NCBI GenBank assembly: GCA_963514005.1
Contig: OY740793.1
Location: 21,142,001 to 21,206,000, forward strand
Direction of reading: 5' to 3'
Origin: Raja brachyura
Taxonomy: Eukaryota
Length of the DNA stretch: 64,000 bases
Part shown: piece by piece, positions 1-64,000 of the stretch
How positions within the stretch are numbered: position 1 is the first letter of the stretch
Layout: every line of letters starts with the position of its first letter
The notes under the pieces: generated by a model
The model's database searches: none
What the model saw: only the letters and a program-made list of their open reading frames with translations
What the model was told of the DNA's origin: nothing
Made by a program: the position numbers and the translations under genes

Positions 1-1030
1 AAACACACGGGATGGAGGTTGATGTGGTTTTATTCAGCGCCTATGGCATGTCATTCCTGACCAGGACATATTGGATGGGGCAGCACAGAGACAGTTTCAG
101 CCTGCAAATGTTCCATGTTGCTGTTTCTGAGCTGGGATTGTAGGCAGGCAGCATGGTACATTTGACTGTGTGTCGTATTCCCCAGAACCTAAGGAAACTA
201 ACACTAAGCCAGCCTACCTCCACTGTGAATTTAAATCATAAGTAGCTGGATATCTGAATGACTTCATAAATACATTTCATTTTTTAATTGAAATATCATC
301 TTTCACTTGAGAATCATTTAAGTCAATATCCTCCATGGACCACAGGGAAAAAATAATTCAGCTGTTTCAAAGGGTATTCTGTAGTTTACGGAAAATCAAT
401 AAAATCGCCTCAGCCTTATAACACATTACTTAAATGAGGGAAATGGACATCACATGCTCTGAAAAATTGAAAAAATCTCCCAGCCAGCAATGTATTAATA
501 TGATCCTCTACAGATTAGAAAGAGGCTGTTGCTGGGAATGAAATCTAAATTACTGCTTCAACGTTACACAGGAACCATACTCATCCAAACTCAAGCAATC
601 ACTTAACCCCAGCTTTAAATCCATATGACTCCATCACAAGTTCAGATTAAAATACTTGATTGTAATGTTATTTTTACCCAAAGCATGAAAGAAGGTTATC
701 TTGGAATTAAACACAGCCACTTTCACAAGGAAATTGAGTGGCTTTTCCCACTGAGCTCAGGTGCAAAAGTCAACTGACATAAATGATCCTGCCTGCATCT
801 TTGGCAATCTTTTTTCTTATTTTTAAATCTTGACTAAGCAAATAAATATAATTTGTGAACACTTACAAGCACACCAATACGTGCAAAGGGAAACTGCAAC
901 ATTGAGCACACAAACACCTAGAATATTTTAAAATTATGTTTCTATCCTTCGAATGTGGATTTATTAAATGCACAAACTGCATTATCAAATATTTTAAAAA
1001 TATCATTATTTTCTCGTTTCTCTCATTTTC

Positions 1031-1326
1031 GTTCCGGCGGCGGACCCTGTGGCGGTGTTCCGGCGTTCCAGCGTCAGCGGTGGCGGCGGCCTGGATCCCC
1101 TCAGCGCAGAGGGAGAATCAGGAGGGATGAAAGACAGAGACCCTAAGACTTTTGCCTTCCACCACAGTGAGGAGGTGTTTGGTGAACTCACTGTGGTGGA
1201 TGTTAATTTTGTGTTTATTGTATGGTATTGTTATTTTTATATATGTATGACTGCAGGCACGAAATTTCGTTCAGACCGAAAGGTCTGAATGACAATAAAG
1301 GCATTCAATTAAATTCAATTCAATTC
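1031..1326 (+). mobile_element. 5'-truncated copy of the VNTR retroposon family
   Basis: Homologous to 57690-57935; (ATTCA)n tail. Confidence 0.75.
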
Positions 1327-2529
1327 GTAGCCTCTCGTTTTATGAGCAATTGTATTTAACTAATGACATGATCTGATCGTCAAGAAATGCAATGAAGTAC
1401 ATACCCACATCACACAATGGAGGAAATATTGATGAGAAATTCTATCGTATAAGGCTGTCGCTTCAACATTGTGCAACTAATGAATCATTTTCCCCCCAAA
1501 TTGAAGCATGAGAAGGACCAATTGAGAGGTGTTTTACATCGTGATAGGAAAATAAAAACAGGAACTTTTGTGTATGAGTAAACTTTGAACTGCTAATGTA
1601 ATTTTCCCATTGAGCTACATGGGATAATACCAATTTTGTGCAAAGGTCTTTTTTGGATTATTGTTGGAAATTTGATCCATGTGGATCCTAAGAGTGCACA
1701 CCCTGTACTGTACACCACTGTAAACCACTCCACTGATCTTGCTCCCATATCCTCATCTGGTTTTGCAGCTCGTGACCCAGTATTTACATGACCGCCAGGC
1801 TCTAATCTCCCAATCTGTTTATCCAACCTTGAATATCCAGTCCTTACCTGCTGAGTAACTGTCCTCCAAACTCCATGACTGGCTGCGATCAGGGCCTTGA
1901 GTTGGATGTCCCTGTTGGGTATGAGAACTCCAGAATATAACTGTGAAGATGTACATATGAGGGCCAGTGTACTTTTAGAAATATTTAGAAATATTCACAA
2001 TACATTGTTGTGCCAGAGATTGTAACAATATACTGTAGTTTGGTCAATTCTTAAAGCTATCCTTGTTATGTGCCTTATTGAGCAGATATGCAAAAGGAGT
2101 TGCTGCCTGAGGGAGGTGTAGGGCAGTAATGAGAAGCAAAGTTAATAGGGAATATAGTTCGCTATTTGGATGACCAAGTTAGCGGGCTTAAGGAATACAA
2201 CTGAATTCAAATATTTGTCCTGTACACAGAACAAATAGAAACCTTCCCGAGGGTGAATAATATAATATGAAATCCCTAGATTAGGATACAGTACAGAGAA
2301 ATGTGACCACATGTACTGATAATGCAAACTTGTTACGAGTTTGTGGGGCAGGCACATACAAGACTTCAATGGGATAATTAGTGCTGCAAACCACAGACAA
2401 GATCTCTTTCAAGGTCAATGCAAACACTTGAGAGAGCATTTTAACGCAGCTTTCTCAAAGAGTTCAAATCTTGATACATCCAGCAAGAGACCAGAGGGAA
2501 AAAACAAATAGAACAACTATCCATTTCAT

Positions 2530-2690
2530 TAGGTATTTTTAATGCGGAGATTAACAGATTCTTCATTAGTAAGGGCGTCAAGGGTTATGGGGAGATGGCA
2601 GGAGAATGGGATTGAGAGGGAAAGATCAGCCAAGATCGAATGGTGGAGTAGACACAATGCGCTGAGTGGCCTAATTCTGGTCCTATGACA
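2530..2690 (+). mobile_element. CR1-like 3' end
   Basis: AAGGGTTATGGGGAGA..GATCAGCCA..GAATGG..TGGCCTA 3' UTR pattern. Confidence 0.7.
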
Positions 2691-3537
2691 TAAAAATGAA
2701 CTTATGCAGAAATGCAGAGTGACATAGGTTTTTTTCAGTAAAACCACATGAACATTACAACTGGTGGGAAGGCAAACTAGGAGGTCATATGTGTGCAAAA
2801 GGCATGGAGTATGTGCAAAATACAAGAAACCTTGTCATGAATATTCTGGAAACTAGTTAGTCTTGGAATGATTGTCATGGTAAGCTGGCAAAGAGTAGAA
2901 CACATGGCACAGTGTACAGGTCCCTGAAGAAACGAATCAGGTAAACCTGAGACAAAATGGGAGTGCAGGTATGGAACAGCCCAGCTGGGCTACTGCAAAC
3001 ACAATCAAATCAGAAAACAAGGATTGGAAACAAAAACAGATTGTGCAACACCAGAAACTGCAGATGCTGGAATCTTGAGCAAAATACAAATTGCTGGAGT
3101 AACTCATTGGGTCAGGCAACATCTGTGGAGGGAATGCAGTCGACGTTTCGGGTCGGCTCTTTCTTCATACAGATTATGTGACACTCATTGCATAACCAAA
3201 GGGAATGATGTAATGGTATATATACAACCAAAGAGTGATTGGGAAAGCAACGGTATCCTTACAGCAAATTGGTCGGCTATAAGCCAGGACGTGCTTTGGA
3301 AATACCTCCACCACTTTCTATTGAGGTAGAGCTAAATGTTTGCAGGCAAACACATGGAACATAATCCTGAATTTACACGAAGACAAACCTCTGCAAAATT
3401 ACAATTATTTTTATATTTATGGGCCAGAAGCATGCAATCGAATCTTGTATAGACTCAATGGTATCATGTTCCAGGGTATGTTCCATTGGCTGAAATATCT
3501 GTTCAGCTTCCTTCAAGGTGAGGAATCTTTTGGATCT

Positions 3538-3677
3538 TCTTCTTCTTCTTTCGAGTGGCGTGCACAGCCTAAAGTTGTTGGACAACTTATTCTATTTGAT
3601 CTTCCATTTGTGCACGTCGAGTTGATTGCACTAGTCGAAACAGGGCGGACCACGTGAAGGTTGCAATCTTTCACCCC
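3538..3677 (-). mobile_element. 140-bp SINE-like retroposon with 5' HDV-like ribozyme, copy 1
   Basis: 11-bp TSD CTTTTGGATCT at 3527-3537 and 3678-3688; (GAA)n tail on -; homologous end to end to 6851-6987. Confidence 0.85.
3625..3677 (-). ncRNA. Minimal HDV-like ribozyme (predicted)
   Basis: Minus strand: P1 GGGGUGA / J1-2 AAG / P2 AUUGCA / P3 ACC / L3 UUCACGU / P3' GGU / P1' CCGCCCU / G / mini-P4 U-UUCG-A / J4-2 CUAG / P2' UGCAAU. G1.U wobble present; one A.C mismatch at the distal end of P1. Confidence 0.75.
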
Positions 3678-4543
3678 CTTTTGGATCTAAAAGTCATGCA
3701 GTGAAATTAAAACTCCCGTTTGTGGAGAACCTCATCTATTGGGACACTTGTTTAAATCTACTCCACATTCCCTGTTAACATTAATGCCTTGGCTCTTGGA
3801 GCATTATGAGTAAGAAGGTGGATCTTTGAAATATTTTGTCAAGAATTTCTTTCTTTCATGAGTCCATGCATTCTTTTTTCCTCAAATTTTCCTCTAAGCA
3901 GCAAGATATGTCCTAACTCACTCAGCAAACCAACTTCCTTTTATACACTAGGTCCCGACTAAACTAGCAAAAGTTTAGACTTAACTAGAAAATTTCAAAT
4001 AGCAGAGACCCTTCCCTTGGCTCTTCCCACCTCCAGAATGTATCCATTAAGAAGCAGGGGGAGTTTTCTTTAATGCGTAATGATTAATCATTGTTCATTA
4101 AAGGTACAAGGAAAAAACAGGTGATCCCAAGAGTATTCCAGTTTTGAACATTTCTAAAATAAATTTGAAGCGAAAATCCAGAAGGAATCAGCCTTCCTGA
4201 CTCCTCTGACAATGTACCTAATCAGCAAGAAATCTATGATTCGCTTACCTTCCAGCCAGCTTTGTATTTCTTTCAAATTTAACACCCAAAAAGGATTCTA
4301 AATAAGTTTTCCATTCTTAACATCATTAGAATAAATAGCTAAGATCATTCATGTCTCACCTTACCATGTAAAAGGTAAAACTGGAAAATTCATAATAAAA
4401 AAGAAGCATTTTTAAGTATCTTGCATGAAAAACATACTTCAGATTTCTGGATGGAGCTGCAATAAAGGGTCAAGTGGATCTTGGGAACAGAGGAGACGAT
4501 ATTGTAAGAGCCAGAACTCGACGCCACAAGATTTTTAGCCTTA

Positions 4544-5174
4544 AGCCCCTGTCCCACTTGGCCAATTTTTTCGGCCACTACAGGCGTCTAGATTGTCGCC
4601 ACATGGTCGCGGGATGATGCCTGTATGGTTGTGAGTAGTCTCCTCAAGTCGCCTAAAGAGACATAATGTTTTTCTGGTCGCCGCTGGATTTTGAAATATT
4701 CAAAATTTTCGGCGACTGTGGGCTTGACGTAGCTTGTTGTAGGTGCTGTCGTAGGTTGGCGGCCAGATGGCCCAGTTTGTCGCCAGATGACGTTAGTTGT
4801 CGCCTGGTGCTGACTTTGGTGAATTCCATTGGGACTACCTACGTCAACCTATGTCAACCTACGTCAACCGGCGACAGGTACCAGTGACTGAATTGTCTTC
4901 AGTTGTCACCGACAGGGTTGTTGCTTGTCGTAGCTTGTCGCGGGTAGATGTAGGTTGACTTTGGTTGTCGCCTGTGTGGTCGTAGGTTGTCGTTGGAGTG
5001 GTCGTTGGTGGAAGTCCTAATGGGTCGCCAGTTGTCGGTAGCTTGCCATAGCTTGATGTTGATAGGTGGTAGGTTGTCGTAGCTTGTCATGGGGGGGGTT
5101 TAGTCACCGCTTTTTCGGTGACCTGCTACGACTGTGAGAGTCGCTGAAAAAATTGCCTAAGTGGAACAGGTCCT
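4544..5174. mobile_element. PIF/Harbinger-type MITE
   Basis: TIRs AGCCCCTGTCCCACT ... AGTGGAACAGGTCCT; TTA TSD (4541-43, 5175-77); GTCGTAG-rich interior; reverse-orientation homologue of 44783-45414. Confidence 0.85.
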
Positions 5175-5303
5175 TTACAGTTTTGGTGGGCACCACCCTA
5201 ATAAGCTGCACATTGACACTGGGAAGTGTAATATTTAAATATAGGATCTACAGGATGCCAAATAAGTAATGGCAAGTAACTTAAATATAATGCATCATAT
5301 GAT

Positions 5304-5565
5304 GGGCAGCACGGTGGTGCAGCAGTATGGGTGCAGTCTGTATGGAGTTTGTACGTTCTCCCCATGACCACTTGGGTTTTCTCTGAGAACTTTGGTTTCC
5401 TCCCACACTCCAAAGACGCACAGGTATGTAGGTAAATTGGCTTGGTAAATGTAAAAATTGTCCCTAGTGTGTGTAGGATAATCTTAATATGCAGGGATCG
5501 TTGGGCGGCGCGGACCCGGTGAGCCAAAGTGCCTGTTTCCGCTCGGTATCTCTAAACTAAATTAA
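5304..5565 (+). mobile_element. HE1/V-SINE-like tRNA-derived SINE (head partly deleted)
   Basis: GGCAGCACGGTGGTGCAGC head; V-domain GGAGTTTGTACGTTCTCCCC..GGTTTCCTCCCACACTCCAAAGAC; tail GCCTGTTTCC..TATCTCTAAACTAA. Confidence 0.8.
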
Positions 5566-5796
5566 TCTAGAGTCCAGAACTTTACATGATTAAATAAAGG
5601 CATTACAACTAAACCAAAAATTGAGAAGAGGCTTCCAATATACCTAAGGCTGAGCATACAAAAGATAACCATTACTGGAACACATTGGGACCATAAAGTG
5701 GAAAGTTAGGATATTTAAATAGAAAATGGCAGGCAAATGCAGATTACCATGGATTTTTTTTAATATGTGACACAAAATGCAAGAATAATTCAGAGG

Positions 5797-5928
5797 GTCA
5801 CGCAGCATCAAGGGGTATGGGGAGAAGGCAGGCATGGGTTACTGATTGTGGATGATCAGCCATGATCACAATGAATGGCGGTGCAGGCTTGAAGGGCCAA
5901 ATGGCCTCCTCCTGCACCTATTTTCTAT
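5797..5928 (+). mobile_element. CR1 3' end
   Basis: GGGGTATGGGGAGAAGGCAGG..GATCAGCCATGATC..GAAGGGCCAAATGGCCTCCTCCTGCACCTAT. Confidence 0.8.
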
Positions 5929-6420
5929 CTCTGGAGAATGTGGATTGGTGGCGTTTCAGGTTGGGAACCTTCTTCAGACTGATTGTAGGTGGAGGCTAAG
6001 GGGGTGAAAAAAGCTGGGAGTAAACAGAGGCAGCTCAAAGGGGGGGGAGGGGATTCATACGCAGATGGAAGAAGGCCAGAGATGTAAACAAAAAGATGAG
6101 ACAAGGATAGAAGAGGTACAAATTGTGAAGCCAGTGGAAGGAATATATGTGGAAGGGGAGGAGGAGGGGAAGCTTATCTATTGAAGCTACCTGCTCTCTT
6201 CAATCAGCCCTACTTGGACATGTCCCCATTTCTCCCCTTTCAGCTTTCTCCTCGCCACCCCTGTCCCACCACCACAATGTCTCACGAATGGTACCGACCC
6301 GAAATGTCACTTATCCCTGTTCTCCGGAGATGCTGCCCGACCACTGAGTGACTCCGCACTTTGCGTCTTTTTTTGTAAACCAGTGTCCAGTTGTTTTTTG
6401 TAAACAGTTCCTTGTTTCTC
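5929..6420. mobile_element. Penelope pLTR fragments in inverted arrangement
   Basis: CCTTCTTCAGACTGA (-) at ~5970 and GACCCGAAATGTCAC..GAGATGCTGCC (+) at ~6300. Confidence 0.7.
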
Positions 6421-6850
6421 CACGGCTTTAATAAAAATAACCATCATTGTTGAAGAAAGAGCGAGCATTTGAGGTTGAATTAATTTTGGAAGATTAAAGT
6501 TACAGCGGAAGATATAAATAAATATCATATCAATTGTTCTTTGCAAATTATGGTGTCACTGAGAAATATGGGAGGAACTGGAAGGATGGAGGTAGCTAAC
6601 TGTAACAAAATAATTTTCTGCAAAGAAATAAATAAGAAATTGGCCTCTGATGACATACACATTTGGCTGTTAAAGAAAATATGTTAGGGGCTAATAGAGG
6701 CTGCAGTTAATTTTTCAATACTGCCTCACTATCTAAATGAGGGATGAAACTCTCTAATCCAGCACTCTTTGGACCCAACCAGTGCAGGACCACAGTAAAT
6801 GCTGGAACACAGAAATTATTCCTGATCGTCCTCCACTGAGCAGGAGATCT

Positions 6851-6903
6851 GGGGTGGGAGATTGTAACCTTCACATGGTCCACCCTGTTTCAACAAATGC
6901 AAT
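6851..6903 (+). ncRNA. Minimal HDV-like ribozyme (predicted)
   Basis: P1 GGGGUGG(6851-57)/CCACCCU(6880-86) with G1.U; P2 AUUGUA(6861-66)/UGCAAU(6898-6903); P3 ACC/GGU; L3 UUCACAU; putative catalytic C at 6894 in J4/2 CAAA. Confidence 0.75.
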
Positions 6904-6987
6904 CAACCTGGCGTGCACAAACAGAAGATCAAACAGAATAAGTTGTCTTACAACTTTTGGCTGTGCACACCATACGCAAGAAGAAGA
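6851..6987 (+). mobile_element. 137-bp SINE-like retroposon with 5' HDV-like ribozyme, copy 2
   Basis: 12-bp TSD AGCAGGAGATCT at 6839-6850 and 6988-6999; (GAA)n tail; inserted into a LINE 3' fragment. Confidence 0.85.
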
Positions 6988-9645
6988 AGCAGGAGATCTG
7001 TTCTTTACACACTGGTCAACCTGAGGAGTGCCTTAAACAACCGACTGGTTCCACGAAGATGCAATACAGAATGTCACAGGGAATCCTTCTTCCCTGTGGC
7101 TATCAAAATGTACATCTCCTTCCCCTTCTGTCGTGGGGTAGACTGACTCCCCTTCCCCCCCACCCTTCCCTCCTTAATCTTTGCACATCCCAATCCTTTT
7201 CACTCGTCACTTTAATTTCATGTTTCCTGCATCTTGTGTTTTATGACTATTAGCAGATCAATTTCCCTCCTGGGATAAATAAAGTTCTATCAAATTGCAT
7301 TGTGTCGACACTCCACGGATTACGTGAATATTATTTTCCTGGGAACTGTTTGTAACCCAAAGTTTCTGTTAAATCGTAAAGGATTGTCAGCTGAAATTGC
7401 TGTTGGGTGATATCACAATAGTTGCAGTGGTAGGTTAATTAGGTACAGGTTAATACAGATCTTCATTAATTTGAGATCCTAATTAGATCTTTGTTAAAAT
7501 TTGCTAATTGTTACAGATCATTACGAGAGATTTAAATCATACCAGAACATGGCAGTTGGCAGGCAACAAATTCCAAGGCAGAGTTTCAGTCTGCATTGCC
7601 ATCATTCTGCTGAGTAACTGATACAACAGCCCTCCTCAAGAAAGATGGAAATTATAAACAGAGTAATTATGGATTAATTTGTGGCACATTTCAAGGACTG
7701 ATTTCAAGTCATTCTGCCTTATCTAATTCATATCAATTCCCTGCATTTACTACATTTTTACACCTATTTTTCACTTCTTGTGATTTGGCTTGAAGCGTTC
7801 ACCTGGAAAGATCAGTGACCTTAGATTATTTACGTTGAAATTCAGTGACATCAATAGGATTCGAGTAGTGAATGGAAAAGCAGAATCACTTGGTGGTGCA
7901 GGCATGAAACAGCATGGGAACCCATGATGGGGATTCTCAGGAGGCTGTAGTTGGGCCACTGTAAAGCTGAAGGTCTAATTGCAGATATCTTCCCTCTCAG
8001 GGCCTGAGAGCCCAGATCCGCCTACTTCCCACATCAGGAGGTTGTGCTTCACTAGGCAGTCAGTGATATTTTTATACAATGAATTACAGCCTACTGTCCC
8101 AGCTGACCATGCATTCCCTGCAGCAGTGAAAATTACTGTGATTCGTGTTTCATTGATCTTGAGTGCTCACCAGATGTATTAGATGTTGGCAGTCCTATCA
8201 GTCAGTCTCTGCATCAGCCTGCAGTAGCACTACAGGCCTCCCCAAGTTCAAGCTATGATAGACTGTGACTGTGCATCCAGCACCCCCTACACCCCCCCCC
8301 CACCCCCACCCACACACTTAACCAGATGTCATCCAGAGTGCCTGCGCGTCATTACATCAGACACGCTTGGCGCACCGACAGTCTGGAGTGCACAGCTCCA
8401 CCAGCGGTAAGTAAAACGCCCGCAGGTAAGTGTTTTAAACGTTCTGCGGTTTACTAGGTCCCGTAAAGCTGGTTACAGGAGCCAGCAGGGACACTTCCAA
8501 AGGGAAAAAATATTAACAGAGAAAATAAGGCGAGTGTGTCACCTATAAAGTAAAATTTACCCGTGTGGCTGCGGTCAGCGGGTGTACGCCAGCTTTGAGA
8601 CGCCGACTTCAGAGCCGCCGGCAGTTCAGGCAGCGGCAGCAATTCCGGTGCTTTACAGCACTGAGGCCACTCCTGTCGGGAGGCAGGCCAAGAGTACATT
8701 GTCCAGGCCTGTCAACTCTGATGAGTGAGGCCAGAAAGACTTTTTCCCTTCTAAAAATAAAGGTTGGGGACGGTTGGACAACGTGGAACAACTCATGGAT
8801 AAAATGATCAACCGGGAGGTGTTCCAGCCAGGATTTTATACCCCAGGGTCCCCAGCAGCTTTCAGCAACCTCTAGCAGAGGTCCGTATTACAAAAGAGCT
8901 GTACACGTATATGAAATATAATATGCCTATGAGTCTGCATGGGGACCCATAACAGCAGCGCCTTTTTAAAGGCTGCATGATACCTCCCGTGAGCATGAGC
9001 CGGGAGAGCCAGGGCAGTATGAATCTGACCCTGAGGTTTGGTGTCACTGCTTATGTGCATACATCAAAGCACATGAGCTATGCTCCGGATGTGGCCAGCA
9101 ATTTTGCCATACCGGCGGGAACTGGTGAAGCCATGGATGACAATCTGGCCAGCAATTTAATTATATGGCCTCTCACCAGCTCCAGGACTCCATAATGGAG
9201 GAAACATCGCAAGAGATATCAGACACCTGTTAACTTTGCATCGCTCTAAAGGGGCGCATCATGAGGGCGCATGAGTTAAGGCTGCAGAAAGTCCTAAAAA
9301 CTGGTTGGAGCAGGAATAATGGTGTTTGGGCAAATGGTACAAGGGCACCACTATCAAAACACAGCAGGCTATGGACCCTGCTGTGTAATGCCCATTTTGA
9401 AAATTAATTATTCACAAAATAGCCAGCAAGCCTACGCTCAACCCACGGTTCACAGCTTTGTGCAGATCCTCTATTATCCAGGAAAAGACCTGGGCGATGA
9501 GGCAAAAACAATCGGCCTCATTAAAACTCATCCTGAGACCAGGATGCCACCTCAAAAACCATACCCTTTCAGAACGGGAAGGGGTAATTGAACTAGAGAC
9601 GATGGTGCAGGTCAAGGACCAAGCCGGGCGACCCCAGCTACATGT

Positions 9646-9731
9646 ATCGCTCTTCGGGGTTTTGGCTGAGATCAAGTGTAGCATATGTTCTTATCAGTTT
9701 AATATCTGATACGTCCCTTATCTAGGGACCA
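9646..9731 (+). pseudogene. RNU2: U2 snRNA 5' fragment (3'-truncated copy) inside DIRS
   Basis: ATCGCTCTTCGGGGTTTTGGCTGAGATCAAGTGTAGCATATGTTCTTATCAGTTTAATATCTGATACGTCCCTTATCTAGGGAC starts at U2 nt 1. 64/71 match to recalled human U2, including a 31-nt exact run (9686-9716). Stem IIb GTCCCT/AGGGAC intact; no Sm site or 3' stems. Confidence 0.9.
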
Positions 9732-9849
9732 AAACATTGGCACGCTCCAATGCACACCCCAAACAGGGCTAGGGGACCAAGGAATCCAGCAACCATGAAG
9801 GCACAAGTACTGGACTAGTCCAGGATGTATCCTCTAGAGGTCAGTCACC

Positions 9850-11693
9850 GGTCGGGGGTAGGTTGCAATTGTTCTATGATACATGGTGCTGCATAACATC
9901 AGATCTATTCATACTGGACTGTATCCGGGGGTCTCGAATGGGGTTTATCTCGGATGTACATCCACCTGTACAAAATACACCTAGTCGGGTATTGGGTTTT
10001 CAATACCAGAAACTCTACAGGTGAATGATGAATTTGGAATATTATTCCAAAAAAGGGGTAATGAAAAGGACGGCATATCAGCCTGAACAATGTGTGTCCA
10101 ATATTCCCCAGGCAAAAGAACAATGGTCGAGTCATTCTGGACCTAACCAGACTTAACTCTTAGGTCCAGTATAAACATTTCTTAATGGAAACTTTCAGTG
10201 CTGCTAAGCAACTGGTATCAAAAGGGTGTTATATGGCAACCACCTTTCTGGAAGATGCATATTATTCAGTGCCAATACCGTAGATACTTGAAATTACGTT
10301 GGATGAGACAGCTGTGGAAATTTAAAGTTTTGCCCATGGGTTAACCTTAGCACTAGGTTATTTACAAAATTGTTGAAACCAGTATCAGGGCTACTCTGTG
10401 CTCAGAATCGCATTGTAATGGCATATTAGGATGATGTTTCTGATCATAGGTAAAGCTCAGGATGCAACTGAGGAATTGGGTTCAGTTACCAAACACCTGT
10501 TTAAGAGGTTAGGCTCCTCACCCATCTAATTAAATCCAAATTAGTACCATCTAGAATGATTGACTATTTGGGGCTCATCATTGATTTAACTAACATGTCA
10601 GTTACTTTGCCTATGGCCAAAACTGTAAATTATGAAGGCCTGTAGGAATCTAGTTGATGAACAACAACCCTCCATCTAATGAGAAACCAGTGTTATTGGT
10701 AAATTAGTGGCGGGTTTTCCCTGCAGTACAGTTTGGACGTCTGCACTATCAGAATGTGCAACGAGCTAAACAACAAGCACTGAAAGAACATGCATTTCAA
10801 TAGACCAATGCAGTTGTCAGCCGAAGCTATCGCTGAGTTGCAATGGTGGATAACTAATGTCTCACGATGTACTAGAGACATTCTGACTTAATAACGTTCA
10901 GTTTACAAACTGATGTGAGTGCTTTGGGATGGGGAGCCACTGATACCGAGTCTAGCTGTGGCGGCAGATGGAATGTGGAAGAGGCATTAATCCAGCAGAG
11001 GCATGGGATGAACTACGTAGAATTGCTGGGTGCATTCTATGGCCTAAAAGCATTCTGTTCAACAATGCATGATTTGCATGTGCAGCATCAAATTGACAAT
11101 ACCACAGCTGTTGCATATCAATCATATGGGTGGAATTAGGTCATTATTTTGTGACAATCTGGCTAACCTCATCTGGCACTGGTACATTACGAGAAACATC
11201 TGTGTCTCAGATATCTACCTACCAGGTAGAGATAACGTGAAAGTGGCAGACACCAGGTCACGTAAATTCAATGACAACACAGAATGGATGCTGAATCCAA
11301 AAGTTTTCAAAATGATTGGCAGCCGGTATGGATTGCTAGACGTAGGTCTGTTGCATCCAGGTTAAATCACCAGTTACCTAAATATGTCTCATGGGAACCA
11401 GATCCAGGGGCAGTAGCAGTGGATGCATTCTCGCTACATTGGGGACGTACGTTTTTACTCTATTCCCCCATTCTGCCTCATCAGTCAATGTCACACAAAA
11501 TAGAGCTCAACTACGCTTTAGGCGTTTGGTAGTTCCTAACTGGTCCACACAGCCATGGTTCACATTGGTTCTAAGACTGATGACACAGCCATTCATGACT
11601 ATCCCCAAATGCAGCAACTTGTTGTTTCACCCTGGGACAGGAGAGAGTCACCTTTTACATGATCGTATTAATCTGTTGATTTGTATCTTCTGA
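9850..11693 (+). pseudogene. DIRS pol (RT-RNase H-methyltransferase-like), disrupted
   Basis: ORF fragments 10915-11139, 11069-11365, 11284-11532 and 11391-11693 carry successive DIRS RH/MT motifs in shifting frames. Confidence 0.85.
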
Positions 11694-12610
11694 CCAGACT
11701 GTTCCAGGGACTTGGACTATCGAGTAGGACCGTGGATGTGATTATGGTGGCCTGGAGTGATAGTACTAAAAAACGATATGTATCTCATATTAAGAAATGG
11801 GAGATGTTCTGTTTACAGTCTCATATATCTTATCATACTGCAGGCATACCGGATGTATTGGAGTTCCTTGCTACATTGCATTTTGACGAGCAATTAAGCT
11901 ATAGTGTCATTAATAGTGCTCGAAGTGCTTTGTCCTCCTATTTAGGGCAAGGGTCCGGCCAACACTCTGTCGGATCTCATCTATTGGTGGCCTGATTCCT
12001 GATTCATTTTTTAACAAAAACCCACCCAGACCTAGATATACGAAAATCTGGGATGTGAGCATAGTTCTCACACTGCTTCGGCAATGGGCTCCAATTACAT
12101 CTCTGCCTTTCCAGAAGTTAACGCTCAAAGTGGTCATGTTCATGGTGCTAGTGTCAGCGCAACGGGTCAAGATATTGCAAAAGTTACGACTGGACAGCAT
12201 GCATTCTTCTCTAGATAATATTAGGTTTTATGTATATGATCTAATCAAACAAAGCAGGCCAGGGATGGCTGGAACCAAAATAAGCTTAAAGTATACCCCA
12301 TTGACCTGAGACTATGTGTAGTTACGCACCTGAGTCAATATATCAAGGTCATCCAGAGTCTCAGAGGCTCTGAAACAGCGATGCTCATCAGCCACAAAAA
12401 ACCTCATACAAAGGTGTCAGTACAAACTATTTCTAGATGGCCAAAACAGGTTTGGATTAAGCTGGAGTAGACACTGATGTGTTTAAATCTCACTCTACCA
12501 GGGCGGCATCAACGTACACAGCAAAGGCGCAGGACGTGCCTTGAGACCAAATCCTCACTGCAGGATGGTCCAGTGAAGGAACCTTTTTCAAGATTTATGA
12601 TAAACCTGTC
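11681..12610 (+). pseudogene. DIRS tyrosine recombinase, disrupted
   Basis: STKKRYVSHIKKW, YSVINSARSALSS, KLTLKVV..LVSAQR, HSTRAAS (~12490) and GWSSEGTFSRFYDKP (~12565): R..H-x-x-R..W..Y catalytic signature. Confidence 0.88.
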
Positions 12611-12864
12611 CTTGCAATGGAAGGATTTGGGCATGCTGTTTTGGGTTCTGTTTGAGTTCTCCTTTGTAATTTCCCCTGCGAAAGAGGGGTTATTACAGTT
12701 CTTTTATTGTTTAAGACGTTCATTGCATAATTTAAACAATGTTCAATACATTATTTGTTTATCCTGTGTCAACCGAAGCAGTGTGTCGTATGGAACTGTA
12801 TCTATGGCATGAAATCACAGAGCTTTGAAATCTTCACGGAATCACTTACGTGACTCCGAAGTAA

Positions 12865-13167
12865 AATAGTAAGATTAAATGAGAACCTACCAGTTTGAAG
12901 TTTGATCTTTATTTTATGGCGAGTTACGGTGAGCGATTACATGCCCTCCGCTCCCGGCCCTCATAATCGCAAAGATCATCTGGTAGTTCTAGACTTCTGA
13001 GTCTTAATATATCACTTCGACTGTAGTTACTGTGATTTCACGCCGCTGCTTTGAAGATTGACACGCAGGCGCTCTGGCGGGGCTTCTGCACGTAATCGCT
13101 CACCGTAACTCCTCATAAAATAAAGATCAAACTTCAAACTGGTAAGTTCTCATTTAATCTTACTATT
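12865..13167. repeat. DIRS internal complementary region (12865-12944) inverted against the 3' terminus (13088-13167)
   Basis: 80-bp inverted repeat with 4 mismatches. Also 8333-8351 is inverted to 13059-13077 (ITR remnant) and 12806-12820 is inverted to 13030-13044. Confidence 0.9.
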
Positions 13168-13199
13168 ATTCAACTCTACTCTATTTTGCTGGAATGATC

Positions 13200-14420
13200 A
13201 AGGTGCCAAAGCAGAACATATACAACAGTACAGCACAGGAACAGGCCCTTCTGCCCATGATGTCTATGCCAAACATGACGCCAAACTAACCCAGGCAACA
13301 TCCTGAGAAATGTCGCTTGCATCCCCTCCAAAACCTTCACAGCCTTCCTGTAACATGACTTCCTGGTTCTTATCCCAATACCCTGATTGATGAAAGTAGG
13401 CACATAATATGCCATATTTACCACTCTATTTGTGTTGCCTCTTTTCGGGAGCTATGGACTTGGACGCCAAGATCCTTTTTTATATCAATGCTATTAATGG
13501 TCCTGCCATTACTTTGCCCTTACGTTTTGTCTCCCAGAATGGAAACCTCACATTATTCCAGATTCAATACCATCAACCATTTCTCTGCCCATATTCATAA
13601 CTGATCCACATTCAGCATATCCTTTGACAGCCATTTTGATTGTCCACAGCTCCATCATATTTTTGTGTCTTCTGCAAACTTACTACCCACCCATCGTCCA
13701 AGTAATTTATGTATATATATATATCACAACGGTGGTCCCAACACTGATCACTTGCAGCACACCACTCATCAAGACCTCCAGCCAGAATGACACCCTTCCA
13801 CCACTACCCTCTATCTTCTACCCTCTGGATAAGTAACTTTACTAAGGTCCCTATAGATAACACCCACTGTCCTACCCTCATTAAGGGCATTTGTCACCTC
13901 CTCAAAATAATCACATAAAGATGTAAGACATAACCAGCCGCACACCAAACTGTCCCTAATTAGCCCACTCGCTTCAAAATTCCCCAATTATGGTGAGGGA
14001 AAATACAAACATTGGTGTCAAGACCCCAACAATCACCTCTCTCAGTAAATCCCATCAGGCCCTGGGACATACTCTTCAAGATACCGAACACCATCTTTTT
14101 TGTGATTTCAAAATACTCTGGCATATTAGAATACCCCACACTGATCTCCATGCCTTTTTCCTTGGTGAATACAGATGGGAATTATTCATTTAGTATCTCC
14201 CCTACACCCCCTACATCCTACAGCATTAATTCCCATCCTTTATCTGCCAGTGGTCCTACCCTCTTGTTAGTTACTCTCTCGTTTTAAGCTTATGTATAAA
14301 ATGTCCTGGGATTCTCTTTGATCCGACTAGTCAATAGTATTTCATGGACCCTTCCGGCCTTCCTTATTCCTTGCATTTTGTTCTTATATTCCTCAAAGGC
14401 TCGAAAACCTTATATATGCC
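13200..14420 (-). mobile_element. Old CR1-type LINE fragment
   Basis: 3' end ..GGGCAGAAGGGCCTGTTCCTGTGCTGTAC on - (tail shared with HE1-type SINEs); decayed RT-like stretches. Confidence 0.6.
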
Positions 14421-15857
14421 TTCACCAGATAGACTCATTCTTGGGGGCAAATGAGGGACACAGGTGAGGAGACAAAAGGACAACAAATGGCAATGAATAG
14501 AATTGTTAATGAGAGATGTCGAGTAAATAGCTGGAAGTCCAGAAGTGATCTAAGAATGCATTTTGTTGTCCATGCAGAATAGCATGAAGCATATGAACAT
14601 TTGTTTTTGACCATTTTTGTGCACTATTGACACAATTTCAAGGTAAAGAAAAAATGGAATAGAAAATCATGAACTGTCTGTGTGGATTTACATGTCAATG
14701 TTCACAAACCATTCATCTAGAAGGAGGCCTTCACAACATCTATCAAACATGCTTCAGCAGGACTTAAACCATATCCACTACCCCAAGTTTGTGAGCATCA
14801 AACACTACCTCCAAGAATTCATCACCAAGCCTTCAACCATAATTTTCCTATCAACGACGGAACTCTTCCCGACTTAATAGATTTCCCCCCTTAACTACAG
14901 ATCTTCATTTTCCAATTACTCAGCTTCTCCCAATTCCAAATTCATCAATCTCTATCCAGCCCCAGTAGCTATCCATCTCCCAGTCTCTCTACCTCTCCAA
15001 ACCACAGCCAATCTTTGTTTGGTACATCCACTTTTAGTCTTCTGATTCTTGATTCTCACCTGGGCTGCTCCCTCACAAATCTCTGGCCTCAAACCCACCT
15101 CGATTATTTACCATATTTTGCGGGTAAGGGCCATTTAGCAACCTACAATAACTTGTACCTCAGGAGATACTACCCTTCTCAATTTCAAGTTCACAAGCAA
15201 ACACATACCAACTGGCTAATGTACCTTCACAGTTGTAGGCTACAATACCATGAGCATTGAACAACATAGATTGGACAACCATGCAGAAAAGGCAAGTAAT
15301 TTTAATGGGGGATGTTAACATTAATGTAGATTGACATAAATAGACTCAACCCTACGAGAAAGATAATGAATTATCTGTTCAGGATGGATCTTCTACACCA
15401 ACATGCCATTGAACCAATAACAGAGCAGGCTCTATCAGATTTCATAATGACCCAGATATGGTTAAAAACCTAATGATGCGTGAACATCTGTGTAATGGGG
15501 ACTGTAAAATGATTGAAATCAGAGGCGTTTGAAAAGGAGTTGTGTGACACAGTGATTAATATTCCAGATTTAGGCAAGGTTCACTTTAATATGATGAGAC
15601 ATAAACATAGTCCACAATCAACTGAACAAATAGTGTTCTGATGTAGGGTTTCTTGACCAGAAATATTAACTCTGTGTCTCTTCCCAAAGATACTGCATGA
15701 ATCAACGTGAATATTTCAAGCTTTTTCTGGTTATATTTCAATTTCGTAATTATATTGTAGTAAAGAGAGTAGTTGGTAGCTAGATTCAGAATGTAGAAAT
15801 GGATGCTGGGAAATTTTCACAGAGCCTCTCTTTGGAATACTACATCATCATTGTGAC

Positions 15858-16195
15858 CAAAGGTCCTATAGCGAGCAAGATAGTCCACTCGACGGGAATG
15901 ACGTAGTACAGTCATGGGCAGATTCATGGGTAATTCCGGCCCCATTTCCGTAACCGGCTTCCGTCCCCGCACCAAAGATCCCATAGCGGAGCAAAGATAC
16001 TAGTGCAGAGACGAAGCCAGTTACGGAAACATCCTCGTAAAAATCAAAGTTCTTCGGTAAAAATCTTCTCCTCAAAGTCGGGTCGGGATTACTGAATGGC
16101 CAAAGAAATGACCGACGTTCTGCTCCGTTGCGTACTACACGTCAGCCCATTGGATTTAGCAGGAGTGGACTATCTTGCTCGCTATAGGATCTTTG
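15858..16195. mobile_element. hAT-type MITE
   Basis: 33-bp TIR CAAAGGTCCTATAGCGAGCAAGATAGTCCACTC / GAGTGGACTATCTTGCTCGCTATAGGATCTTTG; 8-bp TSD ATTGTGAC (15850-57, 16196-203). Confidence 0.85.
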
Positions 16196-17620
16196 ATTGT
16201 GACTACCTCTGGATCAGGTGCTAAAATTGGCTGCAAGTGTTTTTTTCATTGCAAACACAGGTTCTAATGGGAGCAGTCCCGAGCTATCATGGGATTGTGC
16301 AGATGCTGGTGCATGCTTCATGGTGGCTGTCCAGTTTCAACCTGCAGCTGCACTGTAATTTCGAAGCTGCGCGGTTCTCAAGGTACCGCTGGCGTTACTT
16401 TGAAGCACAGCAGGCCGCAACAATGAGTGGGCTGCAGACAGCAAGAGCTAAAGCCTTATCTATGAACAGCCCTTATGCCCTTTGGCAGTTTCTACGCTCT
16501 GAAGCATTTCACTGCTTCCATATGCCTCTGATGACCAGAGAAATGCTGGAAATTAACTAATTGAAAAGGACATTAGCATTTAATAAACTTTACACCACAG
16601 GGAGCAATTGTTAATTAAGAACATAAATATACTGGAAAGTTTAAGAAAAATAAACAAAACCTGTAAATTTCCCATTGAAATGAAGACCAGTGACTCTATT
16701 CAAATGACAGGCACCAAGCTAGCATCACCAGTAATGCTGGCATAAAACCGAGGGGGCAGATGATGCAAACATTGAGTCTGAGGGATAAGAAATGTGTTTA
16801 TTTGACTTCCAGCCTCCACACTCCAGTGCACAGGCATGGAAATGCAGAGCTATTCCGCACTCTAGAGCTAATTGATGGTTTTCTGTAGATCATTCCAATA
16901 GTTACCAGTGCCCCTGGGGCAGAGAGGTCTTTGATGACATGCAATACCATCAAGGTAAAATGTGTAGGTTAACCCATGTTCGAAGGAGTAATGCCAGAAG
17001 AAATATGACATCATTAGATATGTAAAGGTGACCCCAACAACACAATGTAGATGCAAACACACAGTCACACAACATAATATGTTGCCCTTACAATTTCAGA
17101 TAAATATAAGGCCTACAAATGTATAATAAAAAAGGTTATTTCATTCATAACCTCCATTAAGGCAGTTGCTCTCTACACAAAGCCAATCTGATGGGAGGGA
17201 CCACTCTAAGGGACCATACCTTACCAAATTGGAGAAGGTCCTGATCCTGAAGGGCAGAGAAAGAACATTAGGTACCCAGTAAATAGGTTCTAGTGTTAAA
17301 TTGTCCCAAATACTCTTTGCTAGTTTGCACACATGCTGCTTTCTTTTGGGCGTGTTTGGGCAGTCTCCAGATTTGAAGGAACATCATTTGCAGAGAAGTG
17401 GGAAAGAGTGTGGAAATGGATGAGGAAGAATACATTGACTTGATGGACGTGCCTTCCTGCTTCGTAACAACCTTTTACAAGTCTGCTTGAAAGATTACAG
17501 AGAGCATGAAACTCACAGTAAGTCCATGCTTTTCCGTTGCAAATGATGCATTGAAATTTCATCACAAAACACAAAAAATCTTGCACCTTTCAATTGCTAA
17601 ACATAACTAAAAAGGAAGAT

Positions 17621-17699
17621 AATTTTACTCCTGAAATGTTTTTGTCTTATTACAATGACAATTTTACTCCTGAAATTGTTTTGTCTTATTACAATGACA
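17621..17699. repeat. 39-bp direct tandem repeat x2
   Basis: AATTTTACTCCTGAAAT(G/T)(T/G)TTTTGTCTTATTACAATGAC twice. Confidence 0.9.
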
Positions 17700-18509
17700 G
17701 GGCAATACATTTCTTTTGATAACCAACAATACATCATAATTATATTGAGATTCTTCTGCACTGCTAAAACAGGACTGAAATCCATTTTAACAAAGGCCCG
17801 GTGGATCCAACATTCCTGCAAAATCAAGTTAAAAGTTGTACCCCCATAAAATTTCAGGAAGAGGATATTAATAGATAATACCTCCTCACTCCTGTACGAA
17901 TGTTTTTGAAAAGGTGTTCAGATTGTGAACACTCTAAACCAAGCAATTATTGCCTTAATGTGGCATGCACACTTGCCATGGCAAAGTATACACACACCTT
18001 TTTCAGGTAACAGCAGTGCCATCTGGAGACCATCAGCACCATGTTGATACTGAAAATCTCCAAAAGAAATATCTGTGCCTCTTCCTCACTTTGTGAGTGA
18101 TAATGTGAGAAGGGATCTTTAATTCACCTACTGCAACAAAACAACTTATTAGTTCCTTTTCACTATGCCGCAGTGCCCTCTTGTGTTCAAGTAATCTTTA
18201 CATCAACCACTTGCAAGAAGAACTGTCTGTCCTTAAAATCCTGAAATAAAACCGTAATACCAGACATAGGAATAGAATTATGCCACGCAACCTAACAAAT
18301 CTATTCCGCCTTTCAATTACGGCTAATATATTTTCCCCTCTCAACCCTATTCTCCTATCTTCTTCCTGTAATCTTGGATGATCAAGAACCTATCAATCTC
18401 TGCCTTAAAAATACCCAGTGTCTTGGACACCACAGCTGTCTATGGCAATGAATAATAACAACTGAGGCCAGTTCATTTTTCTATTTTGTGATGTGACCAA
18501 ATAATAGTT

Positions 18510-18710
18510 GAAGGTAGACAAAAATGCTGGAGAAACTCAGTGGGTGAGGCAGCATCTATGGAGCAAAGGAAAAATGCAACATTTCGGGTCATGACCTTTC
18601 TTCAGACTGATGTGGTGGGGGGGGGGGGCGGGAAGAAGAAAGGAAGAGGCAGAGACAGTGGGCTCTGGGAGAGCTGGGAAGGGGAGGGGAAAGAGGGAGA
18701 GAGCAGTGAC
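18510..18710 (-). mobile_element. Penelope pLTR fragment
   Basis: Minus strand TCAGTCTGAAGAAAGGTCATGACCCGAAATG..ATAGATGCTGCCTCACCC. Confidence 0.8.
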
Positions 18711-18792
18711 AATAATTGAACACATGTTTCTCCCCTCAGATAGATCAAATAAATCTGATGTCTCAATGTTCCTTATAAATGATTTTGTCCTC

Positions 18793-19790
18793 AAACATAG
18801 AAACATAGAAACATAGAAATTAGGTGCAGGAGTAGACCATTCGGCCCTTCGAGCCTGCACCGCCATTCAATATGATCATGGCTGATCATCCAACTCAGTA
18901 TCCCGTACCTGCCTTCTCTCCATACCCTCTGATCCCCTTAGCCACAAGGGCCACATCTAACTCCCTCTTAAATATAGCCAATGAACTGGCCTCAACTACC
19001 CTCTGTGGCAGAGAGTTCCAGAGACCCACCACTCTGTGTGTGAAAAAAGTCCTTCTCATCTCGATTTCCCCCTTATCCTTAAGCTGTGACCCCTTGTCCT
19101 GGACCTCCCCAACATCGGGACCAATCTTCCTGCATCTAGCCTGTCCAACCCCTTAAGAATTTTGTAAGTTTCTATAAGATCCCCTCTCAATCTCCTAAAT
19201 TCTAGAGAGTATAAACTGAGTCTATCCAGTCTTTCATCATAAGACAGTCCTGACATCCCAGGAATCAGTCTGGTGAACCTTCTCTGCATTCCCTCTATGG
19301 CAATAATGTCCTTCCTCAGATTTGGAGACCAGAACTGTACGCAATACTCCAGGTGTGGTCTCACCAAGACCCTATACATCTGAAGTAGAACCTCCCTGCT
19401 CCTATACTCAAATCCTTTTGCTATGGAAGCTAACATACCAATCGCTTTCTTCACTGCCTGCTGCACCTGCATGCCTACTTTCAATGACTGGTGTACCATG
19501 ACACCCAGGTCGCGCTGCATCTCCTCTTTTCCTAATCGGCCACCATTTAGATAATAGTCTGCTTTCCTGTTTTTGCCACCAAAGTGGATAACCTCACATT
19601 TATCCACATTATACTGCATCTGCCAAACATTTGCCCACTCACCCAGCCTATCCAAGTCACCTTGCAATCTCCTAGCATCCTCCTCACAGCTAACACTGCC
19701 CCTAGCTTAGTGTCATCCGCAAACTTGGAGATATTGCCTTCAATTCCCTCATCCAGATCATTAATGTATAGTGTAAATAGCTGGGATCTA
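18793..19790 (-). mobile_element. CR1 LINE 3' fragment
   Basis: RT C-terminus (FADDTKLG; [13 protein letters not shown]; RTRGHSL); (ATGTTTCT)n tail. Confidence 0.92.
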
Positions 19791-22700
19791 TTCAAAAACT
19801 CAAGAAGATATGATTTTCTATACAGCCGTCCTCTGCTATCTGTAATTCACTGAATTGGTTGCAGAACAACTCTATTCTGACAGTCCAATCCTAATGTGCT
19901 AACATTCTAAATCTTATCTCCAAATGTTACCCTCTTTTCCTAATATTCCATTCAGTTGCCACTCATTATACCAAGCATTAGAACCAGGACTAAATCTTTA
20001 TGCAATATGAACCTAATCTCTAACCTGTTACTTTACCTCAGTTGCAGTAGCTTCACCCAATGTGGGAAATAGGGCAGAGGGAACTAGGCTTCCACTCCTG
20101 GTCACCAACCGATGATTCCCCACACTACTCATGTGTGGTCATTTGATCAGATGAAGATAAAGCTTAACCCCAATGCCCCCTCCTTCGTCAAATATATTCA
20201 CAGTTTGGATACTTGTCCAATTTTGGCAGGACAACCGTAGTTCTCTGGTTCTCAAACCAGAGAACTATATCTCAGCATGAACCAAGAGAGGAGTTGGGAA
20301 GGACTAAATCTCCTACAAAACTTGGCATGGAAAGTATTTGTGAAAATATTGTTCAACGCTGTCCCCTTTTTTCTGTATACAGATTTCATACAAACTTGAT
20401 TCTTAGAGTTAATTCTGATAGAACAATTTCTATGACTGTTCATTGTTAATGTATTTTCTGTTTTGCTGTGTTGCTATCCTCTGTGGATATCTTGCTCTTG
20501 TCATTTATTATAAATACTTTAATTGCTCTCCCTCTGGATGATAGTATTTTTTGGGTGGATCTATCTATTCACCAACCTTTCCAACCATTGCTTACATCTG
20601 TCCTCCATCCTCCAGGATTAACTTTCATGATATTCATTTTCACAACATATTTAGGAGATTTGGCAATATCCCAGTTTGATACCTTTCAATGTATCAATAG
20701 CACACAAACTATTTTGCCTAGTTCTGTTTCTTAATTGTTTTCAGGAATTTGTTTAACAAGAAAAAGAGTTATTTCCATAATTTTAATCTTTCTACTAATA
20801 TACCAGCACTGAAATCTTGGTATGCTTGGTACAATTTGCATTGGAGCTTTCTTAAGAAGTTTGGTTGCAAACTTTTTTTTATTAATCCCACTATTCAAAA
20901 GTTTATTATTACCTTGCCACAGCACAAGGACACAAAAGGCTGCAATTTCAACACACACAGCAAGTCCAGTTAATATATTTATGAACGGTACGCCGTGTAA
21001 CCCAAGAGAGTGTTTTTACTGAGTAGTGTGATCATTCCATTAGGAATGCAGCAACGGTTGTGATCTCCTTTCCTGTTGTACTTTGCTTGTGACTGGAGGG
21101 AGGATGTCTGTTTCTTAATGTTTCTCTTGTTCCTTTATGTGCCTTTGACACTGTTAAACCCGGCTTCTAAATCATTTAATTAATGTCAAAGATTAGGTGC
21201 TGACTGTTTAATACTGAACCTCTTTATTCAAGCTGAATGTTGAATGATGCATGATTCATTTGTTAATGCTCCTCGAGGTTAGCAGTCAGTGAATTACCAC
21301 CAGTAACACAGAGCAAATTCTGCAATATCACAGGCCAAAACAAATGGATTCATTATGCACCAGTTTGGATAAAAGAACAATTGACTCAAAATCCATTCCC
21401 GTTGGTAGCACTAAATGCACTACGTAATAACAGCTCTGCGGTTTACTCAGCTTACAAAATTATTTCCCAGGGAACCAAAAATAAATTGCTTGAGAAACCT
21501 GGTGGGCCAAGCATCAACTGTGGAGGCAAAAGGGATGAGTAAACACTTTGGGTTAATACTCTGCATTAAAACCGTACAGGGCCTTGAGCCGAAACACCAA
21601 TACACTTTTTTGCCGGCACAGATGCTGCTTAACCTGCTGAGTTCTTCATGTGTTCTGTTTTTTGTTCCACATTTCAACATCTGCAGTTTCTTTTGTCTTC
21701 TTTCTCATTGAGCTTGTGGTACATTCAGTAGTAACAGTGGGAGGTGAATTTAACTTCTCCCTGTCACTTCCTATAGCAAACTCCTTCTTTCCCTAATACT
21801 AATTGTGCTTCATCTCCTACCCCACAGCCCCACCACTAGTGACTGTACTTTCTGTAGTCTTGGATCCATATTTGGAATTACCTCCATTAGCCTATCTGCC
21901 TCTCAACATCTCTTCTTCTTTAAGATCTTCCTTAAAATGCATCTCTTTGACCAAGCATCTGATGAACCTTCCAAATAGTCCTGCTTTTCCTCATGATCTA
22001 ATGTTCAATTACTCCTCTATGAAGAACTATGGGGTTTTCTTTTGTTAAAGATGTTGCGTCAATACAATTTCTTGGTATGATATTCCAAACTAAGCATAGT
22101 CATGAAGAGAGGCAGGATTTACAAGCATCTCAAATATGATGTGATCGTACAATAATTCTAGTTGAAAATAGCTACTCAGAACATTTTACTCCCTCTACCC
22201 ACATAAATCATCCATATTAATAAATGGTTATTTTTGACAAATTCCACAAATATCACCTCTTTGGAATTGATTCCTTCCGTGACCGTACTTCATGTGAAGA
22301 ACCTCCTGACCACAATCTACACTTATGTTTTATTAACCAGCATCTCTTCTACTCGAGCAACAATTTTTAAATCACATGTCTCGCAATATTTTGTATTAAA
22401 AGAATTCTGTTCATTGCTTACCTTTTACATGCCTTTGGCTATCATATAAAGCCACCTTCTTCAGAATGTCTTCATTGCTAGGTTGTTTGATATCGGAGAT
22501 CAGCTTCAATGTTTGCATAGACCTCAAGGATTACATATGTTTCAGTAACCAAAAGCAAACTTGTCTCCAACAAATAGGGGAATTATACATTCAATGACAA
22601 TACCACCATGATCAACTCCACCTCCTTTGGGTCACCATTGAACAGAAGCACAACAAGATTAACCTCTCTTGTTCCACTGCTGGAGCTACTAGAGTGGCTT

Positions 22701-24880
22701 GTGTACTGACGCTCCAAAGCCATCCTTGTGATAAGGCACAAGTCGGGAATGTGATGCATTGCTCTCCACATGCTGAAGTGCAACCAGCAATGAATAACAA
22801 ATACCCGTACTGCCGATGACTGAGGAACAAATATCAAGTAAAGCTACATCAACTGCATGGCATGTAAATTGATTAGAGTTTAGACCACAGAGTTTGCAGG
22901 CACATCTCTCATATTTGTATTTTAATTTTCCAGTTGTATTGTTTCATATTATAATGGAATGGTTCAATGCTGCTCTACATTGGTTCAACTTGTGGAATAT
23001 CAGATCTGCTTAGTCCTTTATCCCTATTTCATCTGCCACCTTGACCATCTCTATATGAAGTATTTAATTATTATATTTCCTTATTTGCAATACTTTACAT
23101 CAACCTGCATTAAATTGCATTTGCCAATGTTCCACTAAAAATATGACCTCCTTATATATTGGGGAAGGAGATGCTGTTGTAACCCTTGCAAGCAAGACTT
23201 CTATCTACTGGTAAAGTGTGCCACTGGCCCTGATAGAATTTATAGCATTAATGTATCATCTTGTTTACTGAGCAATCAGAAGTACAGTCCCCTGAAATAT
23301 GAAAGTGATTTGTTTGGGAAATAGAAAATAAATATTTTATGGTAGGATTTACAGGTAGTTAAAAGGAGATTTAAACAGAAAACGTATTAAGAGTTCTTAA
23401 ACTGGTGGATGTGGGAATGACGTTCCCTCTTGTATGAAAATCCAGAACTAGGAGTCATTGTTGAAAAAAATAAGGGGCCATTTAAAAAAGAGACAAGACA
23501 AATGTTTTTCTCACTATGGTTCATGGGTCTTTAGAACTCACCTTTTCAAGTTTTGCAATTTTGCAATAGCTGAATATTTTTAAGACAGTGCAAATAAGGT
23601 TGATAAGCAAAGTTATTTGGGTGAGAAGGGAATGTAAAGCTGAGGTTACTATCAAATCAGGCATGGGACTTAGTAAGTGCCTGGGGCCATGTGACCTACT
23701 CCTTCCAATGTGTATGTTCATGTGTGACAGCAGCTTTCCAGGGACTAGGCACATCAATGGTGTTTTTCGCTGCCGACCTTCAGCAAGATTGTTCAATACA
23801 TGAGATTTTTTTTTAACCAAAGTACTGCCTCCGTATTCTAAGGATTTCATGGTGTCATATCATGCAGGATCACAAGGAAAGGCCTCAGGCAAGTATGGTA
23901 GACTGAAAGGTAAATCTAATGTGAACTTAGAGACTCTTCTTTGTGTGATTTTATGGAAGAAAGATCACTTCATGATCCTTGGGGAAAGAAGTTGCTATAA
24001 TGTCCTCCTCCACACTGTCGTTAGCAGCCTGTCACCACTGGAGGGAGTTTTATGATGCTAACATCATTCCTAGAAAAAACACATGAGGCAGAGGTAATGA
24101 ATCAATGGCAAAATCTTGGATTTGATTAAGTTTGCTGCATTTTAAAGGGCTGTCAAATAGTTGGGATAATAAAACACTTCCATAGACAGTGATAGAGTAG
24201 TTGCTGGAAAAATGGCAGCTGTAGATGATTGTGTTCAATGTTGGTAATTACATTCATGTGGCATTTCGAAACATCAAGCTACCACAGCCTTTTCGCATGT
24301 ATCCAACACTCCCCATCCACTTGGACAGCCTCTTTTGGCTTTTTACACTATCTTGATGTTTTTGTTTTCAATTGCCTATGTGAAATTGACTGCATTGACA
24401 TCTCCACTCACCCACTCCAACCTCACCCCCTCTGCATGCACAGTTCACTGATCATTTCAGATCCACCCTGGCCTCGTCATCAAACCCACAGACAAGGATG
24501 GCGCCATTGTGGTCTGGCAGACTATCCACTGCTATGAAAAGGCCAAATGGCAGCTCTCAGATATCTTCCCAAACCCACCCCTGGACCTTGACCCCACTAA
24601 CAAACACATCATTAACCTCTGGACTGTTTCAGATCTCAGTACATCAATCTTCTTCCCCAAGATCCACAAACAAGACTGCATTGATATTATTCGTGCCTGC
24701 CTTTGCCCACTGTGCCTCCTTTTTGCTTATATGCTGGCTATCCTCCCTCCCCACTCTCAGTCCTAAGGCAGTCTCCACTTGAAACATGGACTAACCCTTT
24801 GCCTCAGTAATTGCTGCCTAACTTGCTGAGTTCCTCCAACATTTTACATTTTTGCTCCAAGCTACCATTGATTTCTAATG

Positions 24881-25082
24881 TTTAAGAAAGAACTGCAGAT
24901 GCTGGGAAAAATCGAAGATAGACAAAAAAGCTGGAGAAACTCAGCGGGTGAGGCAGCATCTATGGAGTGAAGGAATAGGCGACGTTTCGGGTCGAAACCC
25001 TTCTGACTTCGACCCAAAACGTTGCCTATTCATTTACTCCATAGATGCTGCTTCACCCACTTAGTTTCTCCAGCTTTTTTGT
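24881..25082 (-). mobile_element. Penelope-derived fold-back mini-element
   Basis: Inverted pLTR arms; ~19-bp TSD CTACCATTGATTTC(T/C)AATG at 24862-24880 and 25083-25101. Confidence 0.85.
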
Positions 25083-26523
25083 CTACCATTGATTTCCAAT
25101 GCTGCTCTTACTATTTACCTTCTGTGAATTTTTCTTATATACTTTTATCTTAATACCTTCACTGCCAGATTATTGGTACTCAGTGTAAAATAAAATCCCC
25201 TCTAAATCCCCCTGCCTTTCACATTATACCAATCCCCTCTATTTTTTAAACACACACCATGAGAACAAAGGTACTACCCTCCCCATCTATCCCCTCCTCC
25301 TCTGCTCCAAGGAAACCAACCCCTGCCTGTCTATTTTCCCTTTATAATTGAAATGTTCGAATCCAGGCAACATCCTGATAAATCGCCTCTGCACTTTCTC
25401 CCGAGCAATCACATCCTTTCTATACAGTGGAAATCACAAATGTGTACTCCAGGTGTGGCGTGACCAGTATTTTATAAAGTTGTAACGCAATATATCTGCT
25501 CTTATGTTTTATGCCACGTGAAAAAGGCAAGCATTCATGGGTGTCTTCTTCACCACTCTATCCCGCTGTGCTGCCACTTTTAGGCATCTATCGACTTGTT
25601 CCTAATGACCTTATCTTTACCACACTCCCTAGGCTCCTATGCTAAAAGAATAGATCAATCCTAGCCTTATTTGACCTTTCAAAGTCCATTTCTTTCCACG
25701 TCAGGGTTCCACCCAATTTTCATAATCAATATCCTTGCCCAAATCAATATCATCCTAAAATAATCTTCCTCATCTTCTACGACACCTCAATTTTTTTATG
25801 TCACCTACATATTTACTAATTGTCCTGCCAGCATTCCTGAAGTTCAATGGAAGGGATTTCAAGTGGCAAGTGATGTCCTGGTGAAATCTCCATAGCCCAA
25901 TGATCTCAGCAAGCAGCTTTTTCTCAATTCTCACATAATGTATCATTGCATCTGTCAGAGCTTCTTATCAACTTATCTTATTGCAAGATCATTGCTGTAA
26001 GATGCATTTCTGAAACATCTGCCTGCAGTGTCGGCTCCCTCGTGTCATAAAAAATATCTTAACATATCTTAATATCTTAAATATCTTAACATCCGTTGTG
26101 ATCACCTCCTTCATTCATTCGATCACTTGCTCTTCAGCATGCAATCTACAGCAAGATACATCCTTTTTGGTCAGCTGTCAGAGTGACTCACCCATCTTAG
26201 TAACTTTATCACAATGGTTGCATATTGTACTCCTGCAATATCGGTTACTTACCATCTCCTTCACTACATTCACTTGGTTTGGTCTATTTCCAGATCATCG
26301 TTTGGCGATCAACTGTCCTTTGAATAAACTGTTTTCATTTTGAACATCAAATTTTACTTTGTCTTCAGTTGCTCATCCCCAAAATGACTCATCGTGACAG
26401 TTTGCTTTTATTATGTCTGATTTTCTTCAGATTTTATAATTTTATATTCACCATTTCACAAATATACAAAAAAAAACATTGGAAGACCCAACAAACTTAC
26501 TTCAATAACATTTCGAAATAATT

Positions 26524-26682
26524 GAGCTCGATAGGGCTCTTAAAAATAGCGGAGTCAGGGGATATGGGGAGAAGGCAGGAACGGGGTACTGATTGGGGAT
26601 GATCAGCCATGATCACGTTGAATGGCGGTGCTGGCTTGAACGGCCGAATGGCCTACTCCTGCACCTATTGTCTATTGTCTAT
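26524..26682 (+). mobile_element. CR1 3' end (5'-truncated)
   Basis: Near-identical to 37775-37927; tail CTATTGTCTATTGTCTAT. Confidence 0.85.
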
Positions 26683-28093
26683 AATTCAGATTTTTTGTAA
26701 GATTAATCTCATTCTCCAACCATATAAGAACCTCTACTCTACTACACAAGATCAATAATGTATTACTACTTTTGCTCAACTGAAATTCCTAATAGCAATT
26801 ATGTTTAAGACCGACCTTAAGGATCATTCACAGCATGAGCTGAATGCCTGGAAACATTATCCAGTTTCTTTCAAAATTATAAAGTGAAGCCACTTGTAGC
26901 CACTCTGAATAACATTGTTACATAGCTCTTGATAAACAATCTAGTGATGAAGGATTCATTCTGAGAATATCTAATTTTGAGAAGTACAGTTTCTATATTA
27001 CTATTTTGGAAGGTCGTGTTAGCCTCAAACAATCAACAAACACTTCACAGATAATTTTTTTCCCCATTCATTTTATATCAGGTAAGATAAGGATCTAATT
27101 TCAATATTGTGCTCAGTGCAAATATAGGCCATAATGATGGAATGACAAAGTACAGCTCAGCTTCAGTTTTATACTGTCTTTGACCTAGCAAGCATTTGGC
27201 CTGATTAGACATGTAGAGTCAATGGTCTTATTCCGGCAGTAGAATTTCAGAGAATGGAAATAGCTCCATACAGTAGCATCCAATTGTTGTGCATCAGATT
27301 TCTTAAACAGGCCACCAGATTTCATTTTTGCTTTGGTGAAATGGCAGACAAAAAGTATTTTTATTGATTTTACGCCACTTAAGACTGATTATTTTATATT
27401 CCTAAAGCAGACAAGTCAAATGCAAATTAAAATACCATGCTATAAGCAGATAAAGAAATAACCGGATCAGGTGTTCTAAAATACAAAGGTCTAAACTAAC
27501 AATCTAAATAAATATCACAAGATATGAATCCAAATATAGTTTGAAATATGTATCAAAATATGGTGCAAAATTTAACACAAAACTTAATTAAAATATTTTA
27601 GGCATTGCTGTAACCTTGAAACACTGCATTTAATATTACACCATTAACAGAAAAAATATTCTCAAAGGGTGAAATAGAAAAATTAATAGTTTCCCCTAAA
27701 AAAGCGTAATGACTGAAGATTTATGCTTTCATTCAATTTCATTTGCATTTTCTTCCAGCCTTTTCATATTTTGGATTTCATGTCAATTGGGCAAAGCAGG
27801 CCAGAAATGCAATGAATTGGTTCAAATGTAGACTGGCGTAGGACGCAAGTGTCACATAGGACTCCCATTGCCACTGATTCCCTTTACACAGCTGCACAGT
27901 GTATTGTCTGGTTATAACAGTCACTGGCCCGCCTAAGTTAGCAAGGTGGGTTTGGGCAGTCATCGTTTCAATGCGGATATCAGTTCTGCCCAAAATCTAT
28001 CACTATGCTTTGGCAGAGACTCTGAACCAATAATATAATTCTATCTGAATGGATCACTGAATTAAAATAGAAGTGAAACCCTTGACACTCTAA

Positions 28094-28697
28094 AGCCCCT
28101 GTCCCATTTTCACGACCTAATTGGCGAACTCTGCCGAGTTTGCCCTTGACTCATACTCGCAGCATGGTCGCCACGAGGCCGATGGAGGTCATTGGAGGTC
28201 TTCGTAACTCTTCTTCATGCTTGTGAGTGGTCTCCGCGTGCTCGTGGCCTCAAGTAGGTCACAGGGTTTTTTCCAGCCTGATAGCAAATGTCTACAAGTA
28301 AAGATGGGGTCGGCATGGAAAAAATTGATACTTTTAACTCGTAGGTAGGTCGTAGGTAGGTCATAGTAGGTTGTGATGGTAGTCGTAGGTAGTCGTAGAT
28401 ATTCGTAGGTAGTCGTCGGTCGGTAACAGGCCCGAGAAAAAAATGCAAACATGACATCATTTTATCATGTGATCATTTCCACTCGTAGCTAGTCGTAGGT
28501 GATCTTAGGTGTGGAAGACTGAGGTCAAGGGGGGTCGTAGGAGGTCGTAGACATAGTCGTAGGAGGTCGTAGACATAGTCGTAGGAGGTGGTAGGAGGTC
28601 TTTTACTTCGGCGAATCAACACAACCTTGACATTTTTTTCAACTTGTCTAGGTTCTTCTAAACTCGTGGATTAGGTCGTCCAAGTGGGACAGGCCCT
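28094..28697. mobile_element. PIF/Harbinger-type MITE immediately downstream of the P2RY4 stop
   Basis: TIRs AGCCCCTGTCCCA ... TGGGACAGGCCCT; TAA TSD (28091-93, 28698-700); GTCGTAG repeats. Confidence 0.85.
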
Positions 28698-28713
28698 TAA
28701 CTCAAACATATTC

Positions 28714-29856
28714 CTAGTCCAAGGTGACAGAATAGACAGAGGCACTTCTGACCACTGATTCCTTGTGTATTTTGCGCTCACGCATTTTGTTTGATACTGA
28801 TCGTTGAACGCGAGCTTTCCTTCTCCATGTAGCATGCACAAATTTTCCTCGATAATTGTCTCCAGCCAGGAAGTACAAAATAGGGTCAATGCAGCTGTTG
28901 ATGCTGGCTAGTGGTCTTGTGATTTTATATGTGAAGTTCACAATGTTAAGTGCATGGCAGTTCTTCTTCAGTACCCGGAAGGTGTAATACATTGTTCTTG
29001 TGATGTGGAAAGGTACAAAACACAGAAAAAAGACCAGCAACACGATGATGATAAGTTTAATGGCCTTGTTCTTGACAATGGATGGGGCTGTGCTGTAGTT
29101 GGATCCATGTGCTTTGCTCAACTTTCTGGTCATTAAGCTGTAACAGACAGTAATGGTGAAGAAGGGAATAACGAAAAGAATCACCATAATGGCAGAACTG
29201 TACAAGACGTACCGTGGAAAATCCTCCCTGCGGGTTGTGTCATGACAGAGTATGTCATCACCTCGCTTGCTTGTTGTGACAAACAGTAAATTGGGGATGA
29301 GGCAGATGATGACAGATATCCAGACCAGCATACTCACAATCCAGGCACGTTTTGCTTTCATCCACATGAGTGATTGAATGGGGTAGCACACACCCAGGTA
29401 CCTGTGGACACTGATGCAGGTAAGAAAAAGGATGCTGGAGTACAGATTGGCATAAAAGAGGAAGCGGGTTAATTTACAAAGGACTACACCAAATGGCCAA
29501 TCGTTACGGTTGGCATAGTAATATGTAAGGAGTGGCAGAGATAACACATAAAGAAGATCTGAAATGGCCAGGTTAAACATGTAGATTATACTGGCAGTCC
29601 ATGGCCTCATCTTACACACAAACATCCAAAGTGCTGTTGTATTGAGAACTAGGCCCAGCACGCACACTGTTCCATAGGACATTGGCAATAAGATGAATTT
29701 GAACTCCTCATTAAAATGACAACTGTCATTTTTACCACCAGAGCCACTAGCATTACCAGACGCAGTTTGCAGAGACTCATATTCAGGAGGTCTTGTGATT
29801 GAGGTTGTTGAATCAGTAGAGCGCAGATGATAGTTCAGAAGTATTCCCCCTGCCAT
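28714..29856 (-). CDS. P2RY4: P2Y purinoceptor 4-like class A GPCR (380 aa, single coding exon)
   Basis: Intact 7-TM ORF with P2Y2/4 motifs: CHFNEEFKFILLP, SVHRYLGVC (HRY in place of DRY), LCHDTTRREDF, CFVPFHITRT, KITRPLASINSCIDPILYFLAGD. PNLLFVTTS, HDTTR and LNIVN match P2RY4 better than P2RY2 (recalled sequences). Confidence 0.92.
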   Translation of the reverse strand: MAGGILLNYHLRSTDSTTSITRPPEYESLQTASGNASGSGGKNDSCHFNEEFKFILLPMSYGTVCVLGLVLNTTALWMFVCKMRPWTASIIYMFNLAISDLLYVLSLPLLTYYYANRNDWPFGVVLCKLTRFLFYANLYSSILFLTCISVHRYLGVCYPIQSLMWMKAKRAWIVSMLVWISVIICLIPNLLFVTTSKRGDDILCHDTTRREDFPRYVLYSSAIMVILFVIPFFTITVCYSLMTRKLSKAHGSNYSTAPSIVKNKAIKLIIIVLLVFFLCFVPFHITRTMYYTFRVLKKNCHALNIVNFTYKITRPLASINSCIDPILYFLAGDNYRGKFVHATWRRKARVQRSVSNKMRERKIHKESVVRSASVYSVTLD

Positions 29857-29884
29857 TCAAAACTCTTCAACGTTAAAGACAAAC

Positions 29885-29900
29885 CTGGAATAAAGAACAA
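29885..29900 (-). promoter_or_regulatory. Splice acceptor of the P2RY4 coding exon (exon starts 29884, 28 nt before ATG)
   Basis: Minus strand TTGTTCTTTATTCCAG|GTTT: pyrimidine tract plus AG. P2Y genes typically have upstream non-coding exons. Confidence 0.65.
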
Positions 29901-31329
29901 GCAATGCTCAGAAATCCCTTACATGGAATATAATAGTATCAAATTCCATATGGATCTTGCAGTAGAAATAAGTGCACCCCATATACTAAGAGGTTTTAAA
30001 ACTCAATCTTATAGCAGATCGAGGTGTTTGGCATATATGGAAATGCTGTTGGTAAGAGTTGCTATATCTAACTTAATTCATACATGTGTGTTGGGTCACA
30101 ATTTAAATTAGTGGTTGATTATAGAAGACTGGCTATGATACTAGTGGGAGCTGTCTGGCACACTCGCTGGCATACACAATGGCAAATTTCATGTCATGAG
30201 GAACTGGGTGTATCTAGGGATTCATTGCAATTGTAGGCAGATCTGAGACTGCAACTGTGATGAACAGCCAGTTGGTAGAGAAGTCAGACTGCAAGAAAGT
30301 TACGTGCGGACAGCCAGCCCTCTCTTGGGCCCAATGTGGCGTACGGCTTCAAAATGAGTGAAAGACTTCAACAGGGTATTCCACACTTGACCCATCTGAT
30401 GCATCCAATGTGGAGGTGAGGAGAGTGGAGAGTGAGATATAATCCTACTTATTTTCTCCTTCAGATTCCTTGAAAATCTAAATACATCTTGTGTGATTAG
30501 AAACTCTGGAGGAATATTCGCCTTCTGTTGGGTGAGAATACTGTAAGATATCCCTTCAATTTTTTTTATTGGTGTCAGATGTTTTAAGCACATTTTCAGA
30601 TTTTTTATTGCTTTGAGATCACAGATATGGTCCATTATTTCTTATGTCTGATTCACCAAAAACAAATATTTTCTGTAACTTAGTTAGTTACTATGGTGTC
30701 ATTTGCTTGGCACACCCAATTGCTTTTCAAGCAGAGTGTCTCAAAGATTAAGGTTATGTGGCATAATGGAAATATACATGTGATGATCGTTTTCTTCTAT
30801 AGTACTCCATACCTCAAATAGACAAGGAACAAATAAAGGTACTGTGAGAATGAAATGCAGAGCCATACGTTTGTGTGACAGATGTTGATTAGGACTAAAG
30901 CAGCATTAAGATAATCAATGAAGTGTGACATATTTATAGTTTTGCATCCAAAGACACATAAGTGATAAATCCTGCAAGCAAATGAAATCCACTCTGTCAA
31001 TATTGTATTAGAGTTTTGCTCTCAAAAGGATATGGGCATGGCCAGCAATACCAATATTTAATCCTGGGCTCAACGTTCCCACGAGAGAGTAGTGATAAAC
31101 TGACATCTTACATCATACCAGTCCCTTTGTATTTTGCAACAGGATGGTGTAAAACTAACGCAGGTGTTAGTGAACTGTACTAAAAAATGTCAGGTAGAGT
31201 TTAATCGTCACAAGTGTGCGGTGACGCAGTTTGGGAACCCTAATGAGGCTAGGACATACATCATGAAGGGTCTTTGAGCAGAGAAAATAATTACAATTTG
31301 TGAAAGAACCATTGTTCTATTATTTTATC

Positions 31330-31812
31330 ATGTGAACAAAGCACTTGTATTCACTCCAAAGCGCAAACATTTCTCCCACCATTTCCGACTACCCCGTCAC
31401 CCTGTTCCTTTCCTCTCCTCCAAATGGTCATCCCCACAACTCCCTCCTCTGTCCCATATTTGCATTTAATCCTTCCTTTTTTCCTCTTCCCCATCCCCTT
31501 TCACCCATATCTCTCCCTGCAGCTTCACATTTCACTCCTCTTCTTCTGTCGTTAACAAACACATTTTGTGTCCTTTTCCTCGCTGGAGTTGCTATTACCT
31601 CCACTCATCCATCTATCAGCCACCCTCACCTGTCACTTGGCAGGCTTTGCTCCACCCCTAACTCTCTTTTTCAGCTTTCTCCCCTCTAGTCCATCAGTCT
31701 AAAAAAAAGGTCTCAACCCAAAATGTAATCTTTCCGTTACATCCACAGATGCTGGCTACCCTGCTGAATTCCTCCAGTACTTTATTTTTTGCTCATTTCC
31801 AGCATCTGCAAC
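31330..31812 (+). mobile_element. Older Penelope 3'/pLTR fragment
   Basis: Pyrimidine-rich pLTR followed by CAGTCTAAAAAAAAGGTCTCAACCCAAAATG..CAGATGCTG..CAGCATCTGCA. Confidence 0.65.
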
Positions 31813-31903
31813 AGTCTGACACCATTATTAACGTGCAAAATTGTCAACGTTTAAGGTGAGAAAGTCATGTACCATAAATTGAAAAGAATCACACTTTATT
31901 ATC

Positions 31904-32078
31904 TAAGGAGCGAAGGAGATAGGCGACGTTTCGGGTCGAGACCCTTCTTCCAGGAAGAAGGGTCTCGACCCGAAACGTCGCCTATCTCCTTCGCTCCTTA
32001 GATGCTGCTGCACCCGCTGAGTTTCTCCAGCTTTTTGTGTAACTCTCGATTCTCCAGCATCTGCAGTTCCTTCTTTAA
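31904..32078 (+). mobile_element. Penelope-derived fold-back mini-element
   Basis: Perfect 51-bp inverted arms 31901-31951 / 31953-32003; TSD CACACTTTATTATC at 31890-31903 and 32079-32092. Confidence 0.88.
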
Positions 32079-33154
32079 CACACTTTATTATCGATTTGCT
32101 ATTCTACAACTGGCTTCAGAAACATGATCTCACCTTTAACTTTGCCATGACTTTAATTGAATTACTTCATTACTACGTTAATTTTCAATCACATTCACCA
32201 AAAAGACGTAATAAAAATCTTATTTTAATAAAAAGGTATTTTTTTATGGTCAGCCAATTGAAGTACTTTGCCCAGAAAGTGAATAATAAAAAATGTGGAG
32301 TCACCATTCTTCAATTTATGAATTGGTGTTCGAGGTTTTAAAACTTATATATTTAATTTTTTTCATACTGTTTCCTTATTTTTTTCTCTTCTCACTCTTA
32401 GTCCAATCTTTCTTTTCTTCACATTATTTTTCATTCACTACTCCATTCACCCATACTAGCGTACTCCTCTCTTAATTTGCTTACTTTACAACTTTATTAG
32501 ACATATCTTATTTATTGTATTATTCAGGAAAGTCATCCATGCCCTGTCATTCTGGTTGTCTCATTATCAATTTTCACTTCCAACAACTTTGAGGACAAAA
32601 TATTAAAACCTAAGCATGTGAAAACATATTTAACTTCAAGAGCATTCTGAGTGATGCCCAATCCCTGCAAAATATGAGCCATTGTCTGCTGTTTTAATTG
32701 TTAGATGGGTGAGTAGAACATTACCTGTGAAAGGTAGAAAGGTGTTCAACTGACGGTTTAAATTGTGCAGAATACGAACATGTACGGAAATCAGTTAATA
32801 TTATGCTTAGCCTTGAAATGAGTGTCAAAGTTAATGTATCTCATAACTAAATAAGAAAAAAAATCCAGTTAGGTCTGAGTCCTGCACCACATGATAAGGC
32901 ATGTGCTGCATAAGGGCTGTAAAATGCTCATACACTGTATGTTGTGAATTTTATTGGTATAATTGAGGAGGGGGAGTGTATGTTTATAAAATATATTACT
33001 CTTAGGCATAAAACTTTGGACAAATTAATTGTTTGTAAATATTAATCCAAAGCAAGGTAAATAAGACTGCATGAGAGCCACCTGTTAACTGAATATTGTA
33101 AAATCCTCACCGCCAGCATCTCATGTACTAGGAGTCCATTAATTAAAAACCTAC

Positions 33155-33371
33155 CCGTGGCCATTGCGTATGAATTTACAGAGGCCAATTAATCTACAAA
33201 CCCGCACACCTTTGGAATGTGGGAGGAAATTGGAGCACCTGGAGGAAACCCATACAGACACAGAGAGAAGATGCAAACTTCCACCTAGACACCTCGAGAG
33301 GTTGGGTTCAAACCCAGGACTCTGGCATTGTGAGGCAGCATTCTCTATCAGCTGTGCCATTGTGCTGCCCA
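33155..33371 (-). mobile_element. HE1/V-SINE-like SINE
   Basis: Minus strand GGGCAGCACAATGGCACAGC..GGGTTTGAACCC..TTCCTCCCACATTCCAAAGG. Confidence 0.75.
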
Positions 33372-33679
33372 TTATTATTTTGAATATGAAACTGAATTCT
33401 CAGATAACTTGCTTCCCTGTTTGTAGCAACACTAGCTAGTTCTGATTCATTTATTTTAATATTAATTCAGTTCTCAATCTCCATTTACAATGCCTCATCT
33501 AATAGGCAATTTGTATATCTTAACATGTATTTCACAGCTTTTACAAGACTTTTTGTTTCTTTTTTCTTTCTCGTTAATCTCACAAACAAATGGCTTTGTC
33601 GGCAATTTATCACCACAAGAAATTCATTTTATTTCATTCATCCCCAACTCACGCCCCTGCCTTCACTATAACAAAATTA

Positions 33680-33967
33680 GGTGGCCCAGTGGTGCAGCAG
33701 TAGAGCTGCTGCCTTACAGCACCAAAGACCTGGGTTTGATCCTGACTACGGGTGCTGTCTGTATGGAGGTTTTTTCGCTCTGTGACCGCGTGGGTTTTCT
33801 CCCGGTAGTCCGGTTTCCTCCCACGCTCCAAAGACGTACAAGTTTGTAAGTTAATTAGCTTCTGCAAATTGTCCCTAGTGTGTAGCATAGAACTAGCGTA
33901 TGGGTGACTGTAGTCGGCATGGACTCAGTGGGCCGAAGGGCCTGTTTCCACACTGTATCTCTTAAAC
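33680..33967 (+). mobile_element. HE1/V-SINE-like SINE
   Basis: A box AGTGGTGCAGCAG, B-box-like GGTTTGATCC, V domain, tail GGGCCGAAGGGCCTGTTTCCACACTGTATCTC. Confidence 0.85.
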
Positions 33968-34589
33968 TTGTTTTTTTTCTTTCCCTGTTGTGGCAACAGA
34001 TCTCTAACCTTACACATGCTTCTCTTTCCACGGATAATGTCTGCTGAGGGTTTCCAAATTTTGTTGATTTTTATTCTGACTTTCAGCACATGCTGGTTTT
34101 TAATCTTCATTTCTAATCAATCATTGATGGACAAGGCTTTTGCCTAAGCCTACAAACTGACTCATGGATAAACAGTTTTATTTCATTGGATACAATTCAA
34201 TAGATCTATGAACATTATGTTTCCTGTCGTAACTTAGGTAGAGTTCAGCTATTGTAAATGTCTATAAAATGTCTGCACCACACCCTCAAATTCCTTTTTT
34301 GCAAGAGCATTCAGAACTTTATAATAATTAAACACAGCCCTATTATTGCGAAATTGTTTTCTGCATATGTATTGTTGCTGTAATGATGCCAGCTTTCTGA
34401 TTCCTAATCTACTTTTTGAATCTACTTTTTAATGTTAACTGAGTGAGAAAGATATGTATTGGTGCAAGCCAGATTTGCCTCCATAAGACCCTCATGGGTT
34501 ACTGATATATCCAACTGTCAAAAGTGAAATCAGTGCCAAATGATTATTGCAATTATTATGCAACTTCCTTGAATCCCTTCCTTGTGACT

Positions 34590-37500
34590 AATGGGAAGAA
34601 GAGGAAGGAGGTTCTCCAACGTGAGTTCAGAGAGTTAGGAAGAAGACCGAAAAGCAGGACTTCTAGGGTGGTTATATCTGGATCGCTTCCAGTACCTCGT
34701 GCTAGTGAGGACAGGAACAGGGAGATAGGGGATCGGAATGTGTGGCTGAGGGGCTGGAGCAGGAAGCAAGAATTTAAATTTACAAACCACTGGGATCTCT
34801 TCTGGGGTAGGTGGTGACTTGTGTAAAAGGGACGGGTTACACCTTAACTGGAGGGGGACTGACATTCTGGCAGGCAGGTTTGCTAGGGCTACACGTGTGG
34901 GTTTAAACTAAATAGTGGGGGGAGGGATTGACAAATTCGGAGTATAAAGATGGAGTTGAAGGGGAAGTGAGTACAGGAAAAATTAGAAAGATTCTCGAAT
35001 TAATGGGAAGGAAATTTCGAGAAGGGATAAAAGAGTAAGGTCAGGGCTAATTGCGAGCGGTGCGAGGGGGGACGTGAATACGGAGGTCAAAGTGTTGTAT
35101 ATGAATGCGCGAAGTTGGACGAACTTGAGGTTCAGTTAGAAATTGGCAAGTATGATGTTGTGCGAATTAACAGAGACATGGCTGCAAGAGGGCCAGGGCT
35201 GGGAACCGAATATTCAAGAGTATACCTCCTATCTAAAAGACAGACAGGTGGGCAGAGGGGGTGGGGTACGTTTGTTAGTGAGGAATGAAATTCAGTCCCT
35301 TGCAAGGGGTGACATTGAAACAGGAGATGTGGAGTCAGTATGGATAGAACTAAGGAATTGTAAGGGTAGAAAGACTCTAGTGGGACTTATCTACAGGCCC
35401 CCAAACAGTATCCTGGACATAGGGTGCAAGTTGAATCAGGAGTTAAAATTGGCATGTAGCAAAAGTATTGCTGTGGTTGTTATGGAAGATTTCAACATAC
35501 AGGTAGACTGGGAAAATCAGGTTGGTACTGGACCCCAAGAAAGGGACTTTGTAGAGTGCCTTTGTGATGGATTCTTAGAGCAGCTTATATTGGAGCCTAC
35601 CAGGAAGAAGGCAATTCTGGATTTAGTGTTATATAATGAACCGGATTTGAAAAAGGAATTTGAGGTTAATGAGCCATTAGGAGGTAGTGACCATAACATA
35701 GTCAGGTTTAATCTATAATTGGAGAGGGAGAAGGGTAGATCGGAGGTGTCAGTGTTACAATTGAATAAAGGGGACTAAGGGGCCATGAGGGAGGAGCTGG
35801 CCAAAGTTGACTGGAACGATACTCTAGCAGGGATGACAGTGGAACAACAATGGCAGGTATTTCTAGGAATAATACAGAAGGTGCAGGATCAGTTCATTCC
35901 TAGGAGAAAGAAAGATTCCAAGGGGAATAAGGGGCGATCGTGGCAGACAAGGGACATCAGGCTAGGTATAAAAATAAAAGAGAAGAAGTACAACATAGCA
36001 AAGATGAGCGGGAAGCAAGAGGATTGGGTAATGTTTAAAGAGCAACAGAAGATAACTAAAAAGACAATACGGGGAGAAAAGACGAGGTATGAAGGTAAGC
36101 TAGCCAAAAAAGGAGGATCGTAAATGCTTCTTTAGGTATGAGAAGAGGAAAAAAATAGTTAAGACCAAAGTTGGACCCTTGAAGACCGAAAAAGGTGAAT
36201 TTATTATGGGGAACAAGGAAATGACAGATGAGTTGAACAGGTACTATGGATCCGTCTTCACTAAGGAGGACACAAACAATCTTCCTGATATAGTAGTGGC
36301 CAGAGGATCTGGGGTGATGGAGGAACTGAAGGAAATCCATATTAGGCAGGAAATGTTGTTGGGTAGACTAATGGCTGATAAATCCCCAGGGCCTGATAGT
36401 CTGCACCCCAGGGTACTTAAGGAAATGGCTCTAGAAATCGTGGATGCATTGGTAATAATTTTCCAATGTTCTATAGATGCAGGATCAGTTCCTGTGGATT
36501 GGATGGTAGCTAATGTTATCCCACTTTTTAAGAAAGGCGGGAGAGTGAAAACAGGGAATTATAGACCAGTTAGCCTGACATTGGTGGTGGGGAAGATGCT
36601 GGGGTCAATTATAAAAGATCAAATAGCCACACATTTGGATTTACGAAGGGGAAATCATGCTTGACTAATCTTCTGGAATTTTTTGAGGATGTAACTAGGA
36701 AAATGAACAAGGGAGATCCGGTGGATGTACCTGGACTTTCAGAAACCATTTTTGATAAGGTCCCACATAGGAGATTAGTGGGCAAAATTACGGCACATGG
36801 TATTTTGGGTAGAGTGCTGACATGGATAGAAAATTGGTTGGCAGACAGGAAACAAAGAGTAGGGATTAACGGGTCCCTTTCAGAATGACAGGCAGTGACT
36901 AGTGGGATACTGCAAGGCTCTGTGCTGGGACCGCAGCTATTTACAATATACATCAATGATTTGGATGAAGGGATTCAAAGTAACATTAGCAAACTTGCAG
37001 ATGACACAAAGCTGGGTGGCAGTCTGAACTGTGAGGAGGCTGCTATGAGAATGCAGGGTGACTTGGACAGGTTGGGGGAATGGGCAGATGCATGGCAGAT
37101 GAAGTTTAATGTGGATAAATGTGAGATTAACCACTTTGGTATCAAAAACAGGAAGGCAGATTACTATGTAAATGTCGTTGTTGGGAAGTACAACGGGATC
37201 TGGGGGTCCTTGTTCATCAGTCTATGAAAGTAAGCATGCAGGTACAGCAGGCAGTGAAGAAAGCAAATGGCATGTTGGCCTTTCTAACAAGAGGAGTCGA
37301 GTATAGGAGCAAAGAGGTAATTCTGCAGTTGTACAGGGCCCTAATGAGACCACACGTGGCGTATTGTGTGTAGTTTTAGTCCCCTAATTTGAGGAAGGAC
37401 ATTCTTTCTATTGAGGGAGTGCAGCATACAAGGTTAACAAGGTATTAGGTTTACAAGGTTAATTCCCGGGATGGCGGGACTGTCATATGCTGCGAGAATG

Positions 37501-37927
37501 GAGCGGCTGGGCTTGTACACTCTGGAGTTTAGAAGGATGAGAGGGAATCTTATTGAAACATATAAGATGGATAAGGGTTTGGACACGCTAGAGGCAGGAA
37601 ACATGTATCCGATGTTGGGGGAGTCCAGAACCAGGGGCCACAGTTTAAAAATAATGGGTAAGCCATTTAGAACAGAGATGAGGAAACACTTTTTCTCACA
37701 GAGAGTTGTGAGTCTGTGGAATTCTCTGCCTCAGAGGGTGTTGGAGGCCGGTTCTGTGGATACTTTCAAGAAAGAGCTAGATAGGGCTCTTAAAGATAGC
37801 GGAGTCAGGGGATATGGGGGGAAGGCAGGTATGGAGTACTGATTGGGGATGATCAGCCATGATCTCATTGAATGGCAGTGCTGGCTCAAAGGGCCGAATG
37901 GCCTACTCCTGCGCCTATTGTCTATTG
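34590..37927 (+). mobile_element. CR1 LINE, long degenerate copy (end of ORF1 esterase, APE, RT, 3' UTR)
   Basis: ORF1 SGNH-like VVISGSLPVP..WLRGW..NHWDLFWGR; APE TETWL, IYRPPN, LGGSDHN; RT KSPGPD, NYRPVSLT, QGSVLGP, ADDTKLGG; tail CTATTGTCTATTG; many stops and frameshifts. Confidence 0.93.
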
Positions 37928-38799
37928 GGATATATAAGTGCCTATTTGTGGCTAATGGGATATATCAGTCCCTATTCCTCCTCACAATTCCAAGACAAAT
38001 GCCCTATATTTGTACATTAAGAACAGGACTCTCACAAACACAGGAATGGAAATTTTGATCAATGCATTGCTGAAATCGAACCTGAGGAAAGTGAATAAAA
38101 AATATGAGCAGTTCAGGAAGTTAATTCTTCAATGTTTTCATTAATTTCACAGCATTTCACACAGGAAATGTTGCACAATGAGATTCTTTATCAACTTCCT
38201 CGTTATTATTACTCATTTACTCTATTTATGATTTTGACCATATGGCAAAGATGTCCAGCTGAAAAGAGAAGCAAATTGGAGAATGGAAACAACCTTCAGA
38301 ATTAGCCTTGCCATCGATACATTCATCTCAATCTGTAGTTGTAAATGCAACATATAGTCACATCAGGACATTACCGTCTGGCTCAATAATTGATTCCACT
38401 GAAGTCAATGGAACCAATCTGTCAGTGGAGGCAGAGCACAATACTCGGACAAGATGGCAGTGCATTTACCACCACAAAGTGGGAATAAATTTCTAAGCTA
38501 CCTTTTAAACGCATCTCGGCAATAGTCTTCAAACACACACCCTGCTTGTAAATGATCTGACTTACAGAAATCTAAATTTATGCAAATTCTCCCATACATT
38601 TTAAAGACTTTTCAAGCTAGTCATAATAATAATAAATTGCTACATAATATTCATTAATGACTGGAAGCAGTATATATTCCATTATCTTAATTATGTGTAG
38701 TTTGGATGATTATTCAGTGAAATGAATGAATTATATCAAATCTGTGCAGAGCGATATGATACCTGTAGCTATAGAACACGGATGATTTTGTCTTATGAA

Positions 38800-39842
38800 G
38801 AAATGGAGTATGAAGGAAATAGAGAACTTATTACCATGTTGTCAGGACAACAACCTCTGTCTCAATGTCAGCAAGACGAAGGAGCTAGTTGTCGACTTCA
38901 GGCTGCATGGTGGAGTGTGTGCCTCAGTCGGCAACAATGGTGCCAAAGTGGCTGAGAGCTTGGTGCTAATATTACCAATTAAAGCAACTGCTAAGAAGGC
39001 ACACCAACGTTTCTACTGCTTGAGGAGACTGGGTAAATGAGGAGCATGTCTCCAGTGAGTCTTACAAACTTCTACATATGCACCATAGAAAGCATATTGT
39101 CAGGATGCATCACAGCTTGGTTTGGGTAGACAAAAATGCTGGAGAAACTCAGCGGGTGAGGCAGCATCTATGGAGCAAAGGAATAGGTGATGTTTCTTCA
39201 GTCTAAAGAAGGTCTCGACCCGAAATGTCACCTATTCCTTCGCTCCATAGATGCTGCCTCACCCGCTGAGTTTCTCCAGCATTTTTGTCTACCTTTGAAT
39301 TTTCCAGCATCTGCAGTTCTTTCTCAAACAGCTTGGTTTGGGAACAGCTGTGCCCAAGACCACAAAGAATTACAAAGAGTTTTGGGATTACCCAGACCAT
39401 CACACAAACTACACACTTCGCATCATGGACTCCATCTACATCACACTGCCAGGGAAAAAGCAGCCAACATAATCAAAGACGTCCCACACCAATCATTCCT
39501 TCTTCTCCCTGCTCCTGTTGGGCAAAAGATGCTTGAAAACATGCACCACCAGAGGAACAGCTTCTTCATCTCTGTTATCAGGCTTCTGACCAGTTCTTCC
39601 ATAAGCTGGGGTACTGTCTGATTCATCTTTACCTCATTGTGGACAAAATACTTTGTCTATGGAACTGGTGCATTACAATGCGGAGAACTGTATTCTGCAC
39701 TGTATCTTCCCCTTTGTTCTACCTATTGTATTTGATTAGTCTTGATTGTATTTATGGATGTATTATCTGATTTGCTTGGATAGCTTGATAAACAAAAGAT
39801 GTTCACTGCACCTTGGTATATGGGACAATAATAAACCTAGAC
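38800..39842 (+). mobile_element. Rex/Babar-like LINE 3' fragment (interrupted by a Penelope fold-back)
   Basis: NNLCLNVSKTKELVVDFR..KKAHQRFYCLRRL; tail TTCACTGCACCTTGGTATATGGGACAATAATAAACC. Confidence 0.75.
39127..39327 (+). mobile_element. Penelope-derived fold-back mini-element
   Basis: Inverted pLTR arms; TSD ACAGCTTGGTTTGGG at 39112-39126 and 39328-39342. Confidence 0.85.
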
Positions 39843-39894
39843 CTCAGTACCTCCTACATTCACATCAAATCATTAATTGTAAAAGTTCCCTTTG

Positions 39895-40190
39895 GATGGC
39901 ATATAGGGGGCTCCATCGAGTATGGCTGCCCTGCCTGCAGCTGTTAGTCCTTTCACCTTTTTAGAAAATGTGTAGTGTTAAAAAGTGTTTGTTTTGGAGG
40001 TCTAATCTTTTTTATTGGGGGGGGGGGGGGGAGGGGGACACTGTTTTTCTCAGTCCCTACCTGGTCGGAGATTCAGCTTTTCTCCGAGCCGTATTTATTC
40101 ACCCCTTCCTCACGGCCTAACAACGGGACTGGAGCGGCATTTCCTGCCAGGACTGGCCAGGACTTCAGCTTCAGCGGCAGCACCATCACA
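39895..40190 (+). mobile_element. 5' part of a related GC-rich retroposon
   Basis: GGCTGCCCTGCCTGCAGC, T-rich stretch, poly-G, CGGCCTAACA: same layout as 57140-57360 and 53620-53700. Confidence 0.5.
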
Positions 40191-42787
40191 GAGCAGGCAT
40201 TGCCTTATCTGCCTTCACCATCACATCAAGCCACACATTCCAGATGTCAACCACCCTCTGCATTAACACATTCCCCCCTCAGATCCCCTCTAAACTTCTT
40301 GCATACTTATTAAGTTAATGCTAATATTCTCTTGCCTTGAAAACACTCACTGTAGGAAGATTTTTTACTATCTACCCTATCTATTCACCTCATATTTTTA
40401 TTTACTGTACCAAGGATTTAACAGGGAGAATCAACCCAGTCTATCAGGTTGGTTTTATAACTAAAGTGCTCCAGTTCCAGCAGCATCCTGGTGAAGCTCT
40501 TCTCGGGTGCAAACACATCATTCCTTTAGTGTGCCAACCAGAACTGCAGGTGTGTGTAGGTGTAATGCAGGTGTGTTCTAACCAATGTTTTATAAAGTTG
40601 CATCATGACGTCCCAGCCTTTATATTCTATGAGAATAAACATCCGCATTCTTTCTTCACCATTTTATCCATCTGTGCTGCCACTTTCAGAGATCTTTGGA
40701 CTTGTACACCAAGGACCCTCAATTCATGAACACTCTCTGGGGCTGTATCCTTTACTCTGTATGTCTCACCCTTGTTTCTCCTCCCAAAATTGCATCACCT
40801 TGCACTTGCCTGGATTAATTTTTATTTGCCATTGCTCTGCCCATTTCGCCCATTAATCCATGTCAAGGCGTAGCCTTAGAACAAACTTGCTCAATATCTA
40901 CAATACCACCAATGTTTGTATTTATTATAGCTCTTATATTCACGTCCAAGTTGTCAATGTATATCATAAACATTAAGAGTTCCAGCATATCAGTATCTTA
41001 GTTTTTTCACCACTGGTCACAGATCATCATCCAGAAAAGCAGCCCCTCAATAACACCCTCTACCTCTTAAAACTGTTTTTTTTTAATCCTAAAGACAGTT
41101 TTGGATCCATTTTACCAAACTGCCCTTAAAATTGTTGGCCTTGCCTTTCACCTGATACTGGAATATGTTGGCTCTGACCTCTTGTTATTTTACTTTTTAA
41201 TGTCTCTCTCTTGTTGCATATGGACTTATTTCCAATTAATTGTGCTTGATCTATTTTTGTCAACTCCATCCTCTTATATTCTTCTTATATAAGGCAAGGG
41301 TATGTGGAAACTTTTATTCAAGAGATGCAGGGATAATCCAAGTAATTAAAGGCCATTTAGTGTAACATCAATGATAGGGAAATTATTATAAACAAATTCT
41401 GAGAATTGTCCTTCAATTCAAGAGGCAATGGTTGATCAGGGTGAGTGAATATGGCTGTGTTATGGAGATAACCTGTCTAACTAACGTGACTGAATTTTGC
41501 AAGGATGAGACAAAGAGTGTTCATAGTGTGGTAATTACGGTTCAGTAACACATTTGGTGAGGTCCTACATGGGAGACTCATGCAGATAGGAAGTACCCAT
41601 TGGATTTAGTGTAATCGTCGGCATTCTCCTTCCTCACATCTCATAGCAGCCTGGGAAACATCTAATCAGGCCCAGTGAATTTATTCACTTTTAATTCCTT
41701 GAGATATCTAATACCTCCTTCCTTTTTATGACAATATGTTCTAGTACTGCAGTGTACCTCTCCCTGAAATCTCCAACTACCACACCTTTTCCACAGTGAA
41801 AATAAATGAAAAATATTTGTCTACATCCCCTCCCACATTCCCAAAGGTAATATGCGGTACCATCCCTTCTCTAGAATGACTATCTTGCAGAGACATCAAG
41901 GAGTGGAGCATTCCAGTAAGTTGATCCCGTGAATACTACAGCAACTATGTGTAGCCAGGTATTGGCATGGATGCCAATCGGAGCAACAGCCCATGTTGAA
42001 CTTGATCATGTCCAATGATTTCATTAGATTTACTAGCAGGTTAAGTGATTATAATATAGCTCTCATTCTTATAATTTATTTTGCAGAGACAGTGAGTTAA
42101 CAGAAGAAAAACAAACATAGGAAACATTGATAAAGAATTACACAGCACACCAGGTGATAGCCAATACATGAAAGTACATAGGCCCAATTAGGTTCATCAT
42201 AGGCATTTAAACCAGGCAACAGTCTGAAGAAATGCCCTAACCTGAAACGTCACCTATCCATGTTCTCCAGAGATGCTGGCTGACTGAGTTACTCCCACAT
42301 ATATTGTCCTTTTGTGTAAACCAGCATCTGTTTCTACATTTAAAACAATGATACCAATTATTGGTATGACTGTATGGCAAATCAAATTCCTCGTATGTTG
42401 CAAAACATACTTGGTTAATAAAGTATGATTATGATTATGAGTCTGATAATTATGATGAAAGGAGATGATGCAAAGGAGCTATGTCAGACATCGGGAGTTG
42501 AGTGCCTTTCACAGGGTTCGGAATGAAGTCCTATGCAATGATATGGTGATGAATAAATGGTGCAGTATTTTGTACTGGAACACCAATGACTACTGCAGAT
42601 ATCTGCACACTTTGACTTAAGTCTGATGTTCATGTGGCTGTGGATGTTTGGATATTGGTTATGGCAAATTTATTTTGTTACATTATTCAGAGTGTTGTAT
42701 GTGCCTGCCTGAAATTCACCATAAAACAATTACTGCTCATATAACACATGTGGTTAAGAAATATTGGTTGCATATGCTTTAAGGAAT

Positions 42788-44401
42788 AAGAAACAAAGAA
42801 ACATCGAAAACAGGTGCAGGAGTAGGCCATTTAGCCCTTCAAACCAGCACCGCCATTCAATATGATCATGGTTGATCATCTAAAATCAGTACCCCATTCC
42901 TGCTTTTTCCCTATATCCCTTGATTCCATTGGAACTAAGAGCTAACTCTTGCTTGAAAATATCCAGTGAATTGGCCTCCACTGCCTTCTAGGGCAGAGAA
43001 TTTCACAGATTCACAACTCTGGGTGAAAACGTTTTTCTTCATCTCAGTCCTAAATGGCCCACCCCTTATTCTTAAATGGTGACCTCTGGTTCAGAACTCC
43101 CCCAAAACCGGGAACATTTTTCCTGCATCGAGCCTGTCCAATCCTTTAAGAATTTAGTATGTTTCTATAAGATCTCCTCTCAACCTTCTAAATTCCGCCA
43201 TCCCAATAATTAACCTGGTGAACATACGCTGCACTCCATCAATAGCAATAATGCCATTCCTCAAATTTGGAGACCAAAATTGCACACAATACTCCAGGTG
43301 TGGTCTCACCAGGGCCCTGCACTACTGCAGTAGGACCTCCTTGCTCCTAAACTCAAATCCTCTCGCAATAAAGCCCAACATGCCATTAGCTTTCTTCACT
43401 GCCTGCTGTACTTGCACGCTTACTTTCAGTGACTTATGTACAAGCACACACAAATCTCGATGCACTTCCCCTTTTCCTAATCTGACACCATTCAGATAAT
43501 AATCCGCCTTCCTGTTCTTGCCACCAGTGATAACCTCACATTTATCCACATTAAACTACATCTGCCATACATCCTGCCCACTCACCCAACCGATCCAAGT
43601 CACCCTGCACCTCATAGCATCCTCCTTACAGCTCACACTGCCACTCAGCTTTGTGTCATCTGTAAACTTGGAGATGTCACATTTAATTCCCTCGTGTAAA
43701 TCGTTAATATATATTGTAAATAACTGGGTTCCCAGCACCGAGCCTTGCGGCACCCCACTAATCATTGCCTGCCGTTCAGAAAAGGACCCATTAATTCTGA
43801 TTCTTTTCTTCCTGTCTGCCAATTAGTTCTCTATCCATGGCAATTCCCTACCCACAATAGCATGTGCTCTCATTTTGCACACTAATCTCCTGTGTGGGAC
43901 ATTATCAAAGCAGATCCACCACATCTACTGGCTCTTCCTTATCCATTCTACTTGCTACATCCTAATAAAATTCCAGTAGATTAGTTAAGCATGATTTCCC
44001 CTCAACTCAAGCATCTTCCCCACTACCGATGTAAGGTTAACTGGTCTATAATTCCCCACTTTCTCTCTCCCTCGTTTCTTAAAAAGTGGAGTTACATTGG
44101 CTACCCTCCAGTCCACAGGAACTGATCCAGAGTCGAGAGAATATTCGAAAATGATCACCAATGCATCCACAATTTCTAGGGCCACCTCCTTGAGTACTCT
44201 AGGATGCAGACTATCAGGTCCTGGGGATTTATCTGCCTTCAATCCCAACAGTTTACCCAACACCATTTCCTGACTAATGTGGATTCCCTTCAGTTCCTCC
44301 CTCCCACTAGATCCTCGGTCCCCTGGTATTTCTGGGAAATTGTGTTTTCCTTAGTGAAGACAGAACCGAAGTACTAATTTAACTGTTCTGCCATTTCCTT
44401 G
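42788..44401 (-). mobile_element. CR1 LINE RT/3' fragment
   Basis: ORFs 43322-43549, 43556-43822 and 43985-44266 with CR1 RT motifs; 3' UTR at 42800-42920. Confidence 0.9.
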
Positions 44402-44782
44402 TTTCAATTGCTAGTACAAATGTTTCGATGTAGGGGTTAGTATATTTTTCTGTATGTTTCTATAAGAATAAAAAGCATTTGTCTCAGCAAAGCGAGCCAC
44501 TATATAAAGAATGCTTCTTTAAAAATGTAAGTCATTTTTCAAGTTAAATAGCTGTAAATAAGTGTTTGTTAGTTGATATGACTGACTTTTCTCCAATGTG
44601 ATCGAGCTTTGATAAGTAAGACAGATCAAAGCAAATGAACTTCCAGAAAATAAATTTCAGGATAAATTGCTGACAGCAATCTATATACATTATTGATAAA
44701 TATTGAGTTCTTATAGAGAAGTCCAATTGATTTGCACTTCAAAACCTCACTAATCACAAATTCAACACAGCAAAAATAGTAA

Positions 44783-45414
44783 AGGGCCTGTCCCACTGAG
44801 GCAATTTTTTAGGCGACTGCCATAGTCGACCACCCTACGACAATGTCTACGACAATGTCGACGACAAGCTACAACAACCTACCACCTAGTCGACGTCAAG
44901 CTATGGCAAGCTACCGACAACCGGCGACCCATTAGGATGTCCACCTACGACAACCTGCGACCACACAGGCGACAACCTACGACAGCCAAAGTCAACCTAC
45001 GTCCATCCGCAACAAGCTATGACAAGCAACGACCTTGTCGGCGACAACTGAAGACAACTGAAGGTGGTTGACGTAGGTTGACGTAGGTAGTCGCCAATGG
45101 AATTCACTGCGGTCAGCACCGGCGATAACCTACGTTACCTGGCGACAACCTACGTCATCCTGGTGACCTACTACCACCACACCTATGTCACGAGATTACA
45201 AGCTACGATCCATGGGGTCAAAACAAATGTCGCCGCTAATGTTGAAAAATTAGCGGCGACCAGAATGACGTTATGACTTGTTGTGAAACTGAGGAAACTA
45301 CTCACGACCATGCAGGCAACATCCCAGCAACCACAAGCGAACATGTGGCGACTATTTGGTGACCGCATACCCTTCTGTAGTCGCATAAAAGATCGCCTAA
45401 GTGGGACGGGCCCT
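44783..45414. mobile_element. PIF/Harbinger-type MITE
   Basis: TIRs AGGGCCTGTCCCACT ... AGTGGGACGGGCCCT; TAA TSD. The empty site GTAAGGGTCTC is seen in the duplicate at ~48421. Confidence 0.92.
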
Positions 45415-47038
45415 TAAGGGTCTCTGTGGAATTAGTTTGCCGATAGTTCACAGCGGTAACTTTTTAGTTATAATCAGTCTAAATGTGATTCAGGGATACT
45501 GCAGAATGTGTCAACAAAATTGGTTTGGACAATATCTGTTTTCTATCAAACAAATTATTTTTACCTTGTTATGATGGAATTATATCAAAATTAATTGACA
45601 TTTTCAATCAGTAACAAGGAATCCATTTTTATTCATTTCTTAAAAATTGGGATTTTCAATTTATCTAGCTTATTAAGAATTTCACATGTCTTTGATGCTG
45701 CCAGAACCAGATAACTGATGCTGAACTCCAAGGTGTCAATAGATGTATTCCCACAGAATATTATTAATCACACCCTGAATTTAGCTAACCTCAATCCCAA
45801 CTCTGCAATTTGACACTGCTTTCAGTCTCTCATAGTCATCAGTGAAATTTACAGTGATCACCTTCTGAAAACATTTTAAAGCATTTATACAAATAATATT
45901 CAAGCATATCCTGGTAAGGAAAGAATACTAGACACTCAAAGAAGCTACCTTTCAGATAAAATATTAAATCAGGAATAGGTCTACTGTCTCAGAAGTACAT
46001 GTTGATTCTAAGGCACAATTCAGTAAAGACATAAGAAGTTCTCAAACTCTCAAACTGGGCAAATCAACAGATCACCTTTCCAGATTCATTAGTTTTATCC
46101 TTCATTACATTGTGAGACAAACTCACTGTTGTGCCTTTAACTTATTTCATGACTATATTTAGCAATTCTTTGCTCCAAAAACGTTTTGCTATATCTTTCT
46201 TTCCCTTTCGAATGTGGGATGCTCCCTTATTGATCGAGAATGGTTTAAATGAGTTCATCTCTAATCATAAAAAAGAAACAAGCACATTGAATACCATACT
46301 CACCAGACAGCTGTCTCTTGATAAGAGAAGTGATGTAACGTCGTGTCCTAGAAGCCGTCACTGATAATACTGTAATTCCATAAAACAGATATCATGTCCA
46401 CATTGAATTAAAAGCAAATTTTGCTGGCTGGCAGTTAATTAAGCCCACAGCAAAGTGAACCTCAAGTATGTTGTCCAGATCTATATTGCGTCCAACAGAA
46501 ACAACTTTCCAAAGAGTAAAAAAAAGAGGAATTAGTGATTTGCAGTTTGCTAGTTGATGTAAAAATAGTTGGACTCCAGCCAATTAATTTAGAGGAAGGA
46601 GAAAAAGTGTTCTGCACATCAAAACTACAAGCTGGGCTCTTCTGAAGTTTTATTACGTAAGTTTCAATTTTAATCTAAGGCTGGTCAATGGCTCTTCCAA
46701 TCAAAAGCTGAGGTTCAGAAATTATGACTTCTTCTATCTGCACCGAGTAAAGTTTCACACAAAGGTCAGCTTCACAGAAATACAGCAATGACAAACCAGA
46801 GCAAAATGCATAATCCAATTTACCTACTAACAAAGGAAACTGTCAGTGTCAGGGAGGCAAAGCCCAGAAATTTGATTACATAACATGGTTTCTTGCAGCA
46901 TTATGTGCAAAGTAAACAACTTTTCTTCAAGTGTAACATTACTGCAATAATTGTTGTCAGACACCCACATAATGAAGTCACTCCCCATGCAAAACGTACC
47001 GAGAACAATGACGGGGAAAATTCCCCATTTTTGGAGCA

Positions 47039-48069
47039 CATTTTTCCTGCATCTAGCCTGTCCAATACTTTAAGAATGTTATATGTTTCTATAAGATCTC
47101 CTCTCACCCTTCTAAATTCCAGTGAATGCACACCCAGTCGACCCATTCTTTCACCATATGTCAGTCCCGCCATCACGGGAATTAACCTGGTGAACCTACT
47201 CCCTCAATAGCAATAATGTCCTTCCTCAAATTCCCTCGTCTAAATCGTTAATATATATTGTATATATATGTGGCACCCCACTAGTCATTGCCTGTCATTC
47301 TGAAAAGGACCCGTTAATTCCTACTCTTTACTTCCTGTCTGCCAACCAGTTCTCTATCCAAGGAAGACACAAAATGCTGGAGTAACTCAGTGGGACAGGC
47401 AGCATCTCTGGAGAGGAGAGAAGATCTCTATCCATATCGATACCCTACCCCCAATACCATGTGCTCTAATTTTGCACATTAATCTCTTGTGTGGGACCTT
47501 GTCAATGTTTTTTTGAAAGTCCAGATACACCACATCCACTGGTTTATCCATTCTACTTGTTACATCCTCAAAAAATTCCAGAAGATTAATCAAGCATGAT
47601 TTCCCCATTCATAAATCCATACTGACTTTGACCGGCCTTGTCACTGCCTTCCAAATGCACTGCTATAACATCTTTAACAATCAACTCAAGTCTCTTCCAC
47701 ACTACCGATGTAAGGCTAACTGATCTATAATTTCCCGTTTTCTCTCTCCCTCCTTTTTTAAAAAGTGGAGTTACATTGGCTGCCCTCCAGTCCAGAGTTG
47801 AGAGAAGATTCAAAAATGATCACTAATGCATCCACGATTTCTAGGGTCACCTTTTGAGTACTCTGGGATGCAGACCATCAGGCCCAGGGCATTTATATAC
47901 CTTCAGTCCCAACAGTTTACCAACACCATTTCCTGACTAATGTGGATTCCCTTCAGTTCCTCCCTACCACTAGATCGTCGGTCCCTTAGTGTTTATGGGA
48001 AATTGTTTGTGTTTTCTTTAGTGAAGACAGAAGCAAAAGTACTAAGTTAACTGTTCTGCCATTTCCTTG
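47039..48069 (-). mobile_element. CR1 fragment (duplicate of 43115-44401, with different internal deletions)
   Basis: RT motifs; same 5' junction GCCATTTCCTTGTTTCAATTG as at ~44390. Confidence 0.88.
47361..47424 (-). mobile_element. Short Penelope pLTR insertion specific to duplicate copy B
   Basis: TSD TCTCTATCCA at 47351-60 and 47425-34; absent at the paralogous site ~43830. Confidence 0.75.
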
Positions 48070-50899
48070 TTTCAATTGTTAGTACAAATGTTAAATGTTT
48101 ATCTGTATGTTCTATAAGAAATAGTCTGTCTTAGCAAAGGAAGCCACTATAAAGAATGCTTCTTTAAAAATGTGTCATTTTCAAGTTAAATAGCTGTAAA
48201 TAATTGTTTGTTAGTTGATATTACTGACTTTTCTCTAATGTGAACGAGCTTTGATAAGTAATACAGATCAAAGCAAAGGAACTTCCAGAAAATAAATTTC
48301 AGGATACATTACTGACAGCAATCTATATAAATTATTGATAAATGTTGAGTTCTTATACAGAATTCCAATTGATTTGCACTTCAAAACCTCACTAATCACA
48401 AATTCACCAAGCAAAAAACAGTAAGGGTCTCTGTGGAATTAGTTTGGCGATAGTTTACAGCAGTAACTTTTTAGTTATAATCAGTCGAAATGTGATTCAG
48501 GGAAACTGCTGAATGTGTCAACAAAACTGGTTTGGGCATTTGCTGTTTTCTATCAAACATATTATTTTTACCTTGTTATGAAGGAATTACATTGAAATTA
48601 ATTGAAATTTTCAAACAGCAACAAGGAAACTGTAACATGGAAGCCATTTGTATTCATTCTTAAATATTGAGATTTTCAATTCGACTGGCTTATAAGAATT
48701 TCACATGTCTTTGATGCTGCCAGAGCCAGATAATTGATGCTGAACCCCAATGTGTCCACAGATATATTCCCACAGAATATTATCAATCACACCCTGAGTT
48801 TAGCTAACCTCAATCCCAACTCAGCAATTTGACACTGCTTTTGGTCTCTCATTCGGTGATCACCTTCTGAAAATGTTTTAAAGCATTGATATAAATAATA
48901 TTCAAGCACATCAGAGTAAGGAGAGAATACTACACCATCAAAGAAGCTACCTTTCTGATAAAATGATAAATAATGAATAGGTCTACAGTCTCAGAAGTGC
49001 ATGTCTGAATCAAAGGCACAATTTAATGAAGACCAAATAAGTTTTCAAACTCTCAAAATGGGCAAATCAACATGTCACCCTTCCAGATTAATTGGTCTTT
49101 TATCACTTTACATTGTGAAAAAACTCACTGTTGTGCCTTTAACTCATTTCATGACCACATTTAGCAGTAATTCTTTGCTCCAAAAAGTTTTGTAATGTCT
49201 TTCTTTCCCTTTCGTATGTGGGATGCTCACTTATTTGGTTGAGATGGTTTCAATTGGTTCCATACTAATCATTAAAAAAGGAGCAAGCACAGTGAATACC
49301 ATACTCACCAGGCAGCTTTGTTTCTTGATAGAGAAGTGAAATAACTGCGAGTCTTAGAAGCCTTCACTGATAATACTGTAATTCCATAAAACAGATATCA
49401 TGTCCACACTGAATAAGAAGCAAATTGTGCTGGCTGGCTGTTAATTAGTCTCACAGCAGAGTGAACCTGAAGTATGTTGTCCAGATCTAAATTGAACCCA
49501 ACAGAAGCAACTTTCAAAAGAGTAAATAAAGAGGAAATAGCGATTTGCAGTTTGCTAGTTGATGTAATAATAGTTGGACTTCAGCCAATTACTTTAGAGG
49601 AAGGAGATAAAGTGTTCTGCACACCAAAACTACAAGCTGAGCTCCTTCTGAAGTTTTATTACTTGCTTTAATTTCAATCTAAGGCTGGTCAATGGCTCTT
49701 CCAATCTAAAACCGAGGTTTAGAAATTATGGCATATTCTATCTGCACCGAGTAAAGTTTCACACTAAGGTCAGATTCACAGAAATGACAAATCAAAGCAA
49801 AATGCATAATCCAATTTACCTACTAACAAAGGAAACTGTCAGTGTCATGAAGGTAGTAGAGAATTGCTTGGCAATGCCCCGAAATTTGATCACATAACAT
49901 GGTTTCTTTCAGCATTATGTGCAAAGTAAACAATTTTTCCTCAAGTGTAACATTAGTGGAATAATTGAACTTGCGTAGATGATATATTTCCCCTGTCAAA
50001 CGGCCACATAACAAAGTCACTCCCCATGCAAAACGTACCTAGAACAACGACTGGGAAAATTCCCCATTTTTGGGGATTGTCAACCTGAATGGATTTCATT
50101 AGCGCTGCTATTTCTTCAGCAGCACCATGCAAAATAATCGCTTGGGCAAGTCAGATTTATCTACCCCTCCCCATTCAGAAAACCTATCTCCACCTAACTC
50201 AGCGATTAATAGGTTCCAGTTAATATAAGCCTTGACTCCTCAAAGACCTGAACGTCTACTCCAACCCATAACCGTTGATTGCAGCCACCCACCCCCAACT
50301 TACTGACCTTCAGCCATTATAGCTGTGAGGGAATTCATTGATAGCTAACTGAGCAATCACATCCCCTCGACCCCATCCCCACATGTGCCTGCCAACAAAC
50401 ACCAACTGTATCGCAAAGACAACTTTAAAAAAGTTAAAGGATATGGAATGAATGCAGGCAAGAGGGATTAGGAAAAGATAGGCATTATGAGCAGCATGCA
50501 TGTGTTGGTCCAAAGGCCTTATTTATATGCCGTATGTCCCACTGAGATGTTATGATTCTGCTGTTACCCTCCCTCCATGCTGATCAGATGGCTACATGGA
50601 ATGCAGAGTCAAAACTACTGAACTGGATTCTTATTTGATATTTTCAACCACTGCTCACCAGGAGTTTTGCATCACCCTGACCCCTCTTTTGAATTCTCAC
50701 CACCCTCTTCCAGCCTCTCTCTCTAGAGCTCCATCACACAGCCCCTGCCTTGGATTTGCATCACATTTCATACTTCCTCTTCTTTCATTATCTGACACCC
50801 TTTTGCCTCTTTTTCATCTCTGGCCTTTATCATTTTCTCCACATATCTGACACCCTCCCCCTATCATCCTACCACATGCCTTTCTTTTCAAATTTGCTA

Positions 50900-51975
50900 A
50901 CCATGGCTGACAAGGGAAGTCAAGAACAGTGTAAAAATAAAAGAGAAGTATAACAGCAAAGATGAGCAGAAATCCAGACTTTTAAAGAGCAACAGAAGAT
51001 AACTAAAAAGGCAATACAGGGAGAAAGGATGAGGTGCAAAGGTCAGCTAGCCAAGAAAATAAAAGATGATAGGTAAAGCTTCTTTAGGTATGTGAAGAGG
51101 AAAAGATTAGTTAAGACAAATGTGTGTTCCTTGAAGACAGAAACAGGTGAATTTATTATGGGGAACAAGGAAATGGCAGACGAGTTGAACAGGTACTTTG
51201 AATCTGTGTTCACAAAGGAAGTCACAAACAATCTCCAAATGTACTAGTGGCCAGAGGATCTGGGGTGACGAACTGAAGGAAATTCATATTAGGCAGGTGT
51301 TGGGACTGAAGGCTGGTAAATCAGCCAGGGCCTGATGGTCTGCATGGATATTGACATGGATAGAAAATTGGTTGGCAGACAGGAAACAAAGAGTCTCTTT
51401 AATGGGTCCCTTTCAGAATGGCAGGCGTGTGGTGTACTGCAAAGCTCTGTGCTGGGACCGCAGCTATTTACAATACACATTAATGATTTAGATGAAGGGA
51501 TTAAGTGTAACATTAGCAAATTTGCAGACGACACAAAGCTGGGTGGCAGTGTGAACTGTGAGGAGGATGCTATGAGGTTTCAGGGTGACTTGGACAGGTT
51601 GGGTGAGTGGGCAGATGCATGGCAGATGCATAACGCGGATAAATGTGAGGTTATCCACTTTGGTAGCAAGAACAGGAAGGCAGATTATTATCTGAATGGT
51701 GTCAAGTTAGGAAAAGGGGGAGTACAACGAGATCTGGGTGTCCTTGTTCATCAGTCACTGAAAGTAAGCATGCAGTTACAGCAGGCAGTGAAGAAAGCTA
51801 CTGACATGCTGGCCTTCATAACAAGAGGAGTTAAGTATAGGAGCAAAGAGTTCCTTTTACAATTGTACTGGGCCCTGGTGAGACCACACCTGGACTATTG
51901 TGTGCAGTTTTGGCCAGCCATGATCACAGAGAATGGTGGTGCTGGCTCAAAGGGCTGAATGGCCTAGTCCTGCAC
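50900..51975 (+). mobile_element. CR1 LINE fragment with internal deletions
   Basis: ORF 51335-51958: QSSVLGPQLF..FADDTKLGG..RPHLDYCVQFW. Confidence 0.88.
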
Positions 51976-52589
51976 TTGAAATGTCATCTGTCCATTCCTT
52001 CCAAATATTGGGAGTAGACTGGAAGTTAGGTGTTTTTTTCCTTTCCTGTATAATAGGAAACTTTGGAATGAATTACCAGGTCTTTCAGTGGCTGCTCATT
52101 CTCTGTCTAACTACAAGAGAAGAAAACAGAACTGAACCTGCTCTTTGCTGAGTTGTGACAAGTTTTACAGCAGGCCAGTGACCTGCTGCCACCTCACACA
52201 AAGCCGTTTCTGTGGCACCTTCCACACCCCTTGCTTCAACTCTCCTGTGCTTTGATCAGTGAACTTTGTGATCAGTAAGCTATACTGTTGTTAGTTACCC
52301 TCCTCAAAGATTTACCATAAGAAGAAAGTTTTCAATTGCAAAAAAATAAATCTGGGTACACTGCTGGTAGGAAGTAACATACATGAAGTTGGTTCACAAT
52401 TCTGAAGCTCCAACTGGTCACTCTAATTAAATGAAAGGCTGTTGCCATAACAATTAAGATATCATCAACCTTGAAGCTTTCAATACAAACAGATGGCATC
52501 ATCTTATGATGAAGAATTTCCAGAACACATCCAACATGAAGGCGGTCATGACAAATAAAGAATAGAGTTTGAGTCGCAATTTATCAATA

Positions 52590-53165
52590 TTCAGCATTTT
52601 GCTAAATACTCTATCGAGCTTCCACAGGTGTATGGTGGAGAGCTTACTGACTGGTCCCATCACGGCCTGATTCAGTAACTTGAATGCACGAGAAAGAAGG
52701 AGGCTGTGAAAAACGGTGGGCATGATCCAGTCCAATTCAGGTCTCGCCACCATCGAAGTGATCTACTGGTCACGCTGTCTCAAGAAAGCAGCGAATATCA
52801 TCAAAGACCCACATCACCCTGGCTACACTCTCATCTTGTTCCTACCATCAGGAAGAAGGCAGGAGCCTGAGAACCATTGCTTCCAGCTTCTTCCCATCAG
52901 CATAAGGTTCTTTAACCACCAGGCACAACCCTAACCACAACCCTACCTCAGCAATAAACTACAAGGGATTTTATGTAAGATTGCACCACATAATTTGACT
53001 TGCACTGTTTTGATTTTGTTACATTCCATAACTGACAATTTATTGTATTATTATTTATTGTACATTAATTCTTTGTATTGTTGCAATAATGTGCCTGTAA
53101 AGCTGGACAAGTAGAAATTGCATAGTTCCAGTCCTGATTCATATGACAAGTAAACACTCTTGCCT
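52590..53165 (+). mobile_element. Rex/Babar-like LINE 3' fragment
   Basis: RCLKKAANIIKDPHHPGYTL..LPSGRR; tail ATGACAAGTAAAC. Confidence 0.7.
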
Positions 53166-53619
53166 GCAGACTCTTGAATAAATCTGTAATGTGTAAACAA
53201 TAACCTTTTAACTCTCGAAAATCTTATGCCATCTTCCACCTTCTGGGGAAATTCAGGATAAAGGAAACTGTTGCAATTCTAAAGAAGACAGCTACCGACA
53301 GCAATATTTCAGAAGTTAGAACACAGAGAATACCCAAGAAAATCTGACAGAATTGATTGCGTAAATTTTCTTTTATCTTTGGTGAGGTGATGTCTGCCTT
53401 AGATCTTCAGTTCTCCCCAAGGGAGTGCAACATATTATGTAGGCAGGCAATCATCTGCAAGCTACGTGAATGGATTTACATACATTTTTTTTTTAATTTG
53501 CAGATGTGGGAAATCTGAAATAAAAACAGAAAATATGAGGACAAGCTCAGCACATCAGGCCACATCAGTGGAAACAAAAAAAAGGTGTCAGGTTTAGGAC
53601 TATTCATCAGAACAGTGCC

Positions 53620-54200
53620 ACCAGCAGGGGCTGCCTTGCCAACAGTCTGTCCTTTCATCTTTTTGTTATTTCGCCACTCCCACTGCGGCCTAACATCCTG
53701 AAGTGGTGCGGCCTTTCCTGGAGACCAACGGGCGCTCCAAGCCGCAGGAGTGTGCGGGAGTTTAACATCGCGGAGCTTGCGATCCCTTTGCCGGGGATCG
53801 AAACTCCAACTGCTGGGCCTGTGGACTTTAAGATTGTGAAGTCCGCAGTCTCTGGTCAGAAGAGGCAGACTCAGGGGCTCCATGGCGCTGAGATAGTATC
53901 AACCGCCCCCAACACGGGAGTTTTGATCGCCCTTACGAGGGCTTCGAGGGGCTTTGATTTCCCCGACTGCGGATGGTTTGACTGACCCAACCGCAGGAGA
54001 TCAAGACAAAGAAGATTGAACTTTATTTCTTTCCATCACAGTAAGGAATGTGAAATCCATTGTGATGGATGTTTATGTTAACTTTTATATGGTTGTGTAT
54101 CTTGTAACTTTTCACTTAGTATGGTTGTATGGCAACTCAAATTTCACTGTACCTTAATTAGTACATGTGGCAATAAACTGACATTGACCGTGAAACATTG
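53620..54200 (+). mobile_element. Related GC-rich non-autonomous retroposon
   Basis: GGCTGCCTTGCC..GGCCTAACA..; TTCCATCACAGT..ATTGTGATGGATG hairpin; tail ATTTCACTGTACC..CAATAAAC. Confidence 0.6.
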
Positions 54201-54639
54201 AGAATTAAGAAATTATGGAGTTGCTTTGTATTCCCAGTTAAGATGAACGAGTAAGGAAGGAGTAAGGAAAGAGGTACTGACAGTCTAAGTGGATGACCAT
54301 GGATTACTTATTAAAAGCAGGGAGGTGGAAACTTGTGAAAACTCAGAAGTACATTCAGTCTTGATATGTGGAAACACTAACAAATTACATTTGCGTTGGC
54401 ATCATCTGTACTTAATTTCTGTCCCACACAACACGATTGTAAGAATGGTGCAAATAGATTTATTGCTTTAAAAAGCCTTACTCCTTTCCAGGCATTTTGT
54501 CTGGGATAATTGCTTGATAAAAAGACACACATTTTTAAGATTTTCACCCTCTCCTAAAAAAAGTGCGTTTTTCAAGTAATAATTGGGAAATTACAAACGG
54601 AGAGAAGAGTTGGAGGTACTTAAAAAATCACGTTGAAGC

Positions 54640-56460
54640 CAAGTGTCCCTCGGCCAATCAAACACCCCTCAGCTGTATCCACCTATCACCTGGTTCCTGC
54701 CGCTCCCACCTCACTTTTCTTCCTACAACTACATTCAATATAGTTTCAAACACGAGACCAAACGTAGATTGGGCGATCGTTTTCGCTGAACATTTTCGCT
54801 CACTCCATCTGGGCCGACCTCATCTCCTGGTTGCCAAAACTTTAACTCTCATTCCCACATTAACGTCTACGCTGCATCTGCTCCCAGGATGAGGTGTTCC
54901 ACACCAGGGCATCGGAAATGTCATAATTCTTTAGGGAATGGGGGTTCCGCTCCCCTACTATAGATGAGGCTCTCACCAAGGTCTCTTCAATACCCCGTAA
55001 CAATGCTCTCTCTCCCCATAACAAGGGCAGAGTCCCCCTAGTCCTCACCTTCCACCCCACCAGCCGGCACATACAACAAATAATCCTCCGTCATTTTCGC
55101 CACCTCCAACGTGACCCCACCACTCGCCTCATCTTCCCATCTCCCCCCCTGTCTGCTTTCCACAAAGACCACTCCCTCCGTAACCCCGTGGTCAATTCTT
55201 CCCTGACCACCCGCATCACCCCATCCCCGGGCACTTTCCCTAGCAACCGCAAGAGATGCTACACGTGTCGCTTTACCTCCCCCCTCGGCTCCATTCAAGG
55301 ACCCAAACAGTCGTTCCAGGTGCGACAGAGGTTCACCTGCACCTCCTCCAACCTCATCTATTGCATCCGCTGCTGTAGATGTCAGCTGATCTACATCGGT
55401 GAGACCAAGCATAGGCTTGGCGATCGTTTCGCCAAACTCCTCCGCTCGGTCCACAATAACCAATCTTATCTCCCGGTGGCTCAGCACTTCAACTCCCCCT
55501 CCCATTCCGAATCCGACCTTTTTGTCCTGGGCCTCCTCCATGGCCAGAGTGAGCACCACCGGAAATTGAAATGGTAAATGGGTCAGTACGGGATGAATGG
55601 GTGAACACTTCTTCAGACTGATGTGGGGGGGGGGGGGGCGGGAAGAATAAAGGAAGAGGAGGAGCAAGAGGGTTGAGGGAGAGGAGAGAAGGGGAGGAGA
55701 CCATAAGGGCTACCGGAAATTGGAGTAGTCAATGTTCATGCCGCTGGGGTGTAAGTTACGGGGTATTGAACCTCCATTTACCCTGCACTGATCCCCCCCA
55801 TCCATCCTGTACCGATTCCCTCATTCATCCTGTACTGATCCCCTCATTCATCCTGCAGTGATCCCCCATTCAGGAAGAAGGGTCTCGACCCAAAACGTTG
55901 CCTATTTCCTTCACTCTATAGATGCTGCTGTACCAGCTGTGTTTCTCCAGCACTTTTATCTACCCACATTGACCTTTCTGTCCTGGGCCTTCTCCATTAT
56001 CAGAGTGAGGCCAACCGTAAATTGGAGGAACAGCATCTCATATTTTGCCTGAGCAGCTTACAACGCAGTGGTATGAATTTTGATTTCTCTAACTTCAAGT
56101 AGCCCCTGCATCCCCTCTCTCTCTCCGTCCCTCCCCCACCCTAGTCATTGTACCAGTCTCTTTGTCGTCCTGGTAAGTTTCATTGCCTGTAACTTGTTTT
56201 CACGAAGCCCACAACTAACAATGGCTGTTTCCTTTATCATTGTTACTTTTTTTGTGCATCTTTCATTCATTTGTTCTATATCTCTCTATATCACCGTTTC
56301 TATATCTCTCATTTTCCCAGACTTTCAGTTTGAAGAAGGGTCTCAACCGGAAACATCACCTATTCCTTTTCTTCACAGATGCTGTCTGATCCGCTGACAT
56401 TCCAGCTTTTTGTGTCTATCTTTGGTCTATTCCAGCATCTGCAGTTCTTTCCCACACCTT
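54640..56460 (+). mobile_element. Penelope-like element cluster (GIY-YIG endonuclease fragment plus pLTR pieces)
   Basis: ORF 55188-55577: C-x2-C, FTCTSSNLIYCIRC..C..IYIGET..RLGDRF..VAQHFN (GIY-YIG). pLTR with (C)TGAAGAAGGGTCTCGACCCGAAAC-type motifs at ~55875 and ~56330. Confidence 0.9.
55781..55872. repeat. ~23-bp minisatellite x4
   Basis: CCTG(C/T)ACTGATCCCC(T/C)CATTCAT-like units. Confidence 0.8.
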
Positions 56461-57139
56461 CCACCATCACCCTCTGCTTCCTACCATGAAGCCAATCCTG
56501 TATCCATTTTGTGTACCCTGTATCCAATTAGCTAGCTCTCCCTGGATCCCATACGATCTAACCTTCTGGAGCAGCCTATAAATGCGAAATGTTATCAAAG
56601 GTTTTGCTAAAGTCTATATATAGATTATGTATACCTTGAATTGTGAACCTTCTTGGCTACCTCTTCAAAAAAAACTCATTCAAATTCTTGAGACATGATC
56701 TGCCACGTCCAAAAACATATGAACTATTCATAACCAGCCCGTCCATCCAAATGCATGTTCATCATACTCCTCAATCCTCTCCAGTAACATTTCTACCACA
56801 GATTTTAGGCTTCTATGATTGTATCACTCTCAATGACAAATTGTATGACAAATCGATAAAATCATGAAATGACACAGCAAGGCAAACTATTCAGCTATTT
56901 GGCTTTCTCTCTGATTAAAACCTCTCGTTTGCTCTTTACATATTGTTCCATTACTTCATTCCCTTCAAGTAGTTATCTAGTTCTCTTTTGAATGTTACCT
57001 TTGAATCTCCTTTCAACGCATTTTATACTAAGTTTTCCAAATGATAAACTTGCAGTTTAAATAAAAAGTTCCCTAAAGACTATAGGGAGTTTATGGGGAC
57101 TATAGGGACTATAGGGAATTCCCTAAAGTTCTCTATAGA

Positions 57140-57935
57140 TCCGGAAGTGGCCATGCTGGCTGGCAGCTGCGGCTCACCTGCAGTCACCTGTATGGTTTTT
57201 TCTTTTTTTTTGTGTCTTTTTGTGATTGTTCGGTACAATTTTGTTTTATTAGGTTGTGTATTTGTGGGGGGGGGGGGGGGGGGAGGGAGAAACAGAGTCT
57301 TAGTCTTTCCCTTCGGGGGGGATGCATGTCCCCTGTCACCGTCTGTGCTGAGGCCTAATGGCGGAGCTGTGGTGGCCTAGTTCGGAGCTGCGGTGCTCCA
57401 GCGGTTGCGGTGGTCCGCTTAGAGCTGCGGTGTTCCAGCGGCGGCGGCGGCCTGGTTCAGAGCTGCGGTGCTCCAGCGGCGGCGGCCTGGTTCAGAGCTG
57501 CGGTGCTCCAGCGGCGGCGGCGGCCTGCAGAGCTGCGGTGCTCCAGCGGTTGCGGTGGTCCGCTTAGAGCTGCGGTGCTCCAGCGGTTGCGGTGGTCCGC
57601 TTAGAGCTGCGGTGCTCCAGCAGCAGCGGCGGCATGGTTCAGAGCTGTGGTGTTCGAGCGGCGGCGGCCCAGCTCAGAACTGCGGTGCTCCAGCGGCGGC
57701 GGAGGCCTGGATCGCCTCAACGCAGAGGGAGAACTAGGAGTGAGGATGACAGGGACTTAAGACTTTTGCTTTCCACCACAGTGAGGAGGTGCCTGGTGAA
57801 CTAATTGTGGTGGATGTTGGATATGTGTTTATTGTGTGTTTTGTTTTTATTATATGTATGACTGTATGGTAACAATTTCGTTCAGACCATAAGGTCTGAA
57901 TGACAATAAAGGAATCTAATCTAATCTAATCTAAT
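57140..57935 (+). mobile_element. Non-autonomous retroposon with internal GC-rich VNTR and LINE-like tail
   Basis: 3' ~230 bp shared with 1031-1326 (hairpins CCACCACAGT..; TTCAGACC-N4-GGTCTGAA; GACAATAAAGG); (ATCTA)n tail. Confidence 0.75.
57384..57710 (+). repeat. GC-rich minisatellite, ~9 units of 35-38 bp
   Basis: Core AGAGCTGCGGTGCTCCAGCGG followed by either TTGCGGTGGTCCGCTT or (CGG)nCCTGGTTC. Confidence 0.9.
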
Positions 57936-59349
57936 AAGAACAAAATAAATAGGAGCAGGAATATTCTTTCTGCCCCCTTGAGCCTGATTCAAAATTCATT
58001 AAAATCATGATTGATTTTCCAGCACTTTCCCCAGAACCTGTGATTCCCTTCATGTGCAGTAATCTATTGAACTGTCTTTTGAATGAACATAATGGCAGAA
58101 CCTACCACTCTGTGGTAGGGAATTTCTGAATAAGGGCCTTTCTTCTCATCTCATTACAAATCGAGTTACCAATTATTCTAAAATGCTGTTTCCTGGTTCT
58201 CGTCTCCTCATCCAGGGAAAACATCCTCCTTCGTTCTAATCTATCAAGCTCTTTAGGAATTTTGTATGTTTTATACTAACCCAGTCTTTCCAAAAAGGTG
58301 ACTTCCCAGAGAGGTGACAAATTTCAATGGCCCCAAGTTTCTGTTGTACCCACAGATGAGATTAAATGTAAATTAGGAGAACAATATTTCATATTATAAT
58401 TGGATAATTTACAACCCACTGGAATGAATATTGATATAATATGCTTCCTCTTCCCATCAAATTCTACCGCAGACCTACCACCCTTTGTCTTACCCAAAAC
58501 ACACACCACCGCCCTCCTCCCTCCACTCTCCACATACTGCAGCACATTGGCATTATTTCCTGTCCCATTAAGCACATCATCTCTTGCGTATGAAATGCAT
58601 GGGTTAATAATATTTCGTTTGGGAGCCATTCTGCTGCTATGCTATGAGATACAGAGTTCTGTGTACTTTAAGCATCTAAACCCTGTGTAACTATTGTACA
58701 TTGTTCAATAATAAACTGTATTAGGGCAAACATGCCATTGCCCAGAGTGCCTGAATCGTGTTCCAAATGCTTAATCCTAAAATAAACCAAAGGCTATTAT
58801 ACAGTAGAGGTTAATATGAAGTTTAAATACTTTAAATGATTTCATCATCTAAGTGCAGTACATTTCTAAACAAGTTTGCTGTGCAGTTGCTTCACTACTT
58901 TCATAATTTGCTGTGTTGCTCTACAGCTAAAAGTTTATTTCTGAAAGCTCTCAGCATCTGCTTGTAAAAGTATAAGTGTTCTTCTAACACATGCAGATGA
59001 CATTAGTATCAAATGACATGCAGTATCAAATGAGTTATTTACCAATAAATGGCATTTTAAACAGCATTTGAGTACATTGTTTGCTTTTACAAACCTGCCA
59101 TCTCTACAATTTATATAAGCTCTTGCAAATTCACTGTTGCTGAGTACTTCGTTAAACTGCTTCAAAATACAATTGAGAACAGATTTTAGTGACAATAAAA
59201 TGTGTTTCATCTTGAATTCTTTAAAGATGATTTTGAAACATTATTGTGACAAAAGCAAACATGGTAGATTCAGTCCCAAACGAGATATGCATTAAGAAGC
59301 CAGGAATTTGGGATCTCAGCTGAGGTAGATGCACTGTATATAGTGTAAA

Positions 59350-59665
59350 AGCCCTGTCCCACTGTACGAGTTCATTCAAAGAGTTCTCCCGCGTTTGCCC
59401 AGATTCGAACTCGGAGATTTACGGTAATGGCCGCTCGTCGGTACTCGGGGCTCTCGTGGACATTTTTCAACGTTGAAAAATCTTCACGAGTCTTCCCGAG
59501 CTTACCGCGTTTCCCCGAGTACCTGCCGTTAGCGTCATGAGCCGTTAAGAGAAGTCCCCGAGCTCCGACGTACCTGCTATGTTCATTCTAAGTGCTTACC
59601 ACCAGTCTGATTTTTTATTAAACTCGGGAGAGATCTTGAATGAACTCGTACAGTGGGACAGGGCT
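59350..59665. mobile_element. PIF/Harbinger-type MITE (short subfamily)
   Basis: ~30-bp TIR AGCCCTGTCCCACTGTACGAGTTCATTCAA ... TTGAATGAACTCGTACAGTGGGACAGGGCT; TWA-like flanks (imperfect). Confidence 0.8.
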
Positions 59666-59689
59666 ATTACTCTCATGAGCTGGGAGTGT

Positions 59690-60300
59690 TGAAGTGTCAT
59701 ATATACCAATAACGGAACAATTAAATTGTTAATTGCAGCAGCGTAACAGATCTGTAAACACAATACACACAGAACATTTACACAGAATACACAAAACGCA
59801 GAATAATAAACAAAAATTTAATAAATTAATAACCCCAATACTAGTGGGGGGGGAAAACAAAGTCCTTCATGTAACCAAAGACTGTCCAGTATTGTGCAGT
59901 ATTCAAGGGTCTGATGGTTGTTGGAAAGAGGTTATTCTTGAACCTGGTGGTCAAGGATTTCAGACTCCAATACCTTCAGCCTTAGAGCGATGGCCAGGGT
60001 GGAGTGGCTCTTTGATGATACTGGATGCCTCTCTAAAGTAACATCTCTTGTAGATCTCTTCGATGCTGGGGAGGTCAGTACCTGTGATGGATGAAGAAGC
60101 GTCTCTGTAATCCACTTCATTCCTGAATGTTCAAGTTGCCAAACCAGGCTGTGATGCAATCAGCCAATATGTTTTCTAGCATACCCTCATAGAAATTCAA
60201 GAGTGTATTCATCAACATACCAAATAATCTTCTAAAGTCGGATAGATGTTTCATTATGATTACATCCATTGTAGTTAGCATTATCACTGCAGCTATGGAT
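59690..60300 (-). mobile_element. Rex/Babar-like LINE 3' fragment
   Basis: On -: SLVWQLE.., similar to 52590-53165 (CCACCAGGTTCAAGAATAACCTCTTTCCAACAACCATCAG). Confidence 0.6.
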
Positions 60301-60559
60301 CATGAAATCCATTGGCACTCTTAAAAGAGAAAGTCTGCCAGTGACATCATAAATCATTGCTGGAGTGCTAACTAAGCAATCAAAAAGTGCTGGTGGACTA
60401 TTTAATATCTGAGTGGCTACAATGCACATTGATTTTCTCCTACAATTAAAAAAAGATTTCTTTTATGTAGAGCGTATCGGGCTTGAAAGACATCAAATAC
60501 ATTTTGTAGCAAATGAGTGAATGCAGCTGAATTGAATACTTTAGTAACATGTGACAAGG

Positions 60560-61090
60560 CATAGATAAATTATTTGCTTGCATACCCAGGGTATGCAAAT
60601 AGTCACCCATAAGGGGTGCTTAGAAAGTTACAAAGTAGCCCCGTGCTAGATCCCCTTTTGTTCTCCCCTCCTCATGGCGGTCTCCCTGTGCTGGGTCCTC
60701 CATTGTCCATTGTTCTTCCCCCTCCCTAACAGCGGTCCCCCCACGCCGGGTCCTCCTTTGTTCCTTCCCTCGGCAGCAGCGTCCTCACTTCCACGTGTCG
60801 GTCCTCGTCTGTCGGTCGATGCCATCATCAACTGCCGCACTGACTTCTCCACTATCGCCGCCGGGTCCTCTCCAGACACCTCCGTGGCTGCAACCCAGGC
60901 CCCAGCCGTGAGCTCCCCTGATCCAGGCACCGTATTGGCTGGTGGCTCTGGTCCACAAGGCCCAGGCTCAGGCCCATGAGGCCCGGGCTCAGCCCATGAG
61001 GCTCTGTCCCGCCAGACCCTGAGCTCCTACCGCAAGGGTCTGGCCACGGCTTCTCAGCGGCAACTCTGGAAGGCGTCTGCCTCAGCAGCA
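60560..61090 (-). mobile_element. GC-rich non-autonomous retroposon fragment
   Basis: CpG-rich body; near-tail hairpin TTGCATACCC-A-GGGTATGCAA at ~60578-60598. Confidence 0.5.
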
Positions 61091-61506
61091 CCTCTGGAAT
61101 TTATCCAAAGCAAGTTCCCACAAATATCAGTCATCTGGCAAATTATATCGGTCAAATACAATAAACCTTCATTATAACAGGCCATGGAGGGGGGGGGGGG
61201 GGGAGCACTCTTCCTACTCTCAACCATGAAAACAGCTTTCTACTAAACTCTGCTAACCCAACCCCAACACTCCACTCCTCCCCGCTTCCACTCCCCCACC
61301 CAACCCCATCCCTTGCCATTGCTTTGTAATCACCTGATCCACAGAATGCAATTTCAGCCTCAGCGTAAAAATGCCAATAAATATCCACACCATTAATTCT
61401 GTTTCTTTGTAATTATTTGCCAATTATTTCCAGCAGATTCTCAGGGATATCAAAAGTTATTTAGATAGATTAAATTTGAGAACTATTCTTCCTTTTACTT
61501 TGGTAG

Positions 61507-61571
61507 ATTCATTGGCATCGATGATTATCTATAAATCAACAAAGAAAATGGACTTATTCAACAACATTAAG
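61507..61571 (+). CDS. SLCO2B1-like: SLCO2 (OATP2B1/2A1-like) transporter, N-terminal coding exon ending ...KKMDLFNNIK
   Basis: Acceptor CCTTTTACTTTGGTAG| at 61506 and donor AAG|GTAATT at 61571. The frame SLASMIIYKSTKKMDLFNNIK ends in F-x-N-I-K at a phase-0 junction, as in SLCO2A1/2B1 just before TM1. The start could be ATG 61521/61548 or an upstream exon. Confidence 0.7.
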
Positions 61572-63060
61572 GTAATTAAGAAAAATGTGCTTATGAGGAA
61601 TGGCAATGCACCAATTGATTGGAAATGTGGTTAACTGAAAGTTCACCTTTTGGCAAGCATGGACAGTATGGGCCAAATGGCCCCCTTCTACTTGACAGAT
61701 TCTTATCATAGGATACCACATGTTTTCAGTCTTTTAATTATTGCACAAAATTGTTTGCATTAATAAGCTTGTAAGTCTAGGCATCTTAACCTTGATTGTA
61801 GTAAGGTGGTGGGGATTGTATGGAATGAAGATATGATGGCAACAATTCTATTCTTGGTAATTTGGGTCAGGACCTTTAAACTCCTCAGGCTAGTCAGCAA
61901 AGTTCTGTTCAAATAAGAGGAAGGTGGCGGCAGGACTGCAGGTTGAAACAGTTCATCACACAAAATGGGGGTGGCCATGAGTGAATAAAATGAATGGCCT
62001 TACAGACCCATATAAATCATTGGGAAGACTTTTAGAAAGATCTTATTATTGTAGAATGGGGAATACATGGTGTAAGGTAGGGCCTAAACTTTCCCAAGGG
62101 TAAATCGGTGCTGACTTTAAAGTTGGATTTGAATATTTAACATAAGACTCAAATGTTTCCAGCTGGTGTGTTTCCCACCTGTTGCAATTTTTTTCTGCGC
62201 AAAAATACAATCACATTATTACACAAAATCAATCTTTAGACATGATTTAGAAACAGTGAGCAACATTTTTAGTTAGGTTTGCATTTAAGAGGTTTATTGT
62301 CATGCATCGTTTGACTTTTAACTCATTCAAGGTCAATTTCTTGGTCATACCCTTGGCTGACGTGGTATACATCTGCTACACACAAAAGCAGCATGGATGA
62401 TTCCTGCTTCATTCTAACCCAAATTCCTGGATACAATGCAGGTTTGAAGCTGCTGTTTCATCAGACAGCATTCAGTGCCTTTCATATCCAACAGCTCTAA
62501 TTCTAACTTAAGAGAGAAATGTTAGCAATCTGATGGAGTTATAGATTGAAAGCTACCTCACAGCATGCCCTCCAAATGTAGACACGCAATGGTCATAAAA
62601 AGGACGAAAATTAGTTTAATTCATTTAACTTGTATTTTCCACTTTCCCAGCAACATTTCTTTTCTCACACATCACATGAAGAATTGAAGGAAAACCATTC
62701 TTATTTAGTGCTGAGATGTTGGCAATTTTGCTGAAGAGTGCAGTGTGTTGCAAACACCATACTCTATACCTTACAACACTATATGCAATGTCCAATGTCC
62801 ATGCTACTATCAGCCACATACATTGGCAAATTCAATGAAACAAAACTCCATTAAGCAGGAATATACACCAATGACAAATAACCACAACCAACCTCTTATA
62901 TATCAAGATGCCATCTTGTGAAATCCAATGTCCTAAAGTGCAATTTATCCACTGCAAAGGTCTGCACATTCTGGAACTCAATGTCTTCAATTGATTATGA
63001 ATTGTAATTGATTAAGAAGGTGAATGCATTTATTAGTTCATCCTGTAATTTGTTTTTCAG

Positions 63061-63198
63061 TTTTTCGTCTTCTGCCATGGAATGTTGCGTCTGTCCATGC
63101 TGCTTATCTCCATTTTCCTCCGAGCCAGCATTTCCAACATTGAAAAACAATTTGGTTTCTCCAGCAAGATGTCAGGGACCCTAGCAGTAGTACATGAG
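63061..63198 (+). CDS. SLCO2B1-like: SLCO2 (OATP2B1/2A1-like) transporter, 138-nt TM1-TM2 exon
   Basis: Acceptor TGTTTTTCAG| and donor GAG|GTAAGA. Translation FFVFCHGMLRLSMLLISIFLRASISNIEKQFGFSSKMSGTLAVVHE aligns without gaps to the recalled SLCO2B1 exon [46 protein letters not shown]. Missed by the ORF track. Confidence 0.88.
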
Positions 63199-63689
63199 GT
63201 AAGAAGCACAGCGGTCTTTCAGAGATTACATAGTGAATTATGTTACCATTAATAACATTATCAATTATAGTTTATAAAAATGGTCAGATCATAATGCATG
63301 TTGATATATGAAAGATGAGAATTGGTTATTATTGGTAGAGTGGGCCAGTAACTGATTCAAGGCATTGGGCAAAAGAACCACAGGCTATGTGGGCGACACT
63401 GCACACTAATATATAGCACTTATCCACAGAGGTGGCCGTATGTGCCCAGTGACAACAATTGATGCATAATATATATTTAGCATAATTGTTGTGAAGAATG
63501 CAGGGGCTCAAACATTACATCTAAACTGGAGTATCTTAACAATTATCTTAACTATTTAAAAGGCCATTCTTACTTACCCTAAAGTCTTTGAATTGCCTAA
63601 AGAGATGATACCTTTAATCAAACAGGATATTCTCAGTATAATTCATCTTACAGGTTAAATATTTCTTCATTTCTATTTCTTTTGGAGTT

Positions 63690-64000
63690 TAGAAGAATGC
63701 CTACGGGGGCTTGACAGGGTCAATGTCGAGATATGGGAGTCACAAACATAGTTTAAAATAAGGAGCCGTTTATTTAAAACTAATACGGGTTGATTTTTTT
63801 TTCTCACCACAGTAAAGCTCTGTAATCCCCTACCCGCAAGGGTGCTCGAGGCCAGATAATTAGTATTTTCAAAGTGGAGGTAGATCAATACTTGAAAGAG
63901 TTATGGGGAAATGGCAGAAAAGTAAACTTGAGGACAGGCTAGATCAGCCATAGTCAATATTGAATGGTGGGGAATGCTTATGGAGCCTAGCGGCCAATGC
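63690..64000 (+). mobile_element. CR1-like 3' fragment in SLCO intron
   Basis: GGGGCTTGACAGGGT..ATGGGAGTC..GATCAGCCAT..GAATGGTGG pattern. Confidence 0.7.

Follow-up and report, generated by a model that had tools for sequence, protein, structure and literature searches.

The locus and the question that it raises

The short repeat found on the minus strand at positions 3538..3677 of the window (the whole 64,000-nucleotide stretch of DNA that was analyzed) raises the question of whether its 5' end is a self-cleaving ribozyme of the HDV type, and whether a second copy nearby lends support to such a fold. Our analyses showed that this repeat, referred to as copy 1, is a slightly damaged, independently inserted copy of an abundant retroposon whose 5' end has an HDV-like fold, and that it adds little on its own.

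Copy 1 belongs to subfamily A and consists of a 131-nt bipartite Vingi-type element followed by a (GAA)n tail. Its first base (G1) is at 3677, its tail ends at 3538, and the identical 11-bp target-site duplications that flank it are at 3678..3688 (5' copy) and 3527..3537 (3' copy). From its 5' end onward, copy 1 contains a predicted P4-less HDV-like ribozyme of 54 nt (3624..3677) with the predicted cleavage site 5' of 3677, the remaining LINE-derived 5' UTR (element nt 55–79; 3599..3623), a linker that is not colinear with the LINE (3579..3598), and a LINE-derived 3' end with the last codons and the stop of the LINE ORF (3551..3578). The tail (3538..3550) is common to the LINE. In addition, the two arms of an outer helix are at 3609-3616 (5' arm) and 3559-3566 (3' arm), the 5' arm of an inner hairpin lies within the linker (3582-3588), and a terminal A[CT][AT]CG motif is at 3552-3556, all on the minus strand.

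Copy 2, a member of subfamily B, is on the plus strand at 6851..6987 with its ribozyme at 6851-6904. It is flanked by a 12-bp duplication (6839-6850 and 6988-6999), so that the two copies are on opposite strands with different duplications, as had been noted earlier. In a search within the window, copies 1 and 2 were 84.9% identical over 139 nt (E 7e-41), and no third copy of the element was found in the whole window. The window also contains the 5' half of a U2 snRNA at 9646-9737 (Rfam, 71.6 bits), which has several changes, lacks the 3' half and is probably a pseudogene fragment. Old LINE-like repeats of other families, 70–86% alike, are at 18800-19800, 36200-37900, and 42800-51900.

The predicted ribozyme in the two copies

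Comparisons of sequences strongly support a minimal HDV-like double pseudoknot as the predicted fold of the first 54 nt. P1 is formed by nt 1–7 and 30–36 with G1.U36 as its first pair, P2 by nt 10–16 and 48–54 and P3 by nt 17–19 and 27–29. L3 has 7 nt (20–26), P1.1 is the single pair C22-G37, only six nt are at the place of P4, and J4/2 reads C44-N-A-A. CPEB3 likewise has a P1.1 of one pair, and antigenomic HDV has U as the second base of J4/2. In the HDV ribozyme, the U and CG of L3 are crucial, the base equivalent to position 45 flips out, and the published descriptor fixes the last base of J4/2 as A (PMC6326823).

The ribozymes of copies 1 and 2 differed at eight positions (7, 8, 15, 25, 32, 42, 45, and 47). 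Five of these differences were compatible with the fold, three were damaging and none was two-sided. The differences that the earlier note named were all read correctly: position 5 of P1 is in U5.G32 in copy 1 vs. U5-A32 in copy 2, P2 has C15-G49 in copy 1 vs. U15.G49 in copy 2, the P1 pair A7.C30 is lost in copy 1, and the UUCG loop of copy 1 is closed by U-A (U38-[UUCG]-A43). Its list was incomplete in that A47G of copy 1 (in J4/2) and G25A of copy 2 (in L3) were missed.

Compared with the majority sequence of subfamily A, copy 1 had five differences (G7A, A47G, C72T, C89T, and A124T), of which G7A (3671) and A47G (3631) are lesions in the ribozyme; the catalytic C44 is at 3634. The ribozyme of copy 2 possessed G25A (6875) in L3 and a private C15T (6865). 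Both copies failed the HDV descriptor, copy 1 via A47G and copy 2 via G25A. G7A was also considered as a subfamily mark and rejected, as it was found in only 2 of 72 copies of a position-ordered sample; its frequency among best matches is attributed to ranking bias.

Family size, subfamilies and insertion marks

The source assembly is 2.70 Gb in size. A search for an 18-mer from the 3' end, in which one mismatch was allowed, had 20,226 matches, compared with 1 for the reversed control, and the high-copy family that had been suspected from two copies is thus confirmed. The exact 54-nt head of subfamily A occurred 1,320 times in the genome. The family was sampled at 90 of the first 100 listed places among the 20,226 matches, leaving out two repeats and the final eight places; because all of these places, on contig 1, were exact matches, the sample leans to young copies. 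Among the matches listed, the 90 places comprised 70 full-length copies, 3 nearly so, 12 truncated copies, and 5 LINE ends, so that 70 of the 85 non-LINE copies in this position-ordered sample were of full length. Scaled to all matches, a rough estimate was ~19,000 short elements, ~16,000 of which were of full length. These counts include duplications, because one copy sits in a tandem segmental array, where twelve identical matches were spaced at 7–27 kb (G000:C1:14796042-14951978).

The main subfamilies were A, B, and C, whose mean divergences were 3.3, 7.1, and 5.0%, respectively. Subfamily C was longer by 2 nt, and the rare subfamily D had a different middle. Target-site duplications were found in 47 of 61 copies vs. 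7 of 301 mismatched controls. They ranged from 7 to 13 bp, mostly 11–12 bp, and 39 of the 47 ended at the base preceding G1. For the 62 copies placed in subfamilies A to C, the rates of private change were 2.8% at paired, 3.2% at core and 3.5% at free loop positions, 2.0% in the 3' half and 9.4% at CpG sites. Inserted copies decay neutrally, with similar rates of private change on paired, core, and loop positions.

Several truncated copies (L237, L245, L250, L252, L261, L264, and L292) were broken near nt 75–95 by other repeats, which suggests that this region is a preferred target for them. At L091:1502-1640, a short element flanked by a duplication had inserted into the 5' region of a copy of the partner LINE. 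Near-identical words were also found under seven organism labels in twenty contig-only runs.

The partner LINE

The partner was searched for as copies of the 3' end without the head upstream, of which 100 were listed among 3,559 matches; at least two of the matches listed had coding sequence whose stop codon falls in the shared end. The partner LINE, followed at 42 loci, is ~3.1–3.2 kb long and has a single ORF. Pfam domains for APE and RT were identified and RNase H had no match in the eight stretches scanned. The best homologues were proteins of ~1000 amino acid residues with APE and RT only, the nearest being 69% identical. Moreover, C973, C975, H984, and C989 in the C-terminal part were invariant in 25 homologues and also found in the partner LINE; such a C-x-C...H...C motif is a mark of the Vingi clade and is not known from RTE. 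None of the homologues retrieved had an informative clade name, and no intact ORF was seen in the 42 loci, in which the longest open stretch was 426 amino acid residues. In its layout and domains, the partner LINE fits the description of Vingi as a compact LINE with a single ORF, APE and RT and without RNase H (PMC13708176). It is called Vingi-type here on these features and the motif.

The same ribozyme was at the sense start of 8 of 20 long LINE loci, and the LINE copies share the last ~30 nt of the short element and its tail. Because the ends match, the short element corresponds to LINE nt 1–~79 and the last ~30 nt of the LINE, joined by a linker and followed by (GAA)n. Within the linker are 7-nt stretches in antisense to the LINE 3' end, as well as 8 nt repeated from the LINE 5' UTR. 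The element derives from a Vingi-type LINE of the same genome by deletion of the ORF, and is bipartite and non-autonomous.

At least three further Vingi-type LINE families were found in the genome (L131–L144 and L321–L335), all with (GAA)n tails. Two of them had HDV-like heads with a long P4, in one case with a U-A pair as P1.1. The second LINE family had single internally deleted copies (L329 and L335) without mass expansion, and no high-copy short derivative of it was found (16 matches). Moreover, some 5'-truncated LINE copies were fused to an inverted segment from the LINE 5' end that reached down to nt 1–15. Such inversions were found at 7 of 42 loci of the partner family (L061, L094, L095, L099, L108, L115, and L119), a sample partly seeded by L061, and at 3 of 15 loci of the second family (L326, L328, and L333), next to two ordinary internal inversions. 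[quoted passage not shown]

Conservation of the fold within the family

The majority sequence of the family folds, as predicted, into a nested double pseudoknot of P1, P2, P3, and P1.1 with G1.U as the first pair. The U and CG of L3, the catalytic C and the purine-A end of J4/2 were found in the subfamily majorities and in 28 of 72 copies, and 28 of 72 was also the number of fully intact ribozymes (one copy with an internal inversion was left out). The descriptor matched 47 of 58 best-match loci and 38 of 73 sampled copies, compared with 0 of 5000 shuffles and none in 400 kb of shuffled window. No HDV-type family of Rfam had a match at gathering score in the window, nor at E<=10 in 3000-7500, and the folding energy of the 5' half carried no signal in pseudoknot-free folding (z of 0.37 and 0.68).

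Fourteen positions separate the subfamilies, of which three are in the ribozyme: 8 (in J1/2), 32 (U-A to U.G), and 45. All three changes were tolerated, the chance of avoiding all breaks being ~0.01 as a rough figure, and all pairs, L3, and C44/A46/A47 were kept through every subfamily change. The earlier note held that the second copy supports the fold. This argument fails, because none of the 18 pairs had a two-sided change among 13 distinct family rows including copies 1 and 2, inserted copies decay neutrally and both window copies have core lesions. Its proposed test, that paired positions be more conserved than loops in the family, came out negative, as private changes were no rarer on paired positions than on loops; given the neutral decay of inserted copies, such a within-family test would wrongly reject the fold. 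The conclusion that the fold is real holds all the same, through other Vingi-type lineages, the subfamily changes, and RNA 5' ends.

The same fold in other Vingi-type lineages

A fold of the same kind was identified directly 5' of the ORF in two other LINE families of the genome and in several metagenome relatives. With C at the catalytic site, the descriptor matched 6 of 32 upstream regions in sense and 0 of 32 in antisense; variants with A, G, and U at this site had 2, 3, and 2 sense matches, respectively, which may be at the same loci. A looser descriptor matched 9 of 21 hand-picked regions (12 failed) and 0 of 200 shuffles. The first, strict descriptor allowed only a J4/2 of 4 nt, and later versions were loosened after the data had been seen. 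In 307 kb of metagenome loci the strict version had one match with C and two with U at the catalytic site, and in 94 kb of own-genome loci it had none.

Six lineages (this family and five other Vingi-type ones), 39–67% alike on the 5' strands, were compared in detail. All 108 of their 108 cells were paired, compared with 90 in the best of 20,000 shuffles, a count that is inflated because the lineages were picked for passing the descriptor; their position and sequence diversity are not inflated in this way. Two-sided changes were found at 15 of the 18 pairs, including P1.1. Pair counts were taken from a script, because automatic alignments misplaced P2' or part of P1; the script left out L166 and L153 (close kin of L156) as well as L209 (a duplicate of L208). 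A common small stem-loop was also found between the ribozyme region and the ORF start in the Vingi-type 5' UTRs of L161, L171, L172, and L217 from metagenomes, for which a role in translation start is possible.

The 3' half of the element

The earlier note had regarded the 3' half, with its outer GTGCACA/TGTGCAC helix and inner AAGTTGT/ACAACTT hairpin, as a candidate structure for recognition by RT. Both structures are present. The outer helix joins the LINE 5' UTR to the LINE 3' end with 8 pairs, or 10–11 pairs in subfamilies B and C, and its duplex in the partner LINE was equaled in only 5 of 1000 shuffles. The helix holds for this family alone: pairing between 5' and 3' sequence was not supported as a common feature of Vingi LINEs, as 702 of 1000 shuffles were as good in family 2 and 182 and 50 in family 3. 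The deletion that gave rise to the element may have been favored by this helix. The inner hairpin stems from 7 nt that are antisense to the LINE 3' end. The LINE lacks this hairpin and subfamily D has a different one in its place, so that a role as RT signal is unlikely. A better candidate is the A[CT][AT]CG motif just before the tail, which, although defined post hoc, was found in 23 of 47 Vingi-type ends vs. 1 of 47 controls.

RNA 5' ends and rival explanations

Four raw RNA runs, of each of which 1–5% was read, were mapped to an intact copy of subfamily A. The RNA was from the carrier species (coded organism B), which may differ from the source species; the subfamily marks in its reads had shares resembling those of the source genome. 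In two single-cell runs, 62–69% of the 5'-end reads began exactly at the predicted cleavage base, with a constant 30-nt oligo directly before G1 in 1577 of 2279 and 1324 of 2131 reads. This oligo is presumably the template-switching oligo. G1 ends were read from the join with the oligo, which was still attached to the reads; the program's table of molecule ends was empty. Reads starting at G1 amounted to 75–90 per million in these two runs. The bulk runs had the same join mixed with read-through, many reads continuing into flanking sequence. In addition, RNA reads had A runs after nt 126–129, which may come from priming on the GAA tail. The reads are not independent, and a few loci may dominate them.

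Cleavage rather than initiation is the likely origin of this RNA 5' end, even though template switching does not discriminate between capped and cleaved 5' ends (PMC6280765). We consider it unlikely that an internal Pol II promoter sets the 5' end, as Pr77 does in L1Tc, with the fold inherited and cleavage minor. The Pr77 element has CGTG at +25 to +28 (PMC4748587), and the element has a similarly placed CGTG at 24–27. Within it, C24T and G25A had sense-to-antisense read ratios of 0.45 and 0.50 (0.67–1.41 at ten other CpG sites), a depletion that speaks for the ribozyme but that decay of a promoter would likewise produce. This depletion was twofold, where about fivefold would be expected if each RNA starting at G1 needed an intact core, and reads starting at G1 still contained C24T/G25A copies, as a promoter would allow. 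Against a promoter are the pairs, L3, and C44/A46/A47, which are kept across subfamilies and sequence-divergent lineages, in two of which the CGTG is lacking. Moreover, the majority register had no extra G between the oligo and G1 (a minority could have one), and C44T, at 6.1% in DNA (663/10,808), was apparently below 5% in three of the four RNA runs, a weak difference. The pile-up at G1 is very unlikely to be a library artefact in which the GGG of the oligo invades cDNA at the G run of the element. Strand invasion at sites matching the oligo 3' end is a known artefact (PMC6280765) and the element begins with four G. The GGG of the oligo precedes G1 on top of these (agreement of 0.77–0.80), making seven G where invasion would replace element G, and GGG was upstream of just 4 of 61 genomic copies, both of which argue against invasion. 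The pile-up was also common to two studies that used different versions of the oligo.

An ordinary Pol III SINE with a tRNA head and a chance fit to HDV is extremely improbable. The element is short and abundant with a LINE-like tail and had no Rfam HDV match, as such a SINE would be expected to; against this, no tRNA was found in five loci, no A or B box was found by a simple pattern in two copies, its head is the 5' end of the LINE itself, and its pairs covary across lineages. For copy 1 itself, 17 of 18 pairs, L3, and C44 are kept and the lost pair, 7-30, is at the end of P1, all of which would fit a ribozyme that is still active. We regard such activity as doubtful: A47 was invariant in 72 of 72 sampled copies, was A in all six lineages and is fixed as A in the published descriptor (PMC6326823), which copy 1 failed, and G7A breaks P1. 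It is rather likely that copy 1 is impaired by G7A and A47G together and is a weakened passenger.

Taken as a whole, the explanation that we consider quite probable is that a LINE-derived element is mobilized in trans and that its 5' ribozyme frees unit-length RNA. Element RNA would be made by sense read-through from the host or from a weak promoter of its own, and the ribozyme would cut just 5' of G1 to yield RNA of unit length. The LINE protein would bind the 3' end, most likely at the terminal motif and tail, and would copy the RNA in trans by target-primed reverse transcription, generating an 11–12-bp duplication. Mobilization in trans by this protein is suggested by the common ends, the tail, and the duplications. 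Selection would act on source elements only.

Implications and comparison with known systems

Sites of RNA cleavage may number in the thousands in this genome. More tentatively, with odds that we place somewhat below even, ~6,000 intact ribozymes might cleave transcripts of the host in vivo, setting free an abundant RNA of ~130 nt, and Vingi-type LINEs might generally possess 5' HDV-like ribozymes and a protein that engages both RNA ends, as the 5'-terminal inversions and the 5'-3' helix would suggest. If so, the family would be a genome-wide source of co-transcriptional RNA cleavage. If a third of the copies cut, sense copies inside genes would sever host pre-mRNAs, leading to an orientation bias. 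Vingi-1 has been used in RNA-only gene insertion platforms (PMC13708176), for which the element shows which ~79 and ~30 nt suffice in nature; if the LINE protein does engage both RNA ends, the 131-nt element would mark the natural minimal template for Vingi gene writing.

Vingi has been confirmed in hedgehogs and reptiles (PMC5753468), and the six ribozyme-bearing clades listed in one account do not include it (PMC5786205). The folds described here extend 5' HDV-like ribozymes to Vingi-type LINEs. Among the papers listed by the literature search, none dealt with a ribozyme of Vingi or with the element itself; as the search extended neither to Repbase and Dfam nor to patents, the family may already be catalogued.

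NARTc, RIME, and SIDER are dispersed, short non-coding derivatives that carry the 5' HDV-like ribozyme of a LINE and a duplication of ~12 bp (PMC4035085, PMC6765202). Similar to these elements, which share the Pr77 hallmark of the L1Tc/ingi clade, the element described here has the same plan, a duplication, and a CGTG at the same place. Different from them, its partner has no RNase H, its ribozyme is shorter (54 vs. 77 nt) and lacks the P4 that theirs possesses, and the element of 131 nt is present in ~19,000 copies in an animal genome of 2.7 Gb. The SIDEs of R2 in Drosophila also combine a ribozyme with the 3' end of the autonomous element through internal deletion (PMC3414825); R2, however, is site-specific in rDNA, uses a restriction-like endonuclease and has a large ribozyme, and its SIDEs are rare. 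Similar to the element, the Vingi-1_EE derivatives and SINE2-1_ACar are bipartite derivatives of the 5' and 3' parts of Vingi LINEs (PMC5786205). As for the ribozyme, drz-Mtgn-1 and the theta ribozymes are likewise double pseudoknots without P4 and with short J1/2 and L4 (PMC10879173), but they were described from metagenomes and from phages of the gut, where they lie beside tRNAs, whereas the fold described here is at the head of an animal retroposon. Trypanosomes and the rDNA of Drosophila have provided earlier examples of the architecture; what is added here is a P4-less ribozyme in the size class of the phage and metagenome forms, at ~16,000 full-length copies and with RNA reads that begin at the predicted cleavage site.

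Follow-up and report, generated by a model that had tools for sequence, protein, structure and literature searches.

How the 5′ part of a host snRNA came to lie inside a retrotransposon is the question raised by a locus of Raja brachyura, where a stretch of U2 snRNA sequence is flanked on both sides by a decayed element of the DIRS type. We analysed this locus within a window of 64,000 nucleotides (nt), the whole stretch of DNA under study. A first-pass annotation, made from the letters alone, had described the fragment as U2 embedded between gag and pol of a DIRS retrotransposon and had offered either a truncated retrocopy or capture by template switching as its source. The features discussed below are collected in Table 1.

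Table 1. Features of the U2 fragment, its junctions and the surrounding element (positions in the window).
Feature	Position	Strand	Basis or remark
Decayed gag-like region, many frameshifts, limits approximate	8750..9645	+	Distant gag alignments, weak
Possible left inverted repeat remnant	8333..8351	+	17/19 complementary to 13059-13077
Gag-tail unit opening with the junction word, exactly 10 codons, up to the U2 5′ junction	9616..9645	+	Word recurrence
U2 snRNA copy, 3′-truncated, nt 1-86, without Sm site	9646..9731	+	Rfam RF00004; 7/71 differences from amniote U2
Broken stem I region of U2 (nt 7, 8, 13, 14 and 23 changed)	9652..9671	+	Pairs 7-26, 13-20 and 14-19 non-standard
Branch-point recognition region, changes at nt 37 and 40	9678..9685	+	RF00004 alignment
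U2 stem-loop IIa, intact, 6/6 Watson-Crick pairs	9692..9711	+	
U2 stem-loop IIb, 6/6 Watson-Crick pairs	9713..9729	+	
Seven-nt word at the 3′ junction, candidate microhomology, U2 nt 81-87 versus gag tail	9726..9732	+	Recurrence in gag tail
Third unit opening with the junction word; holds ATG 9795, closes in a stop	9774..9818	+	Word recurrence
Decayed pol	9830..11571	+	Homologue P0006 and Pfam-named domain pieces
Reverse transcriptase (RT)	10128-10435	+	Pfam-named homologue piece
RNase H	10927-11118	+	Pfam-named homologue piece
Adenine-methylase-like domain	11353-11571	+	Pfam Dam match of P0019, below cut-off, E 0.0011
Decayed tyrosine recombinase	11711..12610	+	P0073 (Pfam Phage_integrase)
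ICR-like arm	12865..12944	+	80 nt, 95% complementary to 13088-13167; fold z -15.4
Probable right end of element	13088..13167	+	Complementary to ICR-like arm

Identity and state of the U2 fragment

The fragment had been read as U2 from nt 1 to about 86, in sense orientation and ending before the Sm site, and an Rfam scan bore this out. Family RF00004 matched the plus strand with 71.6 bits (E 3.9e-12, cut-off 46), the copy starting at model position 1, and both the Sm site and the 3′ stems III and IV were missing from the alignment. Nothing else in the 64-kb window reached the gathering score; a scan by E-value returned four rows, of which one reached the gathering score, again U2. The formal envelope of the match runs to 9762, with aligned residues only to about 9737, and nt 81-86 (9726-9731) can be assigned either to U2 or to the element. 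Neither a second U2 copy nor any other small-RNA retrocopy was found elsewhere in the window.

The copy was compared by eye with U2 nt 1-71, which are the same in all nine amniote sequences of Table S10 of PMC5322556. It differs from this reference at 7 of 71 positions (nt 7, 8, 13, 14, 23, 37 and 40). Stem I is damaged, three of the seven pairs tested being non-standard, and the branch-point recognition sequence reads GTAGCA, just as had been claimed for it. Stems IIa and IIb together retain 12/12 Watson-Crick pairs. In stem IIb, both members of pairs 72-80 and 73-79 depart from amniote U2; as the reference here is amniote U2, these two-sided changes may just reflect what the U2 genes of the host encode. 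Three of the seven changes fall at what we take to be modified positions of U2, which is about chance level. The motif of this U2 variant was not found in the literature searched.

All seven changes lie within nt 1-46 and none in nt 47-71 (P 0.04, or 0.11 with the two doublets each counted once), a weak signal of clustering. The 5′ part showed no extra fold stability, 32% and 76% of 5,000 null sequences being equally stable. Four of the seven changes build a hairpin capped by cUUCGg at 9650-9659, which 0.46% of 5,000 null sequences matched; it was spotted post hoc and brings no overall gain in folding energy, and we dropped it as evidence.

With its Sm site missing, stem I broken and the branch-point sequence altered, this copy cannot act as U2 or serve in splicing. 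The suggestion of a ‘spliceosomal RNA module’ was therefore too strong for the copy at hand. In the gag frame, U2 introduces a stop 8 codons after the insert begins, and it leaves pol untouched. At nt 23, the change swaps one gag-frame stop codon for another.

The DIRS-type element around the insert

The sequence around U2 is a decayed DIRS-type element with all open reading frames (ORFs) broken, and the DIRS context proposed at first pass held when its RT, RNase H, methylase-like domain, recombinase and ICR-like arm were mapped. Pfam-named domain pieces of homologues map in pol at E 1e-12 to 1e-13; together with the integrase piece, their order is RT, RNase H, methylase-like, integrase. A frameshift-aware alignment of P0006 covers 9830-11350 at 43.6% identity, with 5 stops and 11 frameshifts, and that of P0073 covers the recombinase at 52%, with 1 stop and 3 frameshifts (Phage_int_SAM_4, E 1.2e-4). 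The DIRS-1-like features present are RT and RNase H with a methylase-like domain behind them, a tyrosine recombinase, and an ICR complementary to the right end. DIRS-1-like elements as described in PMC7192593 likewise have RT, RNase H, methylase, recombinase and an internal arm complementary to the right end, along with a gag-like region whose counterpart here is tentative; the present element differs from them in that its left end was not found in the window, all its ORFs are broken and it carries the U2 piece.

The gag part is far less secure. The gag halves of 6 of 11 distant homologues align best from 9410-9428, with weak scores of 35-54 against up to 38 for shuffles, and a profile hidden Markov model (HMM) built from 13 gag halves gave a single match in the whole window, at 9425-9475, which is non-significant (E 1.1). 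The placement of U2 between gag and pol stands only in part: the fragment is inside the DIRS element, but the sequence that receives it looks like the C-terminal end of gag, itself a weak call, and not like a gap separating two ORFs. The candidate pol ATG expected about 60 nt downstream is present, at 9795 and 63 nt after 9731, but it is out of frame with pol as read from 9851.

The left end predicted from 12800-12864 was absent from the window (best scores 20-25), and that of this copy has probably been lost. The inverted match at 8333 is borderline, scoring 28 against a shuffle 95% point of 26 and a maximum of 29. Split direct repeats of the PAT/Ngaro kind were rejected, the direct repeat between the 5′ and 3′ regions scoring 22 against a shuffle median of 21, with the 5′ end possibly lost. 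A 15-nt inverted match (12806-12820 with 13030-13044) crosses the main arms. Splice-donor-like GGTAAG motifs occur at 8406, 8425 and 13141 on the plus strand, which has 13 copies window-wide; they could serve spliced expression of pol or recombinase. The observed/expected CpG ratio is 0.77 (8330-8750) and 1.05 (12640-13167) at the element ends, 0.38-0.45 in its coding parts and 0.38 window-wide. The window holds no second copy of the DIRS element.

Relatives of the element were searched for among proteins. With the gag-tail frame, 0 of 42 longer candidates and 0 of 1 near-length candidate span the junction, in a search with poor coverage of relatives; with the pol/recombinase frame, 3 of 749 candidates were retained, two of them named coral proteins, all distant and none spanning the junction. 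Among the best 150 of 4,565 hits of a HMMER scan, again none spans the junction: the only close relatives, P0003 (67%) and P0109 (77%), lie far downstream of it, and the gag-pol models are too distant to place it. Bacterial and archaeal genomes scanned for stray host DNA gave no match, and matches in the ESM Atlas were to eukaryote clusters only. Coverage being this poor, the absence of family members from these searches is no evidence either way. In the literature on DIRS or LTR elements together with U2 or snRNA, and on DIRS elements of cartilaginous fish, a DIRS-snRNA chimera was not found in titles and the beginnings of abstracts, a scope that leaves Repbase and supplements outside.

The rest of the window is of mixed content. 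An intact single-exon gene at 28714-29856 on the minus strand encodes a 380-aa G-protein-coupled receptor (Pfam 7tm_1, E 5.8e-56), which presumably resembles a P2Y nucleotide receptor; its exact sequence was absent from the protein collection searched. A family of short palindromic MITE-like repeats has several copies (24909-25095, 31901-32003, 39125-39293 and 55871-56457), one of which has a below-cut-off Rfam microRNA match, probably just a hairpin. Decayed LINE copies of one or more families occupy 35140-37925, 42789-47034, 51320-51975 and 18799-19788, with an endonuclease remnant at 35140-35715 and an RT remnant at 51320-51955. At 54927-55574 (+), a 216-aa open frame, with one of similar length opposite it on the other strand, shows a weak GIY-YIG match below cut-off (E 0.07) and is possibly a Penelope-like remnant. 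Self-matches mark a degenerate tandem repeat array at 57365-57713.

Junctions and relative age

The first-pass annotation saw no clear target-site duplication (TSD) or poly-A, and neither emerged on closer analysis. There is no A-tail at the U2 3′ end, and the best candidate for an ungapped TSD of 7-30 nt matches at only 5/7. Matches of only 4-5 nt are present, among them a 4-nt match between 9640-9643 and 9734-9737 with two extra bases; reading the junction as a 4-nt duplication is no better than chance. The 30-nt stretch that begins at 9616 was rejected as a TSD, with 13/30 matches to the right flank and 6/23 past the common word. The right flank begins with four A, like L1 target sites, and an 8-nt palindrome (9639-9646) lies across the 5′ junction.

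Of the five plus-strand occurrences of the 7-nt junction word across the window, three start at 9616, 9726 and 9774. When the flanks were shuffled, another two copies within 110 nt turned up in 0.055% of cases (P about 0.0006); the same clustering occurred at 0 of 4,051 other element positions and at 0.6% window-wide, tandem repeats included. With an insert of 80 or 86 nt, the three units that open with this word stand in one reading frame, each opening with Gly-Pro. Past the word they are barely alike (P 0.05, 0.56 and 1.0), and the word itself was spotted post hoc. The simplest account is of a gag tail with three short units, where U2 nt 1-80 entered at the start of the second via a 6-7 nt microhomology, with nothing duplicated. 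The sequence before insertion would then already have had the junction word in the element.

The age of the insert relative to its host element was estimated from their changes. U2 divergence is 9.9% (7/71; CI 4-19%), or five events with each doublet counted once, beside an element decay of 5.5-6.2% (CI 2-13%, from 6 stops in 794 codons) and of 2.5% for each terminal arm (CI 0.7-6.3%). The probability of at least 7 changes in 66 is 0.10 at 6% decay and 0.001 at 2.5%. A U2 as old as the element is favoured 1.2- to 6.5-fold, according to the decay assumed, over one inserted later at a uniform time. The fragment shows no visible sign of being younger than the element, a weak signal given that the age intervals overlap widely.

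Origin of the insert and its implications

Several known systems resemble this locus in part. Tailless U2 retropseudogenes (Noll et al. 2015, PMC5322556; Kojima 2010, PMC2912911) are likewise described as 5′-complete, 3′-truncated near a single-stranded region and without an A-tail. They have short complementarity at the 3′ junction, for which the counterpart here is the 6-7 nt word deduced from its recurrence in the gag tail; they also have a TSD, whereas none was found here, and the present copy lies in sense inside a DIRS element, in a host outside the therians and lizards. The species listed for that screen are 12 amniotes and three plants, with no fish (PMC5322556, Table S8). Template-switch chimeras of snRNA and LINE, and SINEU (Doucet et al. 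2015, PMC4476161; Kojima 2015, PMC4494074), likewise join the 5′ part of an snRNA to a retroelement, and SINEU is reported as an example of U2-headed chimeras that can become families (PMC4494074). In those cases a non-LTR insertion is described that opens with the snRNA, closes in an A-rich or repeat tail and has a TSD; here U2 is internal, with element on both sides (hence two switches), and is joined to a retrotransposon of the tyrosine-recombinase kind. Patches of host RNA in retroviruses (PMC4997597; PMC4752605) share the internal non-coding RNA segment and the lack of a TSD, and show the junction microhomology for which the word here is a candidate; in retroviruses it is U2 precursors that are reported to be packaged, and the cases described come from culture and patients. 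Utopia and Keno (PMC4640811) also have U2 fragments beside a retroelement, and we considered U2 as an insertion target of this kind. That reading was rejected, since those elements are described as splitting U2 at nt 38/39, whereas here U2 is unbroken from nt 1 to 86 and inside the element.

The two mechanisms first proposed, retrocopy and template-switch capture, were the right ones to weigh; the evidence leans to the switch, with an independent tailless retrocopy as the less likely source. We graded all readings by judgement from rough likelihood ratios, not by a computed posterior. The one we favour, tentatively and at less than even confidence, is a template switch by the DIRS RT that left one or few copies. 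The enzyme would have copied DIRS RNA 3′ to 5′ through the gag tail until it reached the 6-7 nt word common to U2 nt 81-87, which forms the 3′ foot of stem IIb and adjoins the single-stranded A/U linker of U2. There it would have moved onto a co-located U2 RNA, followed this as far as the capped 5′ end, and returned to the DIRS RNA where it had left it; the resulting chimeric cDNA would have integrated as the copy seen here, which then decayed. We infer the enzyme, the order of events and the one-or-few-copy status. Our lean rests on the sense orientation, the exact start at nt 1, the 3′ microhomology, the lack of a TSD and a U2 that is not younger than the element; no TSD is seen although a decay of about 6% should leave one of 10-15 nt visible. 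Published work offers partial precedents: MLV particles are reported to enrich pre-U2 more than 100 times as strongly as mature U2 (PMC4752605), host RNAs including 7SL are described as patched into retroviral reverse transcripts through microhomology (PMC4997597), and the DIRS-1 RT is reported to work in trans (PMC7192593). The precedent for switching is, however, retroviral only, and host-RNA switching in DIRS would be an extrapolation from retroviruses. Moreover, a 3′ microhomology of 2-18 nt is reported as typical of L1-made tailless retrocopies too (PMC5322556), the 4-nt match and the flank of four A leave an alternative reading of the junction, and the argument leans on a reconstructed empty site, a post hoc junction word and overlapping age intervals.

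A LINE (L1/Tx1 or other) could instead have made a tailless U2 retrocopy by internal priming at a nick or break in an already integrated DIRS copy, which we hold to be rather unlikely. It is the best-documented route to such U2 pieces, and the 5′-complete, 3′-truncated, tailless shape fits a well-described class (PMC5322556; PMC2912911; PMC4494074) whose U2 members are reported to end in single-stranded regions with 2-18 nt of target complementarity (PMC5322556), so that 3′ complementarity is predicted here as well. The endonuclease and RT remnants of LINEs in the window and the four A of the right flank agree with it, and fish genomes are mentioned as containing U snRNA pseudogenes (PMC10532334). 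Against this, the TSD that defines the class (8-30 nt for L1) was not found at a length of at least 7 nt, U2 is not younger than the element, and orientation would be expected to be random; genomes with stringent LINEs are reported as being without 3′-truncated snRNA copies, with none for U6 in Xenopus (PMC4476161). Unlikely, too, is a U2-carrying DIRS subfamily, in which one capture in an active master was inherited, the U2 stop ends gag early, and stems IIa and IIb form a structured RNA about 60 nt before the start of pol. The hairpins might then act in translation re-initiation, in packaging or through stem II protein binding, and the 5′ part would have been free to drift. The insertion site is indeed among the few that an active element could tolerate, in a low-complexity gag tail and with pol untouched; the U2 changes are, if anything, above what element decay predicts and all fall within nt 1-46, every stem II pair holds (12/12), and the nt 23 change keeps a stop in the gag frame. 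A randomly chosen window would also be more likely to contain a multicopy feature than a one-off event. The subfamily is disfavoured by the lack of a second copy in the window and of any junction-spanning protein (in searches reaching almost no close relatives), and none was found in the literature; the 5′ part folds no better than random, and the stem IIb changes are maybe the host's own. Palindromes like that at the 5′ junction occur with templated repair fill-ins; together with the missing TSD, it would suit an origin at the DNA level, either a genomic U2 piece patched in by break repair or recombination, or an assembly error. We regard this as very improbable: the start exactly at the first base of the RNA points to an RNA template, a U2 that is mutated and 10% diverged is no mis-joined live gene, and the window contains no N.

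What the insert means depends on how it arose and on how many copies carry it. The insert would deserve attention only if U2 were present in further copies of the element too. Retrocopies of snRNA and snRNA-retroelement chimeras are already known for LINEs, and patches for retroviruses. A LINE-made insert would be an ordinary pseudogene whose slight interest lies in its being a tailless-type copy from outside the screened amniotes. DIRS reverse transcription is poorly understood, and its primer is described as unknown (PMC7192593); if the junction is DIRS-made, it would be a natural record of host RNAs in DIRS particles and of retrovirus-like template switching. If the insert is multicopy, annotation would count too many U2 genes, given that this copy clears the Rfam cut-off. 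It would then also represent a new retroelement architecture, the first family of tyrosine-recombinase retrotransposons with a built-in snRNA module, and would indicate that DIRS particles take up host snRNA and recombine with it.
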